Source: Candidatus Aenigmatarchaeota archaeon (GTDB lineage Archaea > Aenigmatarchaeota > Aenigmatarchaeia > CG10238-14 > SpSt-28). Taken from it: a DNA stretch of 64,000 nt. The notes beneath the pieces were generated by a model that was not told the DNA's origin, did no database searches, and was given only the letters and a program-made list of their open reading frames with translations. The stretch lies in assembly GCA_039000725.1 (NCBI GenBank), contig JAWBNO010000001.1, forward strand, positions 323,795-387,794, read 5' to 3'. This document shows positions 1 to 64,000 of this stretch, one piece after another. Position numbers and translations under genes: made by a program. Within the stretch, counting starts at the first letter, position 1, and every line of letters begins with the position of its first letter.

Positions 1-608
1 ATGGTACAACAAATTATATATCAAGTATTGGTGAGGCAACAGTTTCTATCGGCTTGAGTAAAGGATATGACGTAAAAGATATGATAGGAGGGGTAGTAGT
101 AAGACTAAGAAAAAATGAGATTTTGATATCTTTCAATAGGGAAAATTATAGATACTACAAAATGGAGCTAGATGAAATTTTGCCTGGTGGCAAATTTAAA
201 AGAGATAAGAAAGAAATTCAAAAATCAATAGCTGTGATAGATATGAATATTTTAAGATACGATTCCAATTTAAATGCATTAGAATTATTGAAAACTGTAA
301 GAAGCCCAAGATATTTTGGGTGCGTTAGCGATTCCTTGTTATATTTGGGAGAGGGAAAAATAGATTTAGTGGTTTCTAGCGGCAGACCTTGGGATTATGC
401 AGCAGCAATGAAATATGCGATAAATTCTGGTTGTTATGTCGCTTTTATTAATCCAAAAAATGAAAAGGAAATATTTAAGAACGATAGTATTAAGTATGTC
501 GCATCTATTAATAAAAAACTTTTATATGATGCTCTAAATATTTTGTTAAGAGATTATGATATTCTTAGAAAAGAAGAAAATATTTTAGTTGTAACAAGTA
601 AAGGATAG
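1..608 (+). CDS. Inositol monophosphatase / FBPase family protein, 5'-truncated by window edge
   Basis: The frame is open from the window start. Upstream residues GTTNYISSIGEATVSIG and the later WDYAAA match IMPase-family motifs. The TTG at 54 in the ORF track is probably internal. Confidence 0.7.
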   Translation, partial: GTTNYISSIGEATVSIGLSKGYDVKDMIGGVVVRLRKNEILISFNRENYRYYKMELDEILPGGKFKRDKKEIQKSIAVIDMNILRYDSNLNALELLKTVRSPRYFGCVSDSLLYLGEGKIDLVVSSGRPWDYAAAMKYAINSGCYVAFINPKNEKEIFKNDSIKYVASINKKLLYDALNILLRDYDILRKEENILVVTSKG

Positions 609-624
609 GAAAAAAAGATATATT

Positions 625-699
625 AGCCCTGGGCGGGATTTGAACCCGCGACCCCCTCATTACCAGTGAGGTGCTCTAACCAGTCTGAGCTACCAGGGC
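625..699 (-). tRNA. tRNA-Thr (anticodon GGU), no intron
   Basis: The reverse complement folds as a cloverleaf: gccctgg/ccagggc acceptor, anticodon loop ctGGTaa, T-loop ttcaaat. It is a GC-rich island. Confidence 0.9.
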
Positions 700-731
700 A
701 ATATTTAAATTTTTAACGTTCAATAAAAAAT

Positions 732-1160
732 TTAGCTAACTAGAGAGCCAAAAAAATCGTATTGAGATGCTATTTCTTTTTCAAATCTTTTAGATAATTT
801 TTTATCAAAAGTTTCCATTTTTTCCTTTATTAGGTAGAAGAAATCGTACCTACAGAGATAATGTTCCTCTCTTTCTAGTTTTTTTAAGAAATCTATAAAA
901 ACTTTCTTTTTTCTGAATCTAAATTTTTTAATCCAAAGTTTTACACCCTTTACAAATTTTTTAGTTTCTTCTTTACTTATAACTCTTTGAATGGGCCAAC
1001 CACAAATAGCACATACATTAGAAGAGTTATCTTCAACTTTTTCTAAATTTAAATTTTCTTTACAGTCAATACAAACAACTAAGCCATTTATTGTATAGAA
1101 GTAGTAGACTTCCTTACCACATATATCACAAATTTCTATCTCAGTTAGGTCCCCGGCCAT
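732..1160 (-). CDS. Hypothetical zinc-ribbon protein
   Basis: 142-aa ORF with three CxxC pairs (CDICG, CIDC, CAICG). No family recognised. Confidence 0.5.
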   Translation of the reverse strand: MAGDLTEIEICDICGKEVYYFYTINGLVVCIDCKENLNLEKVEDNSSNVCAICGWPIQRVISKEETKKFVKGVKLWIKKFRFRKKKVFIDFLKKLEREEHYLCRYDFFYLIKEKMETFDKKLSKRFEKEIASQYDFFGSLVS

Positions 1161-1578
1161 CGAAAATTTAGAAGCCGGTTCCTCCCTTAGAGCCCCAAAT
1201 AATTAATTTTTAATGTATCTACAGAAAAACAGATTCTTTTTATGGGGCTTTCTCGCATAAGAAAACTATAAACTTATATTTAAAAACTTAATTCTTTTTT
1301 TCAATATATTTTTTCTGGTAAAGCTATAAAGTTTTATAATTGAAATGAAACAAGCTAAAAATGTATGCTGGAATTTATTTAAGCTTGTTATTCTAATAGA
1401 TCAAGTAGACAACTATTTTATTTAAGAAATAAGATTTCTAAAACTATAGATAACATCAGAAAATTAAAAACTAAAGATTTTATATTTTTAAAAATAAGTG
1501 TAGAAAGATTTATGCAACGGATATTAAAAACATTAACTATTTTTTACGTTACTTTGTATGCAAGATTACATTTTTCTA

Positions 1579-2043
1579 TTAGTCCATAAAAATACTTCTT
1601 ATCTTTTCAGCAATTTTTTCTAAATCTTCATCTTTAGCTCTAGGTCCATGTAAAGTAGTTATGTATCCACTATACCAATTATTAACAATTTTATAATCAA
1701 TTTCTGGAGGGGCTAAACATCTTTTTATTTCAAAAACTGGATAAAGCTTTACATGAATATGATTTATTTCCATTCCTTCTAAAACCAAAAAAGTTCTTAT
1801 TGAACCTAATGCTTTATCGATAGCTTTTCCAACCTTTTTAGCTGTTAAAAAAAGTTTTGTATATACATCATCTGGTAAATCAAATTGATAACTACCATAG
1901 TGTTTTTTTGTTATTACTAAGGTTTGTCCTTTAACTATAGGATAGATATCAAGAAAAGCTAAGTGATCATCATCTTCATAAACTTTATGGCACGGTAATT
2001 CTCCTTTAACAATTTTACAAAAAATACATTCTTTATCACTCAT
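1579..2043 (-). CDS. HIT family hydrolase (Hint-like)
   Basis: CIFCKI N-terminus and histidine triad INHIHVKLYP. Confidence 0.8.
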   Translation of the reverse strand: MSDKECIFCKIVKGELPCHKVYEDDDHLAFLDIYPIVKGQTLVITKKHYGSYQFDLPDDVYTKLFLTAKKVGKAIDKALGSIRTFLVLEGMEINHIHVKLYPVFEIKRCLAPPEIDYKIVNNWYSGYITTLHGPRAKDEDLEKIAEKIRSIFMD

Positions 2044-2114
2044 TTATGAATTTTGGTTTTAAGTATTGATAAAATTTTGACTAGATAAAAGTAGATTTTT
2101 CCTTTTCTTCTCCT

Positions 2115-2369
2115 TTATTCGACAATTTTATATACTTTATCTCCTTCTCTAACTCTTTCAACAACTTTTAAACCAATTGATTGCCCTTTAATTCCTTCAT
2201 TTACATCTTTATGTTCTATTTGCATAGATTCAACTATTTGAGAAAAATTTGTTGTTCTTCCTTCAATACTAATTTTATCTCCTTTTTTTAATGTATTTTC
2301 TAGTTCAATTACAGCTACACTTATTTTTGGATAGAAATGTGTAACTTTTCCAACGTACACTTTTTCCAT
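2115..2369 (-). CDS. Small beta-barrel protein (translation-factor domain-2-like), function unknown
   Basis: 84-aa ORF with pattern GKVTHFYPKISVAVIEL...GDKISIEG...GLKV, resembling an EF-Tu domain II-type barrel. Confidence 0.5.
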   Translation of the reverse strand: MEKVYVGKVTHFYPKISVAVIELENTLKKGDKISIEGRTTNFSQIVESMQIEHKDVNEGIKGQSIGLKVVERVREGDKVYKIVE

Positions 2370-2422
2370 ATGAAGATTTTTATTATAAAAATAAATCTTG
2401 ATTTTTCAATCTTAGTTTCTTT

Positions 2423-2558
2423 TGCCGGGGGTGGGATTTGAACCCACGAAGGGACTAACCCAGCAGGTTTCTTCACTGCTCAGAGCTTATGTGCCTAGCC
2501 AGCACTTAAGCTTCGGCAATGGCGTCTGCCGCCATTGACCAGGCTAGGCGACCCCGGC
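2423..2558 (-). tRNA. Intron-containing class II tRNA, probably tRNA-Leu (possible anticodon UAA); about 50 nt of intervening sequence
   Basis: Acceptor gccgggg/ccccggc with A73. Leu-type D-arm gcct-agcctggtcaa-tggc, T-arm gtgggttcaaatcccac, and variable arm tgggttagtcccttc. 82 nt lie between position 26 and the T-stem, where about 32 are expected. I could not place the anticodon with a single canonical intron. Confidence 0.65.
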
Positions 2559-2561
2559 TAT

Positions 2562-3179
2562 TTATAATTTAGAAATTTTATTCTTAAACTCTAATACTTT
2601 TTTCTCTAAAACCTCTAGGCTTAATTCTACTATTTCTTCTGGTTTTAATCCGGAGCAACTTTCTACTTCAAATACTATTTTTCCATCTTGAATAGAATAA
2701 CCAACAACGGCGGCTTGCCATTTTACATGATCTTTACCATAACCAAGTCTAGCATAGGCAATAAGGTCTATTTCTTCTCCTTCAAAAAGTTGAACTATTG
2801 GTATATTATCAAATACAGGTTTAACTTTCTCATCTTCTGATTTTAGATCTCCAGAGTAAACAATGCACGGACCTTTCTTTTTTAGTGCCAATTTACAATA
2901 TAAGGAAGGTTCTTTAACATCATCTAAATTCTTTGCTTCTTCAGGTATTTTATAAGTTTTTTTATCGTATGTTAAAGGAATTAATCCTAATCTATGTGCC
3001 AATATTTCATCATAAAGAGCAGAGTCGTTCTTCTTTATGTCAATCCATTCTATTGCCATAGTTGGAATTTCGAATGACATTATTCTTCTAAGGGCATTTG
3101 CGAAGCCAACTTTTAAGTTTTCTACCGAAAATTTAATTTTTTCTTTATCCTTTTCTAATATTTCTATTTTCAATGTCAT
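2562..3179 (-). CDS. rpoD: DNA-directed RNA polymerase subunit D (Rpo3)
   Basis: N-terminus FANALRRIMSFEIPTMAIEWIDI...YDEILAHRLGLIPL is typical of RpoD/Rpb3. Confidence 0.85.
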   Translation of the reverse strand: MTLKIEILEKDKEKIKFSVENLKVGFANALRRIMSFEIPTMAIEWIDIKKNDSALYDEILAHRLGLIPLTYDKKTYKIPEEAKNLDDVKEPSLYCKLALKKKGPCIVYSGDLKSEDEKVKPVFDNIPIVQLFEGEEIDLIAYARLGYGKDHVKWQAAVVGYSIQDGKIVFEVESCSGLKPEEIVELSLEVLEKKVLEFKNKISKL

Positions 3180-3185
3180 GTTTTT

Positions 3186-3524
3186 TTAACCTCTTGAAAT
3201 TTTAGCGTAGCTTGGAGTTAATAGCAAATAATCATTATCTATACCTACAATATCTCCTTTTAAAGCATCAACAGTATTCTTAAGCCTATCCACACTTTTT
3301 TTTAGTTCACTAAGATTTTTTTCCCTTATATCTTTAATTCTTAGTAAAACTATTTGACCCTCTCTTAAAAATTGTTGTATTTTTTCTACATCGCTATAAC
3401 TCTGTAAAGTCTCTACTCTAATTTTTGGTTTTATTTCTTCTTTAAAGGCATCTTCCTTAATCTCTATTTCTTCTTTTTCTTCTTCTTTTTTACCCAACTT
3501 TTTTATTATTTTTCCAAAAGGCAT
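3186..3524 (-). CDS. sepF: Cell division protein SepF homolog
   Basis: Acidic N-terminus followed by a SepF-like core (VETLQSYSDVEKIQQFLREGQIVLLRI...GDIVGIDNDYLLLTP). Confidence 0.65.
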   Translation of the reverse strand: MPFGKIIKKLGKKEEEKEEIEIKEDAFKEEIKPKIRVETLQSYSDVEKIQQFLREGQIVLLRIKDIREKNLSELKKSVDRLKNTVDALKGDIVGIDNDYLLLTPSYAKISRG

Positions 3525-3555
3525 AATAATTAGTTGAAACCAAATTTAAAAATGT

Positions 3556-3822
3556 TTATTTTTTCTTTGCTCTAGCCTTTATTTGTTCTAACAAGCTAAC
3601 GGCATTCCATATCATAGTTCTTCCATGAATAGGCAAATTTGGGTCGTTAACTATTTCATCTAGAATGTAAATGGCCTCGTTTGCTTTTAGTTCATCTTCT
3701 TTATTACTATTTAAAGCGTTTTTTGCCATTTCTACTGCTTCTCTAACATTTCTAGGTATACTTCTATCATTTATAATTCTCTCTAAGATTTCTAGCACAG
3801 GTTTATAGTTCATCTTTTCCAC
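3556..3822 (-). CDS. UPF0147 family protein
   Basis: NDRSIPRNVREA...ILDEIVNDPNLPIHGRTMIW matches the archaeal UPF0147 signature. Confidence 0.7.
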   Translation of the reverse strand: MEKMNYKPVLEILERIINDRSIPRNVREAVEMAKNALNSNKEDELKANEAIYILDEIVNDPNLPIHGRTMIWNAVSLLEQIKARAKKK

Positions 3823-4132
3823 CTTTTTTAATTATATTTTCTCTTTCTTTAATTTTTTCTTCAACGAGTTTTTCCATTTTTTCGAAATTAGATAGCCTAA
3901 GCTCTAAATCCTCTTTATTTTCTTTAAGTTCTCTTAACATATCCTCTTTATTTTTTTTAATCATAACATTTCCAACAATTTTATATGCGAAATTTTCTTT
4001 TATTTGCTCAAGCTCTTTAATAGCGTTTTCTATTTCCAGAAGCTGTAGTTTTATGGTTTCTTTCTGAAAGACAATAGCCCTATACTGCTCTTGTAGGCTT
4101 TGATATTCTTCTTCAATTCTACTATCTGTCAT
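3803..4132 (-). CDS. pfdB: Prefoldin beta subunit
   Basis: 109-aa coiled-coil protein with central YKIVGNVMIKKNKEDMLRELKE, typical of GimC beta. Confidence 0.7.
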   Translation of the reverse strand: MTDSRIEEEYQSLQEQYRAIVFQKETIKLQLLEIENAIKELEQIKENFAYKIVGNVMIKKNKEDMLRELKENKEDLELRLSNFEKMEKLVEEKIKERENIIKKGGKDEL

Positions 4133-4163
4133 TAATAAGAAAGTTTACCTAAAATAAAAGTTT

Positions 4164-4295
4164 TTATCTTGCTTGAACTCTTTTAACTACTGCCGGCCTA
4201 ATTTTAACTAATATTCTATATCCACAATAAGGACACATAACTTTTCCTTCTAAAAGCTCATTTACTATTGATTTACATTTAAGACATTTATACAT
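4164..4295 (-). CDS. rpoP: DNA-directed RNA polymerase subunit P (Rpo12)
   Basis: Absent from the ORF track. My translation is MYKCLKCKSIVNELLEGKVMCPYCGYRILVKIRPAVVKRVQAR. It has a CxxC...CPYCGYRIL zinc ribbon, and its ATG overlaps the rpl37ae stop (TAATG). Confidence 0.75.
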   Translation of the reverse strand: MYKCLKCKSIVNELLEGKVMCPYCGYRILVKIRPAVVKRVQAR

Positions 4296-4519
4296 TATAT
4301 CACCCTAGGTGGATAGTATGCTTGTCCTGCAAATTTTGCTCCACATTTTTTACAAATCCAAATTCCACTTCCATTTCTAACTAAATATTCCATTTTACAA
4401 TTTGGACATATATGTCTTTTTTTCTGCTCTTTTTCTATTTCCGCTACCTTTTCTCTAATCTTTTTACCATATCTTGGACCAAATCTACCAGCAGTCCCAA
4501 CTTTTTTAGTTTTACCCAT
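4295..4519 (-). CDS. rpl37ae: Ribosomal protein L37Ae (eL43)
   Basis: GTAGRFGPRYG plus a CPNC...CKKCG zinc ribbon. Confidence 0.9.
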   Translation of the reverse strand: MGKTKKVGTAGRFGPRYGKKIREKVAEIEKEQKKRHICPNCKMEYLVRNGSGIWICKKCGAKFAGQAYYPPRVI

Positions 4520-4523
4520 TAAA

Positions 4524-4736
4524 TCACCTATTTAAGCTCTCTAATAACTTAATAATTTCTTTCTCACTTATTCTATTATTGATTTTTCCACTATTAAACA
4601 TTTTTATCAAATAATCTTCAATTTGTTCAACTAATTGTGGCTTAACTAGCTTAACTCTTGCTAATCTTTCTTTTGCTTTTGGTTCAAGAATTTTTCTCAA
4701 TATTTCATTCTTTTGAAATTCTTCCACTAATTTCAC
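4524..4736 (-). CDS. PDCD5/TFAR19-like dsDNA-binding protein (short form)
   Basis: ILRKILEPKAKERLARVKLVKPQLVEQIE matches the archaeal PDCD5-like family. It overlaps the rps19e 3' end by 32 nt. Confidence 0.65.
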   Translation of the reverse strand: MKLVEEFQKNEILRKILEPKAKERLARVKLVKPQLVEQIEDYLIKMFNSGKINNRISEKEIIKLLESLNR

Positions 4737-5133
4737 CTATTATTTTGTCTATAAAACTTCTACCTTTTGGTGTTAAAATTCTACCTTTTTTTTCTTTTGT
4801 AACTAAACCTTCAGATTCCAATTGTTGCAATATTTTTCTAATTATAGATCCAGAAGCCTTATAAAATTTTTTTGGCTTCATACCTCTATTTTTTCTGCCA
4901 CCATAATAGGTTCTAAGCCTAGAAACTCCAACAGGACCATCAATATAAATTCTTCTTAGTATTGAAGCTGCTCTAATATACCAAAAATCCTCTTGCTCAG
5001 GAGGCCTTTCTTTATGAGCCCCACTTTTAACTATTTTTGCCCAAAGAGGAGGCTTAATCTTTTCCATTTTTTTAAGTTCCTCTTTCAATTTTTCTATCAG
5101 CTTCTCTGCTGGCACTTCATATATACTTACCAT
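4705..5133 (-). CDS. rps19e: Ribosomal protein S19e (eS19)
   Basis: PPEQEDFWYIRAASILRRIYIDGPVGVSRLRTYYGG. Confidence 0.9.
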   Translation of the reverse strand: MVSIYEVPAEKLIEKLKEELKKMEKIKPPLWAKIVKSGAHKERPPEQEDFWYIRAASILRRIYIDGPVGVSRLRTYYGGRKNRGMKPKKFYKASGSIIRKILQQLESEGLVTKEKKGRILTPKGRSFIDKIIGEISGRISKE

Positions 5134-5169
5134 ACTTTCTAAATTGAATTAAAATATTAAAAAATTTTA

Positions 5170-6855
5170 TTAACCCGCTTTTCCTTGGGATTTATAAAGC
5201 TCTATTAACCTATCTAAAGTGTCTGCTTCTTCAGGACCTTTATCATCTCTAATTCTAACAAAGGCAGGAAATCTTAAAGCATAGCCAGATTCATAATTTG
5301 GCGATTTTTGAATTTCTTGATATTTTACTTCTATAACAATTTTTGGTCTAATTTTAACTTCTTTTCCTTTTTCTTGAATTATTAATGGCTTTAAAAGCTC
5401 TGTCATCATTTCATATTCTTCTTCAGTTAGACCAGTAGACATCATCCCGCATCTTAAAAAATTTCCAGTATCAGGATCTCTAACGGCTAATTCATATGAA
5501 GTTAACCAGTTAGCTCTACTTCCTTCTCCCCAAGTAGCACCAATTATAACTAAATCTAAGGTTTCCATTGTTGGCTTTATTTTATACCACCCACCGACAT
5601 GTCTTCCAAATTTATAAGGAGAGTTTAATACTTTTAACATCAAACCTTCTTGTTTGGCTTTTAAAGCAGATTGATAAAAGGACTCAAGCTCTTGAATATT
5701 ATCTGAAATTATTTGTTTTGCCAATTCAAACTTACCAGGAATTTCTTTTACTATATTTTCCAAAATTTTTCTTCTTTCTATTAAAGGTTTATCAATTAGC
5801 ATTTCTCCGTTTAAATAAACAACATCAAATAAATGAATTCTAATTGGTATTTTTTTAATCATTTCTTCTATTTCATATTTTCTATGAATTCTTCTTGATA
5901 AAACTTGAAAAGCCATAGGTTCTCCAGTTTGAGGATTAACTGCTATTGTTTCTCCCTCTATAACACATTCATCAGCATTTATTCCTTTTAAACACAATTC
6001 ACATAAATCAGGAAACTGTTTAGTTACATCTTCTTGTCTTCTAGTAAAAAGTTTAATATTTGAACTCTTTTTCATTATAAGAGTTCTCATTCCATCATAT
6101 TTCCACTCTGCAGCCACTTTTCCAAATTCTTTCACAACTTCTTCTATACTTTCAGCCTTTTCACCAAGCATTACTTGTATTGGCCTACCAAATTCAATTT
6201 TTACATTTTCCAGACCTTCTATTCCTTTTTCTTTGGCAATTTTAGCAACTAGAGCGAAATCTGAAAGAATATTCCAAGCATAGTCAACAGCTTCATACGC
6301 TTTTTCATTTTTTCCAAAAAATGCTTCAACAATAGCATCTCTTATTAAACCTTCTGCAACACCAATTCTTAACTCTCCTAAAATTGTTCTAACTAAATAT
6401 TTTGCCTCTTTAGGAGAAGCTAACAATAATAAACTATAAATTGTTTGTATTTTTCTTTCTTGTGCACCCTCACCTGAAGCTAAGGAAACTTTTCTTAGAT
6501 TTTCAAAGACCATTTCTACAGTTAAATTTTTCTTAAAAAGTGTAATTTGTCTTTTTTGAGGAAGCAATTTTTCAGCAGTTAAACCCAAATCTCCGGTTCT
6601 AGCAAATTCTTCTTCTACTTTTTCAACAGATATTCCAACAACTTTACTTATAGCTGTCATCATTAGTTGAGTAGCAATTCCTAATTCAATTTGCATATAT
6701 TTAGGATAAACTATTCCTTGAACCAAATAAACAACTTTTTCCAAATCTTCGATTTCACAATTTTTAAAAAGTTCTGCCAATATTTTTGTTTTTTCTATTT
6801 TAGAAGATGTCTTTTCCAACTTTTCATAGTAATTTACTAATATGCTATATTCCAT
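5170..6855 (-). CDS. lig: ATP-dependent DNA ligase
   Basis: Adenylation motif AEWKYDGMR. 561 aa, with the OB/DBD layout typical of archaeal Lig1. Confidence 0.9.
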   Translation of the reverse strand: MEYSILVNYYEKLEKTSSKIEKTKILAELFKNCEIEDLEKVVYLVQGIVYPKYMQIELGIATQLMMTAISKVVGISVEKVEEEFARTGDLGLTAEKLLPQKRQITLFKKNLTVEMVFENLRKVSLASGEGAQERKIQTIYSLLLLASPKEAKYLVRTILGELRIGVAEGLIRDAIVEAFFGKNEKAYEAVDYAWNILSDFALVAKIAKEKGIEGLENVKIEFGRPIQVMLGEKAESIEEVVKEFGKVAAEWKYDGMRTLIMKKSSNIKLFTRRQEDVTKQFPDLCELCLKGINADECVIEGETIAVNPQTGEPMAFQVLSRRIHRKYEIEEMIKKIPIRIHLFDVVYLNGEMLIDKPLIERRKILENIVKEIPGKFELAKQIISDNIQELESFYQSALKAKQEGLMLKVLNSPYKFGRHVGGWYKIKPTMETLDLVIIGATWGEGSRANWLTSYELAVRDPDTGNFLRCGMMSTGLTEEEYEMMTELLKPLIIQEKGKEVKIRPKIVIEVKYQEIQKSPNYESGYALRFPAFVRIRDDKGPEEADTLDRLIELYKSQGKAG

Positions 6856-6901
6856 ATAACTTTTTAGTAAAGAAAAATAAAGTTTTGGACCAAAATAAAA
6901 A

Positions 6902-7120
6902 ATGGAAGAAGAAATTAAAGAAGAAACTAGAAAAAAAATTTCACCAGATTGGATATTAGATTGTGTTTGTTTAGAGGATAAAGGAAAGACTTTGGTTATT
7001 TCTCCTCACGAATGTTATAAAAGGGGAATTAATAATATAAAAATAACACTAGGAAGATTTAGTTCCCCAACAGTATTAACATATAAAATATCTGAAATCT
7101 ATAAGAAAAAAAAGGAGTAA
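6902..7120 (+). CDS. Hypothetical small protein
   Basis: 72-aa ORF in the intergenic space between lig and tRNA-Phe. No motif recognised. Confidence 0.35.
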   Translation: MEEEIKEETRKKISPDWILDCVCLEDKGKTLVISPHECYKRGINNIKITLGRFSSPTVLTYKISEIYKKKKE

Positions 7121-7130
7121 ATTAATAAAT

Positions 7131-7204
7131 GGGACGGTAGCTCAGCCCGGGAGAGCGACCGGCTGAAGACCGGTGCGTCGTGGGTTCAAATCCCACCCGT
7201 CCCA
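7131..7204 (+). tRNA. tRNA-Phe (GAA), no intron
   Basis: gggacgg/ccgtccc acceptor, anticodon loop ctGAAga, T-loop ttcaaat. Confidence 0.9.
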
Positions 7205-7242
7205 AGATCTATTTTTATAAAAGAAAAAACAATATAGAATCT

Positions 7243-8418
7243 ATGAAAAACTTGAGAATAAACTCTTTCAAATATGTTCAACCAAAAATCGAAATAGTAG
7301 AAAGAAAGGGTATAGGCCATCCAGACACAATATGCGATTCTATTGCGGATCAAATTTCTATTAATCTAGCAAATTATTACCTAAAAAGATACGGTCAAAT
7401 TTTCCATTATAATGTTGATAAAGCATTACTATCTGCTGGAGAAGCAAAAACTAAGTTTGGTGGTGGAAAAATAATTAAACCAATGAAACTAATTCTGGGA
7501 GATAGAGCAACTTATATGGTTGGCAACGATGAAATACCAATCGAAGAAATAGCAAAGAAAACAATTTATGATTGGGTAAGACAAAATTTGAGATTTGTAG
7601 AAGAAAATAATCTAGAAATTGTAAATGAAATTAAGTTTGGATCAGAAGAATTGACTTCTATTTTTTCTAAAAAGAACGAATTTCTTCCAGCCAATGATAC
7701 AAGTGCTCTAGTTGGTTATGCACCTTTAACCTTATTGGAAAAGAGTGTTCTAGAATTAGAAAAATACTTGAATTCTAAAGAATTTAAGAATAATTATCCT
7801 TGGAGTGGAGAAGATATTAAGGTAATGGGTTTAAGAGATAACTCAAATTTCATATTTACAATTGCTATGGCCTTCGTTGATAGATTTGTTAATAGTGAGG
7901 AAGATTATTTCAAGAAAAAAGGAGAGATTATAGAGGAAATAAAAAAATTTTTAAGTAATAATTTTGGCATAAACGCAAAGATTTATTTGAACACATTGGA
8001 TGAAAAAGGAAAAAAGGAAGAAGGATGCTATCTTACAGTAACTGGAACTAGTGCAGAATCTGCCGATTCAGGAGAAGTAGGTAGAGGAAACAGAGTTAAT
8101 GGTATTATTTCTTTGAATAGACCAGCCGGCTCTGAAGCTGCTGCAGGTAAAAATATGGTAAGTCATGTTGGTAAAATATATAATCTTTTAGCTTTTGATA
8201 TTGCTCAAAAAATTTATGAAGAGATAGGAAAAATTAATTACGTTTGGTTATTGAGTCAAATAGGAAAGCCTATAAATGAACCATTAATGATTTCTGTTGA
8301 AATTGATAGTTTAGAGGAGAATGATAAAATTAAGGTAGAAGAAATAATTTCGAAGAGATTTGAAACATTAAAGGAATTTATAAACGATTTAATAAGTGGG
8401 AAGTTTAAAGTTTGCTAA
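7243..8418 (+). CDS. mat: Archaeal-type S-adenosylmethionine synthetase
   Basis: ERKGIGHPDTICDSIADQIS is near the N-terminus. The ORF-track start at 7180 overlaps tRNA-Phe, so I moved the start to the ATG at 7243 (MKNLRINS). Confidence 0.85.
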   Translation: MKNLRINSFKYVQPKIEIVERKGIGHPDTICDSIADQISINLANYYLKRYGQIFHYNVDKALLSAGEAKTKFGGGKIIKPMKLILGDRATYMVGNDEIPIEEIAKKTIYDWVRQNLRFVEENNLEIVNEIKFGSEELTSIFSKKNEFLPANDTSALVGYAPLTLLEKSVLELEKYLNSKEFKNNYPWSGEDIKVMGLRDNSNFIFTIAMAFVDRFVNSEEDYFKKKGEIIEEIKKFLSNNFGINAKIYLNTLDEKGKKEEGCYLTVTGTSAESADSGEVGRGNRVNGIISLNRPAGSEAAAGKNMVSHVGKIYNLLAFDIAQKIYEEIGKINYVWLLSQIGKPINEPLMISVEIDSLEENDKIKVEEIISKRFETLKEFINDLISGKFKVC

Positions 8419-9073
8419 GTAGATATTTTAAACCTTCTTTTATTATAAAAATAGAAACGCCAGATACTACTTTAATTCCCCTAACAAATTTACTTTTTTT
8501 GTGATAGAAAACTTTGACAGGAACATTGGTTATTTTCATATTTTTTCTAACACCTTCCGCTAAGATAGAATTTTCAATTATATATCCTCCGTAAATTTTT
8601 TCAATTTTGGATAAAGCTTTTCTGCTTAACCCAATAAAACCACAGTTTGTATCTTTTAACTTAACTCCAAATAATAAGTTAAAAATAAAGCGCCAAACGA
8701 AATTTCCTAATTTATGTCTAAAAGGAACCTTTGACCAATTTCTGGCCCCCATAACTATATCATATCCTTTTTCAACCATCTTAGCAATTTTCGGAGCTTC
8801 TTCTGGTAAAAATTGCATATCAGCATCTATTATAATGCAAGAGCTAAATTTTTTGTTTTTTAGAAAATCAAAAGCTGTTTTAAGAGCCTCCCCCTTTCCT
8901 CTATTTTTTTCATGTCTTATAACATCAACTTTTAAAGATTTTGCTATTTCATATGTCTTATCTTTGCTACCATCGTCAATAACTAAGACCTTAAATTTCA
9001 ATTTTTTCAGCCTTTTTATAACCTCTCCTATAGTTTTTTCTTCGTTGTATGCTGGAACTATTGCATATCTCAT
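8405..9073 (-). CDS. Family 2 glycosyltransferase (dolichyl-phosphate sugar synthase-like)
   Basis: IVPAYNEEKTIGEVI...VIDDGSKDKT...IIIDADMQ. Confidence 0.8.
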   Translation of the reverse strand: MRYAIVPAYNEEKTIGEVIKRLKKLKFKVLVIDDGSKDKTYEIAKSLKVDVIRHEKNRGKGEALKTAFDFLKNKKFSSCIIIDADMQFLPEEAPKIAKMVEKGYDIVMGARNWSKVPFRHKLGNFVWRFIFNLLFGVKLKDTNCGFIGLSRKALSKIEKIYGGYIIENSILAEGVRKNMKITNVPVKVFYHKKSKFVRGIKVVSGVSIFIIKEGLKYLLSKL

Positions 9074-9098
9074 TAATTTTATTGAATTAATTTTTTTA

Positions 9099-9653
9099 AT
9101 GATATGTGCAAGATGTGGAAAAGAAACAAAAGATTTTTATGATAATCTTTGCTTAGATTGTTTTATTGAAAAAATGAAAAATATAGAAATCAATTTAAGA
9201 GTTTGTAAAAAATGTAATAGATTTTTTGTATCAAATAGAGGTTTCGAAGAAAAAGAAAGAGCAATAGATTATTATTTAAAAAAGTTTGTTTCTAAAAAAA
9301 TTTCATTAGAAATAGATAAAATTCCTATAGAAAAATTAGATGTTTTTGAAAAAGAGTTTATTTGTAATGAATGTAAGGAAAAATACTCTAGAAAAGTTGA
9401 AGCTATTTTACAAGTTAGAGGTGAAGAAAATTTGGTTGAAGAAATTTTTAGAAAATATTTAATTTTTGGTAAAAAAGTAGTTGGTGGATATGATATAGAT
9501 TTTTCTTCTAAGGAAGAACTAAAAAAGATATTTAAAGAAATTAAGAAAAAATATTTGTTTGAAGTTAAAATTTCTAGAAAATTGATTGGCATTAAGGGAG
9601 GAAAAAGAAAATATAAAGATACAGTTTTATTGAAATTATATGGCAAAAGATAA
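9099..9653 (+). CDS. NMD3-like zinc-ribbon protein (short)
   Basis: MICARCGKE...LCLDCF...CKKCNRFF...CNECKEKYSRKVEAILQVRG. The ORF-track start at 8607 runs antisense through the GT2 gene, so I trimmed the start to the ATG at 9099. Confidence 0.6.
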   Translation: MICARCGKETKDFYDNLCLDCFIEKMKNIEINLRVCKKCNRFFVSNRGFEEKERAIDYYLKKFVSKKISLEIDKIPIEKLDVFEKEFICNECKEKYSRKVEAILQVRGEENLVEEIFRKYLIFGKKVVGGYDIDFSSKEELKKIFKEIKKKYLFEVKISRKLIGIKGGKRKYKDTVLLKLYGKR

Positions 9654-9960
9654 AGAAATAAGCGAAGAAGAGTTGGAAATTTCTAGAATTAAGATTCCTA
9701 AGGAGGGGGAAGTTTTAGGAATTGTTGAGATGATGTTGGGTGGAGATAGAATGAAAGTTATTTGTGATGATGGTAAAGAAAGAATTTGTAGAATTCCTGG
9801 TAAGTTGAGAAAAAGAGTTTGGATTAGAGAAGGAGATTTAATATTAGTTGAACCATGGAAAATTCAAGGAGATAAAAGAGGAGATGTTGTTTTTAGGTAT
9901 ACTCCTACTCAAGCAAATTGGTTGAAGAAAAATGGATACATAAAGAGCTTACAGGTATAA
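9640..9960 (+). CDS. eif1a: Translation initiation factor aIF-1A
   Basis: GEVLGIVEMMLGGDRMKVICDDGKERICRIPGKLRKRVWIREGDLILVEPW. Confidence 0.9.
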   Translation: MAKDKEISEEELEISRIKIPKEGEVLGIVEMMLGGDRMKVICDDGKERICRIPGKLRKRVWIREGDLILVEPWKIQGDKRGDVVFRYTPTQANWLKKNGYIKSLQV

Positions 9961-9964
9961 TCTT

Positions 9965-10669
9965 ATGAAAGATTTCTTTTCTGAAAAGAAAGTTGAAGCA
10001 AAGGTTTATGATCAGAGAACCTTGCTTTCAATCTATAAGCTTTTAAAAAAAGGAATAATAAAAAAACTTGAATCAACTGTAAAAGAAGGAAAAGAAAGTG
10101 TTATTGTTTCTGCAAAAGATAAAAATGATAGATGGCTTGCCTTAAAAATTTATAGGGTTGAGCATTGCGATTTCAAAACTATGTGGAAATATTTGGTTTC
10201 TGATTTTAGATTTGAAAGAGTAAGAAAGAGTAAATGGCATGTTGTATTAAACTGGGCTAAAAGAGAATTTAAAAATATGAAGATAGCTTTTGAAAATAGA
10301 GTCAATTGTCCAGAACCAATAGCTATTTACAATAATGTTTTGGTTATGTCCTTTATTGGTGAAAACGGAATACCTGCTCCAACTTTAGAGCAAGCAAAAA
10401 ATGAAGATTTAGATTGGGGTGTTTTATATAAACAAATTATAGAAGAAATAAGAAAAATGGTTAATGCAGATTTGATTCACTCTGATTTAAGTTCTTACAA
10501 TATTTTGGTTTACGACAAAGCTTACATAATTGATTTTAGTCATGCTGTAACAAAGAGGCATCCATTATCATTTGAATTTTTAAAGCGAGACGTAGAAAAC
10601 ATTAATGATTTTTTTAAGAAAAAAGGGGTTGAAGTTGATGAAAATTTTGTTGAAAGCTTAAGGTGGTAA
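9965..10669 (+). CDS. RIO-type serine protein kinase (Rio1-like)
   Basis: GKESVIVSAKD...LALKIYR and LIHSDLSSYNILV...IIDFSHAV. It sits in the conserved aIF1A-Rio-KH gene order. Confidence 0.85.
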   Translation: MKDFFSEKKVEAKVYDQRTLLSIYKLLKKGIIKKLESTVKEGKESVIVSAKDKNDRWLALKIYRVEHCDFKTMWKYLVSDFRFERVRKSKWHVVLNWAKREFKNMKIAFENRVNCPEPIAIYNNVLVMSFIGENGIPAPTLEQAKNEDLDWGVLYKQIIEEIRKMVNADLIHSDLSSYNILVYDKAYIIDFSHAVTKRHPLSFEFLKRDVENINDFFKKKGVEVDENFVESLRW

Positions 10670-10670
10670 A

Positions 10671-11168
10671 ATGATAGAGTATATAGTTTTGCCAGAGGAA
10701 AGAGCTAAGATAATAAAAAATAGAAAAGAATGGATAGAAAAAATAGAAAGTTTAAGTAATTGTAAGATTGAATTGGATGAACAAGAGGTAAAAATAGAAG
10801 GAGAAGATCATTTTTCAGTTTTAAGAACTAAAGAAGTTTTTAGAGCATTAGGAAGAGGATTTGATTTGAATGACGCTCTACTTTTATTAGATCAAGATTA
10901 TTATTTGGATGTGATAGATTTAAAAGATTGGGGAAAAACTAGAGAGAGAAGAGTTCAGCTAAAAGGAAGAGTTATAGGAAAAAAAGGTTCTTTTAAAAAA
11001 ATGTTAGAAGAAAAAACTGGTACGAAAATTATAGTTGAGGGAAAAACAATTTCCATATTAGGAAAATGGGAAGGAGTTAATCTAGCAAGAAGAGCTATAG
11101 AAATGTTACTAGAAGGAAGAATGCATACTACTGTTCAAAAATTTTTAGAAAGAGAACTATTGAAATAA
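10671..11168 (+). CDS. KH-domain RNA-binding protein (Dim2/Pno1-like)
   Basis: VIGKKGSFKKMLEEKTGTKIIVEG (GxxG KH loop). It lies downstream of the Rio kinase. Confidence 0.75.
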   Translation: MIEYIVLPEERAKIIKNRKEWIEKIESLSNCKIELDEQEVKIEGEDHFSVLRTKEVFRALGRGFDLNDALLLLDQDYYLDVIDLKDWGKTRERRVQLKGRVIGKKGSFKKMLEEKTGTKIIVEGKTISILGKWEGVNLARRAIEMLLEGRMHTTVQKFLERELLK

Positions 11169-11209
11169 AATTTTTTAATATAAGATTACAAAATTTAAAT
11201 CTGGTAAAT

Positions 11210-12802
11210 ATGGAAGAAGAAAAAAGTATAGCAGAAGAAATGGGTGAAAAAATAAAGGAAATAAGTATTGCCGAATTTTTTGAAAAAAACAGACATTTGT
11301 TAGGTTATGAAAATCCGACAAAAAGTTTACTTACTGTTGTTAAAGAGCTAGTTGATAATAGCTTAGATGCTTGTTTAGAAGCAAGGATTTTACCAACTAT
11401 AAAAGTTCTGGTTAAAGAAGTTAAGGAAAACGTTTTTAGAGTTGTTGTTGAAGATAATGGCCCTGGGCTGCCACCAGAAAAAATACCTTTAGCTTTTGGT
11501 AAATTTTTAGTTGGAAGTAAATTTATGCGTTTAAGGCAAAATGTTGGAACTCAAGGTATTGGAGCAAAAGGAGCAATACTTTATGCTCAATTGACAACTG
11601 GAAAGCCAGCAAAAATAACAACATACTTTAAGGGAAAAAAACATGAATTTGAACTTACTATAGATGTAATAAGAAATGAGCCAAAGGTAATTTCTAAAAA
11701 AGAAGAGCCAATAGAAAAAAATTTGCATGGATTAAAAGTAGAGCTTTTAGTTGAAGGTAGATATATAGAAAAAGGACAATCAATACCAACATACTTAAGA
11801 TACATATGGATTGCAAACCCATTTACAAAAATAGTTTATGATGGACCAAATTCTAATTTTGTTTTAGAAAGAGTATTTAATGAATTACCAAAGGAACCAA
11901 AAGAGATTAAACCACATCCATATGGAGTAGAATTAGGTAGATTAAAAAGGATGGCTCATTTAACAAATAGTAGAAGTTTAATAGGATTTTTGGTTAATGA
12001 TTTTTCTAGAGTAGGAAAAGATTCTGCTGAAAAAATTTGTAAGCTTGCTAAAGTAGATCCAAATAAAAAACCAAGCGATTTAACGGATGAAGAAATTGAG
12101 AGATTGCACAAAGCAATGCAAAATATTAAACTTATGTCTCCACCCACAGATTGTCTATCTCCACTTAAAGAAGAATATTTAATAGAAAGTTTAAAAAAAG
12201 AATTTGAGCCAGAATTTGTCACCGCTGTTATTAGAAAACCTAGTGTATATAGAGGATATCCGTTTCAAGTTCAAGTTGGATTAGCTTATGGTGGAAAAAT
12301 TAGTGAAATTAGTCAAGAAACAATTTTGCTTAGGTTCGCAAATCATACTCCTTTATTATATAACCAATCTGATTGTGCTATTACCAGAGCAGTAGAAGAA
12401 GTTGATTGGGGTAATTATAGATTACCTAGCAACTCAAAAGGTTTACCGCCAGCACCATTAATAATTTTAGTTGATTTAATATCTGTTTGGATACCTTATA
12501 AGAGCGAAGGTAAACAAGCTATTGCAGAATATCCAGAAATAATAAAAGAAGTTAAGCTTGCTTTACAAGAAGCAGGAAGAAGACTTTCCACATATTTGCA
12601 TAAAAAGTTTGTTAGAGAGCAATTAGCAATGAGAGCAAATATTTTTGAAGCTTATTCTGAGATATTTTCTGAATTTGTTTCAGATTTAACTGGAAAACCA
12701 AAAGATTATATTAAACAAAAAATTTTAGAATTGATAAGAAAGGGAGAATATAAAGAGGGTGAAGAAAAAAAGATGAAAGAAGAAGTTATAGAGGTGAAGT
12801 AG
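11210..12802 (+). CDS. top6B: DNA topoisomerase VI subunit B
   Basis: ISIAEFFEKNRHLLGYENP...ELVDNSLDA (Bergerat fold) followed by EDNGPG. Confidence 0.9.
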   Translation: MEEEKSIAEEMGEKIKEISIAEFFEKNRHLLGYENPTKSLLTVVKELVDNSLDACLEARILPTIKVLVKEVKENVFRVVVEDNGPGLPPEKIPLAFGKFLVGSKFMRLRQNVGTQGIGAKGAILYAQLTTGKPAKITTYFKGKKHEFELTIDVIRNEPKVISKKEEPIEKNLHGLKVELLVEGRYIEKGQSIPTYLRYIWIANPFTKIVYDGPNSNFVLERVFNELPKEPKEIKPHPYGVELGRLKRMAHLTNSRSLIGFLVNDFSRVGKDSAEKICKLAKVDPNKKPSDLTDEEIERLHKAMQNIKLMSPPTDCLSPLKEEYLIESLKKEFEPEFVTAVIRKPSVYRGYPFQVQVGLAYGGKISEISQETILLRFANHTPLLYNQSDCAITRAVEEVDWGNYRLPSNSKGLPPAPLIILVDLISVWIPYKSEGKQAIAEYPEIIKEVKLALQEAGRRLSTYLHKKFVREQLAMRANIFEAYSEIFSEFVSDLTGKPKDYIKQKILELIRKGEYKEGEEKKMKEEVIEVK

Positions 12803-12803
12803 T

Positions 12804-13904
12804 ATGTTGTATATAAAACCCAAACAAAAAGGTGAGATATTAAAAACACTTAAAGAATTTGGTGAAAGTTTACTTAAAGATATAGAAGAAAAAAGGAATC
12901 CTTCCGTAGAAATACCTGTTAGAACTCTAAGAAACATAAGATTTGATCCTAAGGAAAGAAAAATATTTCTAGGTGGTTATGTTTCTAGGAGATACTTTTT
13001 ACATTTGGGTGAGACTAGAAAGTTTACTCAGCTAACTGGAGTAGCAAGCTTATCTAAAAAGTTAATTGAAGAAAACAAACATGTTAGCTTAAGAGAAGCA
13101 TACTACATTTTAAAAAGAACAATACCTGGCTTGAAAAAAAATGTAGTTGATGAGCAAGAAGAATCTAATAGAGCAGTAGAAGATTTAGAATTGATTATAA
13201 ATGCTTTAAGAGAGCAATTACATATAAATGCAAACAAATTGGGTGCTGTAGCTGGTAATGTTATAATAAAAGATAGGGGGGATTTAATTGATTGGTCTAA
13301 GCTAGGTTCTGGTGGTTGGTCAGTTCCTAGTAATGTTGAGGATATAGAATTTGTAAAGGTTGATGCTAAATTTGTTATTTATGTAGAAAAATCTGCGGTT
13401 TGGGAAAGATTACATGAAGATAAAGTTTGGAAGAAATTAAATTGTATAATAGTAGCTTCACAAGGCCAAGCTACAAGAGGAATTAGAAGATTGTTACAAA
13501 GAATGAATTATGAGTTAAAACTACCAATTTATGTTTTAACAGATTTTGACCCATGGGGAATATATATTTATTCTGTAATAAAATTCGGTTCTATAGCTTT
13601 GGCTCATATTAGTGATAGATTAGCAATACCACAAGCAAAGTTTTTAGGTTTAACCGGGGATGATATTAAGAAATATGGTTTAGAGAAACACCTAATTAAA
13701 TTTAAAGAAATAGATGAAAGAAGATTGCAGCAAATTAGAGAGTATGAATGGTTTAAACATAGTAAAGAATGGCAAAGGCAATTTGATATAATGAAAAAAA
13801 TGGGAGCTAAAGCGGAATTAGAAGCATTGGCGGCTAGAGGCATAACATTCATTAGCGAGAAATATTTGCCAGAAAAAATAGAAAATAAGGAATTCTTAGA
13901 TTAG
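12804..13904 (+). CDS. top6A: DNA topoisomerase VI subunit A (Spo11-like)
   Basis: Immediately follows top6B. It has an SLREAYY catalytic-Tyr region and a Toprim segment YVLTDFDPWG. Confidence 0.9.
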   Translation: MLYIKPKQKGEILKTLKEFGESLLKDIEEKRNPSVEIPVRTLRNIRFDPKERKIFLGGYVSRRYFLHLGETRKFTQLTGVASLSKKLIEENKHVSLREAYYILKRTIPGLKKNVVDEQEESNRAVEDLELIINALREQLHINANKLGAVAGNVIIKDRGDLIDWSKLGSGGWSVPSNVEDIEFVKVDAKFVIYVEKSAVWERLHEDKVWKKLNCIIVASQGQATRGIRRLLQRMNYELKLPIYVLTDFDPWGIYIYSVIKFGSIALAHISDRLAIPQAKFLGLTGDDIKKYGLEKHLIKFKEIDERRLQQIREYEWFKHSKEWQRQFDIMKKMGAKAELEALAARGITFISEKYLPEKIENKEFLD

Positions 13905-13932
13905 CTTTTCTATTTTAATTTTAATTTTTTTT

Positions 13933-14937
13933 ATGAAGGAAGCTCAATTGTATAAAAAATTAAATGATAAAGTTCAATGTCTGGCTTGCAGAAGAAAATG
14001 TATTTTGGAAAACAATCAGATTGGTTTTTGTGGGGTTAGAAAAAACATTAAAGGTAAACTCTATCTTCTAGTCCATTCATTACCAAACGCTATTAATATT
14101 GATCCAATTGAAAAAAAACCTTTGTTTCATTTTTACCCATCTAGTTTAGCTTTATCCATAGGAACTCAAGGTTGTAATTTTGCTTGTCAATTTTGTCAAA
14201 ACTATGACTTAAGTCAAAGAAGAGAAATTATAGGAACAAAAATATTACCAAATGATTTAGTAAAAATGGCTTTGGATTATGGCGCTAAAAGCATTAGTTA
14301 TACTTATAATGAACCCACAATATTTATAGAATTTGCATATGATGTTGGTAAAGTTGCAAGGAAGAAAAACTTAAAGAATACTTTTGTTACAAACGGATAC
14401 CAAACAGAAGAAAGTATAAATTTAATGAAAAAATTTATTGATGCTGTTACAGTTGATTTTAAAGGAAATGGCAATCCAGATTTTTATTTAAAGTATATGA
14501 GTGTTCCTAAGGAAGAAGAAATTTATGAAACTCTTAAATTAATGAAAGAAGCAAAGTTTCATATAGAAATAACAGATTTAATTATACCTAAAATTGGTGA
14601 TAATTTAGAAGATTGTAAAAAATTGTGTAGTTGGATTTTAGAAAATTTGGGCGAAGAGACTCCAATTCATTTTTTAAGATTTTTCCCAAACTATTTATTA
14701 AACTATTTGCCACCAACTCCTATAGAAATTTTAGAAAAACATGCAGAAATAGCTAAAAAGGAGGGTTTAAAATTCGTTTATATCGGAAATGTACCTGGTC
14801 ATAAGTTAGAAAATACTTATTGTCCATATTGTGGAAAAGAGGTTATAAAAAGGTATGGTATTGAGGTTTTGGAAATAAATTTAGATAAAAATAAATGTAA
14901 ATATTGTGGAAAAAGATTGCCAATTATTGTTGAATAA
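13933..14937 (+). CDS. AmmeMemoRadiSam-system radical SAM enzyme (PFL-activase-like)
   Basis: CNFACQFCQN cluster with N- and C-terminal Cys pairs. Confidence 0.75.
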   Translation: MKEAQLYKKLNDKVQCLACRRKCILENNQIGFCGVRKNIKGKLYLLVHSLPNAINIDPIEKKPLFHFYPSSLALSIGTQGCNFACQFCQNYDLSQRREIIGTKILPNDLVKMALDYGAKSISYTYNEPTIFIEFAYDVGKVARKKNLKNTFVTNGYQTEESINLMKKFIDAVTVDFKGNGNPDFYLKYMSVPKEEEIYETLKLMKEAKFHIEITDLIIPKIGDNLEDCKKLCSWILENLGEETPIHFLRFFPNYLLNYLPPTPIEILEKHAEIAKKEGLKFVYIGNVPGHKLENTYCPYCGKEVIKRYGIEVLEINLDKNKCKYCGKRLPIIVE

Positions 14938-15345
14938 TTACTTAGCTGCAATGTGCTTACTTCCTCTAGAAGCACCTATACCTGGTGCAGAGTGTTCAAC
15001 TTTTTTAACAGTTATGGCAAATTCTCCTAATCTTCTACCAACCATTTCGGGTGTAATAGTTATAACTTTCCACTTTTCTGAATTATCTCCAGCTTTTGCA
15101 CCACCTCTATAAACAGCTATTTTTGCACCTATCATTTGTGGCAAAATAATCATATCTCTTAAATGTGTTTTATGAACCTTTTCAGGATTTTTTTCAATCT
15201 TTTTCAGCAACTTTTTATGCTCTTCTTTTAAACCTCTTTTTAGACTTCTTCTAATTCTAGCTGGAGCAATTTTAGCAAACTCTTCAATACTTATTTTTTT
15301 CAAATCTTCTAACTTTAAGCCCTTCCATCTAAACTCCTTTGCCAT
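14938..15345 (-). CDS. rps19p: Ribosomal protein S19 (uS19/S15e)
   Basis: [22 protein letters not shown]...[23 protein letters not shown]. Confidence 0.9.
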
Positions 15346-15393
15346 TTTATATTAGTTAGAAAAATTTCTTTTTAAGCTTTACTTATATATTAT

Positions 15394-15513
15394 ATGGCAA
15401 GAAATGAAATGCCAAAACCAGAAGGTATTTGTCCATATTGCGGAAAAGAAGTTTATAAGGATTTGAATAAACATTCTCTAATATGCAAACTAGAATCTAA
15501 AATTACTCACTAA
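15394..15513 (+). CDS. Possible small zinc-binding peptide (39 aa)
   Basis: My translation is MARNEMPKPEGICPYCGKEVYKDLNKHSLICKLESKITH. It lies in the only gap between rps19p and pcn and overlaps the pcn stop by 11 nt. Absent from the ORF track. Confidence 0.25.
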   Translation: MARNEMPKPEGICPYCGKEVYKDLNKHSLICKLESKITH

Positions 15514-16261
15514 CTCTCGGGGCCAAAATCATAGAAATTCTAGCTTTATTTTCGTATTTAAAATCTAATCTCATTGGATAATCTTGAGAAAAACTGATAG
15601 AAACTTCATCTGAAATTTTTTCAGCTTTCAGTACTTTTTCTATATAATCTATTGGATATTTTGCTTTACTTTCTTCATTAACGCTTAATTGAATTAAGCC
15701 TTCATCACCTTCTCTTAATTCTAATTCAGATTTACTTATATCACCTTCTGCTATAATTTGAAAAGAATCTTTATTAGCATAAAAAGTGACCGCATCAGTT
15801 ATAATTTCCGCGTCTTTAATTGCCTCTTTAACCAATTCTGGCTTTAATGTAACCTGAGCTTTAAATTCAAGCTGTTCTATTGGTGGTATTTCTTCTTTTG
15901 AGATCTCTAATAGAGGTACATAGAATTTTCTCTTTGTAGAGTTATATATTGTTATTCTTAATCTGTTTTCTTCAAGTTCTAGCGTTAACTTTTCTGATCC
16001 TTTTGCTCTTTTTAAAACAGACAAGAAATTAGTCATATTAACTCCAATTTCTTTTTCTTCTCTTATTTCATATTCCTCAAAACTATCTTTAGAAATGAAT
16101 ATATCTATAACGGCTATTAAAGCTCTATCTGCCGCTTTTAGACTTATTCCATCCTTTCCAAATTTAAATATCCCTTCATCTATTATTTCCGCAGCAGCTT
16201 CTACAGAAGTTATTATAACTTCAGGTTCATTAGTTGTAACTTTAAATGCAGCTTCCATCAT
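15503..16261 (-). CDS. pcn: DNA polymerase sliding clamp (PCNA)
   Basis: 252 aa with the typical PCNA N-terminus (FKVTTNEPEVIITSVEAAAEIIDEGIFKFGKDGISLKAADRA). Confidence 0.85.
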   Translation of the reverse strand: MMEAAFKVTTNEPEVIITSVEAAAEIIDEGIFKFGKDGISLKAADRALIAVIDIFISKDSFEEYEIREEKEIGVNMTNFLSVLKRAKGSEKLTLELEENRLRITIYNSTKRKFYVPLLEISKEEIPPIEQLEFKAQVTLKPELVKEAIKDAEIITDAVTFYANKDSFQIIAEGDISKSELELREGDEGLIQLSVNEESKAKYPIDYIEKVLKAEKISDEVSISFSQDYPMRLDFKYENKARISMILAPRVSE

Positions 16262-16267
16262 AATTAT

Positions 16268-16576
16268 TCATAACAAATTAAAATATAAATTTTCTATTTT
16301 TTTATAAAGATTTATATCAAAGCCTTCTAAAATTTGAAAAAAATCACAATACAATTCATCATCAATTTTTGTACAAAAGACTCTAATTAATGAATTACTA
16401 TTTAATTTTTTTATGTTTTCATCCGAAATAGAAAAATTTACTTTTACTTTACCAAAATCGTCTTTTAATATTAAGAAGTTTTCTTCAACTCTCTCAACCC
16501 AACCAATAATAGAAACTTTTAAATCTTCTTTCTTCAAACTTACTGTATTGACTGGTCTATAAAAGTCGAGATTCAT
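16268..16576 (-). CDS. OB-fold protein, function unknown
   Basis: VSIIGWVERVEENFLILKDDFGKVKV resembles an anticodon-type OB fold. It is co-oriented with pcn. Confidence 0.5.
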   Translation of the reverse strand: MNLDFYRPVNTVSLKKEDLKVSIIGWVERVEENFLILKDDFGKVKVNFSISDENIKKLNSNSLIRVFCTKIDDELYCDFFQILEGFDINLYKKIENLYFNLL

Positions 16577-16658
16577 ATTTTAGTTTCTATACTAAATTTT
16601 TATCTTTTTAAGTAAGTATGTGGGTATACATTTTTAAACCCTACTTAATTAAATATAA

Positions 16659-18320
16659 ATGGGTGATATTATGGCACAACAAGCATATGTTGCTCAAATA
16701 GGTGGGCAACCAGTTTTAATATTGCCAGAAGGAACTTTAAGATCTACTGGTAGAGATGCTCAAAGAAACAACATAGCTGCGGCAAAAGCAGTTGCAGATA
16801 TAGTAAGAACAACATTGGGACCAAAAGGAATGGATAAAATGTTAGTAGATTCTATTGGTGATATAACAATAACAAATGATGGTGTAACTATTCTAGAAGA
16901 AATGGAAGTAGAACATCCAGCTGCAAAAATGATGGTTGAGGTAGCAAAGACACAAAATGAAGAAGTTGGTGATGGGACAACAACTGCTGTAGTAATTGCT
17001 GGAGAACTTTTGAAAAGAGCAGAAGAATTGTTAGACCAAGAAATACATCCAACTGTTATAATAAAGGGTTATCAGTTGGCAAAAGAGGAAGCTCTAAGAG
17101 TTTTAGAAGAAATAGCAACCCCAATTAATTTGAATGATGAAGAAAGCTTGAAAAAAATTGCAATAACTGCAATGTCTGGTAAAACAGGAAAAGAGGCTGC
17201 ACCAAAGATAGCGGAGATTATTGTAAGAGCAGTTAAAATGGTTGTTGAAGAAAGAAATGGAAAGTTATATGTTAACAAAGATAATATAAAAAGAGTTAAG
17301 AAGCATGGAGCATCTGCTTTAGAAACAGAATTGATTAATGGAATAGTAATAGATAAGGAGTTTGTACATCCACAAATGCCAAAAGTTGTACATAATGCTA
17401 AAATTGCTTTATTAGATTGTCCATTAGAAATAGAAAAGACAGAAACTGATGCCCAGATTAGAATAACATCCCCAGAGCAACTACAGGCATTTTTACAACA
17501 AGAGCAAAGAATGTTAAAAGAAATGGTTGAAAAAATAGCTAAAACTGGTGCTAATGTTGTAATTACAGAAAAGGGTATAGATGATTTAGCACAACATTAC
17601 TTAGCTAAAAAAGGTATAGTTGCGTGCAGAAGGGTTAAAAGATCAGATTTAGAAGCTTTAGCGAAAGCTACTGGTGGAAGAATTGTTAGCAATCTAGAAG
17701 ATCTAACAGAGAAAGATTTAGGATTTGCTGAAGTTGTTGAAGAAAAGAAAATTGCTGGAGAAGCAATGACATTTGTAAGAGGATGTAAAAACCCAAAAGC
17801 AGTTACAATATTAGTTAGAGGTAGTACTGAGCATGTTGTTGATGAAATAGATAGAAATGTAGAGGATGGGATAGGTGCTGTAGTTTCTGCTTTAGAAAGT
17901 GGAAAAATTGTTCCTGGAGCTGGAGCTATTGAAGCAGAATTAGCAAGAAGAATAAGAGAATTTGCAGAAAGATTTTCAGGAAGAGAGCAATTAGCAATAC
18001 AAGAATTTGCAAATGCATTAGAAATTATCCCAAGAACTTTAGCTGAAAATGCAGGTTTAGATCCTATAGATATTTTAGTAGAATTAAGAGCAGCACACGA
18101 GCATGGAAAAACAAGTTATGGAATAGATGTTTTTGAGGGCAAAATTAAAGATGCACTAGAAATGGGTGTTATAGAACCATTAAAAGTAAAAACTCAAGCT
18201 ATTAAGTCTGCATCAGAAGCTGCAGAAATGATTTTAAGGATAGATGATGTAATAGCCGCAAGTAAAATAGGTAAAGAAAAAGAAGGTAAAAAGTCAGAAA
18301 AACCTGAAGAAGAGTACTAA
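16659..18320 (+). CDS. ths: Thermosome subunit (group II chaperonin)
   Basis: [40 protein letters not shown]. The true start may be the ATG at 16671. Confidence 0.95.
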
Positions 18321-18368
18321 TACTCCCCCTTTTTAATATTTTTATTTTTTGAATATAGAAAATATTCT

Positions 18369-18833
18369 ATGGAAGAAAATAGTAAAAATGAAGAATTTGA
18401 GCTAATTCCTGTAACTCCTCTTAGAAGGCTAGAAAAAAGAATAGATGAGTTAGAAAAAAAGTTTGGCACTGGAAATATTGAATTATATAGAGAAATAGTT
18501 AGTATAGTTAGAATGAATCAAGAAATAGTTGATGCTTTGATTAAGGCTAATGATGCACTAAGAATAGAACTTTCTAAACTTCCAATTAAAATAGAAGAAC
18601 TAACAAAAAAGATAGAAGAGTTAATAGATTTAATAAGAGCGGCTGGTGAAGAAGAAGAAAAAAGTTTAGAGATGAAACCATTAATAGATAAAATTGAAAA
18701 GTTAGCAGAAATAAATAATAAAATTTTAGAAACAAATGAAAGTTTATTATCACTAATGGAAGAAGTTTCTAAGAAATTAAGTAAACCACAATTACCACCT
18801 CAAATACCTAGACCACCCTTACCTGTTAAATAG
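18369..18833 (+). CDS. Coiled-coil protein with proline-rich tail, function unknown
   Basis: 154-aa ORF, heptad-rich, ending in PQLPPQIPRPPLPVK. It lies directly upstream of pilus locus 1. Confidence 0.5.
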   Translation: MEENSKNEEFELIPVTPLRRLEKRIDELEKKFGTGNIELYREIVSIVRMNQEIVDALIKANDALRIELSKLPIKIEELTKKIEELIDLIRAAGEEEEKSLEMKPLIDKIEKLAEINNKILETNESLLSLMEEVSKKLSKPQLPPQIPRPPLPVK

Positions 18834-18842
18834 GTATAAAAG

Positions 18843-19472
18843 ATGAGACTAGTTTCAGAAATAATTTCTGTAGTTTTAATTTTGATTATTTCATTAAGTT
18901 TAGTTTCTTTAATTATAATGTATGGATATCCCATGATAACTAAAGCACAAGATAAAGGAGCTTTAGAAAGAATAATCACACTTTTTTCTCCAGAATATAC
19001 AAATTCAATTGTTAAGAAAATGGAACAAGTGTCTAAGTTTGGTGGCTCCACAACAATAAATTTAGAAATTCGCGGAGCATGGGAGGTTGTTGGGTTTAAT
19101 GCAGAATCTGAAATGAATAATTCTCTATCGTATACTTTTATTTCAAAAGTAACTAATGTAAACTCAAATCGCTATATATCTCTTTCTAAAGGAGAAAGCT
19201 GCCCACCAGGTGATGGAATAATTGGAATAAACTCTCCTTTTGTTGTCTGTTTTAAGGGCGAGCCATCTTCTACAGGCTTTATAATTAAATATACAATTTT
19301 TGCAAGAAATTTGACTTCTGATGATCAAACCTATGTGGTGAGGTTAAAACCAAAAACTGGAGATACGGCACGAAGCACATCAACATCTATAAGGATAGAA
19401 AGAACCAACTTGGAATCATTTTATGAAGATGGTAAAAAAATTATTATAGCCACATTAGAAGTAATTTTATGA
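18843..19472 (+). CDS. Archaeal type IV pilin-like protein (Pilin_N-type N-terminus)
   Basis: N-terminus MRLVSEIISVVLILIISLSLVSLI resembles the archaeal pilin/archaellin N-terminal hydrophobic domain. Confidence 0.55.
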   Translation: MRLVSEIISVVLILIISLSLVSLIIMYGYPMITKAQDKGALERIITLFSPEYTNSIVKKMEQVSKFGGSTTINLEIRGAWEVVGFNAESEMNNSLSYTFISKVTNVNSNRYISLSKGESCPPGDGIIGINSPFVVCFKGEPSSTGFIIKYTIFARNLTSDDQTYVVRLKPKTGDTARSTSTSIRIERTNLESFYEDGKKIIIATLEVIL

Positions 19473-19918
19473 AATTACAATCATACATATTACAATATAT
19501 AATATTTTTTGTTATAGGTTTGGCTCTTTTTTCCACTATTTTATCATTCTTTTCATCTATTGTTTCTTCCACAGGACAAATAACAAAGAATTCGGTAAAA
19601 GAGGTAATCACAAACAATCTTTTAATAAACATATTGGATATAGTCGTTGGCTGTAATTATTGTAATTATTCAAAGACATACACCTATTTACCAACAAAAA
19701 TTCAAGATAGTTTTTATGAGATTGTAGTTGACAATATAGATTTTAATAATATTGAGTTCTATTTCAGAATTTTAGACTATTCAGAAAAAACACCCATAAA
19801 TTTAAATAACTTAAACTACACGTATCAGTTTTTACTAAATATAGATCCAAAAAATCTACCAAAAGTAGGTATTATATATTTTTCATCAAACAAAACTCTA
19901 TATACTATAGATAATTAG
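19469..19918 (+). CDS. Membrane-anchored hypothetical protein of pilus locus 1
   Basis: Single N-terminal TM helix. Translationally coupled to its neighbours. Confidence 0.5.
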   Translation: MKLQSYILQYIIFFVIGLALFSTILSFFSSIVSSTGQITKNSVKEVITNNLLINILDIVVGCNYCNYSKTYTYLPTKIQDSFYEIVVDNIDFNNIEFYFRILDYSEKTPINLNNLNYTYQFLLNIDPKNLPKVGIIYFSSNKTLYTIDN

Positions 19919-19957
19919 TTTTAAATTACAAATATCAAATTATAAAATTGGAATATT

Positions 19958-21706
19958 ATGAAGAGTAGAAAAATTTTTAAAACCCTAGTTAAAGGATATA
20001 AGAATGTAAAAAATAGTGAAGAAAAAGTAGTAGATATAGGAAATAAACCAAGTTTAATGCCAAATTCTTCTGAATTAGATATTATTTCATCTTTAGAAAA
20101 GATAATAAACAAAATTCAACAAAAAGATGAAAAGGAAGAAGAAAAGAAAATCGAAGGAATTTCTATACCAAGATCTTTAAGAGTTCATACACCTCCAATA
20201 GTTTTAGAAAGAGAAGAAGAATTTCATCTAAAATATCCACTTATACCAAGAAACGCTAAGGAAGGAGAAAAAGTCTATGCTAGTGCAAATATATACTTTG
20301 ATAGAGAAAAAAACAAATACATATATGAAGTAATAGAACCTCCTTTAGACCAAAGATTAAAGGATATAAAAGAAAAAATAGAGGTTTTATTAGAACAAAA
20401 GTTGGATGTAGATCTATCTAAACTTAACATACTAAAGGCAAAAGAATATTTAAGAACACAATTAGACGAAATTATAAGATATTTTAAATTTAGATTAAGT
20501 GAGGAAGAATACAACAACCTTAAATACTATATTGAAAGAGATTTTTTGGGTTTGGGAAAAATAGAGCCGTTAATGCAAGATAATAATATAGAGGATATAA
20601 GTTGTGATGGTGTTAATCTTCCTGTTTTTGTTTTTCATAGAGATCCTAGATTAGGTAGCATAGAAACTAATATATCTTTTGAAAATCCTGAAGAGCTAGA
20701 TTCATTCATAATAAAATTGGCTCAACTAGCAGGAAAATCTGTATCTGTCGCAGAACCTTTAGTAAATGGAACATTGCCAGATGGAACTAGAGTTCAAGCT
20801 ACTTTAGCTACAGACATAGCAAGAAGAGGCAGTAATTTTACATTAAGAAAATTCATGGAAGAACCACTAACTCCTATTCATTTAATAAAGTTTGGAACAG
20901 CAGATGAAAGAGTTTTAGCTTATCTTTGGATGGCAGTAGATTTTGGTAGAAGTATTTTAATTTCAGGCGGAACAGCTAGTGGTAAAACAACTATGCTAAA
21001 TGTTCTCTCTCTATTTATTAGGCCGGAAAAAAAGATAGTTTCGATAGAAGATACGGCTGAAATAATTTTACCACATGAGCATTGGGTTTCTCTAATAGCA
21101 AGAGTACCTATATCTACAGGTAAAATTGGAGAAATAGATTTGTTCCAACTTTTAGTTGAAAGTCTTAGACAAAGACCAGATTATATAGTAGTAGGAGAGG
21201 TTAGGGGAAGTGAAGCATATGTTCTTTTTCAACAAATGGCTACAGGGCACCCAAGCTTCGCAACAATACACGCTGAAAATATGGATAAATTAATTGATAG
21301 ATTGACAACACCACCGATATCTTTACCAAAAGGATTAATAGGAAGCTTGGATATTGTTATTTTTATGCAAAGAATGAAATATAAGGATAAGTTCGTTAGA
21401 AGAATAGTTGAAATAGATGAAATAGTAAGATTCCCTAAGGATGCAGACAAGCCTATATATAACAAAGTTTTCTCTTGGAATTCGTATAAAGATACTTTCG
21501 AGATTGGAGAATGTAGTGTGGTTCTTCGTAAAATTTCCGAAACGATGGGAATAAAAGAAAAAGAAATAATAGAAGAATTTCAAAGAAGAGTTGCAATATT
21601 AAAATGGATGAATGAAAATAATATAGTTAATTTTAAGGATGTTTATGCAATAATTAATGCCTATTATACAATGCCAAACAGAGTTTTATCGATGATAAGT
21701 GGATAG
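19958..21706 (+). CDS. Type II/IV secretion-family ATPase (FlaI/ArlI, GspE/VirB11-like)
   Basis: Walker A ISGGTASGKTTMLN, Asp box IVSIEDTAEI, Walker B PDYIVVGEVRGSEA, His box ATIHA. Confidence 0.9.
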   Translation: MKSRKIFKTLVKGYKNVKNSEEKVVDIGNKPSLMPNSSELDIISSLEKIINKIQQKDEKEEEKKIEGISIPRSLRVHTPPIVLEREEEFHLKYPLIPRNAKEGEKVYASANIYFDREKNKYIYEVIEPPLDQRLKDIKEKIEVLLEQKLDVDLSKLNILKAKEYLRTQLDEIIRYFKFRLSEEEYNNLKYYIERDFLGLGKIEPLMQDNNIEDISCDGVNLPVFVFHRDPRLGSIETNISFENPEELDSFIIKLAQLAGKSVSVAEPLVNGTLPDGTRVQATLATDIARRGSNFTLRKFMEEPLTPIHLIKFGTADERVLAYLWMAVDFGRSILISGGTASGKTTMLNVLSLFIRPEKKIVSIEDTAEIILPHEHWVSLIARVPISTGKIGEIDLFQLLVESLRQRPDYIVVGEVRGSEAYVLFQQMATGHPSFATIHAENMDKLIDRLTTPPISLPKGLIGSLDIVIFMQRMKYKDKFVRRIVEIDEIVRFPKDADKPIYNKVFSWNSYKDTFEIGECSVVLRKISETMGIKEKEIIEEFQRRVAILKWMNENNIVNFKDVYAIINAYYTMPNRVLSMISG

Positions 21707-22568
21707 CATGTTATCTAAATATTCTTTTAGACTATTTGGTGATTTAGCTAGATTTTTTGAGGATTTTTTTCCAGATTTAAAAGACGATTTGAAAAGAGCG
21801 GGCATAAAGCTATCCTCTCAAGAGTATTTAGCTTCTTCTCTTTTTGTCTCAATAGTTTCGTTTTTAGTAGTATTACCTTTTATGGCACTGTTCTTATCTA
21901 TAGCTAGTGGATCTTTCCTTTTTTCTTATTTAATGGCAATTTCTATAAGTTTGGGAATACCAGTTTTGGTATTTTTTATTCACGTAAACTACCCCAAAAC
22001 TATAATTAAACAAAGAGAAAAAGATTTGGAAAAAGTTTTACCATTTTCAACTCTTTATCTTTCTTCCATAGTAAGTTCTGGCTTGCCTTTCCATAGGGCA
22101 ATAAAATTTTTTGTTGAATTTAGTGATGAAAACGAATTTAGAAAGGAAATAAAGAAAATAGTTGAAGATATAGATTTTTACGGGTTGGATATAAATTCGG
22201 CAATTGAAAGAGCTATAAATAGGTCACCATCCAAGAAGTTTAAAGAGTTTTTATATGGACTTTTGGCAACCACGAGAAGTGGTGGAAATTTGTATAATTT
22301 CTTTAAAGAAAAGTCAAACGAATATATGATGGATTACAGAAGAAAGCTATACGAATTCTCAAGAGCAATGACAATATATATTCAGATATATCTTATTTCT
22401 ATAGTTTTGGGCACTATATTTTTTACAGTTTTAACATCAGTTATCTCTGTTATGGGGGCTCAACAGAACATATTGGGACTACAAACACTTATGATATTCA
22501 TATTCCTGCCAGCTATATCGATACTTTTTATTTTTCTAGTTAAAAAATCAGAACCATCGTGGGAGTAA
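21699..22568 (+). CDS. TadB/TadC (FlaJ/T2SS-F)-like membrane protein
   Basis: Polytopic membrane protein with a cytoplasmic helical domain, immediately after and overlapping the ATPase gene. Confidence 0.65.
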   Translation: MDSMLSKYSFRLFGDLARFFEDFFPDLKDDLKRAGIKLSSQEYLASSLFVSIVSFLVVLPFMALFLSIASGSFLFSYLMAISISLGIPVLVFFIHVNYPKTIIKQREKDLEKVLPFSTLYLSSIVSSGLPFHRAIKFFVEFSDENEFRKEIKKIVEDIDFYGLDINSAIERAINRSPSKKFKEFLYGLLATTRSGGNLYNFFKEKSNEYMMDYRRKLYEFSRAMTIYIQIYLISIVLGTIFFTVLTSVISVMGAQQNILGLQTLMIFIFLPAISILFIFLVKKSEPSWE

Positions 22569-23518
22569 TTTTTAATTTCAATCAAAATATTAGTATGGTT
22601 AGTTTTGATTTTAATCTGGAGAAAAAGGTCAAAATAGCATCAATAGTTTTTGCAATCATATTAATCACTTTTGGAAAAATTTCAAACGACATAGGAGTTT
22701 TAGGAAATACTATTTTAATCTCAGCAGTATTAATAATTGGATTATTTTCTATTTTTGAATACAAGAAATACAGAGAACTTAAAGAAATGGAAGAGAAATT
22801 TCCGACTTTCTTAAGAGATTTAACAGAAACTATTAGTAGTGGAGTAAGTCTGCCTAAGGCGATAGTTCTTTGTAGTAAATACGATTATGGAAGCTTGAAC
22901 AAGGAAATAAAAAAAATGGTTAATCAAATTAGTTGGCATATACCTATAAATAAAGTTTTAGAAAGAAGTGCAAAGGAAATGAGAAAGAGTAGAAAGATGT
23001 CAGTTGCTCTAAGAATTTTAAGGGAAGCATATATTTCTGGAGGAAACATTCCAGCAGTTTTAACATCTTTATCTGAATCTTTTGAAAAATTAGAAGAAAT
23101 TGGAAAGGAGAGAAAATCAATATTAAATCAGTATGTTGTAATGATATATGCAATTTCTTTTATATTCTTAGTAGTTATAGTTATGATTCAAAGAATACTG
23201 ATACCAATTTTATCAAATCCACAGCTAGGTTATATGGGAGCATCTAATCCTTGCCTAAATTGTTATGGTGCTGCTTGCGATTTATGTAATTTTTATAGAT
23301 TAACATCGTTTTCATTGTTTAATGCGAAAGAAGAAAACTTCTATTATATTTCACTATTTTTCTATCTATCAGTAATTCAAGCATTTTTTGCTGGATTAGT
23401 TGCAGGACAAATTTCTGAAGGTTCTTATAAGGCAGGATTGAAGCATAGTATAATTTTAATAACAGTAATTATTGGAGTATTTTTGATTATATATAGAATA
23501 GGCATTTTTGGTGCCTAA
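22559..23518 (+). CDS. Second TadB/TadC (T2SS-F)-like membrane protein
   Basis: TM helices flank a soluble domain (FLRDLTETISSGVSLPKAI). Paired with the preceding gene. Confidence 0.6.
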   Translation: MGVIFNFNQNISMVSFDFNLEKKVKIASIVFAIILITFGKISNDIGVLGNTILISAVLIIGLFSIFEYKKYRELKEMEEKFPTFLRDLTETISSGVSLPKAIVLCSKYDYGSLNKEIKKMVNQISWHIPINKVLERSAKEMRKSRKMSVALRILREAYISGGNIPAVLTSLSESFEKLEEIGKERKSILNQYVVMIYAISFIFLVVIVMIQRILIPILSNPQLGYMGASNPCLNCYGAACDLCNFYRLTSFSLFNAKEENFYYISLFFYLSVIQAFFAGLVAGQISEGSYKAGLKHSIILITVIIGVFLIIYRIGIFGA

Positions 23519-23519
23519 T

Positions 23520-24005
23520 ATGAAAGCACAAACTGCATATGAGTTTTATGTCGTCTTTTTTATTTTTATTAGCGTAGTATTATACTTAACCAACTATATA
23601 ATTTCGTACAGAAATATTTACATAAAGGAAGTAAAAAGAGAAAAAATATTTGGAGAAGCTTATAAAATTTCTCAATTTTTAGTTAACGATGTAGGAGAAC
23701 CTGAAAATTGGTATTTGGATATAAATAATGCGAAGAGAATAGGCTTGGCTTATTCTACAAAATATTTTAATCATATTTCTGCTACTAAAGTTAGTGTTTT
23801 TAACTTTTACTGTAGAAATAATTACAATCTTATAAAAAAACTTTTAAATGTTGATGTTGATTTTAGTGTATTTTTAATTACAAACGACGGGCAGGTTTTA
23901 ATTGATTGTATAAGACCTTTTGGGGAAGAAACAATAGAAATAAAAAGAATAGTTTCTTTGGATGATGGAAAAACTTATGGGGTTATGAAAATATGGGTCT
24001 ATTAG
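23520..24005 (+). CDS. Class III signal peptide (prepilin-like) protein
   Basis: MKAQTAYEFYVVFFIFISVVLY has the K-A|Q-x3-E signature (Gln +1, Glu +5). I moved the start from 23508 to the ATG at 23520. Confidence 0.6.
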   Translation: MKAQTAYEFYVVFFIFISVVLYLTNYIISYRNIYIKEVKREKIFGEAYKISQFLVNDVGEPENWYLDINNAKRIGLAYSTKYFNHISATKVSVFNFYCRNNYNLIKKLLNVDVDFSVFLITNDGQVLIDCIRPFGEETIEIKRIVSLDDGKTYGVMKIWVY

Positions 24006-25231
24006 CGCAAATATATGCATGGGAAGCATTAATTTCTATACTCCTTATACTTACTTCTTTGTATTTTTTTATATCAGTAGGTAGTTTAAAAGAAAGCAAA
24101 GAGGAGTTTAATACGGTAATTTTATCTAGAGACTTGTTAGAAACACTAGATAATCTAAATTTAACTTATAAAGTTTTTTCTAACCACTCTAAATTAGAAG
24201 AAATATCAAATAAATTAAACATTCCAGAATATTTTGTTCCATTTTTTTCAACTAAAAATTTGATAAAAAATACAATATTTGTAGCTTCTAACTGTAGTGA
24301 AGAAGAAATAAGAAAATTTAATTCTTGGTTCAAAGATTTAATTATAAATAAAAGACATATAAACATCGTTTTTTTATCATCTAGTATTGAGAATGTACCA
24401 ACCCATTCCGACCTACTTTTAATTTGTGGATACAAGGATCTAAGTAATTATGAAAATAACTTACTTTCTTTAATAAAAAAAGATAAGGGTATATTAGGTT
24501 TTTTTGACGTTAATTTAATTATGGACGATACTACCAAAAGATTGTTTGGAATCGATTCTGTTTCATATGCAGCACCACAAATTGACGTGGAAATAAATAG
24601 ACCTTCTTCAATATTTCAAGATCTTTACTATGGTTATAAGTATTTTTACGGAGTGGGAATTCCTATAAATTTCAAAGGAATAAATTCTACATCAGGAAAC
24701 TTTATAGGTAACTTCACCTTTAGAAATTATACTATACCTTTTGAAATAGATTCTGAAAAGAGAGAGGTCTATTTTTATTCCACAGATATTATAAAGGTTA
24801 AAGAAGGAGATAAATTCAATTTATACGGATACGAATTCAAACTTTCATACTTAGAAAATACAACAATCTATGTTTCTTTTGAAAAAACATATAATTTTAC
24901 AAAATTTATTGAGGGTGGTATATTACCAACTTTATTGGAATATGATGAAAGTAAGATACTTTTGTATCAAGGTTATTACAATTTTAGAAAAGTTCCCGTT
25001 GCTATACTAAATGGTAGTAAAGTTGCTTGGGTTTCAAATTTTGATAGATACGGGAATGCTACAGATGATAAAAAATTGGTTTTACTATCTCTAATTTTGG
25101 CAGTATCTGATAAAAACTATAACTATGGAAAAATATCTAAAAATTTGGTTTTAATTCCTTTTATAGATGTAGAAAAATATGATATTTTTGAGGCGTATTC
25201 AATAAAATTCGGATACGGGGTTGCATATTAA
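23993..25231 (+). CDS. Membrane-anchored pilus-locus protein, function unknown
   Basis: 412 aa with an N-terminal hydrophobic helix and many N-x-S/T sequons. It is the last gene of locus 1. Confidence 0.55.
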   Translation: MGLLAQIYAWEALISILLILTSLYFFISVGSLKESKEEFNTVILSRDLLETLDNLNLTYKVFSNHSKLEEISNKLNIPEYFVPFFSTKNLIKNTIFVASNCSEEEIRKFNSWFKDLIINKRHINIVFLSSSIENVPTHSDLLLICGYKDLSNYENNLLSLIKKDKGILGFFDVNLIMDDTTKRLFGIDSVSYAAPQIDVEINRPSSIFQDLYYGYKYFYGVGIPINFKGINSTSGNFIGNFTFRNYTIPFEIDSEKREVYFYSTDIIKVKEGDKFNLYGYEFKLSYLENTTIYVSFEKTYNFTKFIEGGILPTLLEYDESKILLYQGYYNFRKVPVAILNGSKVAWVSNFDRYGNATDDKKLVLLSLILAVSDKNYNYGKISKNLVLIPFIDVEKYDIFEAYSIKFGYGVAY

Positions 25232-25264
25232 AAATTTAAAAGTAGAAAAAACAATAGAATCAAA

Positions 25265-25537
25265 ATGGAGATAGTAAAAATAAAAGGAAATGAAAAAGAA
25301 GCATTGTTTGAATTAAGAGGAGAAACTTTTACCTTAGCTTCTTTGCTAGAAGAAGAATTATGGGAAAATAAGAATGTTTTAGAAGCTGCAAGTTTTAGAG
25401 AGCATCCATATTTGAGTGAAGTAAAACTATGGGTTAAAGTAGATAAAGGAAATGTAAAAGAGGCTTTAGTTAAAGCAGCCGAATCTATAATTGAAAAGAT
25501 TGGAGAAATAAGAAAAAATATAAAAAATAAGTTGTAA
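25265..25537 (+). CDS. rpoL: DNA-directed RNA polymerase subunit L (Rpo11)
   Basis: ELRGETFTLASLLEEELWENKNVLEAASFREHPYL. Confidence 0.8.
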   Translation: MEIVKIKGNEKEALFELRGETFTLASLLEEELWENKNVLEAASFREHPYLSEVKLWVKVDKGNVKEALVKAAESIIEKIGEIRKNIKNKL

Positions 25538-25538
25538 A

Positions 25539-25988
25539 TTACTTAATTTCTACGATATCGGCTATTGTAAGTTTTTCTTCTTTTCTACTCTCTTTCTCTA
25601 AATTAAATTCTTTTTCTTTATCCTTCAATTTAATTTTCAAAAGTTTTTCCATTTTTTCTAGAGTTTTTTTATCTGGATAAATTTCACCTTTTTCTATCTT
25701 AGAAAGATAACTTTCCTTTACTCCGATCTTTTTTGCTAAATCTCTAATAGTTAGATTAAGTTCCATTCTTCTATTTCTTATTATTTCTCCATAGTTTTCT
25801 ACAATCTCAAAATTTTCAAAAAAATTTACATTAACGGGTTTGATAATTTTAATTTTTTTCTCTTCAATTTTGACTATTTTTCCATAAGATTTGCAGTTCT
25901 CACAAACTTCTATAATATTACCATCTAATTCTATCTTGAATATCTTAGCAGTTTCTTTACCACAAATTGTACATTCCATATTTACCAC
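25539..25988 (-). CDS. Archaeal MBF1-like HTH (XRE) protein with N-terminal zinc ribbon
   Basis: CTICGKE...CENC followed by IRNRRMELNLTIRDLAKKIGVKESYLSKIEKG. Confidence 0.8.
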   Translation of the reverse strand: MVNMECTICGKETAKIFKIELDGNIIEVCENCKSYGKIVKIEEKKIKIIKPVNVNFFENFEIVENYGEIIRNRRMELNLTIRDLAKKIGVKESYLSKIEKGEIYPDKKTLEKMEKLLKIKLKDKEKEFNLEKESRKEEKLTIADIVEIK

Positions 25989-26611
25989 ATTTTAAAGAAT
26001 CTATCTAGTATTTTAGTCCCAAAATCTGTTTTAGAACAAACAAATAGCTCTTCTCCATATATAGAAAAAGAATATATTTTTTTAAAATATTTTCCAATAA
26101 GAGACTTAACGTAGTAGTGCCAATCTTTTTCTTCACTACTACCATGCCAGAAAACTAACAAATCAGTTTTTATACTTTCAAAGTCAAACCTTTCAACAAC
26201 CTTTTCTATTAAATATCGTGGAGGGTCTAATATTGTTAAGTTAAAAAAATCATTAGTTTTGAATCTAAATATGTCTTCTTTCAAGAAGTCAACATTTTCT
26301 AATTCTTTTAAATTTTCTTTGGCGGCCTTTAAATTTTTATCAACACATAAAGAAAAATTGGCTCCATTTAATATAGAAATTTTTGTTAACGCTCCAGTAC
26401 CACAACATAAATCCAATATTTTTGGAAGTTTAAAATTTTTTGTCAATTTGTCAACAATAATTGAAGTTCCGATTGCAGGTCCTGTAATAACATTTTCTTC
26501 TAATATTAGATATTTTATTTTCAACTCTTTGGCAATAAGTAGTGCTGGTGAATATTTTGAAATTTTTTTATTCTTTAAGACTTCTTCAATTGAAGCAATT
26601 CTATATTTCAT
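25982..26611 (-). CDS. Class I SAM-dependent methyltransferase (DPPR motif, probable RNA/N-methylase)
   Basis: ILDLCCGTGALT (motif I) and LTILDPPRY (motif IV-like). Confidence 0.65.
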   Translation of the reverse strand: MKYRIASIEEVLKNKKISKYSPALLIAKELKIKYLILEENVITGPAIGTSIIVDKLTKNFKLPKILDLCCGTGALTKISILNGANFSLCVDKNLKAAKENLKELENVDFLKEDIFRFKTNDFFNLTILDPPRYLIEKVVERFDFESIKTDLLVFWHGSSEEKDWHYYVKSLIGKYFKKIYSFSIYGEELFVCSKTDFGTKILDRFFKMW

Positions 26612-26626
26612 AAAATCACTTCAATT

Positions 26627-26711
26627 CGCTGGGGGCGGGATTTGAACCCGCAAGGGCGTAAGCCCACAGGCTTAGCAGACCTGCGCCTTAACCAGGTTCG
26701 GCCACCCCAGC
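26627..26711 (-). tRNA. tRNA-Ser (GCU), class II, no intron
   Basis: gctgggg/ccccagc acceptor with G73, anticodon loop ctGCTaa, long variable arm tgggcttacgccctt. Confidence 0.9.
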
Positions 26712-26776
26712 ATATTAAAATTATCTCTCTAAACTTTTATATTGAGAATATAAAATTAAAAATCGGAGGGAGCAAA

Positions 26777-27070
26777 ATGGTAACTATAAAAGATATAACT
26801 GAAATGTTTGATAAAGACGTTTTCACAAACAAGGGATATTACTTAGGGAGGTTAAAAGATCTAGAAGTAGATGTTTCAACTTTTAGAATAAAGTCTATTG
26901 TTATAGAAACATCCTCCAATACAGAAATGGGAAGACTTCTTGGAGGAAAAAGAGTAATAGTTCCATATTCTGTAGTTCAAGCAGTTGGTGATGTGGTAAT
27001 AACAAAGCACATAGTAGCAGCATCACCACAAGAGGGAGAAATATCTAAAGAAGAAGTTCAAAAACTTTAA
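26777..27070 (+). CDS. PRC-barrel domain protein
   Basis: VFTNKGYYLGRLKDLEVDVSTFRIKSIVIE, with a ggaggg SD 8 nt upstream. The ORF-track start at 26642 overlaps tRNA-Ser, so I trimmed it. Confidence 0.7.
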   Translation: MVTIKDITEMFDKDVFTNKGYYLGRLKDLEVDVSTFRIKSIVIETSSNTEMGRLLGGKRVIVPYSVVQAVGDVVITKHIVAASPQEGEISKEEVQKL

Positions 27071-27119
27071 ATTCTTGTTTTTTTATTCTTTAATTTTGTG
27101 ATAAGATTTTAGTTTTACT

Positions 27120-27692
27120 CTACCAATATCTATATCTTCTGTAATACAACATAATTCTTTTTCTTTTTATATACTCTCCATATAAAAACCCAAATAAAAT
27201 ACCGCCTAAGTGTGCAGCATGAGCTATTGAGCTAGGGAAGAACATTCCAACAAAAGAACCAATAGCCCAAAGAAAAGCAGCAACTATTAAAGGCATGGGG
27301 ACAAAGTATACGTAAACTATAGCGTATGGTTTAAGAGAAGATAAAGCGCCGATTATTCCATAAATTGCACCAGAGGCTCCAACAGCAGGTATTTCGGGGT
27401 TCGGTGTTGTTAATAAAAAAAGTATGTTACCAAATATACCGGAAATTAAAAAGACCTTTATGTAATTTTTTCTTCCTATAAGACTTTCTAGATACATTCC
27501 AAAAAAGAATAAAGCAAGCATATTATAAAAAAGATGAGCAAAATTTGCATGTAAAAAGATTGATGTTATTAAAGTCCATGGTCTAATTAAAATCTTGTTA
27601 GGTGTAAAAGAAAAAGTTTCGAAAAATCCCGGTACGTTTTCAAGAACGAATAATATGGTCATTATAATAATTAGTTGAAAAGTCAGTCTCAT
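27120..27692 (-). CDS. Rhomboid family intramembrane serine protease
   Basis: GASGAIYGIIGA (GxSG) and AHAAHLGGILFG in a six-TM protein. Confidence 0.85.
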   Translation of the reverse strand: MRLTFQLIIIMTILFVLENVPGFFETFSFTPNKILIRPWTLITSIFLHANFAHLFYNMLALFFFGMYLESLIGRKNYIKVFLISGIFGNILFLLTTPNPEIPAVGASGAIYGIIGALSSLKPYAIVYVYFVPMPLIVAAFLWAIGSFVGMFFPSSIAHAAHLGGILFGFLYGEYIKRKRIMLYYRRYRYW

Positions 27693-28732
27693 AATTTTTT
27701 CCTCTTTTCTTTTTCCTGAATTATTTTTCTGTCTGTCAAGTCTCTAAGTTCTTTTAATAGAGAGTTTTTATCATAAGAAAATGAGGAAAGAATAAAAGAT
27801 TTTCTTTTTGTAAAAACTTTAATTTTTCCCTCATATTTTTCTCTAGTTCCAATTTTTTCTATACTTAAAAGTACTTTTTCTACACCGAGCTTATTCCACT
27901 TTTCTAAAGAGGAGCCCAAAATATTTTCTGCTTCTTCGTATTTTATTCCATGTACTATTAATGGCGTTTTTTCTTTTTTGAAAAATAGATACAAAATATC
28001 TCTAGGTTTAATAATTCCTATCGGTTTTTCTTTTTCAATAACTATAATTTCTTCATAGTTTTCAAAGTATTTGACTATTTTACTTATTTCGTCTTCTTTT
28101 TTGCAAGTAATCGGATTAAATGAAAAATTCTTCACAGGGTTGTTAAAAAAGCTTGTTTTTTCTTTAGCAGATCTCAAAGATTCTATACTCCCTTTTTCTT
28201 TAGCCATTAATTCGACAAATGAAAATATGTTTATACATCCAGTCAACTTTTCTTCCCAATTAATTATCGGTAAAGAAGATATGTTATACTTTTCCATAAT
28301 ACGAATTGCCTTTTTTAGACTTTCGCTTTCTTGTATTGTTATTGGTTTGTTCATGATTTCTTCGACTTTTATTCCAGAAACATCTATTCCTTTTGTTATT
28401 ATATCCACTTCACTTAATATTCCGACAACTTTTCCGTTCTTTAAAACTGGCAGCGCTCTTTCACCCACTTCCAATAAAATTTTTATTGCTTTCTCCAAGT
28501 CATAATTTTCTTCCAAATGGGCAGTCTTCTTCACTATTTTTCTTACACTCGTTTTTGTTAGATCAGATTTAACCTTTAGTATATCTTTTATGTAAATCAT
28601 TCCATCAAAATTTTTATTTATTATAGGAATTTGATGAATTCTGTTTTTAACCATTAATTCAACCGCCTTAGAAATACTAGAATTTTCTGATAAAAAAATT
28701 ATTTCTCTATTCATTATATTTTCAACTTTCAT
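27689..28732 (-). CDS. CBS-domain protein (multiple CBS pairs)
   Basis: Repeated CBS signatures (IHQIPIINK..., ERALPVLKNGKVVGILSEVDI, ISSLPIIN). I chose the start at M18 (28732) to avoid overlapping the upstream GTPase gene. Confidence 0.75.
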   Translation of the reverse strand: MKVENIMNREIIFLSENSSISKAVELMVKNRIHQIPIINKNFDGMIYIKDILKVKSDLTKTSVRKIVKKTAHLEENYDLEKAIKILLEVGERALPVLKNGKVVGILSEVDIITKGIDVSGIKVEEIMNKPITIQESESLKKAIRIMEKYNISSLPIINWEEKLTGCINIFSFVELMAKEKGSIESLRSAKEKTSFFNNPVKNFSFNPITCKKEDEISKIVKYFENYEEIIVIEKEKPIGIIKPRDILYLFFKKEKTPLIVHGIKYEEAENILGSSLEKWNKLGVEKVLLSIEKIGTREKYEGKIKVFTKRKSFILSSFSYDKNSLLKELRDLTDRKIIQEKEKRKKL

Positions 28733-28754
28733 AAATATTGAATATTTTTTTGAA

Positions 28755-29573
28755 TTAAAAATGCAACTCAACCACATCTCCATCTTTTAACTCATAATCT
28801 AATCCGACTTTTTTACCAGAAAAAATGGTATTGTCATAAATTCTCGCAAATTTGAAAGTTTTTAACCATTCTTCGTTAATTTTTTTTATCAAATCTTTAA
28901 TTCTATCACCTCTTTTTAATATAACAGCCCTTTTTTCTACTTCTTTGTCCGGAGGTTTAGTAAAAACTCTTATAATTTCCGCTTCTCTAATTATCTCTTT
29001 TAGAAGATTTTCTTTTTCAACGTTCTGAAAAACTACAATCTTTTTCTTTTTCAAAAGGTTATTTTCTTTTAATATTTTTTCTAGAGAACATAATTCTTCC
29101 TTGTTTCTAACTAGTATTAAAAGTAGATCCGAGTTATGAGCTATACTTAAATGCTCTTTTAGGAAAAATGAAGGTATTTCTACAAATTGAATGTAAACTC
29201 CATCGAAAAAACAAACACCAGTTTTTGGTTCTTTAGTAGTATAAGGAATATCACTAATTTCCACTTCTGCGTTAGTTAGACTTTTTAACAGAGTGCTTTT
29301 ACCAACTTTGGTAAAGCCTAGTATAGAAACTAGAATATCACCACTTTTTTCTATGTTATACGCTTTAAATCCACCCTTACTACTTTTTCTATTTAAAGCA
29401 TCTTCTAGCTTAGAAAGTCTTTTTTTTAGTTGAGCAATTAGGTTTTCTGTGCCTTTATGTTTAGGAGTTAGGGCAATCAATTCTTTTAAAATTTCTATTT
29501 TCTTTTCCAAATTTTTTTCACTTCTAAATTTTTCTTCTACTATATACCATTCTCTAGGCAAATTAGTAGGCAT
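28755..29573 (-). CDS. DRG/Obg-family GTP-binding protein with C-terminal TGS domain
   Basis: G1 GFTKVGKSTLLKSLT, G2 PYTT, and a C-terminal LKDGDVVELHF (TGS-like). Confidence 0.75.
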   Translation of the reverse strand: MPTNLPREWYIVEEKFRSEKNLEKKIEILKELIALTPKHKGTENLIAQLKKRLSKLEDALNRKSSKGGFKAYNIEKSGDILVSILGFTKVGKSTLLKSLTNAEVEISDIPYTTKEPKTGVCFFDGVYIQFVEIPSFFLKEHLSIAHNSDLLLILVRNKEELCSLEKILKENNLLKKKKIVVFQNVEKENLLKEIIREAEIIRVFTKPPDKEVEKRAVILKRGDRIKDLIKKINEEWLKTFKFARIYDNTIFSGKKVGLDYELKDGDVVELHF

Positions 29574-29613
29574 AGAATATTTAATTTTGTTTATTCAAAA
29601 AGTTATATAGATA

Positions 29614-29712
29614 TAGCGGGGTGGACCAGCCTGGAGTGGTCGCCGGGCTCATAACCCGGAGATTCAGTATAATACTGAACCGGAAGACGGTGGTTCAAAT
29701 CCACCCCCCGCT
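29614..29712 (+). tRNA. Initiator tRNA-Met (CAU) with an intron of about 24 nt in the variable-loop region
   Basis: A1:U72 pair (agcgggg/ccccgct). Anticodon stem ccGGG/CCCgg with loop ctCATaa. The hairpin ttcagtat-aa-tactgaa is inserted between the anticodon stem and the T-stem (about 29659-29682). Confidence 0.85.
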
Positions 29713-29723
29713 ATCAGTATAAA

Positions 29724-30722
29724 TTATTTTCTAGCAAAAATTTTTTCTTTGTTCTGATAACCAATTTCTCTTAAGAGATTTTTTGCAATTAAATTATCAA
29801 CAATTCTTCTCAAAGTTCTTTCGCTAACATTTAATTTTTCTTTTAATTCATCATACGCCTGTCTAATAGATTTAGGCGTTTCAAATGTTTCTAAAACTAG
29901 TTTTTCTCTTTCTTCTAACTTTAGAATATTATTAAAATTTATATCATTTTGCTTTAATACAAGCTTAACATCTTCAATAGTTAACTTTTCTTTTGCAATT
30001 CTACCTGCTTTTAGAAGAATGTTTAAAGCTATTCTTACATCACCTCCTCTTTCTACAGCTTTATTAGCAACTATGGCAGAAACACCCTCTTCATAAGATC
30101 GAAATGCAAGTCTCATCCTTTCTTCAACAATTTCTTTCATTTCTAAGAAAGTATATGGTTTAAATTCAATTTCTTCTAAGTTCAAACTACTTTTAATTCT
30201 TTCTTCTAAACTTCTTAGAGCATACTTGTTATTTGAAATAAGTATTAGCAATATTTTCTGCCTTGTGTAATTTCCAATTCTAACCAAATCATAGATAACT
30301 TCTTGATCTTTGCTTATTAATATATCTATTTCATCTAAAGCCACAACTAAATTATTTTTGCTTTTATCCAAATATTCGACTAACTTTGTAAAAATCTCAT
30401 CTTTAGCTATTCCTCTTCTTGGTGAAAAAACCCCCAACTGTCTCAAAATTTCAAAGATTATTGAAAAGCTTGTGTTAAATTCCCAACAATTTATATAAAT
30501 ACACCTAATTCCACTATAGCTTTCAAATTCTTTAAGAACAAATCTTACTACAGCAGTCTTACCAACTCCAGGAGGACCATAAATAAATATGTTTGAAGAT
30601 CTTTGATTTTTCGCTAATATATTTATGCAATCTGCTAAAAATTTTATCTGATTTTCTCTATGCGGAAGATTGTTTGGTAAGTATTCTGGGTATAAAACTT
30701 CTTCATTTTTAAAAACAGACAT
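29724..30722 (-). CDS. cdc6: Orc1/Cdc6 replication initiator
   Basis: Walker A IFIYGPPGVGKTA, Walker B VVALDEID, C-terminal winged helix. Confidence 0.9.
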   Translation of the reverse strand: MSVFKNEEVLYPEYLPNNLPHRENQIKFLADCINILAKNQRSSNIFIYGPPGVGKTAVVRFVLKEFESYSGIRCIYINCWEFNTSFSIIFEILRQLGVFSPRRGIAKDEIFTKLVEYLDKSKNNLVVALDEIDILISKDQEVIYDLVRIGNYTRQKILLILISNNKYALRSLEERIKSSLNLEEIEFKPYTFLEMKEIVEERMRLAFRSYEEGVSAIVANKAVERGGDVRIALNILLKAGRIAKEKLTIEDVKLVLKQNDINFNNILKLEEREKLVLETFETPKSIRQAYDELKEKLNVSERTLRRIVDNLIAKNLLREIGYQNKEKIFARK

Positions 30723-30746
30723 AAAAAAATTTGAAAAATATCTATA

Positions 30747-32225
30747 TTACTGTTTTTCTGGTCTTAAAGTTGGAAAAGCTATAACTTCTCTTATTGAATG
30801 TGAATTAGTTAAAATCATAGTTAATCTATCTATACCGATTCCTAATCCACCGGTGGGAGGCATACCATATTCTAAGGCTCTAATAAAATCTTCATCATAT
30901 TCATGAAATTCTAATCCTTCCTTCCTTCTTTTAGCTTGTTCTAAGAATCTTTCTTTTTGGTCAATAGGATCATTTAATTCGCTAAAAGCATTCGCAATTT
31001 CCATACCAGCTATAAATCCTTCAAATCTTTCTACAAAGTTTGGATTGTCTCTTCTTCTTTTAGCTAGTGGAGAAATTTCCACAGGATAATCATAGACAAA
31101 AGTAGGTTGAATTAATTTTGGTTGAACAAGTTCTTCGAAAAACAGGTTTATTAAATCACCTCTACTAAAGTTTTCATTTACTTCTAGATTTTTTTCTTTT
31201 GCAATTTTAAGTAGTTCTTCTCTACTTAAATTTTCAACATCTACCCCTTCTTCTCTAATAGCATCAACCATTCTTATTCTTTTCCAAGGTGTCTTTAGAC
31301 TTATTTTAAATTCACCAAATTCTATTTCAAGTTTTCCTAAAACTCTTTCAGCTATATATGAAATCATATCTTCTGTTAATTTCATTATATCATTATAATC
31401 TGCATAAGCCCAATAACATTCCATCATAGTAAATTCTGGGTTATGCTTAGTATCTATACCTTCATTTCTAAAATCTCTGCCTATTTCATAAACTTTTTCT
31501 ATGCCGCCAACAATTAATCTCTTCAAATATAGCTCATCAGAAATTCTTAAATACAAATCTATATCTAATGCATTATGATGTGTTATAAAAGGCCTGGCAA
31601 AGGCACCACCATATATTGGTTGTAATATAGGTGTCTCTATCTCTACAAATCCTTTACTTTCTAAAAAGTCTCTCATGGCTCTGACTATCTTTGCTCTAGT
31701 TAATAATACTTCTCTACTTTTTTCATTTACAATTAAATCAACATACCTCATTCTATACCTCAAATCTTCATCTTTCAATCCGTACCACTTTGAAGGTAAT
31801 GGTCTTAAAGATTTAGCTAAGATTTGAAATTCTTTTACCCAGATGGTTAGTTCTCCTCTTTGAGTTTTAAAGGGAAAACCTTTAACGCCAATTATATCCC
31901 CTATATCAACTAACTCAGAAAAAATAACATAATTTTCTTTTAAAGTATTTTTCTCAAACCAAAGCTGAATTTTGTCTCCATCAAATAAATCTACAAAACT
32001 TGCCTTACCATGTTTTCTTATGTTCACTATTCTACCAGCTGTAGATATTTCTTCGTTTTCCTTTTTTTCACCTGCATTTAAATTTTCATACTTCTTTCTA
32101 ATTTCTTCAATTGTTTGTTTTTTCTCAAATTTCGTTATAGAATAAGGATCTAATCCCATCTCTCTCAATTTTTTCAATTTTTTCATTCTTTCTTCCATTA
32201 TTTGTTGTAAACTCTTACCCTCCAT
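30747..32225 (-). CDS. lysS: Lysyl-tRNA synthetase, class II
   Basis: N-terminal OB domain and class II motifs (FVEIETPIL; [25 protein letters not shown]; [10 protein letters not shown]). Confidence 0.9.
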
Positions 32226-32276
32226 TACTTCTATTTTTACAATAAAAAATTAATTTTTATTCTCCTCAATTTATAG

Positions 32277-33494
32277 ATGGAAATTAACCCTAAGTTAATA
32301 CCAGAAGCCAATATAGGAATGTTGGGACACGTAAGTCATGGAAAAACTAAGTTAACTGAAGCGCTTACTGGAAAATTAACACTTCAACATTCTGAAGAAC
32401 TCAAGAGAGGAATAACTATTAGGTTAGGCTATGCGGATTTACACATATATAAATGTATGAATTGCGGAAGATATAGTAATTCTTCTAAATGTCCCTTTTG
32501 CTTTTCCGATACTGAAATTCAAAGAACAATTAGCTTTGTTGACTCTCCAGGTCACGAAGTTCTTATGGCTACAGTTTTAACCGGCAGCTCAGTTTTAGAT
32601 GGTGCTATTTTAGTTATTGCTGCTAACGAAAAATGCCCTCAACCACAAACTGTAGAGCATTTAAAAGCGTTAGAAATAGTAGGCTTGAAAAACATAATAA
32701 TAGTTCAAACAAAAATCGATTTGGTTACTAAGGAACAAGCATTAAAAAATTATCAAGAAATTAAAGAGTTTGTTAAAGGCACCATTGCAGAAAACGCCCC
32801 TATTATACCGGTTTCTTCTACGCAAAAACTAAATATAGATAAAGTAATAGAGGCAATAGAAAAATTCATATCAACTCCTAAAAGAGAAGAAAATGTCGAT
32901 CCAAGATTTTTAGTTATTAGAAGTTTTGATATTAACAAGCCTGGTTATGAGGTAAACAGATTGTCTGGTGGTATTTTAGGAGGAAGTATAATTGAGGGTA
33001 AATTGAAAGTTGGTGATAAATTAGAAATCAAGCCAGGAGTTAAAATTGATGATAAATTTGTTTCTTTGAGAACAGAAGTAGTTGGCTTAAAAAAAGCAAA
33101 TTTAGATTTAAAAGAGGCTGGTCCAGGTGGATTATTAGGCGTGATGACTAAACTGGACCCGTTTTTAACGAAGTCAGACTTTTTAGTTGGCAATGTTGTT
33201 AGTTTAGAAGGTAAATTACCAGAACCAACTTACGAAATATCTTTTCAGTATTTTGTCTTTGAAAGGGTAGTTAGATATGCAGGATTACAAAACTTGCCAC
33301 CTATAAAAATAGGTGAAAAGTTATTGTTGCATTATGAAAATCAGAGAAGTATAGGAATAGTAAAAGAAGTTAAGAAAGAAACAATAAAATGTATTTTAAA
33401 TACGCCTTTTGTAATAAATAAAAAAGAAAAAAAATTAGCTATATCTCGACAAGTTTCTGGCAGATGGAAGCTAACTGGTTATGGTATTTTATGA
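32277..33494 (+). CDS. eif2g: Translation initiation factor aIF-2 gamma
   Basis: GHVSHGKTKLTEALTG, a zinc knuckle CMNCG...CPFC, DSPGHE, and QTKID (NKxD variant). Confidence 0.9.
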   Translation: MEINPKLIPEANIGMLGHVSHGKTKLTEALTGKLTLQHSEELKRGITIRLGYADLHIYKCMNCGRYSNSSKCPFCFSDTEIQRTISFVDSPGHEVLMATVLTGSSVLDGAILVIAANEKCPQPQTVEHLKALEIVGLKNIIIVQTKIDLVTKEQALKNYQEIKEFVKGTIAENAPIIPVSSTQKLNIDKVIEAIEKFISTPKREENVDPRFLVIRSFDINKPGYEVNRLSGGILGGSIIEGKLKVGDKLEIKPGVKIDDKFVSLRTEVVGLKKANLDLKEAGPGGLLGVMTKLDPFLTKSDFLVGNVVSLEGKLPEPTYEISFQYFVFERVVRYAGLQNLPPIKIGEKLLLHYENQRSIGIVKEVKKETIKCILNTPFVINKKEKKLAISRQVSGRWKLTGYGIL

Positions 33495-33881
33495 AGCGCA
33501 ATATACTATCCCTGTTGCTGAAGATCCAGATGTAGTTGCAGCTATTCTATAATAGCCTGAACCAACAAGCGCACTACCTCTATTAATCGGGCAAGAAAGA
33601 GTAGTTCCTGGAGGTATTGAATTAAGTTGACAATTACCTGATTGCGTTCCATCAGGATTAGTTGCAGTAACAGTTACTGTGCTACTAGCTTGTGTTCCAT
33701 CGTTTCTTACACCAACAGTTATGGTACTACTTGTACATGTAGTTAAAGAAGAATCTATACTTAGAACTACCGCTGTCCTTGCTGTAAATATACCACTTAT
33801 ATAACTATATGCTAGTCCAACTAGACCAATCGTAATTACTAGCATTAATAACATAGCAATTACATCACTTATAGCTTTCAT
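33489..33881 (-). CDS. Archaeal type IV pilin-like protein (MKAIS class)
   Basis: MKAISDVIAMLLMLVITIGLVGLAYSYISG followed by a Thr/Ser/Gly-rich domain with Cys residues. Visibly GC-richer than its neighbours. Confidence 0.7.
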   Translation of the reverse strand: MKAISDVIAMLLMLVITIGLVGLAYSYISGIFTARTAVVLSIDSSLTTCTSSTITVGVRNDGTQASSTVTVTATNPDGTQSGNCQLNSIPPGTTLSCPINRGSALVGSGYYRIAATTSGSSATGIVYCAS

Positions 33882-33917
33882 AAATTTTATTTAAATTTAC
33901 ATTTAAAAAGGTTTATA

Positions 33918-34292
33918 ATGACACTTAGTATAATATTAGATACCAACTTTTTACTTTATATTTTAAAATTTAAAGTAGATTTAAACAGTATAATTGCTGA
34001 CGAAAATTTAGAAATTTACGTTTCCGAATCAGTAATAAGTGAATTAAAAAGTTTGAAAAATTTAAGAACAAAGGAAGGAAGATTGGCTTTTATTGCTTTA
34101 AAGCTGTTGGAAGAAGGCAATTTTAAGATAGTTAAGAGTGTTAGTAGTAAAGTTGATGAAGATTTATTAATTTTGGCTAAAAAATATGGTTTTATAGTTG
34201 CTACAAATGATAAAGATTTAAGGAAAAAATTAAAAATGAATAATATAAAAACTATTTGTTTAAGAAATAAGAAAAAAATAGAGGTGGTGTAA
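33918..34292 (+). CDS. PIN-domain protein (Fcf1/Utp24-like)
   Basis: ILDTNFLLY...VATNDKDLRKKLK acidic-residue pattern. Confidence 0.7.
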   Translation: MTLSIILDTNFLLYILKFKVDLNSIIADENLEIYVSESVISELKSLKNLRTKEGRLAFIALKLLEEGNFKIVKSVSSKVDEDLLILAKKYGFIVATNDKDLRKKLKMNNIKTICLRNKKKIEVV

Positions 34293-34819
34293 TGAATCTG
34301 ATGCATGATATTGACTGCGGAACAGAAGAAGAATTCTATGTGGTAGTAGAAAATGTAAAGGGAAGTTCTAATAAAATAGAATACGATAAAGACAAAGGAG
34401 CTTTTGTTTTAGATAGAGTTTTGTATTCTCCAATATTTTGGCCATTTGATTATGGTTTTATTCCAAGAACTTGGCATGAAGATGAAGATCCAGTAGATGT
34501 AGTTTTATTAACTACATATCCTACTTTTCCTGGATGTCTAGTTAAAGCCAGACCAATAGGAGCAATAATAATGGAAGATGAAAAAGGAATAGATGATAAA
34601 GTAGTTGCTGTTCCAGTAAAAGATCCAAGATTTAAAGATATTAAATCAGTTGAAGATTTAGGGGAGCATTTTAAGAAAGAGGTTCAAGATTTTTTTGAGA
34701 GTTATAAAAGATTAGAACCTGGAAAATTCGTTAAATTCAAAGAATGGAAAAATGTTGATGTTGCTAAAGAAATAATAAGAAAAGCTAAGGAAGAATATAA
34801 TAAAAAGTTTGGTAGATAA
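34292..34819 (+). CDS. ppa: Inorganic pyrophosphatase (family I)
   Basis: DRVLYSPIFWPFDYGFIPRTWHEDEDPVDVVLL...DDKVVAV. Confidence 0.9.
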   Translation: MNLMHDIDCGTEEEFYVVVENVKGSSNKIEYDKDKGAFVLDRVLYSPIFWPFDYGFIPRTWHEDEDPVDVVLLTTYPTFPGCLVKARPIGAIIMEDEKGIDDKVVAVPVKDPRFKDIKSVEDLGEHFKKEVQDFFESYKRLEPGKFVKFKEWKNVDVAKEIIRKAKEEYNKKFGR

Positions 34820-34821
34820 AG

Positions 34822-35352
34822 ATGTATAAAATTGTTACATTGAGAGAAAAAATTAAAGTACCACCAGAAAAGTTTGGCACCGATGAAGAAAAAGCTATAG
34901 AAGAGACGATTAGAGAAAACTATGAATCAGTTATAGATTCTAAAAATGGTATGGTTTTACTTTCTTTAGTTTCTATTGATAAGATTGAAGAAGGAAAAAT
35001 TTATCCGGCAGATCCAAACATTTATTATAGTGTTGTTTTCAAAATGCTAGTTTTTAAACCAGAATTGAATGAGTTAATAATTGGAGAGGTTGTTGATACA
35101 ACAGATTTTGGAGCGTTTGTAAGAATAGGTCCTATAGATGGTTTGGTTCATATATCTCAATTAATGGACGATTATGTTTCATTTGATAAAAAAAATTCTA
35201 TATTTTTAGGGAAACAAACTAAGAAAACTCTAAAAATTGGTGATAAAGTTTTAGCTAGAATAGTTTCTATATCTTGGAAAGAGCAAAATAAAATAGGATT
35301 AACAATGAGACAACCAGGTTTAGGTGCATTACATTGGCTTAAAAAGAAGTGA
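34822..35352 (+). CDS. rpoE: DNA-directed RNA polymerase subunit E' (Rpo7) with S1 domain
   Basis: GEVVDTTDFGAFVRIGPIDGLVHISQLMDD. Confidence 0.85.
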   Translation: MYKIVTLREKIKVPPEKFGTDEEKAIEETIRENYESVIDSKNGMVLLSLVSIDKIEEGKIYPADPNIYYSVVFKMLVFKPELNELIIGEVVDTTDFGAFVRIGPIDGLVHISQLMDDYVSFDKKNSIFLGKQTKKTLKIGDKVLARIVSISWKEQNKIGLTMRQPGLGALHWLKKK

Positions 35353-35543
35353 TATCTATGAAAAGAATAATGGCTTGTAGAAACTGTAAATTTTTAACTT
35401 CAGAAAAAATATGTCCAAATTGCGGATCTACAAATTTGACCTCAAGCTGGAAAGGAATTATTGTAGTTTTAGATAGTGAAAGTCAAATAGCTAAGACTGC
35501 AGGAATAAATAAGCCAGGAAAGTATGCTGTTTTTGTGGGTTGA
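35349..35543 (+). CDS. spt4: Transcription elongation factor Spt4 / RpoE''
   Basis: CRNCKFL...CPNCGSTNLTSSWKGIIVVLD, downstream of rpoE as in other archaea. Confidence 0.85.
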   Translation: MISMKRIMACRNCKFLTSEKICPNCGSTNLTSSWKGIIVVLDSESQIAKTAGINKPGKYAVFVG

Positions 35544-35547
35544 GACC

Positions 35548-35832
35548 ATGGAGTTTAATATAGTGAGAGAAAAATATAATCCATTTTTAAAAAGAAAGGA
35601 GTTAGAAATAGTTTTTATACATCCTGGAGAGTCAACTCCTTCTAAAGAGAAAATTAATAATATTATTAAAGAAAAATATGGAGTTGATGAGTCGCAAATA
35701 GAAATAAATTATGTAATCTCAAAGTTTGGCTCTCCAGAAAGTATAGCTAAGGTTAAAATATATGATGAAAAAAGAGAGGTGAAAAAGGTTGAAGCACAGC
35801 CAAGTGAAAATAAACAAAATACTCAACAATAA
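35548..35832 (+). CDS. rps24e: Ribosomal protein S24e (eS24)
   Basis: [26 protein letters not shown]. Start set at the ATG at 35548. Confidence 0.85.
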
Positions 35833-35923
35833 AAGATGTCCTAGATGTACATCTATAATGGCTAAACATGAAAACAGATGGTACTGTGGAAAATGCCATT
35901 ATACAGAATTTTTAAAAGTTTAG
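35804..35923 (+). CDS. rps27ae: Ribosomal protein S27ae (eS31), start codon uncertain (GTG 35804 or TTG 35789)
   Basis: Absent from the ORF track. The frame reads ...[30 protein letters not shown]. It has a C4 zinc ribbon and the conserved S24e-S27ae adjacency, and it overlaps the rps24e end. Confidence 0.6.
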
Positions 35924-35939
35924 TTTTGGAATAAATTAA

Positions 35940-36401
35940 ATGCTAGTAAAAGAATGTATGACTACTAGAGTTATAACTATATCCCCAGATTCAGAAATTT
36001 TAGACGCAGTAAAATTAATGGTGGAAAACAACATTTCGGGTTTAATAGTTTTAGATAAAAATAATAAAGTTGTTGGAGTTATTAGTGAAAGTGATATAGT
36101 TAATGCTTTGAAATCATCCTTCCCAGAAATTTCAATAACTTCAAATATTAGTCTATCTTTGCTATTATTGTTAAAAAGGGGATTGGAAGCTTATATGGAG
36201 GCCAAAAAGTTAGCTAAACTTAAAGTAAAAGATCTAATGACAAAAAAAGTTTTTTCTGTAAAACCAGAAGATACAATAGAAGAAGCAGCTAGAATAATGA
36301 GTGAAAAGGACGTTAAAAGATTGCCAGTTATAGACGAAAACAACAATTTGGTTGGAATAATATCTAGAAGTGATATTTTAAAGGCATTGATGAAAGAATA
36401 G
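35940..36401 (+). CDS. CBS-domain pair protein
   Basis: ISGLIVLDKNNKVVGVISESDI and VKRLPVIDENNNLVGIISRSDIL. Confidence 0.75.
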   Translation: MLVKECMTTRVITISPDSEILDAVKLMVENNISGLIVLDKNNKVVGVISESDIVNALKSSFPEISITSNISLSLLLLLKRGLEAYMEAKKLAKLKVKDLMTKKVFSVKPEDTIEEAARIMSEKDVKRLPVIDENNNLVGIISRSDILKALMKE

Positions 36402-36436
36402 AAAACTTATATAAAAGTTTGACTTAAAGTTAGATA

Positions 36437-37126
36437 ATGAGACTTATAATTTTTGGTCCGCCTGGTTCTGGAAAGGGAACTTATGCCGGTAAACTTAGAG
36501 AAAAATTTGGATTAGAAAAAATATCAACAGGAGATATATTCAGAGAAGAAATAAAAAAAGGAACTGAACTAGGAAAAAAGGTAGAAAATTTCCTAAGAGA
36601 AGGAAAATTAGTTCCGGACGAAATAGTTATAGAGGTTGTTAGAGAAAAAATTAAAAATTTAGATAAATTTATTCTAGACGGTTTTCCTAGGACTCTGGAA
36701 CAAGCGAATGCTTTGGAAAAAATGACAAAAATAGATGCTATAATAAAAGTAAACGTACACCCGGAGATAATAATTGAAAAAATAAGTGGAAGAAGAATTT
36801 GTTCGAATCCTAAATGTGATGGAAATTATAATATTGTTGGCATAGAAAAAACAATAGATGGAATAGATTATTTATTACCACCATTATTACCAAGGAATGA
36901 TATGAAATGCGATAAATGTGGTTCTCCTTTAATTCAAAGAGATGATGATAAGCCAGAAATAATAAAGAAGAGGTTAGAAATTTATGAAGAACAAAGCAAG
37001 CCAGTAATAGATTATTATAGAAGAAATACTAAGATACCTTTTGTAGAAGTTTGGATGAATAGACCGCCAGAGATAGTTGTTGAAAAAATTATAGAAGAGC
37101 TTAGAAAGTTAAACCTATTTAAATAA
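36437..37126 (+). CDS. adk: Adenylate kinase, long (bacterial/eukaryal-type) form with zinc lid
   Basis: FGPPGSGKGT, FILDGFPRT, lid CSNPKCDGNYN...CDKCGSPLIQRDDD. Confidence 0.9.
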   Translation: MRLIIFGPPGSGKGTYAGKLREKFGLEKISTGDIFREEIKKGTELGKKVENFLREGKLVPDEIVIEVVREKIKNLDKFILDGFPRTLEQANALEKMTKIDAIIKVNVHPEIIIEKISGRRICSNPKCDGNYNIVGIEKTIDGIDYLLPPLLPRNDMKCDKCGSPLIQRDDDKPEIIKKRLEIYEEQSKPVIDYYRRNTKIPFVEVWMNRPPEIVVEKIIEELRKLNLFK

Positions 37127-37798
37127 TTTTTGATTTGGATAAACAATAATCCCTCTACCACTTTTAATTTCAAAAGGATGAATATCTCTGTCATGATCTA
37201 TTAATCTCATTTTTCTAATAACTATACCTCTAGGATATCCTATTTTATAAAAAAGAAGAATTATTCCATCTGATGTGAATTCTTCTATCCCAAAAGAAGA
37301 AATTGCTTGCGAACCTTCTGGTATTTCGCAAGTTAATAATGATGTGCATTTTAATTTTTTAAGCATAAAATCTAGCTCTAACAGGCTTCTTCTTATCTGT
37401 AAAGGATTTTCAAAAAACAGGCTTATAACAGTTATGGGATCAATAGCTATTCTTTTAATTTTCATTTTTTCTACATTAGTTTCTATCAAATCTTTAAATT
37501 TTTCAAAATCATAAATATCGGATCTAATCATAGATAGCTTACCTTTTTTAACTAGTTCATTTATAGGCCACTTAAAAGCTATACTAAGATATTCTTTCAT
37601 TCTTTCTACATCTTCTTCTAAAGATATGTATAGACCATTTTCACCTTTTAAGGCACCATTGACTAAAAATTGTATAGAAAGTATAGTTTTTCCTGAGCCA
37701 GGAGAACCAGAGACAAGAGTAGTTGATCCTAAGGGTAGACCTCCTTTTAGAAGTTCATCCAATCCCTTAATTCCTGTCGGTATTAATTCTATTGTCAT
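37115..37798 (-). CDS. KaiC/RecA-superfamily ATPase (ArlH/FlaH-like)
   Basis: IPTGIKGLDELLKGGLPLGSTTLVSGSPGSGKTILSIQF. Divergently adjacent to pilus locus 2. Confidence 0.8.
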   Translation of the reverse strand: MTIELIPTGIKGLDELLKGGLPLGSTTLVSGSPGSGKTILSIQFLVNGALKGENGLYISLEEDVERMKEYLSIAFKWPINELVKKGKLSMIRSDIYDFEKFKDLIETNVEKMKIKRIAIDPITVISLFFENPLQIRRSLLELDFMLKKLKCTSLLTCEIPEGSQAISSFGIEEFTSDGIILLFYKIGYPRGIVIRKMRLIDHDRDIHPFEIKSGRGIIVYPNQKLFK

Positions 37799-37827
37799 AA
37801 ATTTATTTTTTAGTTTTAATTTAAAAC

Positions 37828-38400
37828 ATGAAGGTAGTTAAAGAAAATAAAATAAAGTTTTTGATTAGGAATTTAAAGCCTAATTATGTTGTTCTATTCA
37901 TTATAGATTCTAAGAAATACCATAGAATACATCCAAAAATCATAAGGTATATAATAGAGGAAAAAAAATTTTCAGGTATATATATAACGGTTAATAAACC
38001 ATATGAAAATTTAATTAAGTATTTAGAAGACAACGGGATAGATACAAAGAATATTTTTTTCATAGATGCTATTTCTAAAGTAGCATCACAAGAAATGAAA
38101 ATTACTGAAAACTGTTTATTTATACCTTCTCCATCCCATTTAACTGACTTAGGAATTGCTTTAACAGAGGCTTTAGAAACTATGGAAAAAAAAGAAAGTA
38201 AGTTTTTAATTTTAGATTCAATTTCAACTATGCTTGTTTATAACGATTTTGAAAGCGTTGCAAAGTTTGTGCATTTTATTATAACAAGACTAAGAATATT
38301 TGGTTTAGTAGGTTTATTAATATCTATAGAAAAATTAATAGATGAAAGAATGTTGAATGTGCTTAAAGAAATGTGTGATGAGGTGGTTGAAATAGTATGA
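37828..38400 (+). CDS. RecA/KaiC-like protein lacking a recognisable Walker A
   Basis: The C-terminal half FLILDSISTMLVY...GLVGLLISIEK resembles the KaiC Walker B/strand region. I saw no GxxGxGK[ST]. Confidence 0.5.
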   Translation: MKVVKENKIKFLIRNLKPNYVVLFIIDSKKYHRIHPKIIRYIIEEKKFSGIYITVNKPYENLIKYLEDNGIDTKNIFFIDAISKVASQEMKITENCLFIPSPSHLTDLGIALTEALETMEKKESKFLILDSISTMLVYNDFESVAKFVHFIITRLRIFGLVGLLISIEKLIDERMLNVLKEMCDEVVEIV

Positions 38401-38747
38401 TAGAAACAATTTTTTTAGTACTAACATCTATTAGTACAATACTTTGTCTATTTTCAATGTATTTTTTAGTTAAATCAAACATTAGATTTACTAAGGGAGA
38501 AATGCAAAGAATTACAACAGATTTTGGTTTAGGCGTTTTGTTTTTTAGCGGTGTTGTTTTAGCTAGGTTAACGGTTGAAATATTTAGATTTGAAATTCCA
38601 ATACTTCCTTTTATAGAAAAGATTTTCTTAATAGTTGCATCTTACAAATTTGCTCAAGCTTCTTATAGATTATATAAGATATCTAAAGTTATTGGATTTG
38701 CTTCTAGTGAAATTCCTAAAAAGTTAAAGAGAATATTGAAAAAATAG
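38397..38747 (+). CDS. Small multi-TM membrane protein
   Basis: 116 aa with about three hydrophobic helices. Start/stop coupled with both neighbours. Confidence 0.5.
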   Translation: MIETIFLVLTSISTILCLFSMYFLVKSNIRFTKGEMQRITTDFGLGVLFFSGVVLARLTVEIFRFEIPILPFIEKIFLIVASYKFAQASYRLYKISKVIGFASSEIPKKLKRILKK

Positions 38748-38763
38748 GAAAGAAAAATAATAA

Positions 38764-39174
38764 ATGAAGTCCCAAGTTTCAATAGAATATTTAATAATAA
38801 TTTCTTTTTCTCTAATGGTTTTAGTTCCAATAATTATTTTTATTTATGATTATCATAAAACTCAGAAAGAGGAATATTATTTGTTTATTGCCTCAGAAAC
38901 AGTAAAGAAAATTGGAGAAGCTGTTGATTATGTTTATTTACAAGGAGAGCCATCAAAAATAACTATTAGAGTAACTATACCCCAAAATTTAGAAGAAATT
39001 AAAGTACTAAATAAGACTATAGTGTTTAGAGTAAGAGCTTATGGAGGAATAAGTGATATTTATTATAATTCAATTTGTGAAATTTTTGGCTATATACCAA
39101 AAGAAGAAGGAGAATATTTTCTTACAATTCAAGCTAAAGAGAGAGGTGTTTATATAAATGTTAGCTCAGGTTAG
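38764..39174 (+). CDS. Class III signal peptide (prepilin-like) protein
   Basis: MKSQVSIEYLIIISFSLMVLVPIIIFI (K-S|Q-x3-E). Confidence 0.65.
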   Translation: MKSQVSIEYLIIISFSLMVLVPIIIFIYDYHKTQKEEYYLFIASETVKKIGEAVDYVYLQGEPSKITIRVTIPQNLEEIKVLNKTIVFRVRAYGGISDIYYNSICEIFGYIPKEEGEYFLTIQAKERGVYINVSSG

Positions 39175-39544
39175 TATTGAATTTGTAACATTGTTTATAT
39201 TACTTATTTCAATTTTTAGTCTAGTTTTTTATTACAATTTAGAATATTTCAAGGACATAAATGAAAGAAAAATTTTATACGAAGCCAAAATTATTGCTGA
39301 TAGCATTGCAAAAGAAATAGATATCGCCGCAAATATTGGAAATGGCTATTCTAGAGTTTTTTATGTTAAAAACAAAATTCTTGGATACATAGATTATGAT
39401 ATAATTTATTCTACATACACTGTTATAATAAAATGGAATAATAATTATGTTGAATCTGTAACTTCTGTTAAAGAAATTGTGGGAAAAATAGAAAAAGGAA
39501 AAAATGTTATTAAGAATATAGATGGTGTTATTTATGTTAATTAA
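39158..39544 (+). CDS. Class III signal peptide (prepilin-like) protein
   Basis: MLAQVSIEFVTLFILLISIFSLVF (A|Q-x3-E). Confidence 0.65.
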   Translation: MLAQVSIEFVTLFILLISIFSLVFYYNLEYFKDINERKILYEAKIIADSIAKEIDIAANIGNGYSRVFYVKNKILGYIDYDIIYSTYTVIIKWNNNYVESVTSVKEIVGKIEKGKNVIKNIDGVIYVN

Positions 39545-40004
39545 AATGCAAACTTTAACTTACGATTTTTTTATTGCATTATCACTTTTTCTAATCACAA
39601 TATTCATAATTATTTCTTTATTTAGGGTAAAAATAGAAAGATATGATGAATATTTGAAAATTAAAAGCATGGAAAGAATAATGATTGATGCATCTGAAAT
39701 TTGGTTTATTGAAGGAAACCCAACTTATTGGAATATAAATGATGTAAGGCAATTGGGTTTAGCAAATGATGGTGAAATAAATTTGACGAAATTAGAAATG
39801 TTAAATAACCTTTCGTATTCAAAATTTTATACTTTAATAAAATCTTCAGCATACAATATAAAATTTCAGTTGTACGATATTAGTGGTAGATTAATCTTTG
39901 AATATCCAAATATAGATGTAAATGGTAGAAATGTTATATTTTTTGATAGATATGCTATTTTTAATAAAAGTATAGTAAAAGTGAGGACTATAGTATGGGA
40001 TTGA
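39522..40004 (+). CDS. Prepilin-like / membrane-anchored pilus-locus protein
   Basis: MVLFMLIKMQTLTYDFFIALSLFLITIFII. An alternative start is at 39546. Confidence 0.5.
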   Translation: MVLFMLIKMQTLTYDFFIALSLFLITIFIIISLFRVKIERYDEYLKIKSMERIMIDASEIWFIEGNPTYWNINDVRQLGLANDGEINLTKLEMLNNLSYSKFYTLIKSSAYNIKFQLYDISGRLIFEYPNIDVNGRNVIFFDRYAIFNKSIVKVRTIVWD

Positions 40005-41929
40005 AGAGCATCATATTTTCTATTGAAATGATATTGGGAATTTCACTAATTTCCATATTTATATTCTTTTACTTTCAAAGAATTTATTATTTTGAAGAAG
40101 ACTTTGGTTATGAAAAAAATTTTATTCAAGCTAAGGATTTAGTAAATGTTTTAAAAAGAATTGAAGTAAAAAATTTTGCTGATAAACCAACTATTAAAAG
40201 TTTAATTGATTCAGGAATTTTAAAAATTGAAGATTTAGAAATTAGTGTATTAGATTTAATAGGTAGCTTATGGTTTTCTGGTTATAAGGAAATGGCTAAA
40301 AACTTTACGATGGAAGTTTTAGAAAATATAACTCAAAAATGCGTTAGAATAGATATTTCTAATGAAACACTTTACTCTTCTTGTGACAAAGAAGGAAAAA
40401 ACTTAGCGGCCTCTTATACTTTAATTTCTGGGTATGAAATAGGAAAACCAGTCAGTGGATATATTGCTAGAGCATGGGCCAAAAAATTTTCGAAAAACAC
40501 AACAAAAATTATACCTTTTTATCCCGAAGGTTCTGGTTGGACAGGAAACAGATTAGAAATTACTAAAAATTTTGAGTTACCACAAAATATAACAATAAAT
40601 AGTGCGATTCTTTTTGTTTCTATTCACTTCGGTACTTCTAAAAGTCAAGCGCAATTTCAGCAGTTAGTAATAAATGGTAGACAGAAAAAAAATGATGTAA
40701 TTTGGCTATACTTGCAAGAAGAAGTTTATGGATCTGAGATAACTACAGCTGCATATGGTTATGTTGATGTGACTAATGATGTTTTACCAGGAAACAATTC
40801 TATTTATCTAGTTATAGGAACACCATTTTATCATTCTCATATTCATCCAGGAATGAGATTGATTATAAATTATTCTTTGATTGAAGAAATGAGTTTGGGA
40901 AATAAAAGTTTTTATAAAAGATATTATTTTGATAATGTTTTTGGTTATACAGGCTCTTGGTCCATGGTTTCATTTTATATTCCAGAAAATGCTAAAAATG
41001 TAAGATCAAATTTAAATTTGAATCTTAAAGATGTAGAAGATACTAGATATTTTACGATTAATACAACAGATATAAGAGTATTTATAAATTCAGATAAGCC
41101 ATTTTATTCAGATGGTGTAGGTGATTATTGTTACTATTATAGAGATGGAGGCTATTATTGTAAGAGAGATATAGTTGGTAAAAAAGATGTAAGATTAAGT
41201 TTTAATATTACGAACCAAACAAAAAAAGGTACGAACGTGATTTCTGTTTATGTTAATTGTTATGGTGATATACATTGGGGAGATAAACAAAGCATAATTT
41301 ATTCAGATCCTTTAAATGATCCAGAAAACTCTAGTTATGTTGAGGTTTATTATGAAATAGATGAACCTCTATACTCTTATGGCGAAATAGATATAACTAA
41401 AGAAAAAATTTTTGGAGGAAATGCAAGTAATCCAAAGATATTTTATTTTAATATTAGTGAAAAAGAGAAAAAAATGATAGAAAATTTTGTTCATATTGCT
41501 CAGGGTTTTAGTAGTATGATAAATGTTACGGTTTATAACTCATCAAATTTACCAACACATGTTTTTCTTTCCCCCTCTCCAAGAGTAGTTCCAGAAAATG
41601 TTTTTATAAATCCAAAGATATTATCTGTAGGAAATAATACTATAAGATTGGTTGATGTTCAACCTAATGGTGGAGTATCTTTAACTAATTATATTTTACC
41701 TTGGTCTTCATTTGAATATACTTATTTAGTTAAGGGAATGGTTGGATATGGAAATGTTTTTGCAAATTTAGAAGATGCAAGAATTGATGCTATTAATAGG
41801 CTTATAACTGAATTGGGTGAAGAAGGAATAGTTGCTTTAAATATAGAAATAGATACTCAATCTGTTCAAGGAATTAGATGGCTTTGGGGACCAACAAGAT
41901 TTAGAATTTTAATATGGGATAATATATGA
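39995..41929 (+). CDS. Large membrane-anchored extracellular pilus-locus protein (644 aa)
   Basis: N-terminal helix SIIFSIEMILGISLISIFIFFYF followed by an Asn/Tyr-rich domain with many N-x-S/T sequons. No family recognised. Confidence 0.6.
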   Translation: MGLKSIIFSIEMILGISLISIFIFFYFQRIYYFEEDFGYEKNFIQAKDLVNVLKRIEVKNFADKPTIKSLIDSGILKIEDLEISVLDLIGSLWFSGYKEMAKNFTMEVLENITQKCVRIDISNETLYSSCDKEGKNLAASYTLISGYEIGKPVSGYIARAWAKKFSKNTTKIIPFYPEGSGWTGNRLEITKNFELPQNITINSAILFVSIHFGTSKSQAQFQQLVINGRQKKNDVIWLYLQEEVYGSEITTAAYGYVDVTNDVLPGNNSIYLVIGTPFYHSHIHPGMRLIINYSLIEEMSLGNKSFYKRYYFDNVFGYTGSWSMVSFYIPENAKNVRSNLNLNLKDVEDTRYFTINTTDIRVFINSDKPFYSDGVGDYCYYYRDGGYYCKRDIVGKKDVRLSFNITNQTKKGTNVISVYVNCYGDIHWGDKQSIIYSDPLNDPENSSYVEVYYEIDEPLYSYGEIDITKEKIFGGNASNPKIFYFNISEKEKKMIENFVHIAQGFSSMINVTVYNSSNLPTHVFLSPSPRVVPENVFINPKILSVGNNTIRLVDVQPNGGVSLTNYILPWSSFEYTYLVKGMVGYGNVFANLEDARIDAINRLITELGEEGIVALNIEIDTQSVQGIRWLWGPTRFRILIWDNI

Positions 41930-42891
41930 AAGGATTATTGTTTAGTATAATTTTGTTTTTTATTACTTTGTTTATTCTTTCTTCCTTTTTATACTATGGT
42001 CAAATATCAATGTATTATACTGCAGAAAAAGCTGTAGAAAATAGAATAAAAACTATGGTTAAAATTATTGAAGATGTTTTTGAAGACTCAAAAAGAGCAA
42101 TGAGCATTGTTACTAATAGAGCTATAGTTTCAGCAGTAAATTATGTAATTATAAATGGAGTAGGTTTAAATTCAGCCAACGAAACAATAAAAGAGCTAAT
42201 TTTATTTTCTTCAATAGATGGTAATAAGCAACCTTTAATGGAAAATAGTAATATAAATGATTGGATTGCTACAATGGAGTATTTAATAAGTCTCTATGGT
42301 TTTGAATCTAAAATTCAAATTAAAGATCTAAAAATTTTACCATATGATAGTTTTACTATAGAGGTAATTTTTTCATTAGAAATATTTTTAAGTGATAGAA
42401 AAATTGAGACAAATATAACTAAAGAAAAAAACTTTAGAGTTTTAGTTAGCATAGAAAATATAGAAGATCCTTTATATCCTCTTAACACTTATGGTAGAGT
42501 TGTTAATGTAATTAGAAGAAGTCCAAACTGGCCTAAATATTATTATGATAATACAACAAATCTTCTAGATGATATGTCTAACTCTTACTATAATCCTTCT
42601 TTAAATGGGGCAAGCTTTTTTGATAGATTGGAAGGGAAATATTTCGTTCAGGAGAAATATAGAAGGGAAAATATAATTGGTTTGGAAAGTTTTGTAAACA
42701 AGGAAAAAATTGAGTTGGTTGGTTTACCCGTAAGATATAATCAAACTAATATAGATTATTTGTATTTCTCTAATTTTCTCGTTCAATCGTTTAAAGTTTA
42801 TGGTATGCCTGATAACTTTAGATTAGATAATGAAACTACTATAAATAATAAAACACATCTTCAAATTTATAATGTAAGTGTGATAACATGA
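41926..42891 (+). CDS. Membrane-anchored pilus-locus protein (321 aa)
   Basis: N-terminal helix LLFSIILFFITLFILSSFLYY. Overlapping start/stop codons with neighbours. Confidence 0.55.
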   Translation: MKGLLFSIILFFITLFILSSFLYYGQISMYYTAEKAVENRIKTMVKIIEDVFEDSKRAMSIVTNRAIVSAVNYVIINGVGLNSANETIKELILFSSIDGNKQPLMENSNINDWIATMEYLISLYGFESKIQIKDLKILPYDSFTIEVIFSLEIFLSDRKIETNITKEKNFRVLVSIENIEDPLYPLNTYGRVVNVIRRSPNWPKYYYDNTTNLLDDMSNSYYNPSLNGASFFDRLEGKYFVQEKYRRENIIGLESFVNKEKIELVGLPVRYNQTNIDYLYFSNFLVQSFKVYGMPDNFRLDNETTINNKTHLQIYNVSVIT

Positions 42892-43634
42892 AAGTAAAGC
42901 ACATTCTTATTTTTGTATTTTTTGTAGCTATTATTGCTTTTTATATTTTCATTTTCAAAGAAAAAAATCAAATAGTTTTAATAAAGATTATTGGAGAAAA
43001 ATCTAACAACAATCTAAACTTAAATTTAGGTAATTACACAAATTTTAGTAAAGAGACTCCAGAAGAAAAATTCCAATCAAATTATTCTAATTATTCTAAA
43101 GTTGAAAATTACACTTCCACATATATACAAGAAGAAAAATTAAACTTTAGTGTACCAAAATACTTAAAATTTGTGGGTATTTGCTCTGGAAAATTTTTTG
43201 ATGTAATTTCAGTAGCTGAGGGAATGACTAAATGTATAAATAAAGAATCTCCATATGATATTTTGATTGATATGGGAAACGAAAGTATAAACTTTAGTTT
43301 AATTGATTTTTCTGATTTTAAAGAATCTTATACTTTAAATGATACAGTTTTAATTTTTTATTTATTCGCTGAAGATGTTTCTACTGTTAGTGAAATGATA
43401 GATAGTTTCTTTTTAACAGGCAGTAATTTCATAGATATTGGGGAATACACTTTACATACAGTTTGGAAATATGATAAAAATGGTAATTTAGTTATAGATA
43501 AAATGATAGTAGCTTTGCCTATAATTATTCATCCTTATGAGGCTTTGCAAGGAGATTATTTATTGAAATTTTATATGAATGCACTAAATAGATCTTTTTA
43601 CTTAGGAGAAGTAAAAATAAAAATAAAAAAATAG
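42888..43634 (+). CDS. Membrane-anchored pilus-locus protein (248 aa)
   Basis: N-terminal helix ILIFVFFVAIIAFYIFIF. Last gene of the plus-strand operon. Confidence 0.55.
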   Translation: MKVKHILIFVFFVAIIAFYIFIFKEKNQIVLIKIIGEKSNNNLNLNLGNYTNFSKETPEEKFQSNYSNYSKVENYTSTYIQEEKLNFSVPKYLKFVGICSGKFFDVISVAEGMTKCINKESPYDILIDMGNESINFSLIDFSDFKESYTLNDTVLIFYLFAEDVSTVSEMIDSFFLTGSNFIDIGEYTLHTVWKYDKNGNLVIDKMIVALPIIIHPYEALQGDYLLKFYMNALNRSFYLGEVKIKIKK

Positions 43635-43642
43635 AAAAGCGT

Positions 43643-44020
43643 TTACGGGAATCTTACTGTTAGTTGGTGTGTTAAGCCACTATCTAAATCAGTATATACT
43701 ATTGTTACATCTCCTTTGAAGGCATTGGGGCATGAGATAGTTCCCCTCTCGTTTGCTGGTATGTTAACACCCAAGTTTTGACATGTGTTTTGTCCCCTAA
43801 CTTCGTCAATTCTTACATCTTTAATACTGCTAACTACAAGATTATCTAAGTTGTGGTCAACATACACTAATGGTGTTCCGGGCGGAAATACTGGTTTACT
43901 TGTTCCTGTTGTTGGCAATCTAAAGACACCCATTGCATATAGTGCTGCTATTACTGCCACTACTATTAGAATTGCCCATCCATATGTCATTAGGAATTCT
44001 AAAGCAGCTTGGGCTTTCAT
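43643..44020 (-). CDS. Type IV pilin (class III signal peptide), candidate major pilin of locus 2
   Basis: MKAQAALEFLMTYGWAILIVVAVIAALYAMG (A|Q-x3-E). 125 aa, with GC-richer codon usage than its neighbours. Confidence 0.75.
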   Translation of the reverse strand: MKAQAALEFLMTYGWAILIVVAVIAALYAMGVFRLPTTGTSKPVFPPGTPLVYVDHNLDNLVVSSIKDVRIDEVRGQNTCQNLGVNIPANERGTISCPNAFKGDVTIVYTDLDSGLTHQLTVRFP

Positions 44021-44066
44021 ATTTCTCCCTATTCTTTATTTGTTTTCTATAATTTAAAACTTGGAT

Positions 44067-45065
44067 TTATAAAGAAACAGAAACAGTAATAGAGCCAAAA
44101 ATATATGATAATAAGAGTTGAGAAAGTAAGAATATAATTGTTTGCAATGTTAAAAATATGGGAATATATTTAATTCCAGCTTTTTCTTTTCCTTCTTTCA
44201 ATATCCCAATTATCATGCTAGAAAATATAGAAGTAATAAATAGAACAGAAAAAGAGTAATAGGTTATAAAAGTTGGAGAAATTTTAATTGATCCAAATTT
44301 TATTATTCCTATTCCAATGTTCGAATATCTTTCCACATTTTCTATATTCAATGTTTGACTAATTTCTGCTATAGTTTTTATTAGAAATGTAGATATGGAA
44401 AATAGAATTGGGGCTGCAACACCAACAGCTATTATTATAAATAAAGAGTACATACTAACTTGAGCAGCAATTTCTTTTTTAAGCAATTTTATTTCTCTTA
44501 CATCATCTGCAACTTCTTCAAGAATTTTAGCTAGTTCACCACCTTTTCTCATCCCTTCAACAATTAGTTTAAATGTTCTTTCAACTAATCTAGATTTTAT
44601 CTTTTTAGATATTTCTAGTAAAGATTCTTCTATAGGCTGACCAGAAACCGCTTTACTTCCCGCTATTCTTATTTCTTTTTCCAATATTCCAAATTCAGGT
44701 CTTGCCGAAATTAGAAGAGCTTTATCTGGAGTTAAACCAGATCTTATGTTAGCAGCTATTAATTGAAGCATATCTGGCAAAATATTTTCAGCGAACTCTG
44801 CATTTTTGTCAGCTAGTATTACGAGAATTAAATGTGGTATTAAAAAGGTTATAATTGAAAAGAATGGCAAAAAAATTATTAATTGGGTAAATTTAAGTAG
44901 ATTAAATATAAAAAAAAGAAGTGCTGTAATTGATAATACATACATCAAAATAGTTATGCAGAATTTTTCTTTTTTAATGTGAATATTAGAGTAATTAAGA
45001 TTTTTTTCTAGCCAATTTAAGTAATTTTTAGGAAATATTGTTCTTACTAATCTTTCGTACTTCAT
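44067..45065 (-). CDS. TadC (T2SS-F)-like membrane protein
   Basis: TM-soluble-TM layout (LQLIAANIRSGLTPDKALL...). Downstream of the ATPase and TadB-like genes. Confidence 0.65.
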   Translation of the reverse strand: MKYERLVRTIFPKNYLNWLEKNLNYSNIHIKKEKFCITILMYVLSITALLFFIFNLLKFTQLIIFLPFFSIITFLIPHLILVILADKNAEFAENILPDMLQLIAANIRSGLTPDKALLISARPEFGILEKEIRIAGSKAVSGQPIEESLLEISKKIKSRLVERTFKLIVEGMRKGGELAKILEEVADDVREIKLLKKEIAAQVSMYSLFIIIAVGVAAPILFSISTFLIKTIAEISQTLNIENVERYSNIGIGIIKFGSIKISPTFITYYSFSVLFITSIFSSMIIGILKEGKEKAGIKYIPIFLTLQTIIFLLSQLLLSYIFGSITVSVSL

Positions 45066-45940
45066 ATTTCCACGCTTGGTCTCTGACTTTTAATTAAACC
45101 CAAAAACATTATTTGAAATATCGTTATTACAAATAGTATAAGATAAAAGAAAGTTTGAGGTATATTTATTCCGGAAAAACTAGAAAGAATAACTAATAAA
45201 GTTATACCCAAAGTTGGTACTATTATTGTTAACATTAAATACATTAAAGCGTATGGGCTAAGTTGTGAACCATACTTTCTAATTTTTACTTTTTGCTCTT
45301 GAGTAAGTTCTGTTGCAATTATTCCTAAAATTTTCCCCAAATCAGCTCCAGTTTTCATAGCATTAGTTATTTGCCATATTACTTTTTTAAAAGTTGGATG
45401 AGAGGTTCTTATTGCTAATTCTTCAAAAACATTTATTTGATCTTTACCAGCGGAAATTTCTTTTACACATTTTTCCAATTCCTTAGATATAAAACCATAA
45501 TTCTCTTTAGAAACTGAGATCAATCCTTCAAATAAGGGAACACCAGATTTAACTTCAAGGTACAAATGTCTTATTGCAAAGACAAGATTTCTCTCTATAT
45601 CTTTATTTTTTTTTGATATTCTGTAATTAGGATAGAATATTATGTAAAATAAGGCTATTAGGGAAATTAACAAAGAAATTATAAAGCTTATGTAAATAAA
45701 AAAAGCGTTTAATATAATAGAAATCAAATTTAAAATTGTGAAAAGTATTAAAAACCAATAAAGGGAAGAGAATATAGCTATGGAGACATATTCCCTACTT
45801 TTTAATGGAATTTCCGCTTCTATAAGATTTTTTTCTAAAGAAGGCATTGTTTTTACAATTTTGTCGGCGATCCAAATAAAAGGTTTAGAAAATTTTAATG
45901 CAATATTTGTTTTGAATGGAACAAAAGGTATAGCCTTCAT
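45062..45940 (-). CDS. TadB (T2SS-F)-like membrane protein
   Basis: RHLYLEVKSGVPLFEGL... soluble domain flanked by TM helices. Overlaps the ATPase stop. Confidence 0.65.
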   Translation of the reverse strand: MKAIPFVPFKTNIALKFSKPFIWIADKIVKTMPSLEKNLIEAEIPLKSREYVSIAIFSSLYWFLILFTILNLISIILNAFFIYISFIISLLISLIALFYIIFYPNYRISKKNKDIERNLVFAIRHLYLEVKSGVPLFEGLISVSKENYGFISKELEKCVKEISAGKDQINVFEELAIRTSHPTFKKVIWQITNAMKTGADLGKILGIIATELTQEQKVKIRKYGSQLSPYALMYLMLTIIVPTLGITLLVILSSFSGINIPQTFFYLILFVITIFQIMFLGLIKSQRPSVEI

Positions 45941-47442
45941 TTAAACCAACTTTCAATAACATTTTCTATCTTATCATTATTTTTTACAGCATCTAAGACA
46001 ACATCCGGTTTTAAGTAATATATTGCTATAATTCTACCAATTTTATTTATATCTCTAACTTCATTTTTGCATAACCATTTTAATATTTCAGTTTTTTCTT
46101 TCAAATCTTTTTCTATTTCTTGATCTGTCATACCAGTATGCATTCTAATTTCTTCCCTAACTCTAAAACTTTCTTTTTCTTTAACTATCTCATCTTTTAT
46201 AGGTTTCCATCTATAAATTACATTAATTTCTGTTTTTTTCTCTCCAGGCAATATTTCAGCTAGTTGAAATAATCTTCTTTTTCCACTTCTTCTATCTCTA
46301 TATGCTACTGCAATTAAATGTAAAGCTTCAATTACAGTTTCAGGAACATTAATAGGAGGGTTTGTTAATCTTTTAAAGGCTTGTTCTGCTGTATCTGCAT
46401 GTAATGTAGCATAAACACTATGACCAGTGTGCATAGCTTCAAACAAAACTTCAGCTTCTTCAGCTCTTCTAACCTCCCCAACTATTATTCTATCTGGTCT
46501 CATTCTTAAGCTATTAACTAGCAAGTCAATCATTTTAACTTCTCCCAATCCTTCTGGATTTGCCTCTCTTGTAGTTAAAGGAACCCAATGCAAGAAATCT
46601 GGAAGTTGAATTTCTCTAGTTTCTTCAATTAATATAATTCTTTGATTTGGTGGAATAAAGTTTGCAAAAACATTTAATAAAGAAGTTTTACCACTAGCTG
46701 TACCTCCAGCTATTATCATGTTTAACTCATATTGAATGGCTAACCAAATAAATGAGGCAACTTCAAAGTTTATGGTTTTGTTTTCAATCATATCAACTAT
46801 AGTCCAAGGAGATCTTCTAAACTTTCTTATGGTTATTGTATTTCCAAAAGATGAAATTGGCATTAAAGTTGCATTAATTCTATCTCCAGTTGGTAGGTGA
46901 GCGTCCATTAATGGATTAAGAATTGTTATTTGTCTTCCAACTTTTCTACCTATATTGTTAGCATAATTTAGAATTTCATTTTCATTTTCTATTATTAGGT
47001 TTGTTTTCAACCATCCGTATTTTTTGTGATAAACCCATATTGGTTTTTTTGAGCCGTTAATTGCAATTTCTTCAAGATAAGGATCAGAAAGTAAAAATTC
47101 TATTTTTCCTAAGCCAAACATTTCTTGAATTAAAATGCCAATAAGTATCTTTTGTGTTTGTAAATCTAAATATGGCAATTGTTTTTTTAGTATTTCCTTA
47201 CCCCTATCCATAAACTTGGACTTTATCTGCTCATAGCTCTTAAATTCAGAAATTTCACTAGATTTTATTGGTATTTCAGATAAAAGAATTGTTTTTACTT
47301 TTTCTAACAAAGCTAAAGTTCCTTCAGAAATTTCAGGAAACCCTAATTCATAATAATATACAAAGTCTTCTGTTTGTTTTATTTGAACTTTAGCTTTAAT
47401 ATCTTCAGATATAATTTCGTAACTTTCTATAAGCTTTACCAT
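45937..47442 (-). CDS. Type II/IV secretion-family ATPase (TadA/VirB11/FlaI-like)
   Basis: Walker A IIAGGTASGKTSLLN, IILIEETREI, PDRIIVGEVRRAEEA, ATLHA. Confidence 0.9.
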   Translation of the reverse strand: MVKLIESYEIISEDIKAKVQIKQTEDFVYYYELGFPEISEGTLALLEKVKTILLSEIPIKSSEISEFKSYEQIKSKFMDRGKEILKKQLPYLDLQTQKILIGILIQEMFGLGKIEFLLSDPYLEEIAINGSKKPIWVYHKKYGWLKTNLIIENENEILNYANNIGRKVGRQITILNPLMDAHLPTGDRINATLMPISSFGNTITIRKFRRSPWTIVDMIENKTINFEVASFIWLAIQYELNMIIAGGTASGKTSLLNVFANFIPPNQRIILIEETREIQLPDFLHWVPLTTREANPEGLGEVKMIDLLVNSLRMRPDRIIVGEVRRAEEAEVLFEAMHTGHSVYATLHADTAEQAFKRLTNPPINVPETVIEALHLIAVAYRDRRSGKRRLFQLAEILPGEKKTEINVIYRWKPIKDEIVKEKESFRVREEIRMHTGMTDQEIEKDLKEKTEILKWLCKNEVRDINKIGRIIAIYYLKPDVVLDAVKNNDKIENVIESWFK

Positions 47443-48194
47443 TACATAATTTTGGGTTTTAACTTTATAATTGGCGATTTAAGAGGCCTATAGTTTATTT
47501 CAATTAATCCTTTTTCTTCCAATATTTTTGCCCATTCTTCTACTAAATTTTCACTTATAGATAACTTATTGGCAATTTCTTTAACTGTCATTTCTTTCTT
47601 TTCCAACAGCTTTAACATATCATCAACTTTAGTATATATTTTTTCTTTTATTTCTTCCTTAGAAACGCCTCTGATCAAATCAGTAAATGTTATTATTCCT
47701 ACTAATCTTTTTCTTTTGTCAACTACTAAAAGCCTTTTTATTTTATATCTTTCCATTTTTCTTTTTGCATTTTCTACAGTATCGTTTTCATTAATACAGA
47801 TTGGTTTTTTCATAAACTCAGCTACCTTATATTTTTTCAATATTTTGAAATCGTTTTCATTTAATTCTAACAAATCTTTTTTTCTAACTAATTTTAAAAT
47901 ATCGGTTTTGCTTAATTCTCCAACAAAATATTTTTTATCTAAAACTGGAGCACCAGAGATATTTTTCTCAATAAAAATTTTTGCCGCGTCATATAAAGTT
48001 TGATTAGCATAAAGTGGTACTATATTTTTTGACATTACTTCAGAAACTAAAAGTTTCTTTTTTTTTGCTTTTGGACCTTTCTTTAATTTGATATATTCTT
48101 TCTCTTTGTTTCTTATATTTCTAGCTTTCTTACCAAATTTTTTAATAAAAGAAAAAAATTCTTTTATCATAAATATGATTTTGATTTTTATCAT
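47442..48194 (-). CDS. CBS-pair protein with C-terminal winged-helix/HTH, putative regulator of locus 2
   Basis: ISGAPVLDKKYFVGELSKTDIL, IKRLLVVDKRKRLVGIITFTDL, then MTVKEIANKLSISENLVEEWAKILEEKGLIE. Confidence 0.65.
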   Translation of the reverse strand: MIKIKIIFMIKEFFSFIKKFGKKARNIRNKEKEYIKLKKGPKAKKKKLLVSEVMSKNIVPLYANQTLYDAAKIFIEKNISGAPVLDKKYFVGELSKTDILKLVRKKDLLELNENDFKILKKYKVAEFMKKPICINENDTVENAKRKMERYKIKRLLVVDKRKRLVGIITFTDLIRGVSKEEIKEKIYTKVDDMLKLLEKKEMTVKEIANKLSISENLVEEWAKILEEKGLIEINYRPLKSPIIKLKPKIM

Positions 48195-48204
48195 AAAAAT
48201 GATT

Positions 48205-48306
48205 AGCCCTGGGCGGGACTCGAACCCGCAACCCCTCGCTAACTTGTCTTCATTATTCAGATTAGCGTATTACAAGGCGAGTGCTCTACCGTTGAGCTAC
48301 CAGGGC
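48205..48306 (-). tRNA. tRNA-Thr (UGU) with a canonical-position intron (about 30 nt)
   Basis: gccctgg/ccagggc acceptor. Anticodon stem ctcgc/gcgag, loop ctTGTa followed by the intron. The intron 3' segment acaag pairs with cttgt, as in a bulge-helix-bulge (BHB) motif. Confidence 0.85.
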
Positions 48307-48314
48307 ATAAAATA

Positions 48315-48965
48315 TTATTTTATGGATAATTTTAAACTTCTTGCTATTATATCAAGTTCAAATCCAGAGGTTTTACTACCAACTAAAGCACCATAAGAAT
48401 TTGCTATTATACCACTTTTAACAAAAGGAGACCCCAAATTTACACTAGACCTTTCAACATCTACTTTTAGTACTTCCCTAATAACTTTAATATCGTTCTC
48501 ACTGGCATCTCTATGAACAATAGCTCCATTGTTTGTGGCAAAACAAACACTTCCAACAACTTTAATATTTGCAATTTTTGTTTGATAAACCTCTACATTC
48601 AAGCATTCTTCTATTTCTTTCAAATTTTTCTTAGATATCAAATCGCTAACAATAGCACCTTTATCATTGCTACATATCAAATTTCCTATTGCGGTGAATT
48701 TTTCTTTTAAAACCATAACGTTAATGCCTAATCTTTTTATATTTTTTATTTCGTTTTCTTTAACTATTTTTGGTAGTATTATTCCGTTGGAGTTTCCAGC
48801 TATAAATAGTCCAATTAATTCTGATTCTGCTATCGAAAGCTTGAAACTTGGAACTTTAAGTATTTTTGAATAATCCTTATCAAAAGAAGAAATAAAAAAT
48901 TTGTCAGTTGCAAAACCATAAAATCCTATATTCACATCTCCAAAGTAGTCTTCTAAAACTATCAT
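48315..48965 (-). CDS. eif6: Translation initiation factor 6 (aIF6)
   Basis: 216 aa with a pentein-repeat pattern (NIGFYGFATDKF..., GNLICSNDKGAIV, GSVCFATNNGAIVH, SGIIANSYGALVG). Confidence 0.85.
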   Translation of the reverse strand: MIVLEDYFGDVNIGFYGFATDKFFISSFDKDYSKILKVPSFKLSIAESELIGLFIAGNSNGIILPKIVKENEIKNIKRLGINVMVLKEKFTAIGNLICSNDKGAIVSDLISKKNLKEIEECLNVEVYQTKIANIKVVGSVCFATNNGAIVHRDASENDIKVIREVLKVDVERSSVNLGSPFVKSGIIANSYGALVGSKTSGFELDIIARSLKLSIK

Positions 48966-48990
48966 TAATTTTTATTGATTTTATTTTATA

Positions 48991-49242
48991 TTAACTAATT
49001 GGTTCAATTTTATAGATTTCCCCATCTCTAATTACTTTAACTCTAATTTTTGTTATAGGTTTTTTTATGCCTCTCTTCCATACAATTTCATTTAATTTCG
49101 GTGATAATTTAATCTTTTCAGACTTAAGCCTTTTTTTCAGCAGTCTTCTTATTGTTAGAATAGCTATTTTACTTCTTTTCCACTTAGCTTTTTTCACTAA
49201 CGTTTTTCTTAAGCTAATTGTTAAGATTTTTTCCTCTACCAT
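48991..49242 (-). CDS. rpl31e: Ribosomal protein L31e (eL31)
   Basis: LTISLRK...KWKRSKIAILTIRRLL...LNEIVWKRGIKKP. Confidence 0.85.
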   Translation of the reverse strand: MVEEKILTISLRKTLVKKAKWKRSKIAILTIRRLLKKRLKSEKIKLSPKLNEIVWKRGIKKPITKIRVKVIRDGEIYKIEPIS

Positions 49243-49305
49243 AGATTTTATTATTGTATTATTCGGTTTAAAAATCTTTTAAATATGGCAATAAAATACT
49301 AATTA

Positions 49306-49459
49306 GGTGAAAAAATGAAAGCAATAAGCGCCTTCGTAGCTACTATATTATTAGTTGGCTTCACAGTAGCTGTAGGTGCAATAATATCAACTTGGTTTCT
49401 GACTTATACAAGAACAACAACAGCAGGAGTAGGATCAGCAACAGCATGTGCAGCAGGAA
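49306..49459 (+). repeat. Direct repeat copy 1 (SD plus the first 145 nt of the pilin gene), identical to 49774-49927
   Basis: By-eye comparison: ggtgaaaaaatgaaagcaataagc...gcagcaggaa is identical in both copies. Confidence 0.85.
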
Positions 49460-49737
49460 TGTTAGATGTAATTGTGCCAAGTATTTCAGTTAATCAAGTA
49501 GTAATTCAGACATTTAATAGAGGAAATGTTGATCTCAATAATGTTGCAATTTCTGTAATTTGTGATACAAACTCTGATAATTATGTTATACCTAATTTAA
49601 GCAAAAGTTCAATAAATACAACAACCTTGACTTTATCAGGATGTAATTATTCTAATGTAGTAGTTTCAGCAATAGCTACCTGTGAAGGTGGAGGAACTAT
49701 TAGTGGCGGTTGTTCAGCATCAGCATGTAGACCTTAA
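49315..49737 (+). CDS. Archaeal type IV pilin-like protein, tandem paralog A (MKAIS class)
   Basis: MKAISAFVATILLVGFTVAVGAIISTWF..., Thr/Ser/Asn-rich middle, C-terminus CEGGGTISGGCSASACRP. aggtga SD upstream. Confidence 0.75.
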   Translation: MKAISAFVATILLVGFTVAVGAIISTWFLTYTRTTTAGVGSATACAAGMLDVIVPSISVNQVVIQTFNRGNVDLNNVAISVICDTNSDNYVIPNLSKSSINTTTLTLSGCNYSNVVVSAIATCEGGGTISGGCSASACRP

Positions 49738-49773
49738 AATATCCATAACATGAAATGTTAAAAAAATAAAAAG

Positions 49774-49927
49774 GGTGAAAAAATGAAAGCAATAAGCGCC
49801 TTCGTAGCTACTATATTATTAGTTGGCTTCACAGTAGCTGTAGGTGCAATAATATCAACTTGGTTTCTGACTTATACAAGAACAACAACAGCAGGAGTAG
49901 GATCAGCAACAGCATGTGCAGCAGGAA
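49774..49927 (+). repeat. Direct repeat copy 2 (see 49306-49459)
   Basis: Identical by eye to copy 1. The first difference is at the codon after ...AAG. Confidence 0.85.
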
Positions 49928-50235
49928 CGTTAGATGTAACCGTCCCTTTTATAAATTCTACTACCGGAAACATAACCACGATTCTAATAAGGAATAGGGG
50001 AACTACTAATGTAACAGTAACAACCTTAAGTGTTAGTTGCGGAGCAGTTACTAATACTACTTCTACAAATCTTTTACTGGTGCCTGGCAACCAAACATTA
50101 CAAACTATAATATTACAGAGTACACAAACTCCATGCTCTAGTGATTACACTAATATTAATGTTTTAGTTTCAGGAAATTGTGTGGGTGGAGGAACTATAA
50201 GTGGTGGCTGTTCAGGAATTGGTTGTAGATTATAA
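49783..50235 (+). CDS. Archaeal type IV pilin-like protein, tandem paralog B (MKAIS class)
   Basis: The first 48 aa are identical to paralog A. The middle diverges and the C-terminus is CVGGGTISGGCSGIGCRL. Confidence 0.75.
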   Translation: MKAISAFVATILLVGFTVAVGAIISTWFLTYTRTTTAGVGSATACAAGTLDVTVPFINSTTGNITTILIRNRGTTNVTVTTLSVSCGAVTNTTSTNLLLVPGNQTLQTIILQSTQTPCSSDYTNINVLVSGNCVGGGTISGGCSGIGCRL

Positions 50236-51966
50236 TTGTCTTTTTTCCTTTTTTATTATTTCTTTTTCATCATCATAAAGATAGTCAAGAATTTTAATTA
50301 ATTCATTTATTTCATCTTGAGATAAATCAGTTTCTAAAGTATCGTTTTCAAAAATATTTCTGCCAACAACGGCTTCTTCAACACTTATAGCAACTCTTTC
50401 CCCCTTTCTAGCGAATTCTACTGTTCTACCTTCGCTTTGTATCTCTTTAACTTTACCAATAATTTTTCCGTCTTTTCTTTTAAGTCTACTTCCAGGTTTC
50501 AATGTGCCAGCAATTATATCCACACCAAATATAGCAGGTTTACTTTGTCTAAATATCGCACCAGGTATAACTTTGATTATTGCTGGTCTAGGCAAAGCTT
50601 TTAGTTTTTCTTCTATTTCTTTTCTACTTTCTTCCTCAATCCACTTTTTATAATCTTCGATAATTCTATAGATTATGTTAGAGTGAAATACCTTTAAACC
50701 AAAATTTTTAGCTTCATTTATATCTTCTTCGTCAACTTTAATGTTAAAGGCCAATATAACTTTTCTGTATCTATCTTGAATTAATTCACCTTCGATTAAG
50801 TCTTCTCTATTTATTTTACCAATATCGGCTTTTCTAATCGGAATTCCTTCTTCATTCAAAATTCTTATCATAGCTTCTAAACTACCAATTGTATCAGCTT
50901 TTATAATTACCCCATTAGGATTTTTTTCAAACTCTACGTATTTTTCAATTTTAACTTCCTCTAATGCTTCATCTATTTCTTTTTCACTCTTCACAGCTCT
51001 TATTGGCATTCCAGCTATTGCTTTTTCTACATTTTGAGCAACTATTTTAACACCACAAGCAGCATAAACCTCATTTACAGATTCAAATTTTTTTTCTGCT
51101 CTTATTTCTTGTAATGGTCTTGGTAATAAAAGTGCTCTTATTTTCGTAATTATTGGCTCTTTGCCGCCAATAATCAAAATATCATTTTTTGAGATTTTTC
51201 CATCATACAGTATAACATCTAAAGTAATTCCTAAACCAACTACTTCTTTGACCTCGAGTATTATACCTTTGGCTTTTTCTGTTAGCTTTAATCTATTTTT
51301 TAGAAACTTTTGGGCGAGGCCACTCAGTATTGCTAACAATTCTGCTAGACCTTCTTTAGTAATAGAACTTAATGGAATTATACATATTTTTTTAGTAAAA
51401 TCATCTATTCTATCAAATCTTTCGCTATCAAATCCAAATTCAGCTAAACTCGATACTATTTTGTATATCTTTAAGTCTAACTCTTTTATAGATTCTTCAG
51501 ATTGAAATTTCAAGGATTCGAGAAAAGATGTTGTTTTTTGTGGCTTCCATCCAGCTATCTTATCAATTTTAGTAGCTGCAACGACAAAAGGCACTTTGTA
51601 CTCCTTGAGTATTTTTAAACTTTCTCTAGTTTGTTCTTGAAAACCCTCATTTATATCAACTACCAAGATAGCTAGATCAGCAATTGAAGTACCTTTAACT
51701 CTCATACTAATAAATGCTGCATGTCCAGGGGTATCAATAAAAAGTAGTCCAGGAACCTCTAATTTAATTTTCATCTTTTCAATCAACTCTTTACAAAAAT
51801 TTTCTATAACCTTTATAGGAACGAAGCTAGCACCAACATGCTGAGTTAGTTCTCCAGGCTCCAATCTTGTTATGCAAGTACCTCTAATCGCATCTAACAA
51901 TGTTGTTTTTCCATGGTCTACGTGCCCTACTGTTACTACTATGGGGCTTCTTATTTTTTCGTTCAT
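50230..51966 (-). CDS. infB: Translation initiation factor aIF5B (IF2 homolog)
   Basis: RSPIVVTVGHVDHGKTTLLDAIRGT, DTPGH, ATKID. Confidence 0.9.
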   Translation of the reverse strand: MNEKIRSPIVVTVGHVDHGKTTLLDAIRGTCITRLEPGELTQHVGASFVPIKVIENFCKELIEKMKIKLEVPGLLFIDTPGHAAFISMRVKGTSIADLAILVVDINEGFQEQTRESLKILKEYKVPFVVAATKIDKIAGWKPQKTTSFLESLKFQSEESIKELDLKIYKIVSSLAEFGFDSERFDRIDDFTKKICIIPLSSITKEGLAELLAILSGLAQKFLKNRLKLTEKAKGIILEVKEVVGLGITLDVILYDGKISKNDILIIGGKEPIITKIRALLLPRPLQEIRAEKKFESVNEVYAACGVKIVAQNVEKAIAGMPIRAVKSEKEIDEALEEVKIEKYVEFEKNPNGVIIKADTIGSLEAMIRILNEEGIPIRKADIGKINREDLIEGELIQDRYRKVILAFNIKVDEEDINEAKNFGLKVFHSNIIYRIIEDYKKWIEEESRKEIEEKLKALPRPAIIKVIPGAIFRQSKPAIFGVDIIAGTLKPGSRLKRKDGKIIGKVKEIQSEGRTVEFARKGERVAISVEEAVVGRNIFENDTLETDLSQDEINELIKILDYLYDDEKEIIKKEKRQL

Positions 51967-52141
51967 AAGATTTAAAAGTTTTTATGAATAAAATTATTAA
52001 TGTGTTTAGGAATATTTGAAAAAATCAAAGAAATTTTTGGTAGAAAAAAGAAGTCACAAAAAAAGAAGCGATGAAATTGTTTTTTCTTCGGATTTTATCT
52101 AATTTTATCTGACTTTTTTAGTAGTATTTATTTTTAGTACT

Positions 52142-52243
52142 CGCCCCCGGCGGGATTTGAACCCGCGACCGTCACCTTTCATCCTTTTCATCAAACCTTC
52201 TCGATAGAAGGGTGCCGCTCTATCCAAGCTGAGCTACGGGGGC
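52142..52243 (-). tRNA. tRNA-Arg (UCU) with a canonical-position intron (about 27 nt)
   Basis: gcccccg/cgggggc acceptor. Anticodon stem gcacc/ggtga (G27-A43 mismatch). Loop ctTCTa followed by the intron tcgagaaggtttgatgaaaaggatga. Confidence 0.8.
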
Positions 52244-52285
52244 ACTACATAAATATTTTATTTGACAAAGTTATTAAAAACTATC

Positions 52286-55120
52286 ATGGTATCTATAGAG
52301 GAAATAAAAAATATAGAGAGGAAATGGCAGAAAAAATGGGAAGAAAGCAGAGTATTTGAAGCAAATGTAGAAAAAAACAGGAGAAAATTTTTTATAACAT
52401 TTCCATACCCATATGTAAATGGTGCCCCCCATATAGGGCATAGCTATACATTTTTTAGAATAGACTCCTATGCAAGGTTTAAGAGACTACAAGGCTATAA
52501 TGTTCTTTTTCCTCAATCATTTCATGCAACAGGAGAACCGATTTTAGGAGCTATAGAAAGGTTAAAAGAGGGAGATGAAACACAAATAGAAACATTTAAA
52601 CTTTTTGGTGCATCTGACGAGGAAATAAAAAAATTTATCGAGAATGGAGCAGAATATGTAGCAAGATACTGGATGGGAAAATGGATAGAGAATTTCAAAT
52701 TAGCTGGAATGAGTATAGATTGGAGAAGAACATTTATTACTGCAATAACACCAATTTATAATAGATTTATTGAATGGCAATATAAAACTTTAAGAAAAAA
52801 AGGTTATGTCGTACAAGGAACACATCCAGTTATATGGTGTCCAAAGTGTCAATCTCCTACGGGCGATCATGATAGATTAAAAGGAGAAGGAGAAAGTCCA
52901 ATAAAGTTCTATATAATAAAGTTTAGATTGGAAACTGGGGAAATAATTCCTTGCGCAACTCTTAGACCAGAAACAGTTTATGGCGCAACAAATATTTGGA
53001 TTAAAGAAAATGAAGTTTATGTTAAAGCAAAAGTAGATAATGAAGTTTGGATTCTAAGTAATTATGCGATTATTAAGTTAAAAGATCAGCTTAAGAAAAT
53101 AGAAAAAATTGGAGAAGTTTTAGCAAAGGATTTAGTTGGTAAATTAGTAGAAAATCCAATTACTAAAGAAAAGATACCAATACTTCCTGCAAATTTTGTA
53201 GATCCAAATATTGGTACGGGAATAGTCATGTCAGTGCCGGCACACGCTCCTTATGACTATATAGGTTTAGAGGATTCTAAAAAAAGTGGAGATGCTATTG
53301 TAAAAGAATTTGCAGAAAAAATAAAAATAAAAGTTATAATTAAATCTCCAGATTATAAAGAAATACCCGCTAAAGAAGCGTGTGAAAAGTTTGAAGTTAG
53401 AAATCAAGAAGAAAAAGAAAAACTCGACATAGCTACTGAAGAAGTTTACAAAAGAGAATTTCACAAGGGTGTCATGTTAGTTGAAGATTTTCGAAATGTT
53501 CCAGTTAGTTTAGCTAAGGAAAGAGTTATTGAAAAATTGTCTGAAATAAATTCTCTATCTTCAATTTGGGAGCCAAGTGGAGAAGTTATTTGTAGATGCA
53601 AAACAAGATGTCACGTTAAAATTTTGGAAAATCAATGGTTTTTGAAGTATTCTGATAAAGAGTGGAAAAATAAAGTTAAGGAAGCTATTTTCAAAATGAA
53701 AATATATCCAGAAGAAGCAAGAGAACAGTTTATAAACACTGTAGAGTGGCTGGAGAATAAAGCTTGCACAAGAAAAACAGGACTGGGGACAAAACTGCCT
53801 TGGGATAAAGATTGGATAGTTGAGACGTTAAGCGATTCAACTATATATATGGCATTGTATACAATTTATCACTTAATAAAAGATCTAGATGCAGACAAAA
53901 TTAAAGATTCATTTTTTGATTACATATTTCTAGGAATAGGTAATTTAGAAGAAGTTTCAAAAGAAAACCAAATTGATAAAAATTTAATTTTGAGAGCAAG
54001 AGAAGAATTTGAATACTTTTATCCAGTAGATTTAAGAGGTTCTGGTAAAGACTTAATTCAAAATCACCTAACATTTTATATTTTTCATCATACAGCAATT
54101 TGGGAAAGTGAAAAATATTGGCCTAGGATAATTGCTGTAAATGGTTTTGTTAATGTTGCTGGAGAAAAGATGAGTAAGAGCAAGGGAAATATAATTCCCC
54201 TGAGAAACGTTTTAGAAGACTATGGAAGTGATTTAGTAAGAATAAATATAATCTCCTCTGCAGAAGATTTAAACGATGCCGATTGGAGATTCGAAAATTT
54301 AGAAACATTCAAAGAGAGGATAGATTTTATATTCAATATAGTTAGAAATCTAAATAAGTGCAAGGAAAAAAGTCTGTCAAATTTAGATAAATTTTTAGTA
54401 AATTTTATTAGAAAAAAGATTTTGGATGCTGAGAAAGCTTATGAAGAATTAAAATTTAGAAGCGCAACACAACTTTTGATTTTCGATTCTATAAGTGCGA
54501 TAAAGTGGTATATAAATAGGATTGGTTCTTTTGAAGAATGTAACAAAATAGTTTTGAAAGAAGTTTTGGAAAATCTAGTTAGAGCCACATCACCATTACT
54601 TCCTCATATTTCTGAAGAAATTTGGAATATTCTTGGAAACAAAGAATTTGTCTTTGAATCAGGATACCCAAAATTTGAAAATGTGGATGAGTACTATATT
54701 TTACTAGAAGATTTTGTAAGACAAACTATTGACGATATAAGAGAGATAATATCTTTCAAAAAGATAAGACCAAAAGAAATTTACTTAATAGTTGGAGCAA
54801 AATGGAAGTTTGACTTATACAAAAAGTTTTTAACCGAAGAAAACCCTAACTTAGATTTGTTTTTATTTAATCTAGATGATAAAACTTTGGTTGAAGAGGC
54901 TAAAAAATATTATGGAAAACTTGTGGAAATGAAAAGAAAAAACGAAATAAGAACAATAATTGAAAGAGAGGATCAAATAAAAGCATTATTAGAAAGTAAA
55001 GAATTTATTGAGAGAGAATTTAACTGCAAGGTTATAATAGAAGAAGAAGAGAAAAGCTCTTTGGATAAAAGAAAGCAAGCAACGCCTATTAAGATTGCCA
55101 TATATATTTTAAAAAATTAG
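52286..55120 (+). CDS. leuS: Leucyl-tRNA synthetase
   Basis: PYPYVNGAPHIGH (HIGH), KMSKSKGN (KMSKS), large CP1 editing insert. Start set at the ATG at 52286. Confidence 0.9.
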   Translation: MVSIEEIKNIERKWQKKWEESRVFEANVEKNRRKFFITFPYPYVNGAPHIGHSYTFFRIDSYARFKRLQGYNVLFPQSFHATGEPILGAIERLKEGDETQIETFKLFGASDEEIKKFIENGAEYVARYWMGKWIENFKLAGMSIDWRRTFITAITPIYNRFIEWQYKTLRKKGYVVQGTHPVIWCPKCQSPTGDHDRLKGEGESPIKFYIIKFRLETGEIIPCATLRPETVYGATNIWIKENEVYVKAKVDNEVWILSNYAIIKLKDQLKKIEKIGEVLAKDLVGKLVENPITKEKIPILPANFVDPNIGTGIVMSVPAHAPYDYIGLEDSKKSGDAIVKEFAEKIKIKVIIKSPDYKEIPAKEACEKFEVRNQEEKEKLDIATEEVYKREFHKGVMLVEDFRNVPVSLAKERVIEKLSEINSLSSIWEPSGEVICRCKTRCHVKILENQWFLKYSDKEWKNKVKEAIFKMKIYPEEAREQFINTVEWLENKACTRKTGLGTKLPWDKDWIVETLSDSTIYMALYTIYHLIKDLDADKIKDSFFDYIFLGIGNLEEVSKENQIDKNLILRAREEFEYFYPVDLRGSGKDLIQNHLTFYIFHHTAIWESEKYWPRIIAVNGFVNVAGEKMSKSKGNIIPLRNVLEDYGSDLVRINIISSAEDLNDADWRFENLETFKERIDFIFNIVRNLNKCKEKSLSNLDKFLVNFIRKKILDAEKAYEELKFRSATQLLIFDSISAIKWYINRIGSFEECNKIVLKEVLENLVRATSPLLPHISEEIWNILGNKEFVFESGYPKFENVDEYYILLEDFVRQTIDDIREIISFKKIRPKEIYLIVGAKWKFDLYKKFLTEENPNLDLFLFNLDDKTLVEEAKKYYGKLVEMKRKNEIRTIIEREDQIKALLESKEFIEREFNCKVIIEEEEKSSLDKRKQATPIKIAIYILKN

Positions 55121-55902
55121 CCAAGCAAAATGGACATTGTTTCTATTGTTGCACCCAATAGAAGCAATAAGGTAGCTAATGAAAGTAAAAATGAGACATC
55201 CCATATAATGCTTTTACCTAACTTATTTCTTATTATAGTATTTGAAGCTATCCCCCCAGCTATAGCACCTAAAAAATATGCTAGTATCTCTAAACTTCCA
55301 TGTGGAAAGTATACCATAACAGCCAAAGGTATTGCGTATAACCCACCAATTGCCTTTGCTGTCATTCCAATTGCAGTCGAAAGTATTGAAGCATTCCAAG
55401 TAAGTATAAAGATAGCTCCAGCACCATATACAAAAGAAAAAATAAAGCATACTAATAAAACACCAAGGTTGTTAATTAAAATTGTTTGAAAAGTTCCTCC
55501 AAAAGAAAAATAACCTCTTATTGCTCTTATTTCGTTTATTTGTGTACGAAAGGTTATTTCCGCTATTTCAGCTGGTAGAATCAAATAAAGAATAGACAAA
55601 ACTAAAGTTATTCCACAAAATATTGCAGCATAGGCAACTATAATTTCTTTATAGTAACCAAATATGGATATTACATTACTTGGCTTACTTTTTTTACTTA
55701 TTTTAAACGCTAATAGGTTAAGTTTTGATGTTATTGGAACTAAACCAATAGTTATAAGAAAAACTGAATATAAGCCAACATCTTTTCCAAAAATTAATAC
55801 GGATATTATAAAAGAAAATAGTGTTATTATACTAGAAGCTAGAAAGATTTGTATTGGACTTTTTAATCCAACTTTAACTTTAACTAGAGACTCCAATACC
55901 AT
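55117..55902 (-). CDS. SpoIIM/DUF95-like integral membrane protein
   Basis: YFPHGSLEILAYFLGAIAGG and NNLGVLLVCFIFSFVYGAG, typical of the family. Confidence 0.65.
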   Translation of the reverse strand: MVLESLVKVKVGLKSPIQIFLASSIITLFSFIISVLIFGKDVGLYSVFLITIGLVPITSKLNLLAFKISKKSKPSNVISIFGYYKEIIVAYAAIFCGITLVLSILYLILPAEIAEITFRTQINEIRAIRGYFSFGGTFQTILINNLGVLLVCFIFSFVYGAGAIFILTWNASILSTAIGMTAKAIGGLYAIPLAVMVYFPHGSLEILAYFLGAIAGGIASNTIIRNKLGKSIIWDVSFLLSLATLLLLLGATIETMSILLG

Positions 55903-55952
55903 AAAATTATTGTGTAGGAAAAAGTTTTATTCTTTCTAAAAAAGAAAAAAGT

Positions 55953-56360
55953 ATGAGAAAAGAAGTTTTGGTACTGTTTTTGGTTTTAATATTATTTTTA
56001 TCTAGCTTAGCTTATAATTATGCGATTTTCTTTAATTATAATAAGAGAGTAGAAATACCAAAAGAGAAAATTTTAAATAAAATATCTGAAGAGGAACGAA
56101 ACCTAGCACTTCAGTATGGCTATACGTTGATTTATTATAACTACAGTAATGAGTATGATGAAATAAAAAACTATCTGGAGAGTTTGACTTATGATAAAGC
56201 TATTATTTTGATTTTAAATAGAGGTGAGGAAAAAATTATTGTAGAAAGTTTGAAAGGAAAAAGAGAATTATATAAACCATCTTTAAATGAAACTTTTAAT
56301 TTAGTATGCGAAATAGCAATAGATTCTCCATTAGACTGTTTGTTGAGGGAAATAGAATGA
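55953..56360 (+). CDS. Membrane-anchored hypothetical protein
   Basis: 135 aa with an N-terminal TM helix. Its stop overlaps the endA start (ATGA). Confidence 0.5.
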   Translation: MRKEVLVLFLVLILFLSSLAYNYAIFFNYNKRVEIPKEKILNKISEEERNLALQYGYTLIYYNYSNEYDEIKNYLESLTYDKAIILILNRGEEKIIVESLKGKRELYKPSLNETFNLVCEIAIDSPLDCLLREIE

Positions 56361-57538
56361 AAGAGGAAAAAGAAGAAATAAGAATTTATCTGGAAAAAGA
56401 AAAAGCCTTTTCAACTAATTTAGATTTATCGCAGAGTTTTTTTGGTGATGTTAAAAACAATAAGGTTTACCTAGATCCAATAGAAGTTATTTATTTAGCT
56501 AATATAAGAAACGCTAAGGTTTTTGATGGAAAAAACCAATTATCTCTCTCTCAAATTTTTCAAAAATTTTTTTCGTTCCATTCTTTTGTTAGGTATAGTG
56601 TATTTAGAGATTGGAGAGATAGGGGGCTTTTTATTTCCTTTCCTAAGAAATTAGAGACTAAAGATTATGGTAAGAGTCCAGTAAAAAAGTATCCATCATC
56701 AGACTTTAAAATATTGACAAACTTTACTTTGTATTTTTTAAGAGAAGAGTGTTTTTCCTTAGCTTTCGGAAAAGAGGCTAAGAAAGCTTATGAAGAATAT
56801 TGGTTTGGCCAATGGGGAGTTTATAAAAATTATGAACGAGGAAATAATTTAACTTTAGATCCAATTGAAACTTTATATCTAGCAAAAAAAGGATTTGATG
56901 TTGTTGATATTTTTTCGAATGAAAAAATACAGTATGAAGATTTGGTTAAAGAAATAGAAAAGAGAATTCCACATATTACAAGAATTTTAGAAGTTTATGA
57001 AGATTGGCGAGATAAAGGTTTTATATTAAAAACTGGTTTTAAATTCGGTACTCATTTTAGAATTTATTTTCCCGGAGCAAAACCAGTATCTAATAAAAAA
57101 GAATGGATTCATTCTAAACATGTTCTTCATGTTTTTCCAAAGGAAGTTAGCATGCCTATGAGTGAATGGTCAAGAGCGATAAGAGTTGCACACAGTGTTA
57201 GAAAAACATTCATAATGGCAATTCCTGGAATGAAAAAGGAGGATTATTTAAGAGAAAAGACACCAATTGATTTTGTTGCTTGGCATAGAAAATCTGGAAA
57301 TCAAGTTGAAAGACCAGACAAAGATAATCCCTCTTTTTTAATCATTTCCTTAAATGAAGATGAAAACTTGAGCGGAAAAATGTTGGCTAGTGCTTTAGAT
57401 AGAGCAGATGAATTAGGATTAAGATTGTTGATAGCTATTAATGATAGGGAGACTAGTATAACATATTATTTAGCAAATAGGATAGAGCTTCCTGGTTCAG
57501 AACATAAATATTATGAGATAGAATGGTTTACTCCTTAA
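56357..57538 (+). CDS. endA: tRNA-splicing endonuclease, long multi-unit form (393 aa)
   Basis: Catalytic unit YEDWRDKGFILKTGFKFGTHFRIYFPG...HSKHVLHVF...RVAHSVRKTFIMAI (Tyr/His/Lys). It is preceded by a degenerate repeat (LDPIEVIYLANIRNAKVF...FRDWRDRGLFISF) and followed by about 100 extra C-terminal residues. Confidence 0.85.
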   Translation: MKEEKEEIRIYLEKEKAFSTNLDLSQSFFGDVKNNKVYLDPIEVIYLANIRNAKVFDGKNQLSLSQIFQKFFSFHSFVRYSVFRDWRDRGLFISFPKKLETKDYGKSPVKKYPSSDFKILTNFTLYFLREECFSLAFGKEAKKAYEEYWFGQWGVYKNYERGNNLTLDPIETLYLAKKGFDVVDIFSNEKIQYEDLVKEIEKRIPHITRILEVYEDWRDKGFILKTGFKFGTHFRIYFPGAKPVSNKKEWIHSKHVLHVFPKEVSMPMSEWSRAIRVAHSVRKTFIMAIPGMKKEDYLREKTPIDFVAWHRKSGNQVERPDKDNPSFLIISLNEDENLSGKMLASALDRADELGLRLLIAINDRETSITYYLANRIELPGSEHKYYEIEWFTP

Positions 57539-58337
57539 ACGATATTAAAGAGGCATAACCTACAACATTTAGATAATCTTTACTTACTTCTGCGCTAGTA
57601 GAGTGTTTAACAAGTTTGATTTTTCCACCTAAAATTTTAGTTATTTCCATAAGGACTGCAATAGCTCCATAGCCGCATGCACTAATTTTCCACTTATTTA
57701 TTGTTTTGTAAAACTTTTCTAAATCTAAAGAAATTATAGCGTCAATTAACTTTTCATCTTTTTCATTAACAGAAGCGTAATTTTCATAATGAGTAAAATC
57801 TGAGCTTGCAATTAGTAAAAACTCTTCATTCGTTTTAACTAAAGCATTTGCTAAATCTTTTGCAACACTAATTGATTGATTCATTAAACAAATAGGAACA
57901 ATCTTAAAATTATTTTTATATAAAAATTGAAGAAAAGGAACTTGAACTTCAATTGAATGCTCTTCTAAATGTGCTTCAAAATCTTCTTTAGCAAAAAGAG
58001 AATTTTCGATAACTTTTTTAGAAAAGTTTTCATCAACTTCTACTTCACCTAATGGAGTTTTCCACTTACCTTTATAAAAAACAGAAACTTCTTTCCCCAA
58101 ACCAGTATGATTAGGTCCAATTATTACTGCGCGAAAAATATTTTTTGGAAGAAGAGAGTATGCATAAGTAGCAGTTAAACCAGAATAAATATATCCTGCA
58201 TGCGGTACAATGATACCAATAATTTCTTCTTTAATTTTATCTAATTTAACTTTTTCAAAAAAATCTTTTAAAACTTTTTCAATCTCTTTTTTTGATTTTG
58301 GATAAAAAAATCCAGCAAATTTAGCCTCTCTTATCAT
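57528..58337 (-). CDS. MEMO1-family protein (AmmeMemoRadiSam system protein B)
   Basis: AKFAGFFYP...GIIVPHAGYIYSG...SSDFTHY. Confidence 0.8.
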   Translation of the reverse strand: MIREAKFAGFFYPKSKKEIEKVLKDFFEKVKLDKIKEEIIGIIVPHAGYIYSGLTATYAYSLLPKNIFRAVIIGPNHTGLGKEVSVFYKGKWKTPLGEVEVDENFSKKVIENSLFAKEDFEAHLEEHSIEVQVPFLQFLYKNNFKIVPICLMNQSISVAKDLANALVKTNEEFLLIASSDFTHYENYASVNEKDEKLIDAIISLDLEKFYKTINKWKISACGYGAIAVLMEITKILGGKIKLVKHSTSAEVSKDYLNVVGYASLISFKE

Positions 58338-58941
58338 AACTATTTATCTTTTGCAAACTTTTAATTTTAGGAATTACTATTGTACCTTCTTCTTTATTAC
58401 CTATTTCAATAGCTTCTTTTTTTAAAAAAAGATATGCGGTATAAGCAGCTGTTATTGCGTCTAATTCATCAGCGTTAATATTTTCTTTATTTATTCTAAT
58501 TCCTAAATCAATTAAACCTTTTTTTAGATTTTCTAAACCATTTTGCTTACGAGGAATTTTCAATATATCTTGTGTTGCACCAGGATAAACTTCAATTACT
58601 CTAAATCCAAGTCTTTCAAATTTTTTCTTTAACTTTATCCCTCTATGAGTTAACTTTCTCATTGGCCCCAATGAGAGTGGAAAAAATTTGATTTTGAGCT
58701 TTAATAGGACTCTGTCGCATTCTCTTAGATGCGGACCAACTTTCTTTAAATTCTTCCTTCCAATAGGTAAACTAAGAGGAGCGTCTATTGCTATTATTTT
58801 TGGTTTAACTTTTTTAATAAGTTCAATAATTTCTTTATCCGTATTTAATGTTAGACAAGATGCGTTTAGCTTTTCATCTAAGATACATATTCCCGTGTTT
58901 CTTTTTTCACTTCCCGCTAAATCTATTCCCACTATTAACAT
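58321..58941 (-). CDS. DUF429-like predicted RNase H-fold nuclease
   Basis: MLIVGIDLAGSEKRNTGICIL...IIAIDAPLSLP...VIEVYPGAT. Confidence 0.55.
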   Translation of the reverse strand: MLIVGIDLAGSEKRNTGICILDEKLNASCLTLNTDKEIIELIKKVKPKIIAIDAPLSLPIGRKNLKKVGPHLRECDRVLLKLKIKFFPLSLGPMRKLTHRGIKLKKKFERLGFRVIEVYPGATQDILKIPRKQNGLENLKKGLIDLGIRINKENINADELDAITAAYTAYLFLKKEAIEIGNKEEGTIVIPKIKSLQKINSYDKRG

Positions 58942-59114
58942 TTTTAATATTTTTCATTGATAAGAGAAAAACTATTTAAATTATGTGAGATAAATATTAA
59001 TAGCTCGCTTGGTGTTGGATTTGGAGAAAGCATATTTGCTTTTCGATGATAAATCTGGTCGAGGCGAGCAAAAATTGTCCTTGAGTGAAAAAACTCAAGG
59101 TAAGGTTGATTTTT

Positions 59115-59144
59115 CATGAGACCTTAGAGGTAGGGTTCCCCGCC
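59115..59144 (+). other. 5' strand of the pre-16S processing stem
   Basis: catgagaccttagaggtagggttccccgcc is complementary, with bulges, to 61285-61318 (ggagcggggatataaaccctacctctagggcatg). Confidence 0.75.
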
Positions 59145-59772
59145 AATTCTGGCTGATCCCGCCAGAGACCACCACTATCCGGGTCCGACTAAGCCATGCG
59201 AGTCGTGAGGGGTGAGCCCTCGGCGTCCTGCTCCGTAATACGCAGTCAACCTACCCTAGGGAGGGGGATAATCCCGGGAAACTGGGGCTAATACCCCATA
59301 GGTGTAAGGCGCTGGAAGGCCCTTACACCGAAATGGCGCTCGTAGCCGCCCTAGGATGGGACTGCGGGGCATCAGGTTGTTGTCGGGGTAATGGCCCGAC
59401 AAGCCGATAACGCCTACGGGCCATGAGAGTGGGAGCCCGGAGATGGACTCTGAAACATGAGTCCAGGGCCTACGGGTCGCAGCAGGCGCGAAACCTTCGC
59501 AATGGGCTAACGCCCGACGAGGGGACCCGGAGTGCCCGTGCTTTGCACGGGCTGTTGCCCTCTGTAAACGGGAGGGCGAGGAAGGGGTGGGTAAGACGGG
59601 TGCCAGCCACCGCGGTAATACCCGCGCCCCAAGTGGTGGTCACGGTTATTGGGTCTAAAGCGTCCGTAGCCGGCCTAGTAAGTCTCGAGTGAAATCCTGC
59701 AGCAAACTGCAGGGCTTGCTCGAGATACTGCTAGGCTCGGGACCGGGAGAGGGCAGCGGTACGCATGGGGTA

Positions 59773-59880
59773 ATGAATAGTGTGCGTACCTTTGAGCTTA
59801 TGCGATGAAAAGAAATTTTTAATTATCACGAAGCTATAATTTTCACTAGAGATCAGAATCTTAGCACACTATTCACCCTA
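59773..59880 (+). other. 16S insertion/intron 1 (about 108 nt) within ggggta|aggggttaaatcc
   Basis: An AT-rich block splits the conserved GGGGTAGGGGTGAAATCC-type segment. Terminal inverted repeat tgaatagtgtgc / gcacactattca. Confidence 0.7.
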
Positions 59881-59957
59881 AGGGGTTAAATCCTGTAATC
59901 CCATGCGGACCACCAGTGGCGAAGGCGGCTGCCTGGAACGGGTCCGACGGTGAGGGA

Positions 59958-59996
<39 letters not shown>

Positions 59997-60095
59997 CATG
60001 AGTTAGGGTATCTTCTGATTTCAAGATGAGGAGTATCTAATCCTTTGAAAAATGATAATGCTCCCCACAGCTAGGACTCTAACTCATGCGGGAAA
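59997..60095 (+). other. 16S insertion/intron 2 (about 99 nt) within gattagataccccggta|gtcctagccgtaaacgatg
   Basis: Splits the universally conserved GGATTAGATACCC-GGTAGTCC block. Terminal inverted repeat catgagttag / ctaactcatg. Confidence 0.75.
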
Positions 60096-60347
60096 GTCCT
60101 AGCCGTAAACGATGCCCGCTTGCTGTCGCACGCTCTTCGGGAGCGTGCGGTGGCGGAGCGTAGGTGTTAAGCGGGCCACCTGGGGAGTACGCCCGCAAGG
60201 GTGAAACTTAAGGGAATTGGCGGGGGAGCACACAAGGGGTGGGACGTGCGGTTCAATTGGACTCAACCCCGAGAACCTTACCAGGGCCGACGGCAGGATG
60301 AAGGTCAGGCTGAAGACCTTACCAGACGAGCCGAGAGGTGGTGCATG

Positions 60348-60573
60348 AGAAGAATAGCCCTAAATCAAAAAAGTTTGTAACAAATGTATGAGATATACAC
60401 TAATAAGTATGAAAAAGGAAAAATGTCATTCCAGTCCAGAAGTGTATCGTAATGGTATAAATATCGAAGTTTGAATAAATACAAAAGTGAGTAATTTAGA
60501 ATTAATTGGGAAAAAATAGACAAGTTTCATTGAAAAATACTTACTCTTTTGAAAAGGGCTATTCTTCTGCAAA
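60348..60573 (+). other. 16S insertion/intron 3 (about 226 nt) within ggtgcatg|gccatcgtcagctcgt
   Basis: Splits the GGTGCATGGCYGTCGTCAGCTCGT block. 13-bp terminal inverted repeat agaagaatagccc / gggctattcttct. I saw no ORF of useful length. Confidence 0.75.
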
Positions 60574-60821
60574 GCCATCGTCAGCTCGTACCGTGAGGCG
60601 TGCCGTTAAGTCGGTTAACGAGCGAGACCCCCGCCCCATGTTGCTACTGCCTTCTCCGGAAGGCAGGCACTCATGGGGGACTGCCCGCGATAAGTGGGAG
60701 GAAGGAGGGGGCGACGGTAGGTCCGTATGCCCCGAAAGCCCTGGGCCACACGCGCGTCACAATGCGCGCTACAAAGGGATGCAACCCCGAAAGGGGAAGC
60801 AAATCCCCTAAAAGCGCGCCC

Positions 60822-60858
<37 letters not shown>

Positions 60859-60884
60859 CGGAATCCCTAGTAGGCGGACGTCAT

Positions 60885-60975
60885 CATGTTAGTCGGAAGA
60901 GTATGATTTACATGCACCACTACGAATTTTAAAAAATGAGGAAATGTGGGAAATGATCTTCCGGCTAGCATGAAA
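60885..60975 (+). other. 16S insertion/intron 4 (about 90 nt) in the hairpin between ctagtaggcggacg and cgttcgccgaatacgtccc
   Basis: AT-rich block with the terminal inverted repeat catgttagtcggaaga / tcttccggctagcatg. The boundaries are the least certain of the six. Confidence 0.6.
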
Positions 60976-60984
60976 GCGTTCGCC

Positions 60985-61021
<37 letters not shown>

Positions 61022-61088
61022 GCCAACCGAGTGGAGCTCCCTCGAGGCCGAAAGGTCGAGTGGGAGCTCCGCGAGGGGGGCTAAGTCG

Positions 61089-61147
61089 CCACGGGCGGCC
61101 AGACGAGTTAAAAGCTCGAATGATGATCTTTAATGTCTGGCTACCGG
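61089..61147 (+). other. 16S insertion/intron 5 (about 59 nt) within aagtcg|cgacaaggtagccgta
   Basis: Splits the AAGTCGTAACAAGGTA block. Inverted repeats gtcgcc/ggcgac and gccagac/gtctggc. Confidence 0.65.
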
Positions 61148-61163
61148 CGACAAGGTAGCCGTA

Positions 61164-61250
61164 AGGGTTAGCAGAGAGTTAGATGAAAAAATGGCTTGAC
61201 TCTGATTAATGATGAGTAAGGAGGTGATTAAATCTCTGCTAACTCGGCAA
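61164..61250 (+). other. 16S insertion/intron 6 (about 87 nt) in the 5' strand of helix 45
   Basis: Removing it restores ccgtact-ggaa-ggtgcgg (the helix 45 stem with a GGAA loop). Terminal inverted repeat gttagcagaga / tctctgctaac. Confidence 0.7.
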
Positions 61251-61284
61251 CTGGAAGGTGCGGCTGGATCACCTCCTTAATTTT

Positions 61285-61318
61285 GGAGCGGGGATATAAA
61301 CCCTACCTCTAGGGCATG
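61285..61318 (+). other. 3' strand of the pre-16S processing stem
   Basis: Complementary to 59115-59144 (shared catg, tagaggtaggg and ccccgc segments). Confidence 0.75.
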
Positions 61319-61366
61319 AAAAAATACTATTAAGGTAAGTTTTATTTTTTCAAAGAAATTATTTTC

Positions 61367-63139
61367 ATGAAAAAGGCGTTGTTGATTTTTTTGATTTTGT
61401 TAGTTTTACTAGTTTTTAAAGAAATTGCATTTTCTTTAGATTGTGAAATTGTTTATGGTAGTTGTCCCGTAAGCAAAAAATGTATATTTTCTATAAAATC
61501 GCATCAAAATTCTCATGCTGGAGCTTGTGGTTATTATAGTTATAACATTTGTTGTGATCAAATCTATTCTTATTTCAATCAAACTTGCAATATTTCGACA
61601 TCACCAATTCTTTCGTTTTATCAAATGAATGATTCTCATGTAGCTAAAGGTGATTATTATAACTTAAAACTTTGTGCTGGGTATTTATTATACCCTATAG
61701 ACTGTGAAATACGTGATAATTGTTACGAAGATGAGATATGTTTAATATCCTTATATAATCAGGTGAATTCTCACGTGGCAGAATGTAATTACTATCACAA
61801 CAAATTATGTTGTAAGCAATTAAGCGACTTAGTTATAAATTCTTCATCATTCGAATACGAATATAAGCCGCTTATTGGTAGCACTACTAGAATAAATATA
61901 ACAGTTTTTAATGATGGAGATGCAGATGCATATAATGTAAATGTTTCTTGTTATGAAAATGGAGTGCTATTTGATTCTAAAATAATTAACGTTACTAAAA
62001 AATCTTATTCAGAAACTTATTGTGATTGGGAAGTAAGTTGTAGTGATGTTGTTGTTAAGGTTGATCCTTTGAATGAAATTAAAGAACTTAATGAAACTAA
62101 TAATGAATTTACTCTTTCAATTCCCATTACTGAAATACTAAATGTTTCAATTCTATATCCATTAAATAACTCTTCTTTTTATAGAGGAGAAGAAATTTGG
62201 TTAAACTCTTCAGTAACTTCTTCTTGTAATTTATATCCACCTCACGAAACATATTGGTACTTTGAAAATAGTTTAATTGGAATAGGAGATTCTATAAAGT
62301 TGCAAATTCCTCTAGATGATTCAGTTTTAGGAACAAAAAATATAACTGCGTTTTCTAATTCTTCAGGTTACATATCTTCAAGCTCTTCAATTTTTATAAA
62401 CATTCTTAATAATCCTCCCAAAATTTTACAAGTTTCAACAAATGTTTCTGAAGTAGAATCTGGGGAAGGAATAGAAATAACATGTAGTGTTTATGATTTG
62501 GAGGATTGCGAGTTTTCAAACAATTGTAATTTAAATGTAAATATTTCTATTTTAGATGCAAATAATAATTGGAACAATTTCACAGCAAATAAAATAGGAA
62601 ATACTTTTTATATAGATTATACTGCTCCTTACTATCCATTAGGAGAATATAAGGCATATTGTATTGTTTGGGATTCTGAAAACGATTATGCAATAAATTA
62701 TACAAATTTTATTGTTTGGCAAAGAGCAGTAATTACTATTAATTTAAATTCTAGTTATTATTTCTGGAATTCTGGAGTAAAGGTCTATGGCAGAGTATTT
62801 AGAACAGATAAGAGTTATGTTCAATTGTCTTCTCTAGATGTTTATATTGATGATAAAAAAGTATGCAGTAACATAACCGATATTTACGGATATTATGAAT
62901 GCGAGTTTCTTTCTCCTAGCCAAATAGGAAATTATATACTTTATGTCAATGTTACTGATGAACTGACAGGAAAAACGTTTAGTAATCAAACACTTTTGGT
63001 AGTAAAATTCGTATATGGTGGGGATGAAAAAGAAATGAGAAGAGCAGAAACAGTTAGTTGTTATGAGGTACCTCAGTTAGTTGTTAATCCAGATGGAAGT
63101 ATAAAGAAGGTTTATGTTAGGGTTTGTGTTTGGAAATAA
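61367..63139 (+). CDS. Secreted Cys-rich protein with three N-terminal SH-x(5-6)-YY-x(3-4)-C(C) modules and a CARDB-like domain
   Basis: Signal/anchor MKKALLIFLILLVLLVF. Repeats NSHAGACGYYSYNICC / DSHVAKGDYYNLKLC / NSHVAECNYYHNKLCC. DPLNEIKELNETNNEF is typical of CARDB. Confidence 0.7.
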   Translation: MKKALLIFLILLVLLVFKEIAFSLDCEIVYGSCPVSKKCIFSIKSHQNSHAGACGYYSYNICCDQIYSYFNQTCNISTSPILSFYQMNDSHVAKGDYYNLKLCAGYLLYPIDCEIRDNCYEDEICLISLYNQVNSHVAECNYYHNKLCCKQLSDLVINSSSFEYEYKPLIGSTTRINITVFNDGDADAYNVNVSCYENGVLFDSKIINVTKKSYSETYCDWEVSCSDVVVKVDPLNEIKELNETNNEFTLSIPITEILNVSILYPLNNSSFYRGEEIWLNSSVTSSCNLYPPHETYWYFENSLIGIGDSIKLQIPLDDSVLGTKNITAFSNSSGYISSSSSIFINILNNPPKILQVSTNVSEVESGEGIEITCSVYDLEDCEFSNNCNLNVNISILDANNNWNNFTANKIGNTFYIDYTAPYYPLGEYKAYCIVWDSENDYAINYTNFIVWQRAVITINLNSSYYFWNSGVKVYGRVFRTDKSYVQLSSLDVYIDDKKVCSNITDIYGYYECEFLSPSQIGNYILYVNVTDELTGKTFSNQTLLVVKFVYGGDEKEMRRAETVSCYEVPQLVVNPDGSIKKVYVRVCVWK

Positions 63140-63170
63140 GCTTAATTATTTGATACGATAATTTAAAATA

Positions 63171-64000
63171 ATGAGTAAGAAAGCTATATTTATATTTACT
63201 TTTACTTTTATTATACTATTTCCTTCTTTTTCTCAACCAGAAATATTTGATGAGCAACCTAAAAACGGTACTTACATTTATGGTAAAGATGATGATATAT
63301 TTTCTATAAAGGTTATTTCTAATACAACAATTGAAGGATATTTATACGTAAGAGTTAAAGATCCAACTTCTATATGGAAAGAAATCAATATGAATTGTTA
63401 TAAAGAAGAAACTTGGATTTGTAACGCTACAGTCCCAGGATTAGAAGCTCTTCTCGCTGAAGGAAAATACCTGCTTTACTATTTTGTTGTTACTAGTTCT
63501 GAGGGGGCAAGTTTTTATGGTAATCAATACTCACCGCTAGAGGTTTTAGTTGATAGAACCCCACCATCGATAAGTTTAGCTATGGAGTATAAAGATCTTA
63601 CTTATATTAGTGAAAAAAAGAGATTAATTTTTACAATAACGGACAATTTATCTGGAGTTAATATAGAAAATGTATTTTTTTCTTATGGAAATATTTCATG
63701 GAATTCTAGCTGGATTAAACCTATTTATGATAATCAAACAAAAATTTACATTGCTACATGGGACACAAGCATTTTGCCAAATAATTCAAGTTGGATTATT
63801 TACGTTAATGCAAGTGATCTTGTAGGGAACTATCAAGTAAAAAACCTTGGATTATTTTATATAGATAATGAAGAACCAGAAATAATAGAACATAAGCCAA
63901 AAAGTTATGATGGTCTTTGGGGTTTAGTAGAAATATATGCTAGAGGTAAGGACAAATATTCTGGTGTAAAAAAAATGAAGATTTCTATAATAGATTTTCA
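63171..64000 (+). CDS. Secreted/surface protein, 3'-truncated by window edge
   Basis: Absent from the ORF track because there is no stop. My translation starts MSKKAIFIFTFTFIILFPSFSQ... and the frame stays open to the window end. Contains Ig-like repeat-type sequence (DRTPPSISL..., DNEEPEIIEH...). Confidence 0.6.
   Translation, partial: MSKKAIFIFTFTFIILFPSFSQPEIFDEQPKNGTYIYGKDDDIFSIKVISNTTIEGYLYVRVKDPTSIWKEINMNCYKEETWICNATVPGLEALLAEGKYLLYYFVVTSSEGASFYGNQYSPLEVLVDRTPPSISLAMEYKDLTYISEKKRLIFTITDNLSGVNIENVFFSYGNISWNSSWIKPIYDNQTKIYIATWDTSILPNNSSWIIYVNASDLVGNYQVKNLGLFYIDNEEPEIIEHKPKSYDGLWGLVEIYARGKDKYSGVKKMKISIIDF

Follow-up and report, generated by a model that had tools for sequence, protein, structure and literature searches.

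A tRNA-Leu(UAA) locus in an Aenigmatarchaeota genome, read with two closely spaced introns that contain complements of the D-arm

Introduction

A 136-nt locus on the minus strand at 2423-2558 of the window (the whole stretch of 64,000 nucleotides of DNA that was analyzed) has an acceptor stem of 7 bp and a D-arm of the Leu type, as well as a long variable arm, a T-arm and A73; these elements had all been recognized in an earlier note made on this DNA. As the same note had counted, 82 nt are located at tRNA-sense 30-111 where 32 would be expected, a surplus of 50 nt. The locus raises the question of which tRNA it encodes and how the surplus is removed. Three short introns had been proposed previously. 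Here, the locus is considered probably to be a single-copy functional tRNA-Leu(UAA) gene with two endonuclease-spliced introns, one between tRNA positions 30 and 31 and the other between positions 37 and 38. It provides a compact comparative case for the handling of two introns 7 nt apart by an archaeal endonuclease, together with the testable idea that splicing order may be guided by intron sequences complementary to the D-arm. The host assembly, from an archaeon of the DPANN group, comprises 704,799 bp in 14 contigs, with a G+C content of 29%, and is approximately 90% complete. Its RNA genes are G+C-rich in comparison with the genome, a contrast from which we infer a probably thermophilic host.

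Gene Limits and Detection by Standard Finders

Read 5' to 3' on the minus strand, the locus is GCCGGGGUCGCCUAGCCUGGUCAAUGGCGGCAG-ACGCCAUUGCCGAA-GCUUAAG-UGCUGGCUAGGCACAUAAGCUCUGAGCAGUGAAGAA-ACCUGCUGGGUUAGUCCCUUCGUGGGUUCAAAUCCCACCCCCGGCA, and window coordinates were obtained as 2559 minus the tRNA-sense position. The variable arm UGGGUUAGUCCCUUC, the discriminator A73 and the anticodon UAA are those of a class II Leu tRNA, while the CCA end is not encoded. When the two introns of the whole gene (2423..2558, minus strand) were removed in silico, the product of 86 nt was folded by ARAGORN as tRNA-Leu(UAA), and the tRNA body is the same as in the tRNA-Leu(CAA) of this genome, in agreement with the identity that had been suggested for it.

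The unspliced locus 2423-2558 was not detected by ARAGORN in default mode. With introns permitted, the program reported Ser(gct) i(36,57), namely Ser(GCU) with a single 57-nt intron, which is a miscall. The Rfam tRNA model returned no tRNA match in window 2300-2700 at E <= 10, where a T-arm fragment appeared under tmRNA only. In the host genome, UUA represents 49% of Leu codons (46 per 1000), and four Leu tRNA genes were found in the assembly (UAA, CAA, UAG and GAG), with the present locus as the sole UAA gene. The sole decoder found for the commonest Leu codon of the host is missed or misnamed by standard tools, and tRNA inventories of DPANN archaea therefore look incomplete unless non-canonical introns are modelled.

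Two-Intron Layout and Spliced Product

All parts of the gene are located on the minus strand. Exon 1 (2526..2558, tRNA-sense 1-33) contains the 5' strand of the acceptor stem, the D-arm, G26 and the anticodon-stem nucleotides 27-30 (GCAG). It is followed by the 14 nt of intron 1 (2512..2525), placed between tRNA positions 30 and 31, and by the micro-exon GCUUAAG (2505..2511), which supplies positions 31-37 with the anticodon UAA and is invariant in 9 orthologs. Intron 2 (2469..2504), with a length of 36 nt, occupies the canonical 37/38 site. Exon 3 (2423..2468, tRNA-sense 91-136) provides A38, the CCUGC strand, the variable arm, the T-arm, the 3' strand of the acceptor stem and A73. It can be observed in the precursor that the 5' strand GCAG is followed by 14 nt and then by G-CUUAAG, and that CCUGC lies directly 5' of the variable arm. 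Excision of ACGCCATTGCCGAA at 30/31 and of the 36 nt after G37 results in the perfect arm GCAGG-CUUAAGA-CCUGC. In the ARAGORN fold of this product the anticodon stem is paired at 5/5 positions, and the 7-nt loop CUUAAGA has U33 and a purine at position 37, as a cloverleaf requires. The mature loop in turn fixes the borders of intron 2.

The paralog tRNA-Leu(CAA) (G000:C1:113999-114119) displays the anticodon arm GCAGG-CUCAAG|intron|A-CCUGC. Its 5' 33 nt and 3' 49 nt are identical to the locus, the latter including the whole of exon 3, and a single difference, C34 to U34, separates mature tRNA-Leu(CAA) from the spliced locus. Moreover, the 3' end of intron 2, GAAGAA|A or UAAGAA|A, matches the canonical introns of the paralogs. 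The predicted exon/intron borders and the perfect mature anticodon arm are supported by sequence and comparison alike. The earlier view that more than one intron is needed, one of them non-canonical, holds for the pair 30/31 and 37/38. Regarding the three pieces proposed for excision, the first was placed correctly apart from a shift of one base, whereas the second and third, with the 6 nt between them, correspond to one canonical intron. The strand UCUGA, which had been taken for the 3' strand of the anticodon stem, belongs to the D'-box region of a K-loop module described below, and the true strand is CCUGC, as in tRNA-Leu(CAA).

Splice Motifs and Endonuclease

Archaeal splice motifs consist of a 4-bp helix with 3-nt bulges, and cleavage occurs after the second bulge base 3' of each strand. 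At intron 1, C25-G26-G27-C28 pairs with GCCG (CGGC/GCCG), with bulges AG|A and AA|G, and the geometry predicted from the sequence is canonical, the helix being 4 bp long and each cut falling two bases 3' of a helix strand. The outer helix contains two pairs, G24-C32 and G23.U33. An inner helix is absent from the 14-nt intron, the 5' cut being located in a 10-nt loop, and the motif is therefore classed as bulge-helix-loop (BHL). The motif of intron 2 is a relaxed BHB. Its central helix CUUA/GAAG consists of three pairs and an A.G mismatch and overlaps the K-loop. It has AG|U and AA|A as bulges, and its outer helix is supplied by the anticodon stem. A BHB or one of its relaxed forms (hBH, HBh', BHL) is accordingly found at both introns.

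The central helix at 30/31 differs among four gene lineages but is paired at 4/4 positions in each: CGGC/GCCG as here, CGCA/UGCG in the Leu(UAA) gene of genome G028, CGCG/CGCG in the Leu(CAA) gene of genome G043, and CAGC/GCUG in the tRNA-Lys(UUU) gene of the host. In the paralog tRNA-Leu(UAG) (G000:C1:882-1011), CGGC/GCCG is accompanied by an inner helix UAAU/AUUA, giving a full hBHBh' motif. An alternative register of intron 1, with the helix 29-32/41-44 and cuts after 34 and 46, was thermodynamically similar and had good geometry. It was rejected, since its product lacks an anticodon stem-loop and the paralogs are unable to form it.

Within the window, a three-unit endonuclease of the epsilon2 type, EndA, is encoded at 56357..57538 on the plus strand. 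The protein of 393 aa has the Pfam catalytic and N-terminal domains, matches PDB 4fz2 (395 aa) over its full length (E = 6.6e-91), and is the predicted cutter of both introns. RtcB is encoded at G000:C1:419964-424220 (+). Judged by gene presence, an endonuclease for relaxed motifs and an RtcB ligase are both available in the genome. The RtcB matches lie in one open frame of 1472 aa and fall into three pieces (profile positions 1-28, 28-50 and 49-426), a pattern that suggests two large in-frame insertions, possibly inteins.

Conservation among Orthologs

The ortholog alignment contained 9 sequences, of which 8 belong to the genus of the host and 1 (G023) to a different family. All exon bases of the anticodon arm are kept in the 9 orthologs, and the stem of the two-intron product is paired in 100% of cells, with G31 opposite C39 in 9/9 sequences. 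In the 8 same-genus genomes the exons are 100% conserved, while the introns vary. Intron 1 has a length of 13-14 nt among the orthologs, and its changes are all compatible with pairing. The same Leu(UAA) arrangement was observed in 9 of 371 genomes of the phylum, distributed over two genera, and a phylum-wide pattern search returned no orthologs beyond these 9. A scan of the GTDB collection for the gene produced mostly bacterial noise, and a metagenome scan gave 120 random matches, none of them in a tRNA context.

K-Loop Module of Intron 2

Intron 2 contains a K-loop module at 2470..2490 (minus strand), comprising a guide-like 7-mer AUAAGCU (2484-2490), a D'-like CUGA (2480-2483), a loop, and a C'-like UGAAGA (2470-2475); the stretch CUGA-GCAG-UGAAGA forms the D'-loop-C' K-loop. 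The D'-loop-C' module (YUGA, 3-8 nt, UGANRR) is present in 12 tRNA introns of the host genome, and position 1 of D' and position 6 of C' covary in these, being C-G in six introns and U-A in six. The carriers are the genes at window 48205-48306 and 52142-52243 and ten further tRNA genes. In a short duplex, AUAAGCU forms 6/7 pairs with tRNA positions 30-36, which sets U34 opposite the fifth base upstream of D'. This register, with the 7 nt 5' of D' opposite positions 30-36, holds in 9-10 of the 12 K-loop introns.

An intron that guides modification is known from Haloferax, where the tRNA-Trp intron directs Cm34 in box C/D register (Singh et al. 2004, summarized in PMC11408192). Like that guide, intron 2 has C/D-type boxes beside a sequence that pairs with the anticodon region and would put position 34 in the methylation register, and genes for fibrillarin, Nop5 and L7Ae were found in the host genome. 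Unlike it, intron 2 has an internal D'/C' K-loop only, a terminal pair of C (RUGAUGA) and D (CUGA) boxes being absent from this intron; the guide is 6-7 nt in length as opposed to approximately 10-12; and the module recurs in 12 different tRNA introns of the host. Because of the absent terminal boxes and the short duplex, the resemblance is one of mode of action and not of membership of the box C/D guides, and by analogy the K-loop of intron 2 may work like half a guide. Intron 1 was also considered as a box-D guide (YYGA after CGCCAUUG) and rejected, as the target would be G23 and there is no C box.

Alternative Readings of the Locus

The reading with three introns, proposed in the earlier note with pieces of 14, 19 and 17 nt, would produce the arm GCAGA-CUUAAGC-UCUGA with a G27.A43 mismatch. 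The resulting 86-nt product is likewise called tRNA-Leu(UAA) by ARAGORN, and a G27.A43 mismatch does occur in two genes of the host, tRNA-Arg(UCU) and tRNA-Arg(CCU). The comparison of 9 orthologs, a check that the note itself had proposed, contradicts the stem GCAGA/UCUGA, which is paired in 62% of cells against 100% for the two-intron stem; position 31 varies among A, C and U, and the UCUGA strand becomes UCAGA, UUUGA or GUUGA. Since the pairing is reduced to this extent and the 3' strand mutates freely, this three-intron reading is rejected as extremely unlikely. Furthermore, UCUGA is the D'-box region of the module common to 12 introns, a 4-bp helix in BHB register is missing from all three pieces (the note had been unable to confirm canonical BHB geometry for any of them), and seven positions (31 and 38-43) distinguish the product from the paralog, against one for the two-intron product. 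A decaying pseudogene copy of tRNA-Leu(CAA), or a Ser(GCU) gene with one 57-nt intron, would suit the Ser(gct) call of ARAGORN and the blindness of the Rfam model, and is nevertheless very improbable. A pseudogene, which had been raised as a case that would overturn the earlier model, appears very unlikely from the sequences compared, given exons invariant in the genus beside variable introns and the position of the locus as the sole decoder found for the commonest Leu codon. The Ser reading requires the anticodon loop CCUGCUGG with G37, conflicts with A73 and the Leu-type D-arm, and would duplicate an ordinary tRNA-Ser(GCU) already present at window 26626-26712.

The same mature tRNA could also be reached by three excisions in total, intron 2 being removed in two nested steps, in which a helix CUUA/UAAG would direct excision of tRNA-sense 55-75 and the 15-nt K-loop piece 76-90 would then follow. 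This guide helix consists of 4 bp without a mismatch; AG|U follows its exon strand and CU|C its intron strand, a spacing that is BHB-like. It is paired in 9/9 orthologs, and the order of guide, CU and D' box recurs in most K-loop introns. However, the second bulge has no outer helix behind it, and in tRNA-Thr(UGU) the anticodon complement is located 3' of the K-loop, with one ordinary BHB. Nested removal is considered unlikely, and removal of two introns, at 30/31 and 37/38, is the reading carried forward below.

Intron Segments Complementary to the D-Arm

Exact complements of the D-arm, both 8 nt in length, occur in the introns as had been noticed earlier: CGCCATTG with CAATGGCG, and GGCTAGGC with GCCTAGCC. 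In 5000 trials with shuffled introns, complements as long as these arose 11 and 23 times, respectively, and the two occurred together once. Segment X, CGCCAUUG, is located in intron 1 (2517..2524, minus strand) and pairs with the D-loop and the 3' half of the D-stem at window 2530-2537, so that helix X joins tRNA-sense 22-29 with 35-42. Segment Y, GGCUAGGC, is located in intron 2 (2493..2500, minus strand) and pairs with the 5' strand of the D-stem and the D-loop at window 2542-2549, helix Y joining 10-17 with 59-66. Y is an exact 8-bp complement (p ~0.002) and is paired in 100% of cells across the 9 orthologs. Helix X displays compensatory changes at pair 23:41 (AU in 5 sequences, GC in 2 and GU in 2) and at pair 25:39 (UA in 7, GC in 1 and UG in 1). 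The covariation score, which has 9 closely related sequences as its basis, was reached by 0/500 shuffles.

The minimum-energy fold of the whole precursor is a long hairpin that hides the D-arm, as the earlier note had anticipated, with a free energy of -68.5 kcal/mol (z = -5.3; 0/200 shuffles as good). This hairpin contains both X and Y, in comparison with cloverleaf-based folds of about -42 to -43 kcal/mol at 37 °C. When the intron-1 motif was enforced, the best fold retained Y as the outer stem, at -57.7 kcal/mol (37 °C), and the fold of intron-1 motif and Y is compatible with 9/9 orthologs. Helix X competes directly with the productive intron-1 motif, yet it appears to be selected. A pseudoknot uniting helix X and the intron-1 motif was rejected as sterically implausible, since no nucleotides would be left for its connecting loops. 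After removal of intron 1 in silico, Y drops out of the minimum-energy fold, and folds built on the cloverleaf, with the intron-2 motif present, come to within 6-7 kcal/mol of the minimum.

Among other genes, the two-intron tRNA-Lys(UUU) genes of four genomes have D-arm complements of 7-9 nt in the 5' part of intron 2 (p 0.0004-0.005), in different registers. Of nine single-intron tRNA genes, 8 are without a D-arm complement and one has a 6-mer (p = 0.03). In two further two-intron genes, Leu(UAA) of G028 and Leu(CAA) of G043, no anti-D-arm element was found.

Proposed Order of Splicing

Ordered processing of multi-intron pre-tRNAs was reportedly described by Tocchini-Valentini et al. in PNAS in 2009. 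At the present locus, the motifs of intron 1 and intron 2 both use C32 and U33 of the micro-exon and therefore cannot form together. Being mutually exclusive, they suggest that the introns are removed one after the other, and such sequential removal would keep the 7-nt anticodon micro-exon from being released. Intron 1 would leave first and intron 2 second. The intron-1 motif needs the 3' strand of the D-stem, G26 and positions 27-28, and thus the cloverleaf must be unfolded at this stage. Segment Y, within intron 2, would hold the 5' strand of the D-stem in an 8-bp helix beneath the intron-1 motif, to which it would serve as outer stem. Segment X would form a competing, more stable hairpin with the 3' half of the D-arm, probably as an early co-transcriptional helix or as a lock. 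Subsequently, once the exons have been ligated, X would be lost and the advantage of Y gone, the D-arm and anticodon stem would form, and the relaxed intron-2 motif would become cuttable. Furthermore, the D'/C' K-loop of intron 2 with its 7-nt guide would place position 34 for box C/D 2'-O-methylation.

From the fold models we infer that pairing with the D-arm scaffolds the 30/31 splice motif and orders splicing, a model that explains the role of X only loosely. Tentatively, the anti-D-arm segments may represent a built-in folding device, by which the cloverleaf would be opened, the 30/31 motif displayed at the end of an extended hairpin, intron 1 forced out first and the micro-exon kept from being set free. 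If this were the case, the introns would act as intramolecular chaperones of their own ordered removal, and the two-intron Lys(UUU) genes would share the principle. It is also possible, although doubtful, that splicing involves the same two introns while helices X and Y are functionless relics or products of chance and the long hairpin is off-pathway. The two genes that manage without anti-D-arm elements, the competition of X with the productive motif and the close relationship of the orthologs are all consistent with this. In addition, the Leu micro-exon region (GGCUUAGG) is inherently near-complementary to the D-arm (GCCUAGCC), and the complements could therefore arise from duplicated anticodon cassettes. 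Against the functionless reading, all substitutions at paired intron positions, two double changes among them, preserve pairing, while free variation is seen at the unpaired first base of the intron. The Lys(UUU) genes, moreover, retain complementarity with the D-arm although the register shifts, which points to selection for pairing and not to inheritance of sequence.

Other RNA Genes of the Genome

The layout with introns at 30/31 and 37/38 was also observed in tRNA-Leu(UAG) at G000:C1:882-1011 (minus strand) and at loci L149-L153, L155 and L156. Intron 1 of this gene holds a second unit, GCUGA(A/G)|GCUCAGA|A, consisting of a splice-acceptor helix and a Leu(CAG) anticodon loop, and conservation of this unit is 100% across 8 genomes from 3 families. 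In the genomes that bear the unit (genus g1 six times, G029 and G051), no standalone Leu(CAG) gene was found, whereas the genomes with a standalone CAG gene (genus g2 five times and G025) are without the unit. Judged from these sequences, alternative splicing may allow the Leu(UAG) gene to provide two isoacceptors. The Leu(UAA) locus was searched for a second, concealed anticodon micro-exon of this kind, and none was found.

The tRNA-Lys(UUU) gene at G000:C7:96683-96813 (plus strand) has introns at 30/31 and 37/38 that enclose a 7-nt micro-exon GCUUUUA, with a full hBHBh' motif at intron 1 and an 8-nt D-arm complement, CAGGCUGA, in intron 2. It scores only 31 bits with Rfam and is unlisted by ARAGORN with introns allowed. 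In tRNA-Cys(GCA) at G000:C7:80684-80783 (plus strand), a decoy 3' anticodon-stem strand, CUGGU, opens the intron after position 38, and the true strand CCGGU is located 29 nt downstream of it. A 3' part of a tRNA, ACCGGAAGGUCGAGGGUUCAAAUCCCUCCCGGCCCA, with its T-arm at about 111519 (minus strand) of G000:C1, has no recognizable 5' part within 100 nt upstream, and could be one half of a split tRNA or belong to a gene whose intron is long or unusual. The 16S rRNA gene at window 59146-61132 (plus strand) has a length of 1987 nt against a model of 1478 positions, and thus contains several insertions, one of which is 121 nt.

Comparison with Known Systems

Ordered processing has been described for the multi-intron pre-tRNAs of C. 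merolae, in which the 37/38 intron is removed last (PMC3728597). The locus resembles these precursors in having several BHB motifs per precursor and, as proposed here, a set order, which at Leu(UAA) is suggested by overlapping pairing partners and computed energies. It differs in the intron helper proposed here, which would sequester the D-arm and is not described in the multi-intron literature consulted.

Regarding the enzyme, the ARMAN-2 epsilon2 endonuclease (Fujishima et al. 2011, PMC3239211; structure 4fz2, PMC3488258) cuts strict hBHBh' and bulge-helix-loop motifs (PMC3239211), and the epsilon2 type was previously found only in the Micrarchaeum and Mancarchaeum lineage (PMC5829648). EndA of the window is, by sequence, a full-length homologue, and the range of the ARMAN-2 enzyme, hBHBh' and bulge-helix-loop, is the range needed at the Leu(UAA) locus. 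Unlike in ARMAN-2, the epsilon2 EndA here occurs in Aenigmatarchaeota and its cutting is predicted from homology. The distribution of this endonuclease now extends to that phylum.

Genes for tRNA with multiple introns are known from Thermoproteales, Korarchaeum, M. kandleri, N. equitans and ARMAN-1/2 (Sugahara et al. 2007/2008, reviewed in PMC4033280 and PMC4090602), and the tRNA-Leu(UAA) locus belongs to this established archaeal kind. The shared features are at least two introns spliced by the endonuclease, of which one is placed elsewhere than 37/38, BHB motifs in strict or relaxed form, omission by standard finders, and hosts with an endonuclease of broad specificity. The present gene differs from those just named in its Aenigmatarchaeota host, in the spacing of its introns, which are separated by only 7 nt and leave the anticodon loop as a micro-exon, and in the conserved complements of the D-arm that both introns of Leu(UAA) carry.

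Follow-up and report, generated by a model that had tools for sequence, protein, structure and literature searches.

An intron of an archaeal 16S rRNA gene that probably hosts a double-guide box C/D sRNA complementary to the rRNA's own 3′ tail

The sixth insertion in the 16S rRNA gene of an Aenigmatarchaeota (DPANN) archaeon is very probably a BHB intron carrying a double-guide box C/D sRNA of the sR13 family, and the 12-mer within it that is complementary to the 3′ end of the same rRNA is very probably the D guide of that sRNA. The source genome has 704,799 bases (0.70 Mb) on 14 contigs, and the window that we analyzed is a stretch of 64,000 nucleotides from it. Our reading draws on the anatomy of the element, its homologues, the covariation of its guides with their targets, the geometry of the BHB junction, and the protein genes that the genome encodes.

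Insertion 6 and its complements to the 16S rRNA

We placed the six insertions of the gene by alignment to the 16S of an intron-less relative. Read as its reverse complement, taaggaggtgat (61217-61228) of insertion 6 is identical to the 16S tail atcacctcctta (61268-61279), as an earlier note on this DNA had pointed out, and all of the coordinates that it gave match the sequence. The extra G-U pair proposed there can form between U61229 and G61267 to give a 13-bp helix, and the two boxes that it had seen nearby, CUGA at 61202-61205 and UGAUGA at 61210-61215, are both present. The helix also appears in the minimum-energy fold of 61140-61282, whose energy of -44.1 kcal/mol compares with -34.5 +/- 3.5 kcal/mol for shuffled controls (z -2.75, with 2 of 200 shuffles as good). 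When the insertion was shuffled 200 times, a 12-nt complement to the 1483-nt exons did not arise once, and each of the two 12-mers is found once in the 704,799-base genome on the strand as read: the guide lies in the intron, and the complementary 12-mer at the 16S tail. A chance origin of the 12-nt match is excluded.

There is a second complement within insertion 6 that is absent from the earlier note. The sequence TGGCTTGAC (61192-61200) is complementary to GTCAAGCCA (61017-61025), which in E. coli numbering is 16S 1405-1413 at the top of helix 44. The matches to the rRNA thus run over 9 nt at 1405-1413 and over 12-13 nt at 1530-1542.

The sequence and geometry of insertion 6 are those of a BHB intron in the 16S rRNA gene, predicted to be removed by splicing (Table 1). 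The rule that we applied calls for a 4-bp central helix and for a cut behind the second nucleotide of each 3-nt bulge. Of the six 16S insertions, five have a junction with 4/4 central pairs, and for intron 4 a good BHB junction was not found under this canonical rule. The motif of intron 6 has the 4-bp central helix and two 3-nt bulges, of which the 5′ bulge may be 4 nt, and we call it a relaxed motif because its outer helix has just 2 bp. The junction can be placed in two ways that differ by one A, in that removal of 61163-61249 yields an identical product. When GCCGUA is joined to CUGGAAGGUGCGGC, helix 45 is restored together with its GGAA loop, GCCGUACU-GGAA-GGUGCGGC. An intron at this site is present in some relatives and absent from others, and those that have it show the same BHB arrangement. 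In the inner stem, both sides have changed among relatives in 8 of 30 consensus pairs, for example GUUGGUAAAG/CUUUACCGAC.

The genome encodes the proteins that such an intron would need. There are two EndA-domain genes, and the one in the window precedes the 16S gene by about 2 kb. RtcB is encoded in a 1472-aa open frame (G000:C1:419964-424220), and its Pfam match is split in three, which suggests that the frame contains two inteins.

Table 1. Positions in the window of the 16S rRNA gene, of the predicted BHB and box C/D elements of intron 6, and of the proposed rRNA targets. A slash within a bulge marks the predicted cut.
Feature	Position	Strand	Basis or remark
Splicing endonuclease (EndA) catalytic domain, in a 412-aa open frame	56981..57226 (G000:C1:380775-381020)	+	PF01974, E 3.8e-21
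Archaeal 16S rRNA gene with six insertions	59146..61279	+	Rfam RF01959, 1252.8 bits
Target 1, GUCAAGCCA, 16S 1405-1413, helix 44 top; predicted site A1408 (61020)	61017..61025	+	D′ guide complement
Central 4-bp BHB helix, 5′ strand GCCG, then bulge UA/A	61158..61161	+	4/4 pairs with CGGC
Intron 6 (87 nt), BHB intron, at E. coli 1513/1514, 5′ strand of helix 45	61164..61250	+	alignment, BHB geometry
Inner intron stem, 5′ strand, also closes the sRNA	61166..61177	+	pairs with 61233-61244
Box C, AUGAAAA	61183..61189	+	alignment A1
D′ guide spacer, 12 nt, AAUGGCUUGACU; core 61192-61200 pairs with 16S 1405-1413	61190..61201	+	duplex -16.1 kcal/mol
Box D′, CUGA	61202..61205	+	nearly invariant among homologues
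Loop UUA between D′ and C′	61206..61208	+	
Box C′, AUGAUGA	61209..61215	+	kept in homologues
D guide spacer, 12 nt, GUAAGGAGGUGA	61216..61227	+	duplex -18.7 kcal/mol
Box D position, UUAA	61228..61231	+	UUGA, CCGA or CUGA in relatives
Inner intron stem, 3′ strand	61233..61244	+	stem covariation
Central BHB helix, 3′ strand CGGC, then bulge AA/C	61245..61248	+	pairs with GCCG
Target 2, 3′ tail GAUCACCUCCUUA (1530-1542); predicted site C1535 or C1536 (61272 or 61273)	61267..61279	+	

Other insertions of the same gene carry box-like elements as well. Introns 5 (61093-61151) and 6 (61164-61250) flank a 12-nt exon at 61152-61163 (AAGGUAGCCGUA), and intron 5 contains AUGAUGA, a 10-nt spacer, and CUGG, for which a clear rRNA target was not found. 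Intron 2 (59996-60094, core 60026-60048) has a box C/D unit composed of AUGAGGA, the 12-nt spacer GUAUCUAAUCCU, and UUGA; its guide matches the adjoining exon GGAUUAGAUAC over 11 nt, a length equaled in 1 of 200 shuffles, and further elements are GGGUAUCU beside CUGA and UGCUCCCC after AUGAUAA. In intron 4 (about 60895-60965), the stem GGAAGA/UCUUCC encloses C/D-like boxes, CAUGCACCAC is complementary over 10 nt to exon 60338-60347 adjoining the intron 3 site, and there is a weak Rfam CD-box match (sn1502, E 0.54). Elsewhere in the window, ATGATGA-TCACTTAGCTTTTC-TTGA at 1949-1973 on the minus strand is complementary over 9 nt to the 23S gene in its unspliced form and may be another C/D half-unit, but a match of such length could be chance. 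The 23S rRNA itself has a second, lower-scoring match on a 12-kb contig (G000:C9:605-3629, 2024 bits versus 2520.6 bits at C7:34772-38067), which could represent either a further copy or a contig of another organism.

Anatomy and targets of the intron-hosted sRNA

The elements inside intron 6 follow the layout C(7)-12-D′(4)-3-C′(7)-12-D(4), and a permissive pattern for this whole layout has one match in the whole genome, at intron 6. D′, the 3-nt loop, and C′ form a k-loop-type motif, and an internal pair of D′ (CUGA) and C′ (RUGAUGA) only a few nucleotides apart is common to all homologues. The tail complement spans 61217-61228, or extends to 61229 via the G-U pair, and the 12-mer of the earlier note corresponds to the D guide. 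That note had offered an intron-borne C/D-like guide against the 3′ tail only as an alternative reading, and it is this reading that is strongly supported, by the full double-guide layout, by the homology to sR13, and by the covariation of guides with targets. The genome also encodes fibrillarin and Nop5 side by side, plus L7Ae.

The outer boxes are more variable than the inner pair. In box C, AUG is invariant and the next A is kept in 90% or more of the 10 homologues of alignment A1, and free-standing homologues read AUGAUGA. The terminal D box is the weakest and has no canonical GA in the window's genus (UUAA). Because UUAA lacks the kink-turn GA and the C box retains only AUGA, the terminal motif is non-canonical, and methylation directed by the D guide may be inefficient in the window's genus. 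Homology to canonical copies is clear, so we regard the window copy as a degenerate member of the box C/D class and not as a separate kind of RNA. A search of Rfam gave only sub-threshold CD-box matches (sR35 with E 0.28 and sR5 with E 6.9), and the element is thus without a match to a curated family. Two other box assignments were tried and rejected: UAGAUGA as box C with a 15-nt spacer, because in homologues any of the four bases can precede AUGA, which itself is kept and fits with a 12-nt spacer, and GUGA within the guide as the D box, because it is not followed by a stem.

For the D′ guide, the N+5 rule points to A1408, and the offset to D′ is identical in every homologue. For the D guide, the nucleotide at N+5 drifts from C1533 in copies labelled Undinarchaeota or Altiarchaeota to A1534 in Nanoarchaeum equitans, C1535 in most of the order, and C1535 or C1536 here. 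Since this nucleotide drifts while the duplex is kept, a pairing role fits better than a fixed methylation site, which hints that the methyl group is no more important than the pairing with the tail. The tail match in the window's genus, at 12-13 bp, is longer than in most relatives, and in many relatives of family f2 the D guide matches the tail over 8-9 nt only. In one copy (L025), the match runs for 16 nt, starting GAUCA, and presumably extends past the end of mature archaeal 16S rRNA.

Homologues, hosts, and covariation of guides with targets

We identify the intron 6 sRNA, on likeness of sequence, as the counterpart of N. equitans sR13. The sequence of that RNA has been printed with 45,100 RNA-seq reads (Dennis et al. 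2015 supplement, PMC4644070), and a second source for sR13 is Randau 2012 (PMC3491384). Methylation at E. coli A1408 was predicted for N. equitans, and in the supplementary target table the sR13 row reads '16S A1395', the other guide being without a prediction (PMC4644070); N. equitans 16S A1395 corresponds to E. coli A1408. The two RNAs share the order of their boxes, the D′ guide (GGCUUGAC beside CUGA), the D guide (GGAGGUGAU), and an almost identical core, UGGCUUGACUCUGAUUA(A/G)UGAUGAG. They differ in that N. equitans sR13 is free-standing with its own promoter, whereas the window copy is in a 16S intron, and in that the boxes AUGAUGU and CUGA of the former are AUGAAAA and UUAA in the latter.

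A profile built from ten such modules (R1, from alignment A1) matches 83 of the 118 genomes of the window's order, mostly once per genome, with one match in the window genome. When 185,579 species genomes were scanned for the exact pattern, 46 loci came up, which are mostly from Aenigmatarchaeota, a few of them carrying the labels Undinarchaeota, Altiarchaeota, Micrarchaeota, or Hadarchaeum. When the copies in the order (n=84) are classed by host, 46 fall within the 16S gene and 35 within an anticodon-loop intron of a tRNA, 3 are unplaced, and none is free-standing. We found the host tRNAs using ARAGORN with introns allowed, as its default mode missed them. They are mostly tRNA-Ser(UGA), with 6 of the 35 called Thr or Ile by ARAGORN; the printed flanks of two of these (L060 and L135) show a Ser(UGA)-type gene, and we read the remaining ones as Ser(UGA)-type too. 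Families f3 and f4 have the module in tRNA introns only, f1 and f2 are mixed, and f5 has it almost only in tRNA introns, its single 16S match coming from a genome with 6% contamination. The module-bearing 16S introns occupy four sites (after ~1491, ~1499, 1512/1513, and 1520), all of them within a 30-nt stretch between the two targets.

In four MAGs labelled Undinarchaeota or Altiarchaeota, the copies are near-canonical, and a tRNA or 16S gene was not found around them; we inspected the intergenic context in two of the four. The fullest of these copies reads AUGAUGA-13-CUGA-UUGU-GUGAUGA-14-CUGA (L114). Because tRNA-hosted and free-standing copies must act in trans, action in trans is independent of hosting by 16S. 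The tRNA-Ser(UGA) gene of the window genome (G000:C1:169065-169178) has a 27-nt intron, AGUUAUCAAGAUCUGAUGAAAAUGAAG, with CUGA/UGAUGA-like remnants and without guides, and judging from these remnants it looks like what was left after the sRNA moved to 16S.

We compared guides and targets in an alignment of 29 distinct rows (A2), with shuffles (500) and slid partners as controls. Changes on both sides are seen in 9 pairs, as against 4.0 +/- 1.0 in the shuffles (0 of 500 as high) and 1-4 with slid partners, and 82% of the cells are paired, as against 31-45% in the slid controls. The both-side changes stem from a handful of lineages, and several of them cover runs of adjacent bases. The earlier note had named compensatory change in relatives as a check on the tail complementarity, and in this alignment the complementarity is kept.

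Individual rows illustrate this. The tail UCACUACAAA is paired with the guide UUUGUAGUGA. In genus g4, the tail GAUCACUACAAA faces the guide UUUGUAGUGAU in G013 and the tail UCACCAUAAA faces the guide UUUAUGGUGA in G011, while in both genomes helix 44 reads GUCAACCCA and its guide UGGGUUGA. At the same target, G019 and G049 have GUCAAACCA with the guide UGGUUUGAC, and the tRNA-hosted copy of G014 (genus g2) has the guide UUGGCGUGAC for GUCACGCCAA, the latter taken from congeneric genomes. G·U intermediates are present among the guide-target pairs, and the D guide tracks the tail even in lineages whose tail is without CCUCC.

Two further observations concern genus g2. The intron-less 16S of L001-L003 and L008 ends GGAUCACUCAGC..., without the CCUCC anti-SD. 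In L123, which is tRNA-Ser-hosted, the helix-44 guide is kept and the second guide is a different one, GGAAGGUUU, with a 9-nt match to 16S AAACCUUCC that is possibly due to chance, so that retargeting of the D guide is a candidate only.

Two intron RNAs come closest to this arrangement, the guide in the pre-tRNA-Trp intron of Euryarchaeota and the RNA from the tRNA-Met intron in N. equitans. The former is a box C/D sRNA in the pre-tRNA-Trp intron of Haloferax volcanii and Pyrococcus (sR50) (Clouet d'Orval 2001, cited in PMC7994747). As it is presented there, a BHB intron is a C/D guide against its own host transcript and is removed by EndA, as we propose for intron 6, but that guide resides in a tRNA and targets tRNA positions 34 and 39, whereas here both host and target are the 16S rRNA. 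Intron-hosted snoRNAs of eukaryotes and the chaperones U3 and U14 are alike in that a guide, made from an intron in the former case, pairs with pre-rRNA segments that are barred from early folding; unlike here, the host introns in eukaryotes are spliceosomal and belong to mRNA or non-coding genes instead of to the rRNA itself, and processing is by debranching and exonucleases. The 16S introns of Thermoproteales are reportedly either empty or occupied by homing-endonuclease ORFs, and we know of no guide RNA reported in them. Those BHB introns resemble the present one in lying in conserved 16S regions and in being patchy among relatives (Jay and Inskeep 2015). A 2021 review of archaeal C/D sRNAs gives their gene contexts as intergenic, tRNA-linked, and tRNA-intron, with rRNA-intron hosts unlisted, and a box C/D RNA in an archaeal rRNA intron was not found in the full texts of the archaeal papers that we searched. 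What is new is the host, in that an sRNA of a known family resides in an intron of the very rRNA that it targets, together with a newly assigned target, the anti-SD tail.

Alternative readings and the possible role of the pairing

From the observations above, we infer RNP assembly, methylation, a chaperone role, splicing at the RNA level, and action in cis or in trans, as follows. Intron 6 would be transcribed within pre-16S rRNA, and L7Ae, Nop5, and fibrillarin would assemble on its C/D and C′/D′ motifs. The D′ guide would pair with the decoding-centre strand of helix 44 (16S 1405-1413) and the D guide with the last 12-13 nt of 16S, the anti-SD tail, and the RNP would then 2′-O-methylate A1408 and C1535 or C1536. 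While bound, the RNP would be a folding chaperone that keeps both of these 3′ minor domain segments single-stranded and near each other. Cutting at the BHB by EndA and joining of the exons by RtcB would restore helix 45, and the excised intron would probably be circular and able to go on in trans. The 16S-hosted copy could act in cis as well, in which case the guide-tail helix would form a pseudoknot with the intron stem. For naked RNA in a nested fold, the cis guide-tail conformer is predicted at -44.1 kcal/mol and the BHB conformer at -39.4 kcal/mol, and because the former is the more stable, cis pairing and splicing would compete. It follows from the C/D model that the tail would be occupied transiently by the guide RNP, and in cis this may add a masking effect.

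The earlier note had proposed masking as the function itself: the 12-13 bp helix would hide the tail in unspliced 16S and bar immature subunits from SD-led mRNAs until splicing frees the tail. The guide-tail helix does dominate the predicted precursor fold and is more stable than the BHB conformer by about 4.7 kcal/mol, and the length of the match in the window's genus, its retention by compensatory changes, and the presence of SD-like sequences upstream of window genes (the aggtga at 49305 and ggaggg at 26766 that the note had cited each lie 6-7 nt upstream of an ATG) are all as this account would have it. However, such a mask is expected only with a 16S insertion, and the complement also exists where 16S is without such an intron, the same guide being found in tRNA-Ser introns and in free-standing sRNAs (four MAGs and N. 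equitans); thus the pairing predates hosting by 16S and needs none. The guide also tracks tails that have lost CCUCC, and the segment sits between the C′ and D boxes at canonical spacing. Furthermore, cis pairing excludes the BHB stem in a nested fold and so would hinder the very splicing that is meant to free the tail. What stands of the claim is the complementarity kept by compensatory change, whereas a conserved precursor-specific role is unsupported in view of the tRNA-Ser and free-standing copies and the tails without CCUCC. We consider it very unlikely that masking explains the element, and masking is at most a side effect of the C/D guide.

The pairing could instead be the whole function, with an RNP or the bare RNA on 1405-1413 and the tail ordering the late folding of helix 44/45 and of the 3′ end, without methylation, in at least this genus. 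This would account for the degenerate D box (UUAA) of the window's genus, for the drift of the D guide N+5 site between clades with the duplex kept, for the position of all four 16S host sites between the two targets, and for the 16-nt match of L025 from GAUCA, which we take to reach beyond the mature end. The idea has a precedent in the chaperone role proposed for double guides against nearby rRNA segments (PMC4644070). Against it are the offset of the D′ guide, which is exact in every homologue as for a fixed methylation of A1408, and the keeping of fibrillarin in a 0.70 Mb genome; moreover, chaperone and methylation roles are compatible. We regard pairing without methylation as rather unlikely. 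It is scarcely conceivable that the segment matches by chance, serves an ORF within the intron as its SD site, or arose as an inverted duplication of the 16S terminus. TAAGGAGGTGAT would make a perfect SD sequence, but an ATG was not found downstream of it in the 87-nt intron, where space is lacking; the likeness to the reverse-complemented 16S end breaks off after exactly 12 nt, a length that the 200 shuffles did not reach; and the segment covaries with non-SD tails. The covariation and the box architecture refute all three of these origins.

Returning to the intron-hosted guide, it is also conceivable, if rather doubtful, that C/D guides in these DPANN are cargo of BHB introns, that their own guide-target pairing steers where they land, and that the 16S copy is a 1:1 cis assembly checkpoint. 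The clustering of the 16S host sites between the targets and the use of tRNA-Ser(UGA) as host in other lineages are what this proposal builds on. If true, it would be an archaeal route to intron-hosted snoRNAs, and the decoding-centre strand and the anti-SD tail would be held until splicing frees both.

Introns near the 16S 3′ end may affect amplicon surveys of DPANN. The guide of N. equitans sR13 that is without a prediction in the published table is now assigned the anti-SD tail. A single-copy sRNA that switches between a tRNA intron and several rRNA intron sites is well suited to studies of how BHB introns and guide RNAs move, and it also has a bearing on the possible beginnings of intron-hosted snoRNAs. 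On the box C/D reading, an archaeal rRNA intron gains a likely job, which is to deliver a guide that would modify or chaperone the decoding centre and the mRNA-binding tail of its own rRNA.
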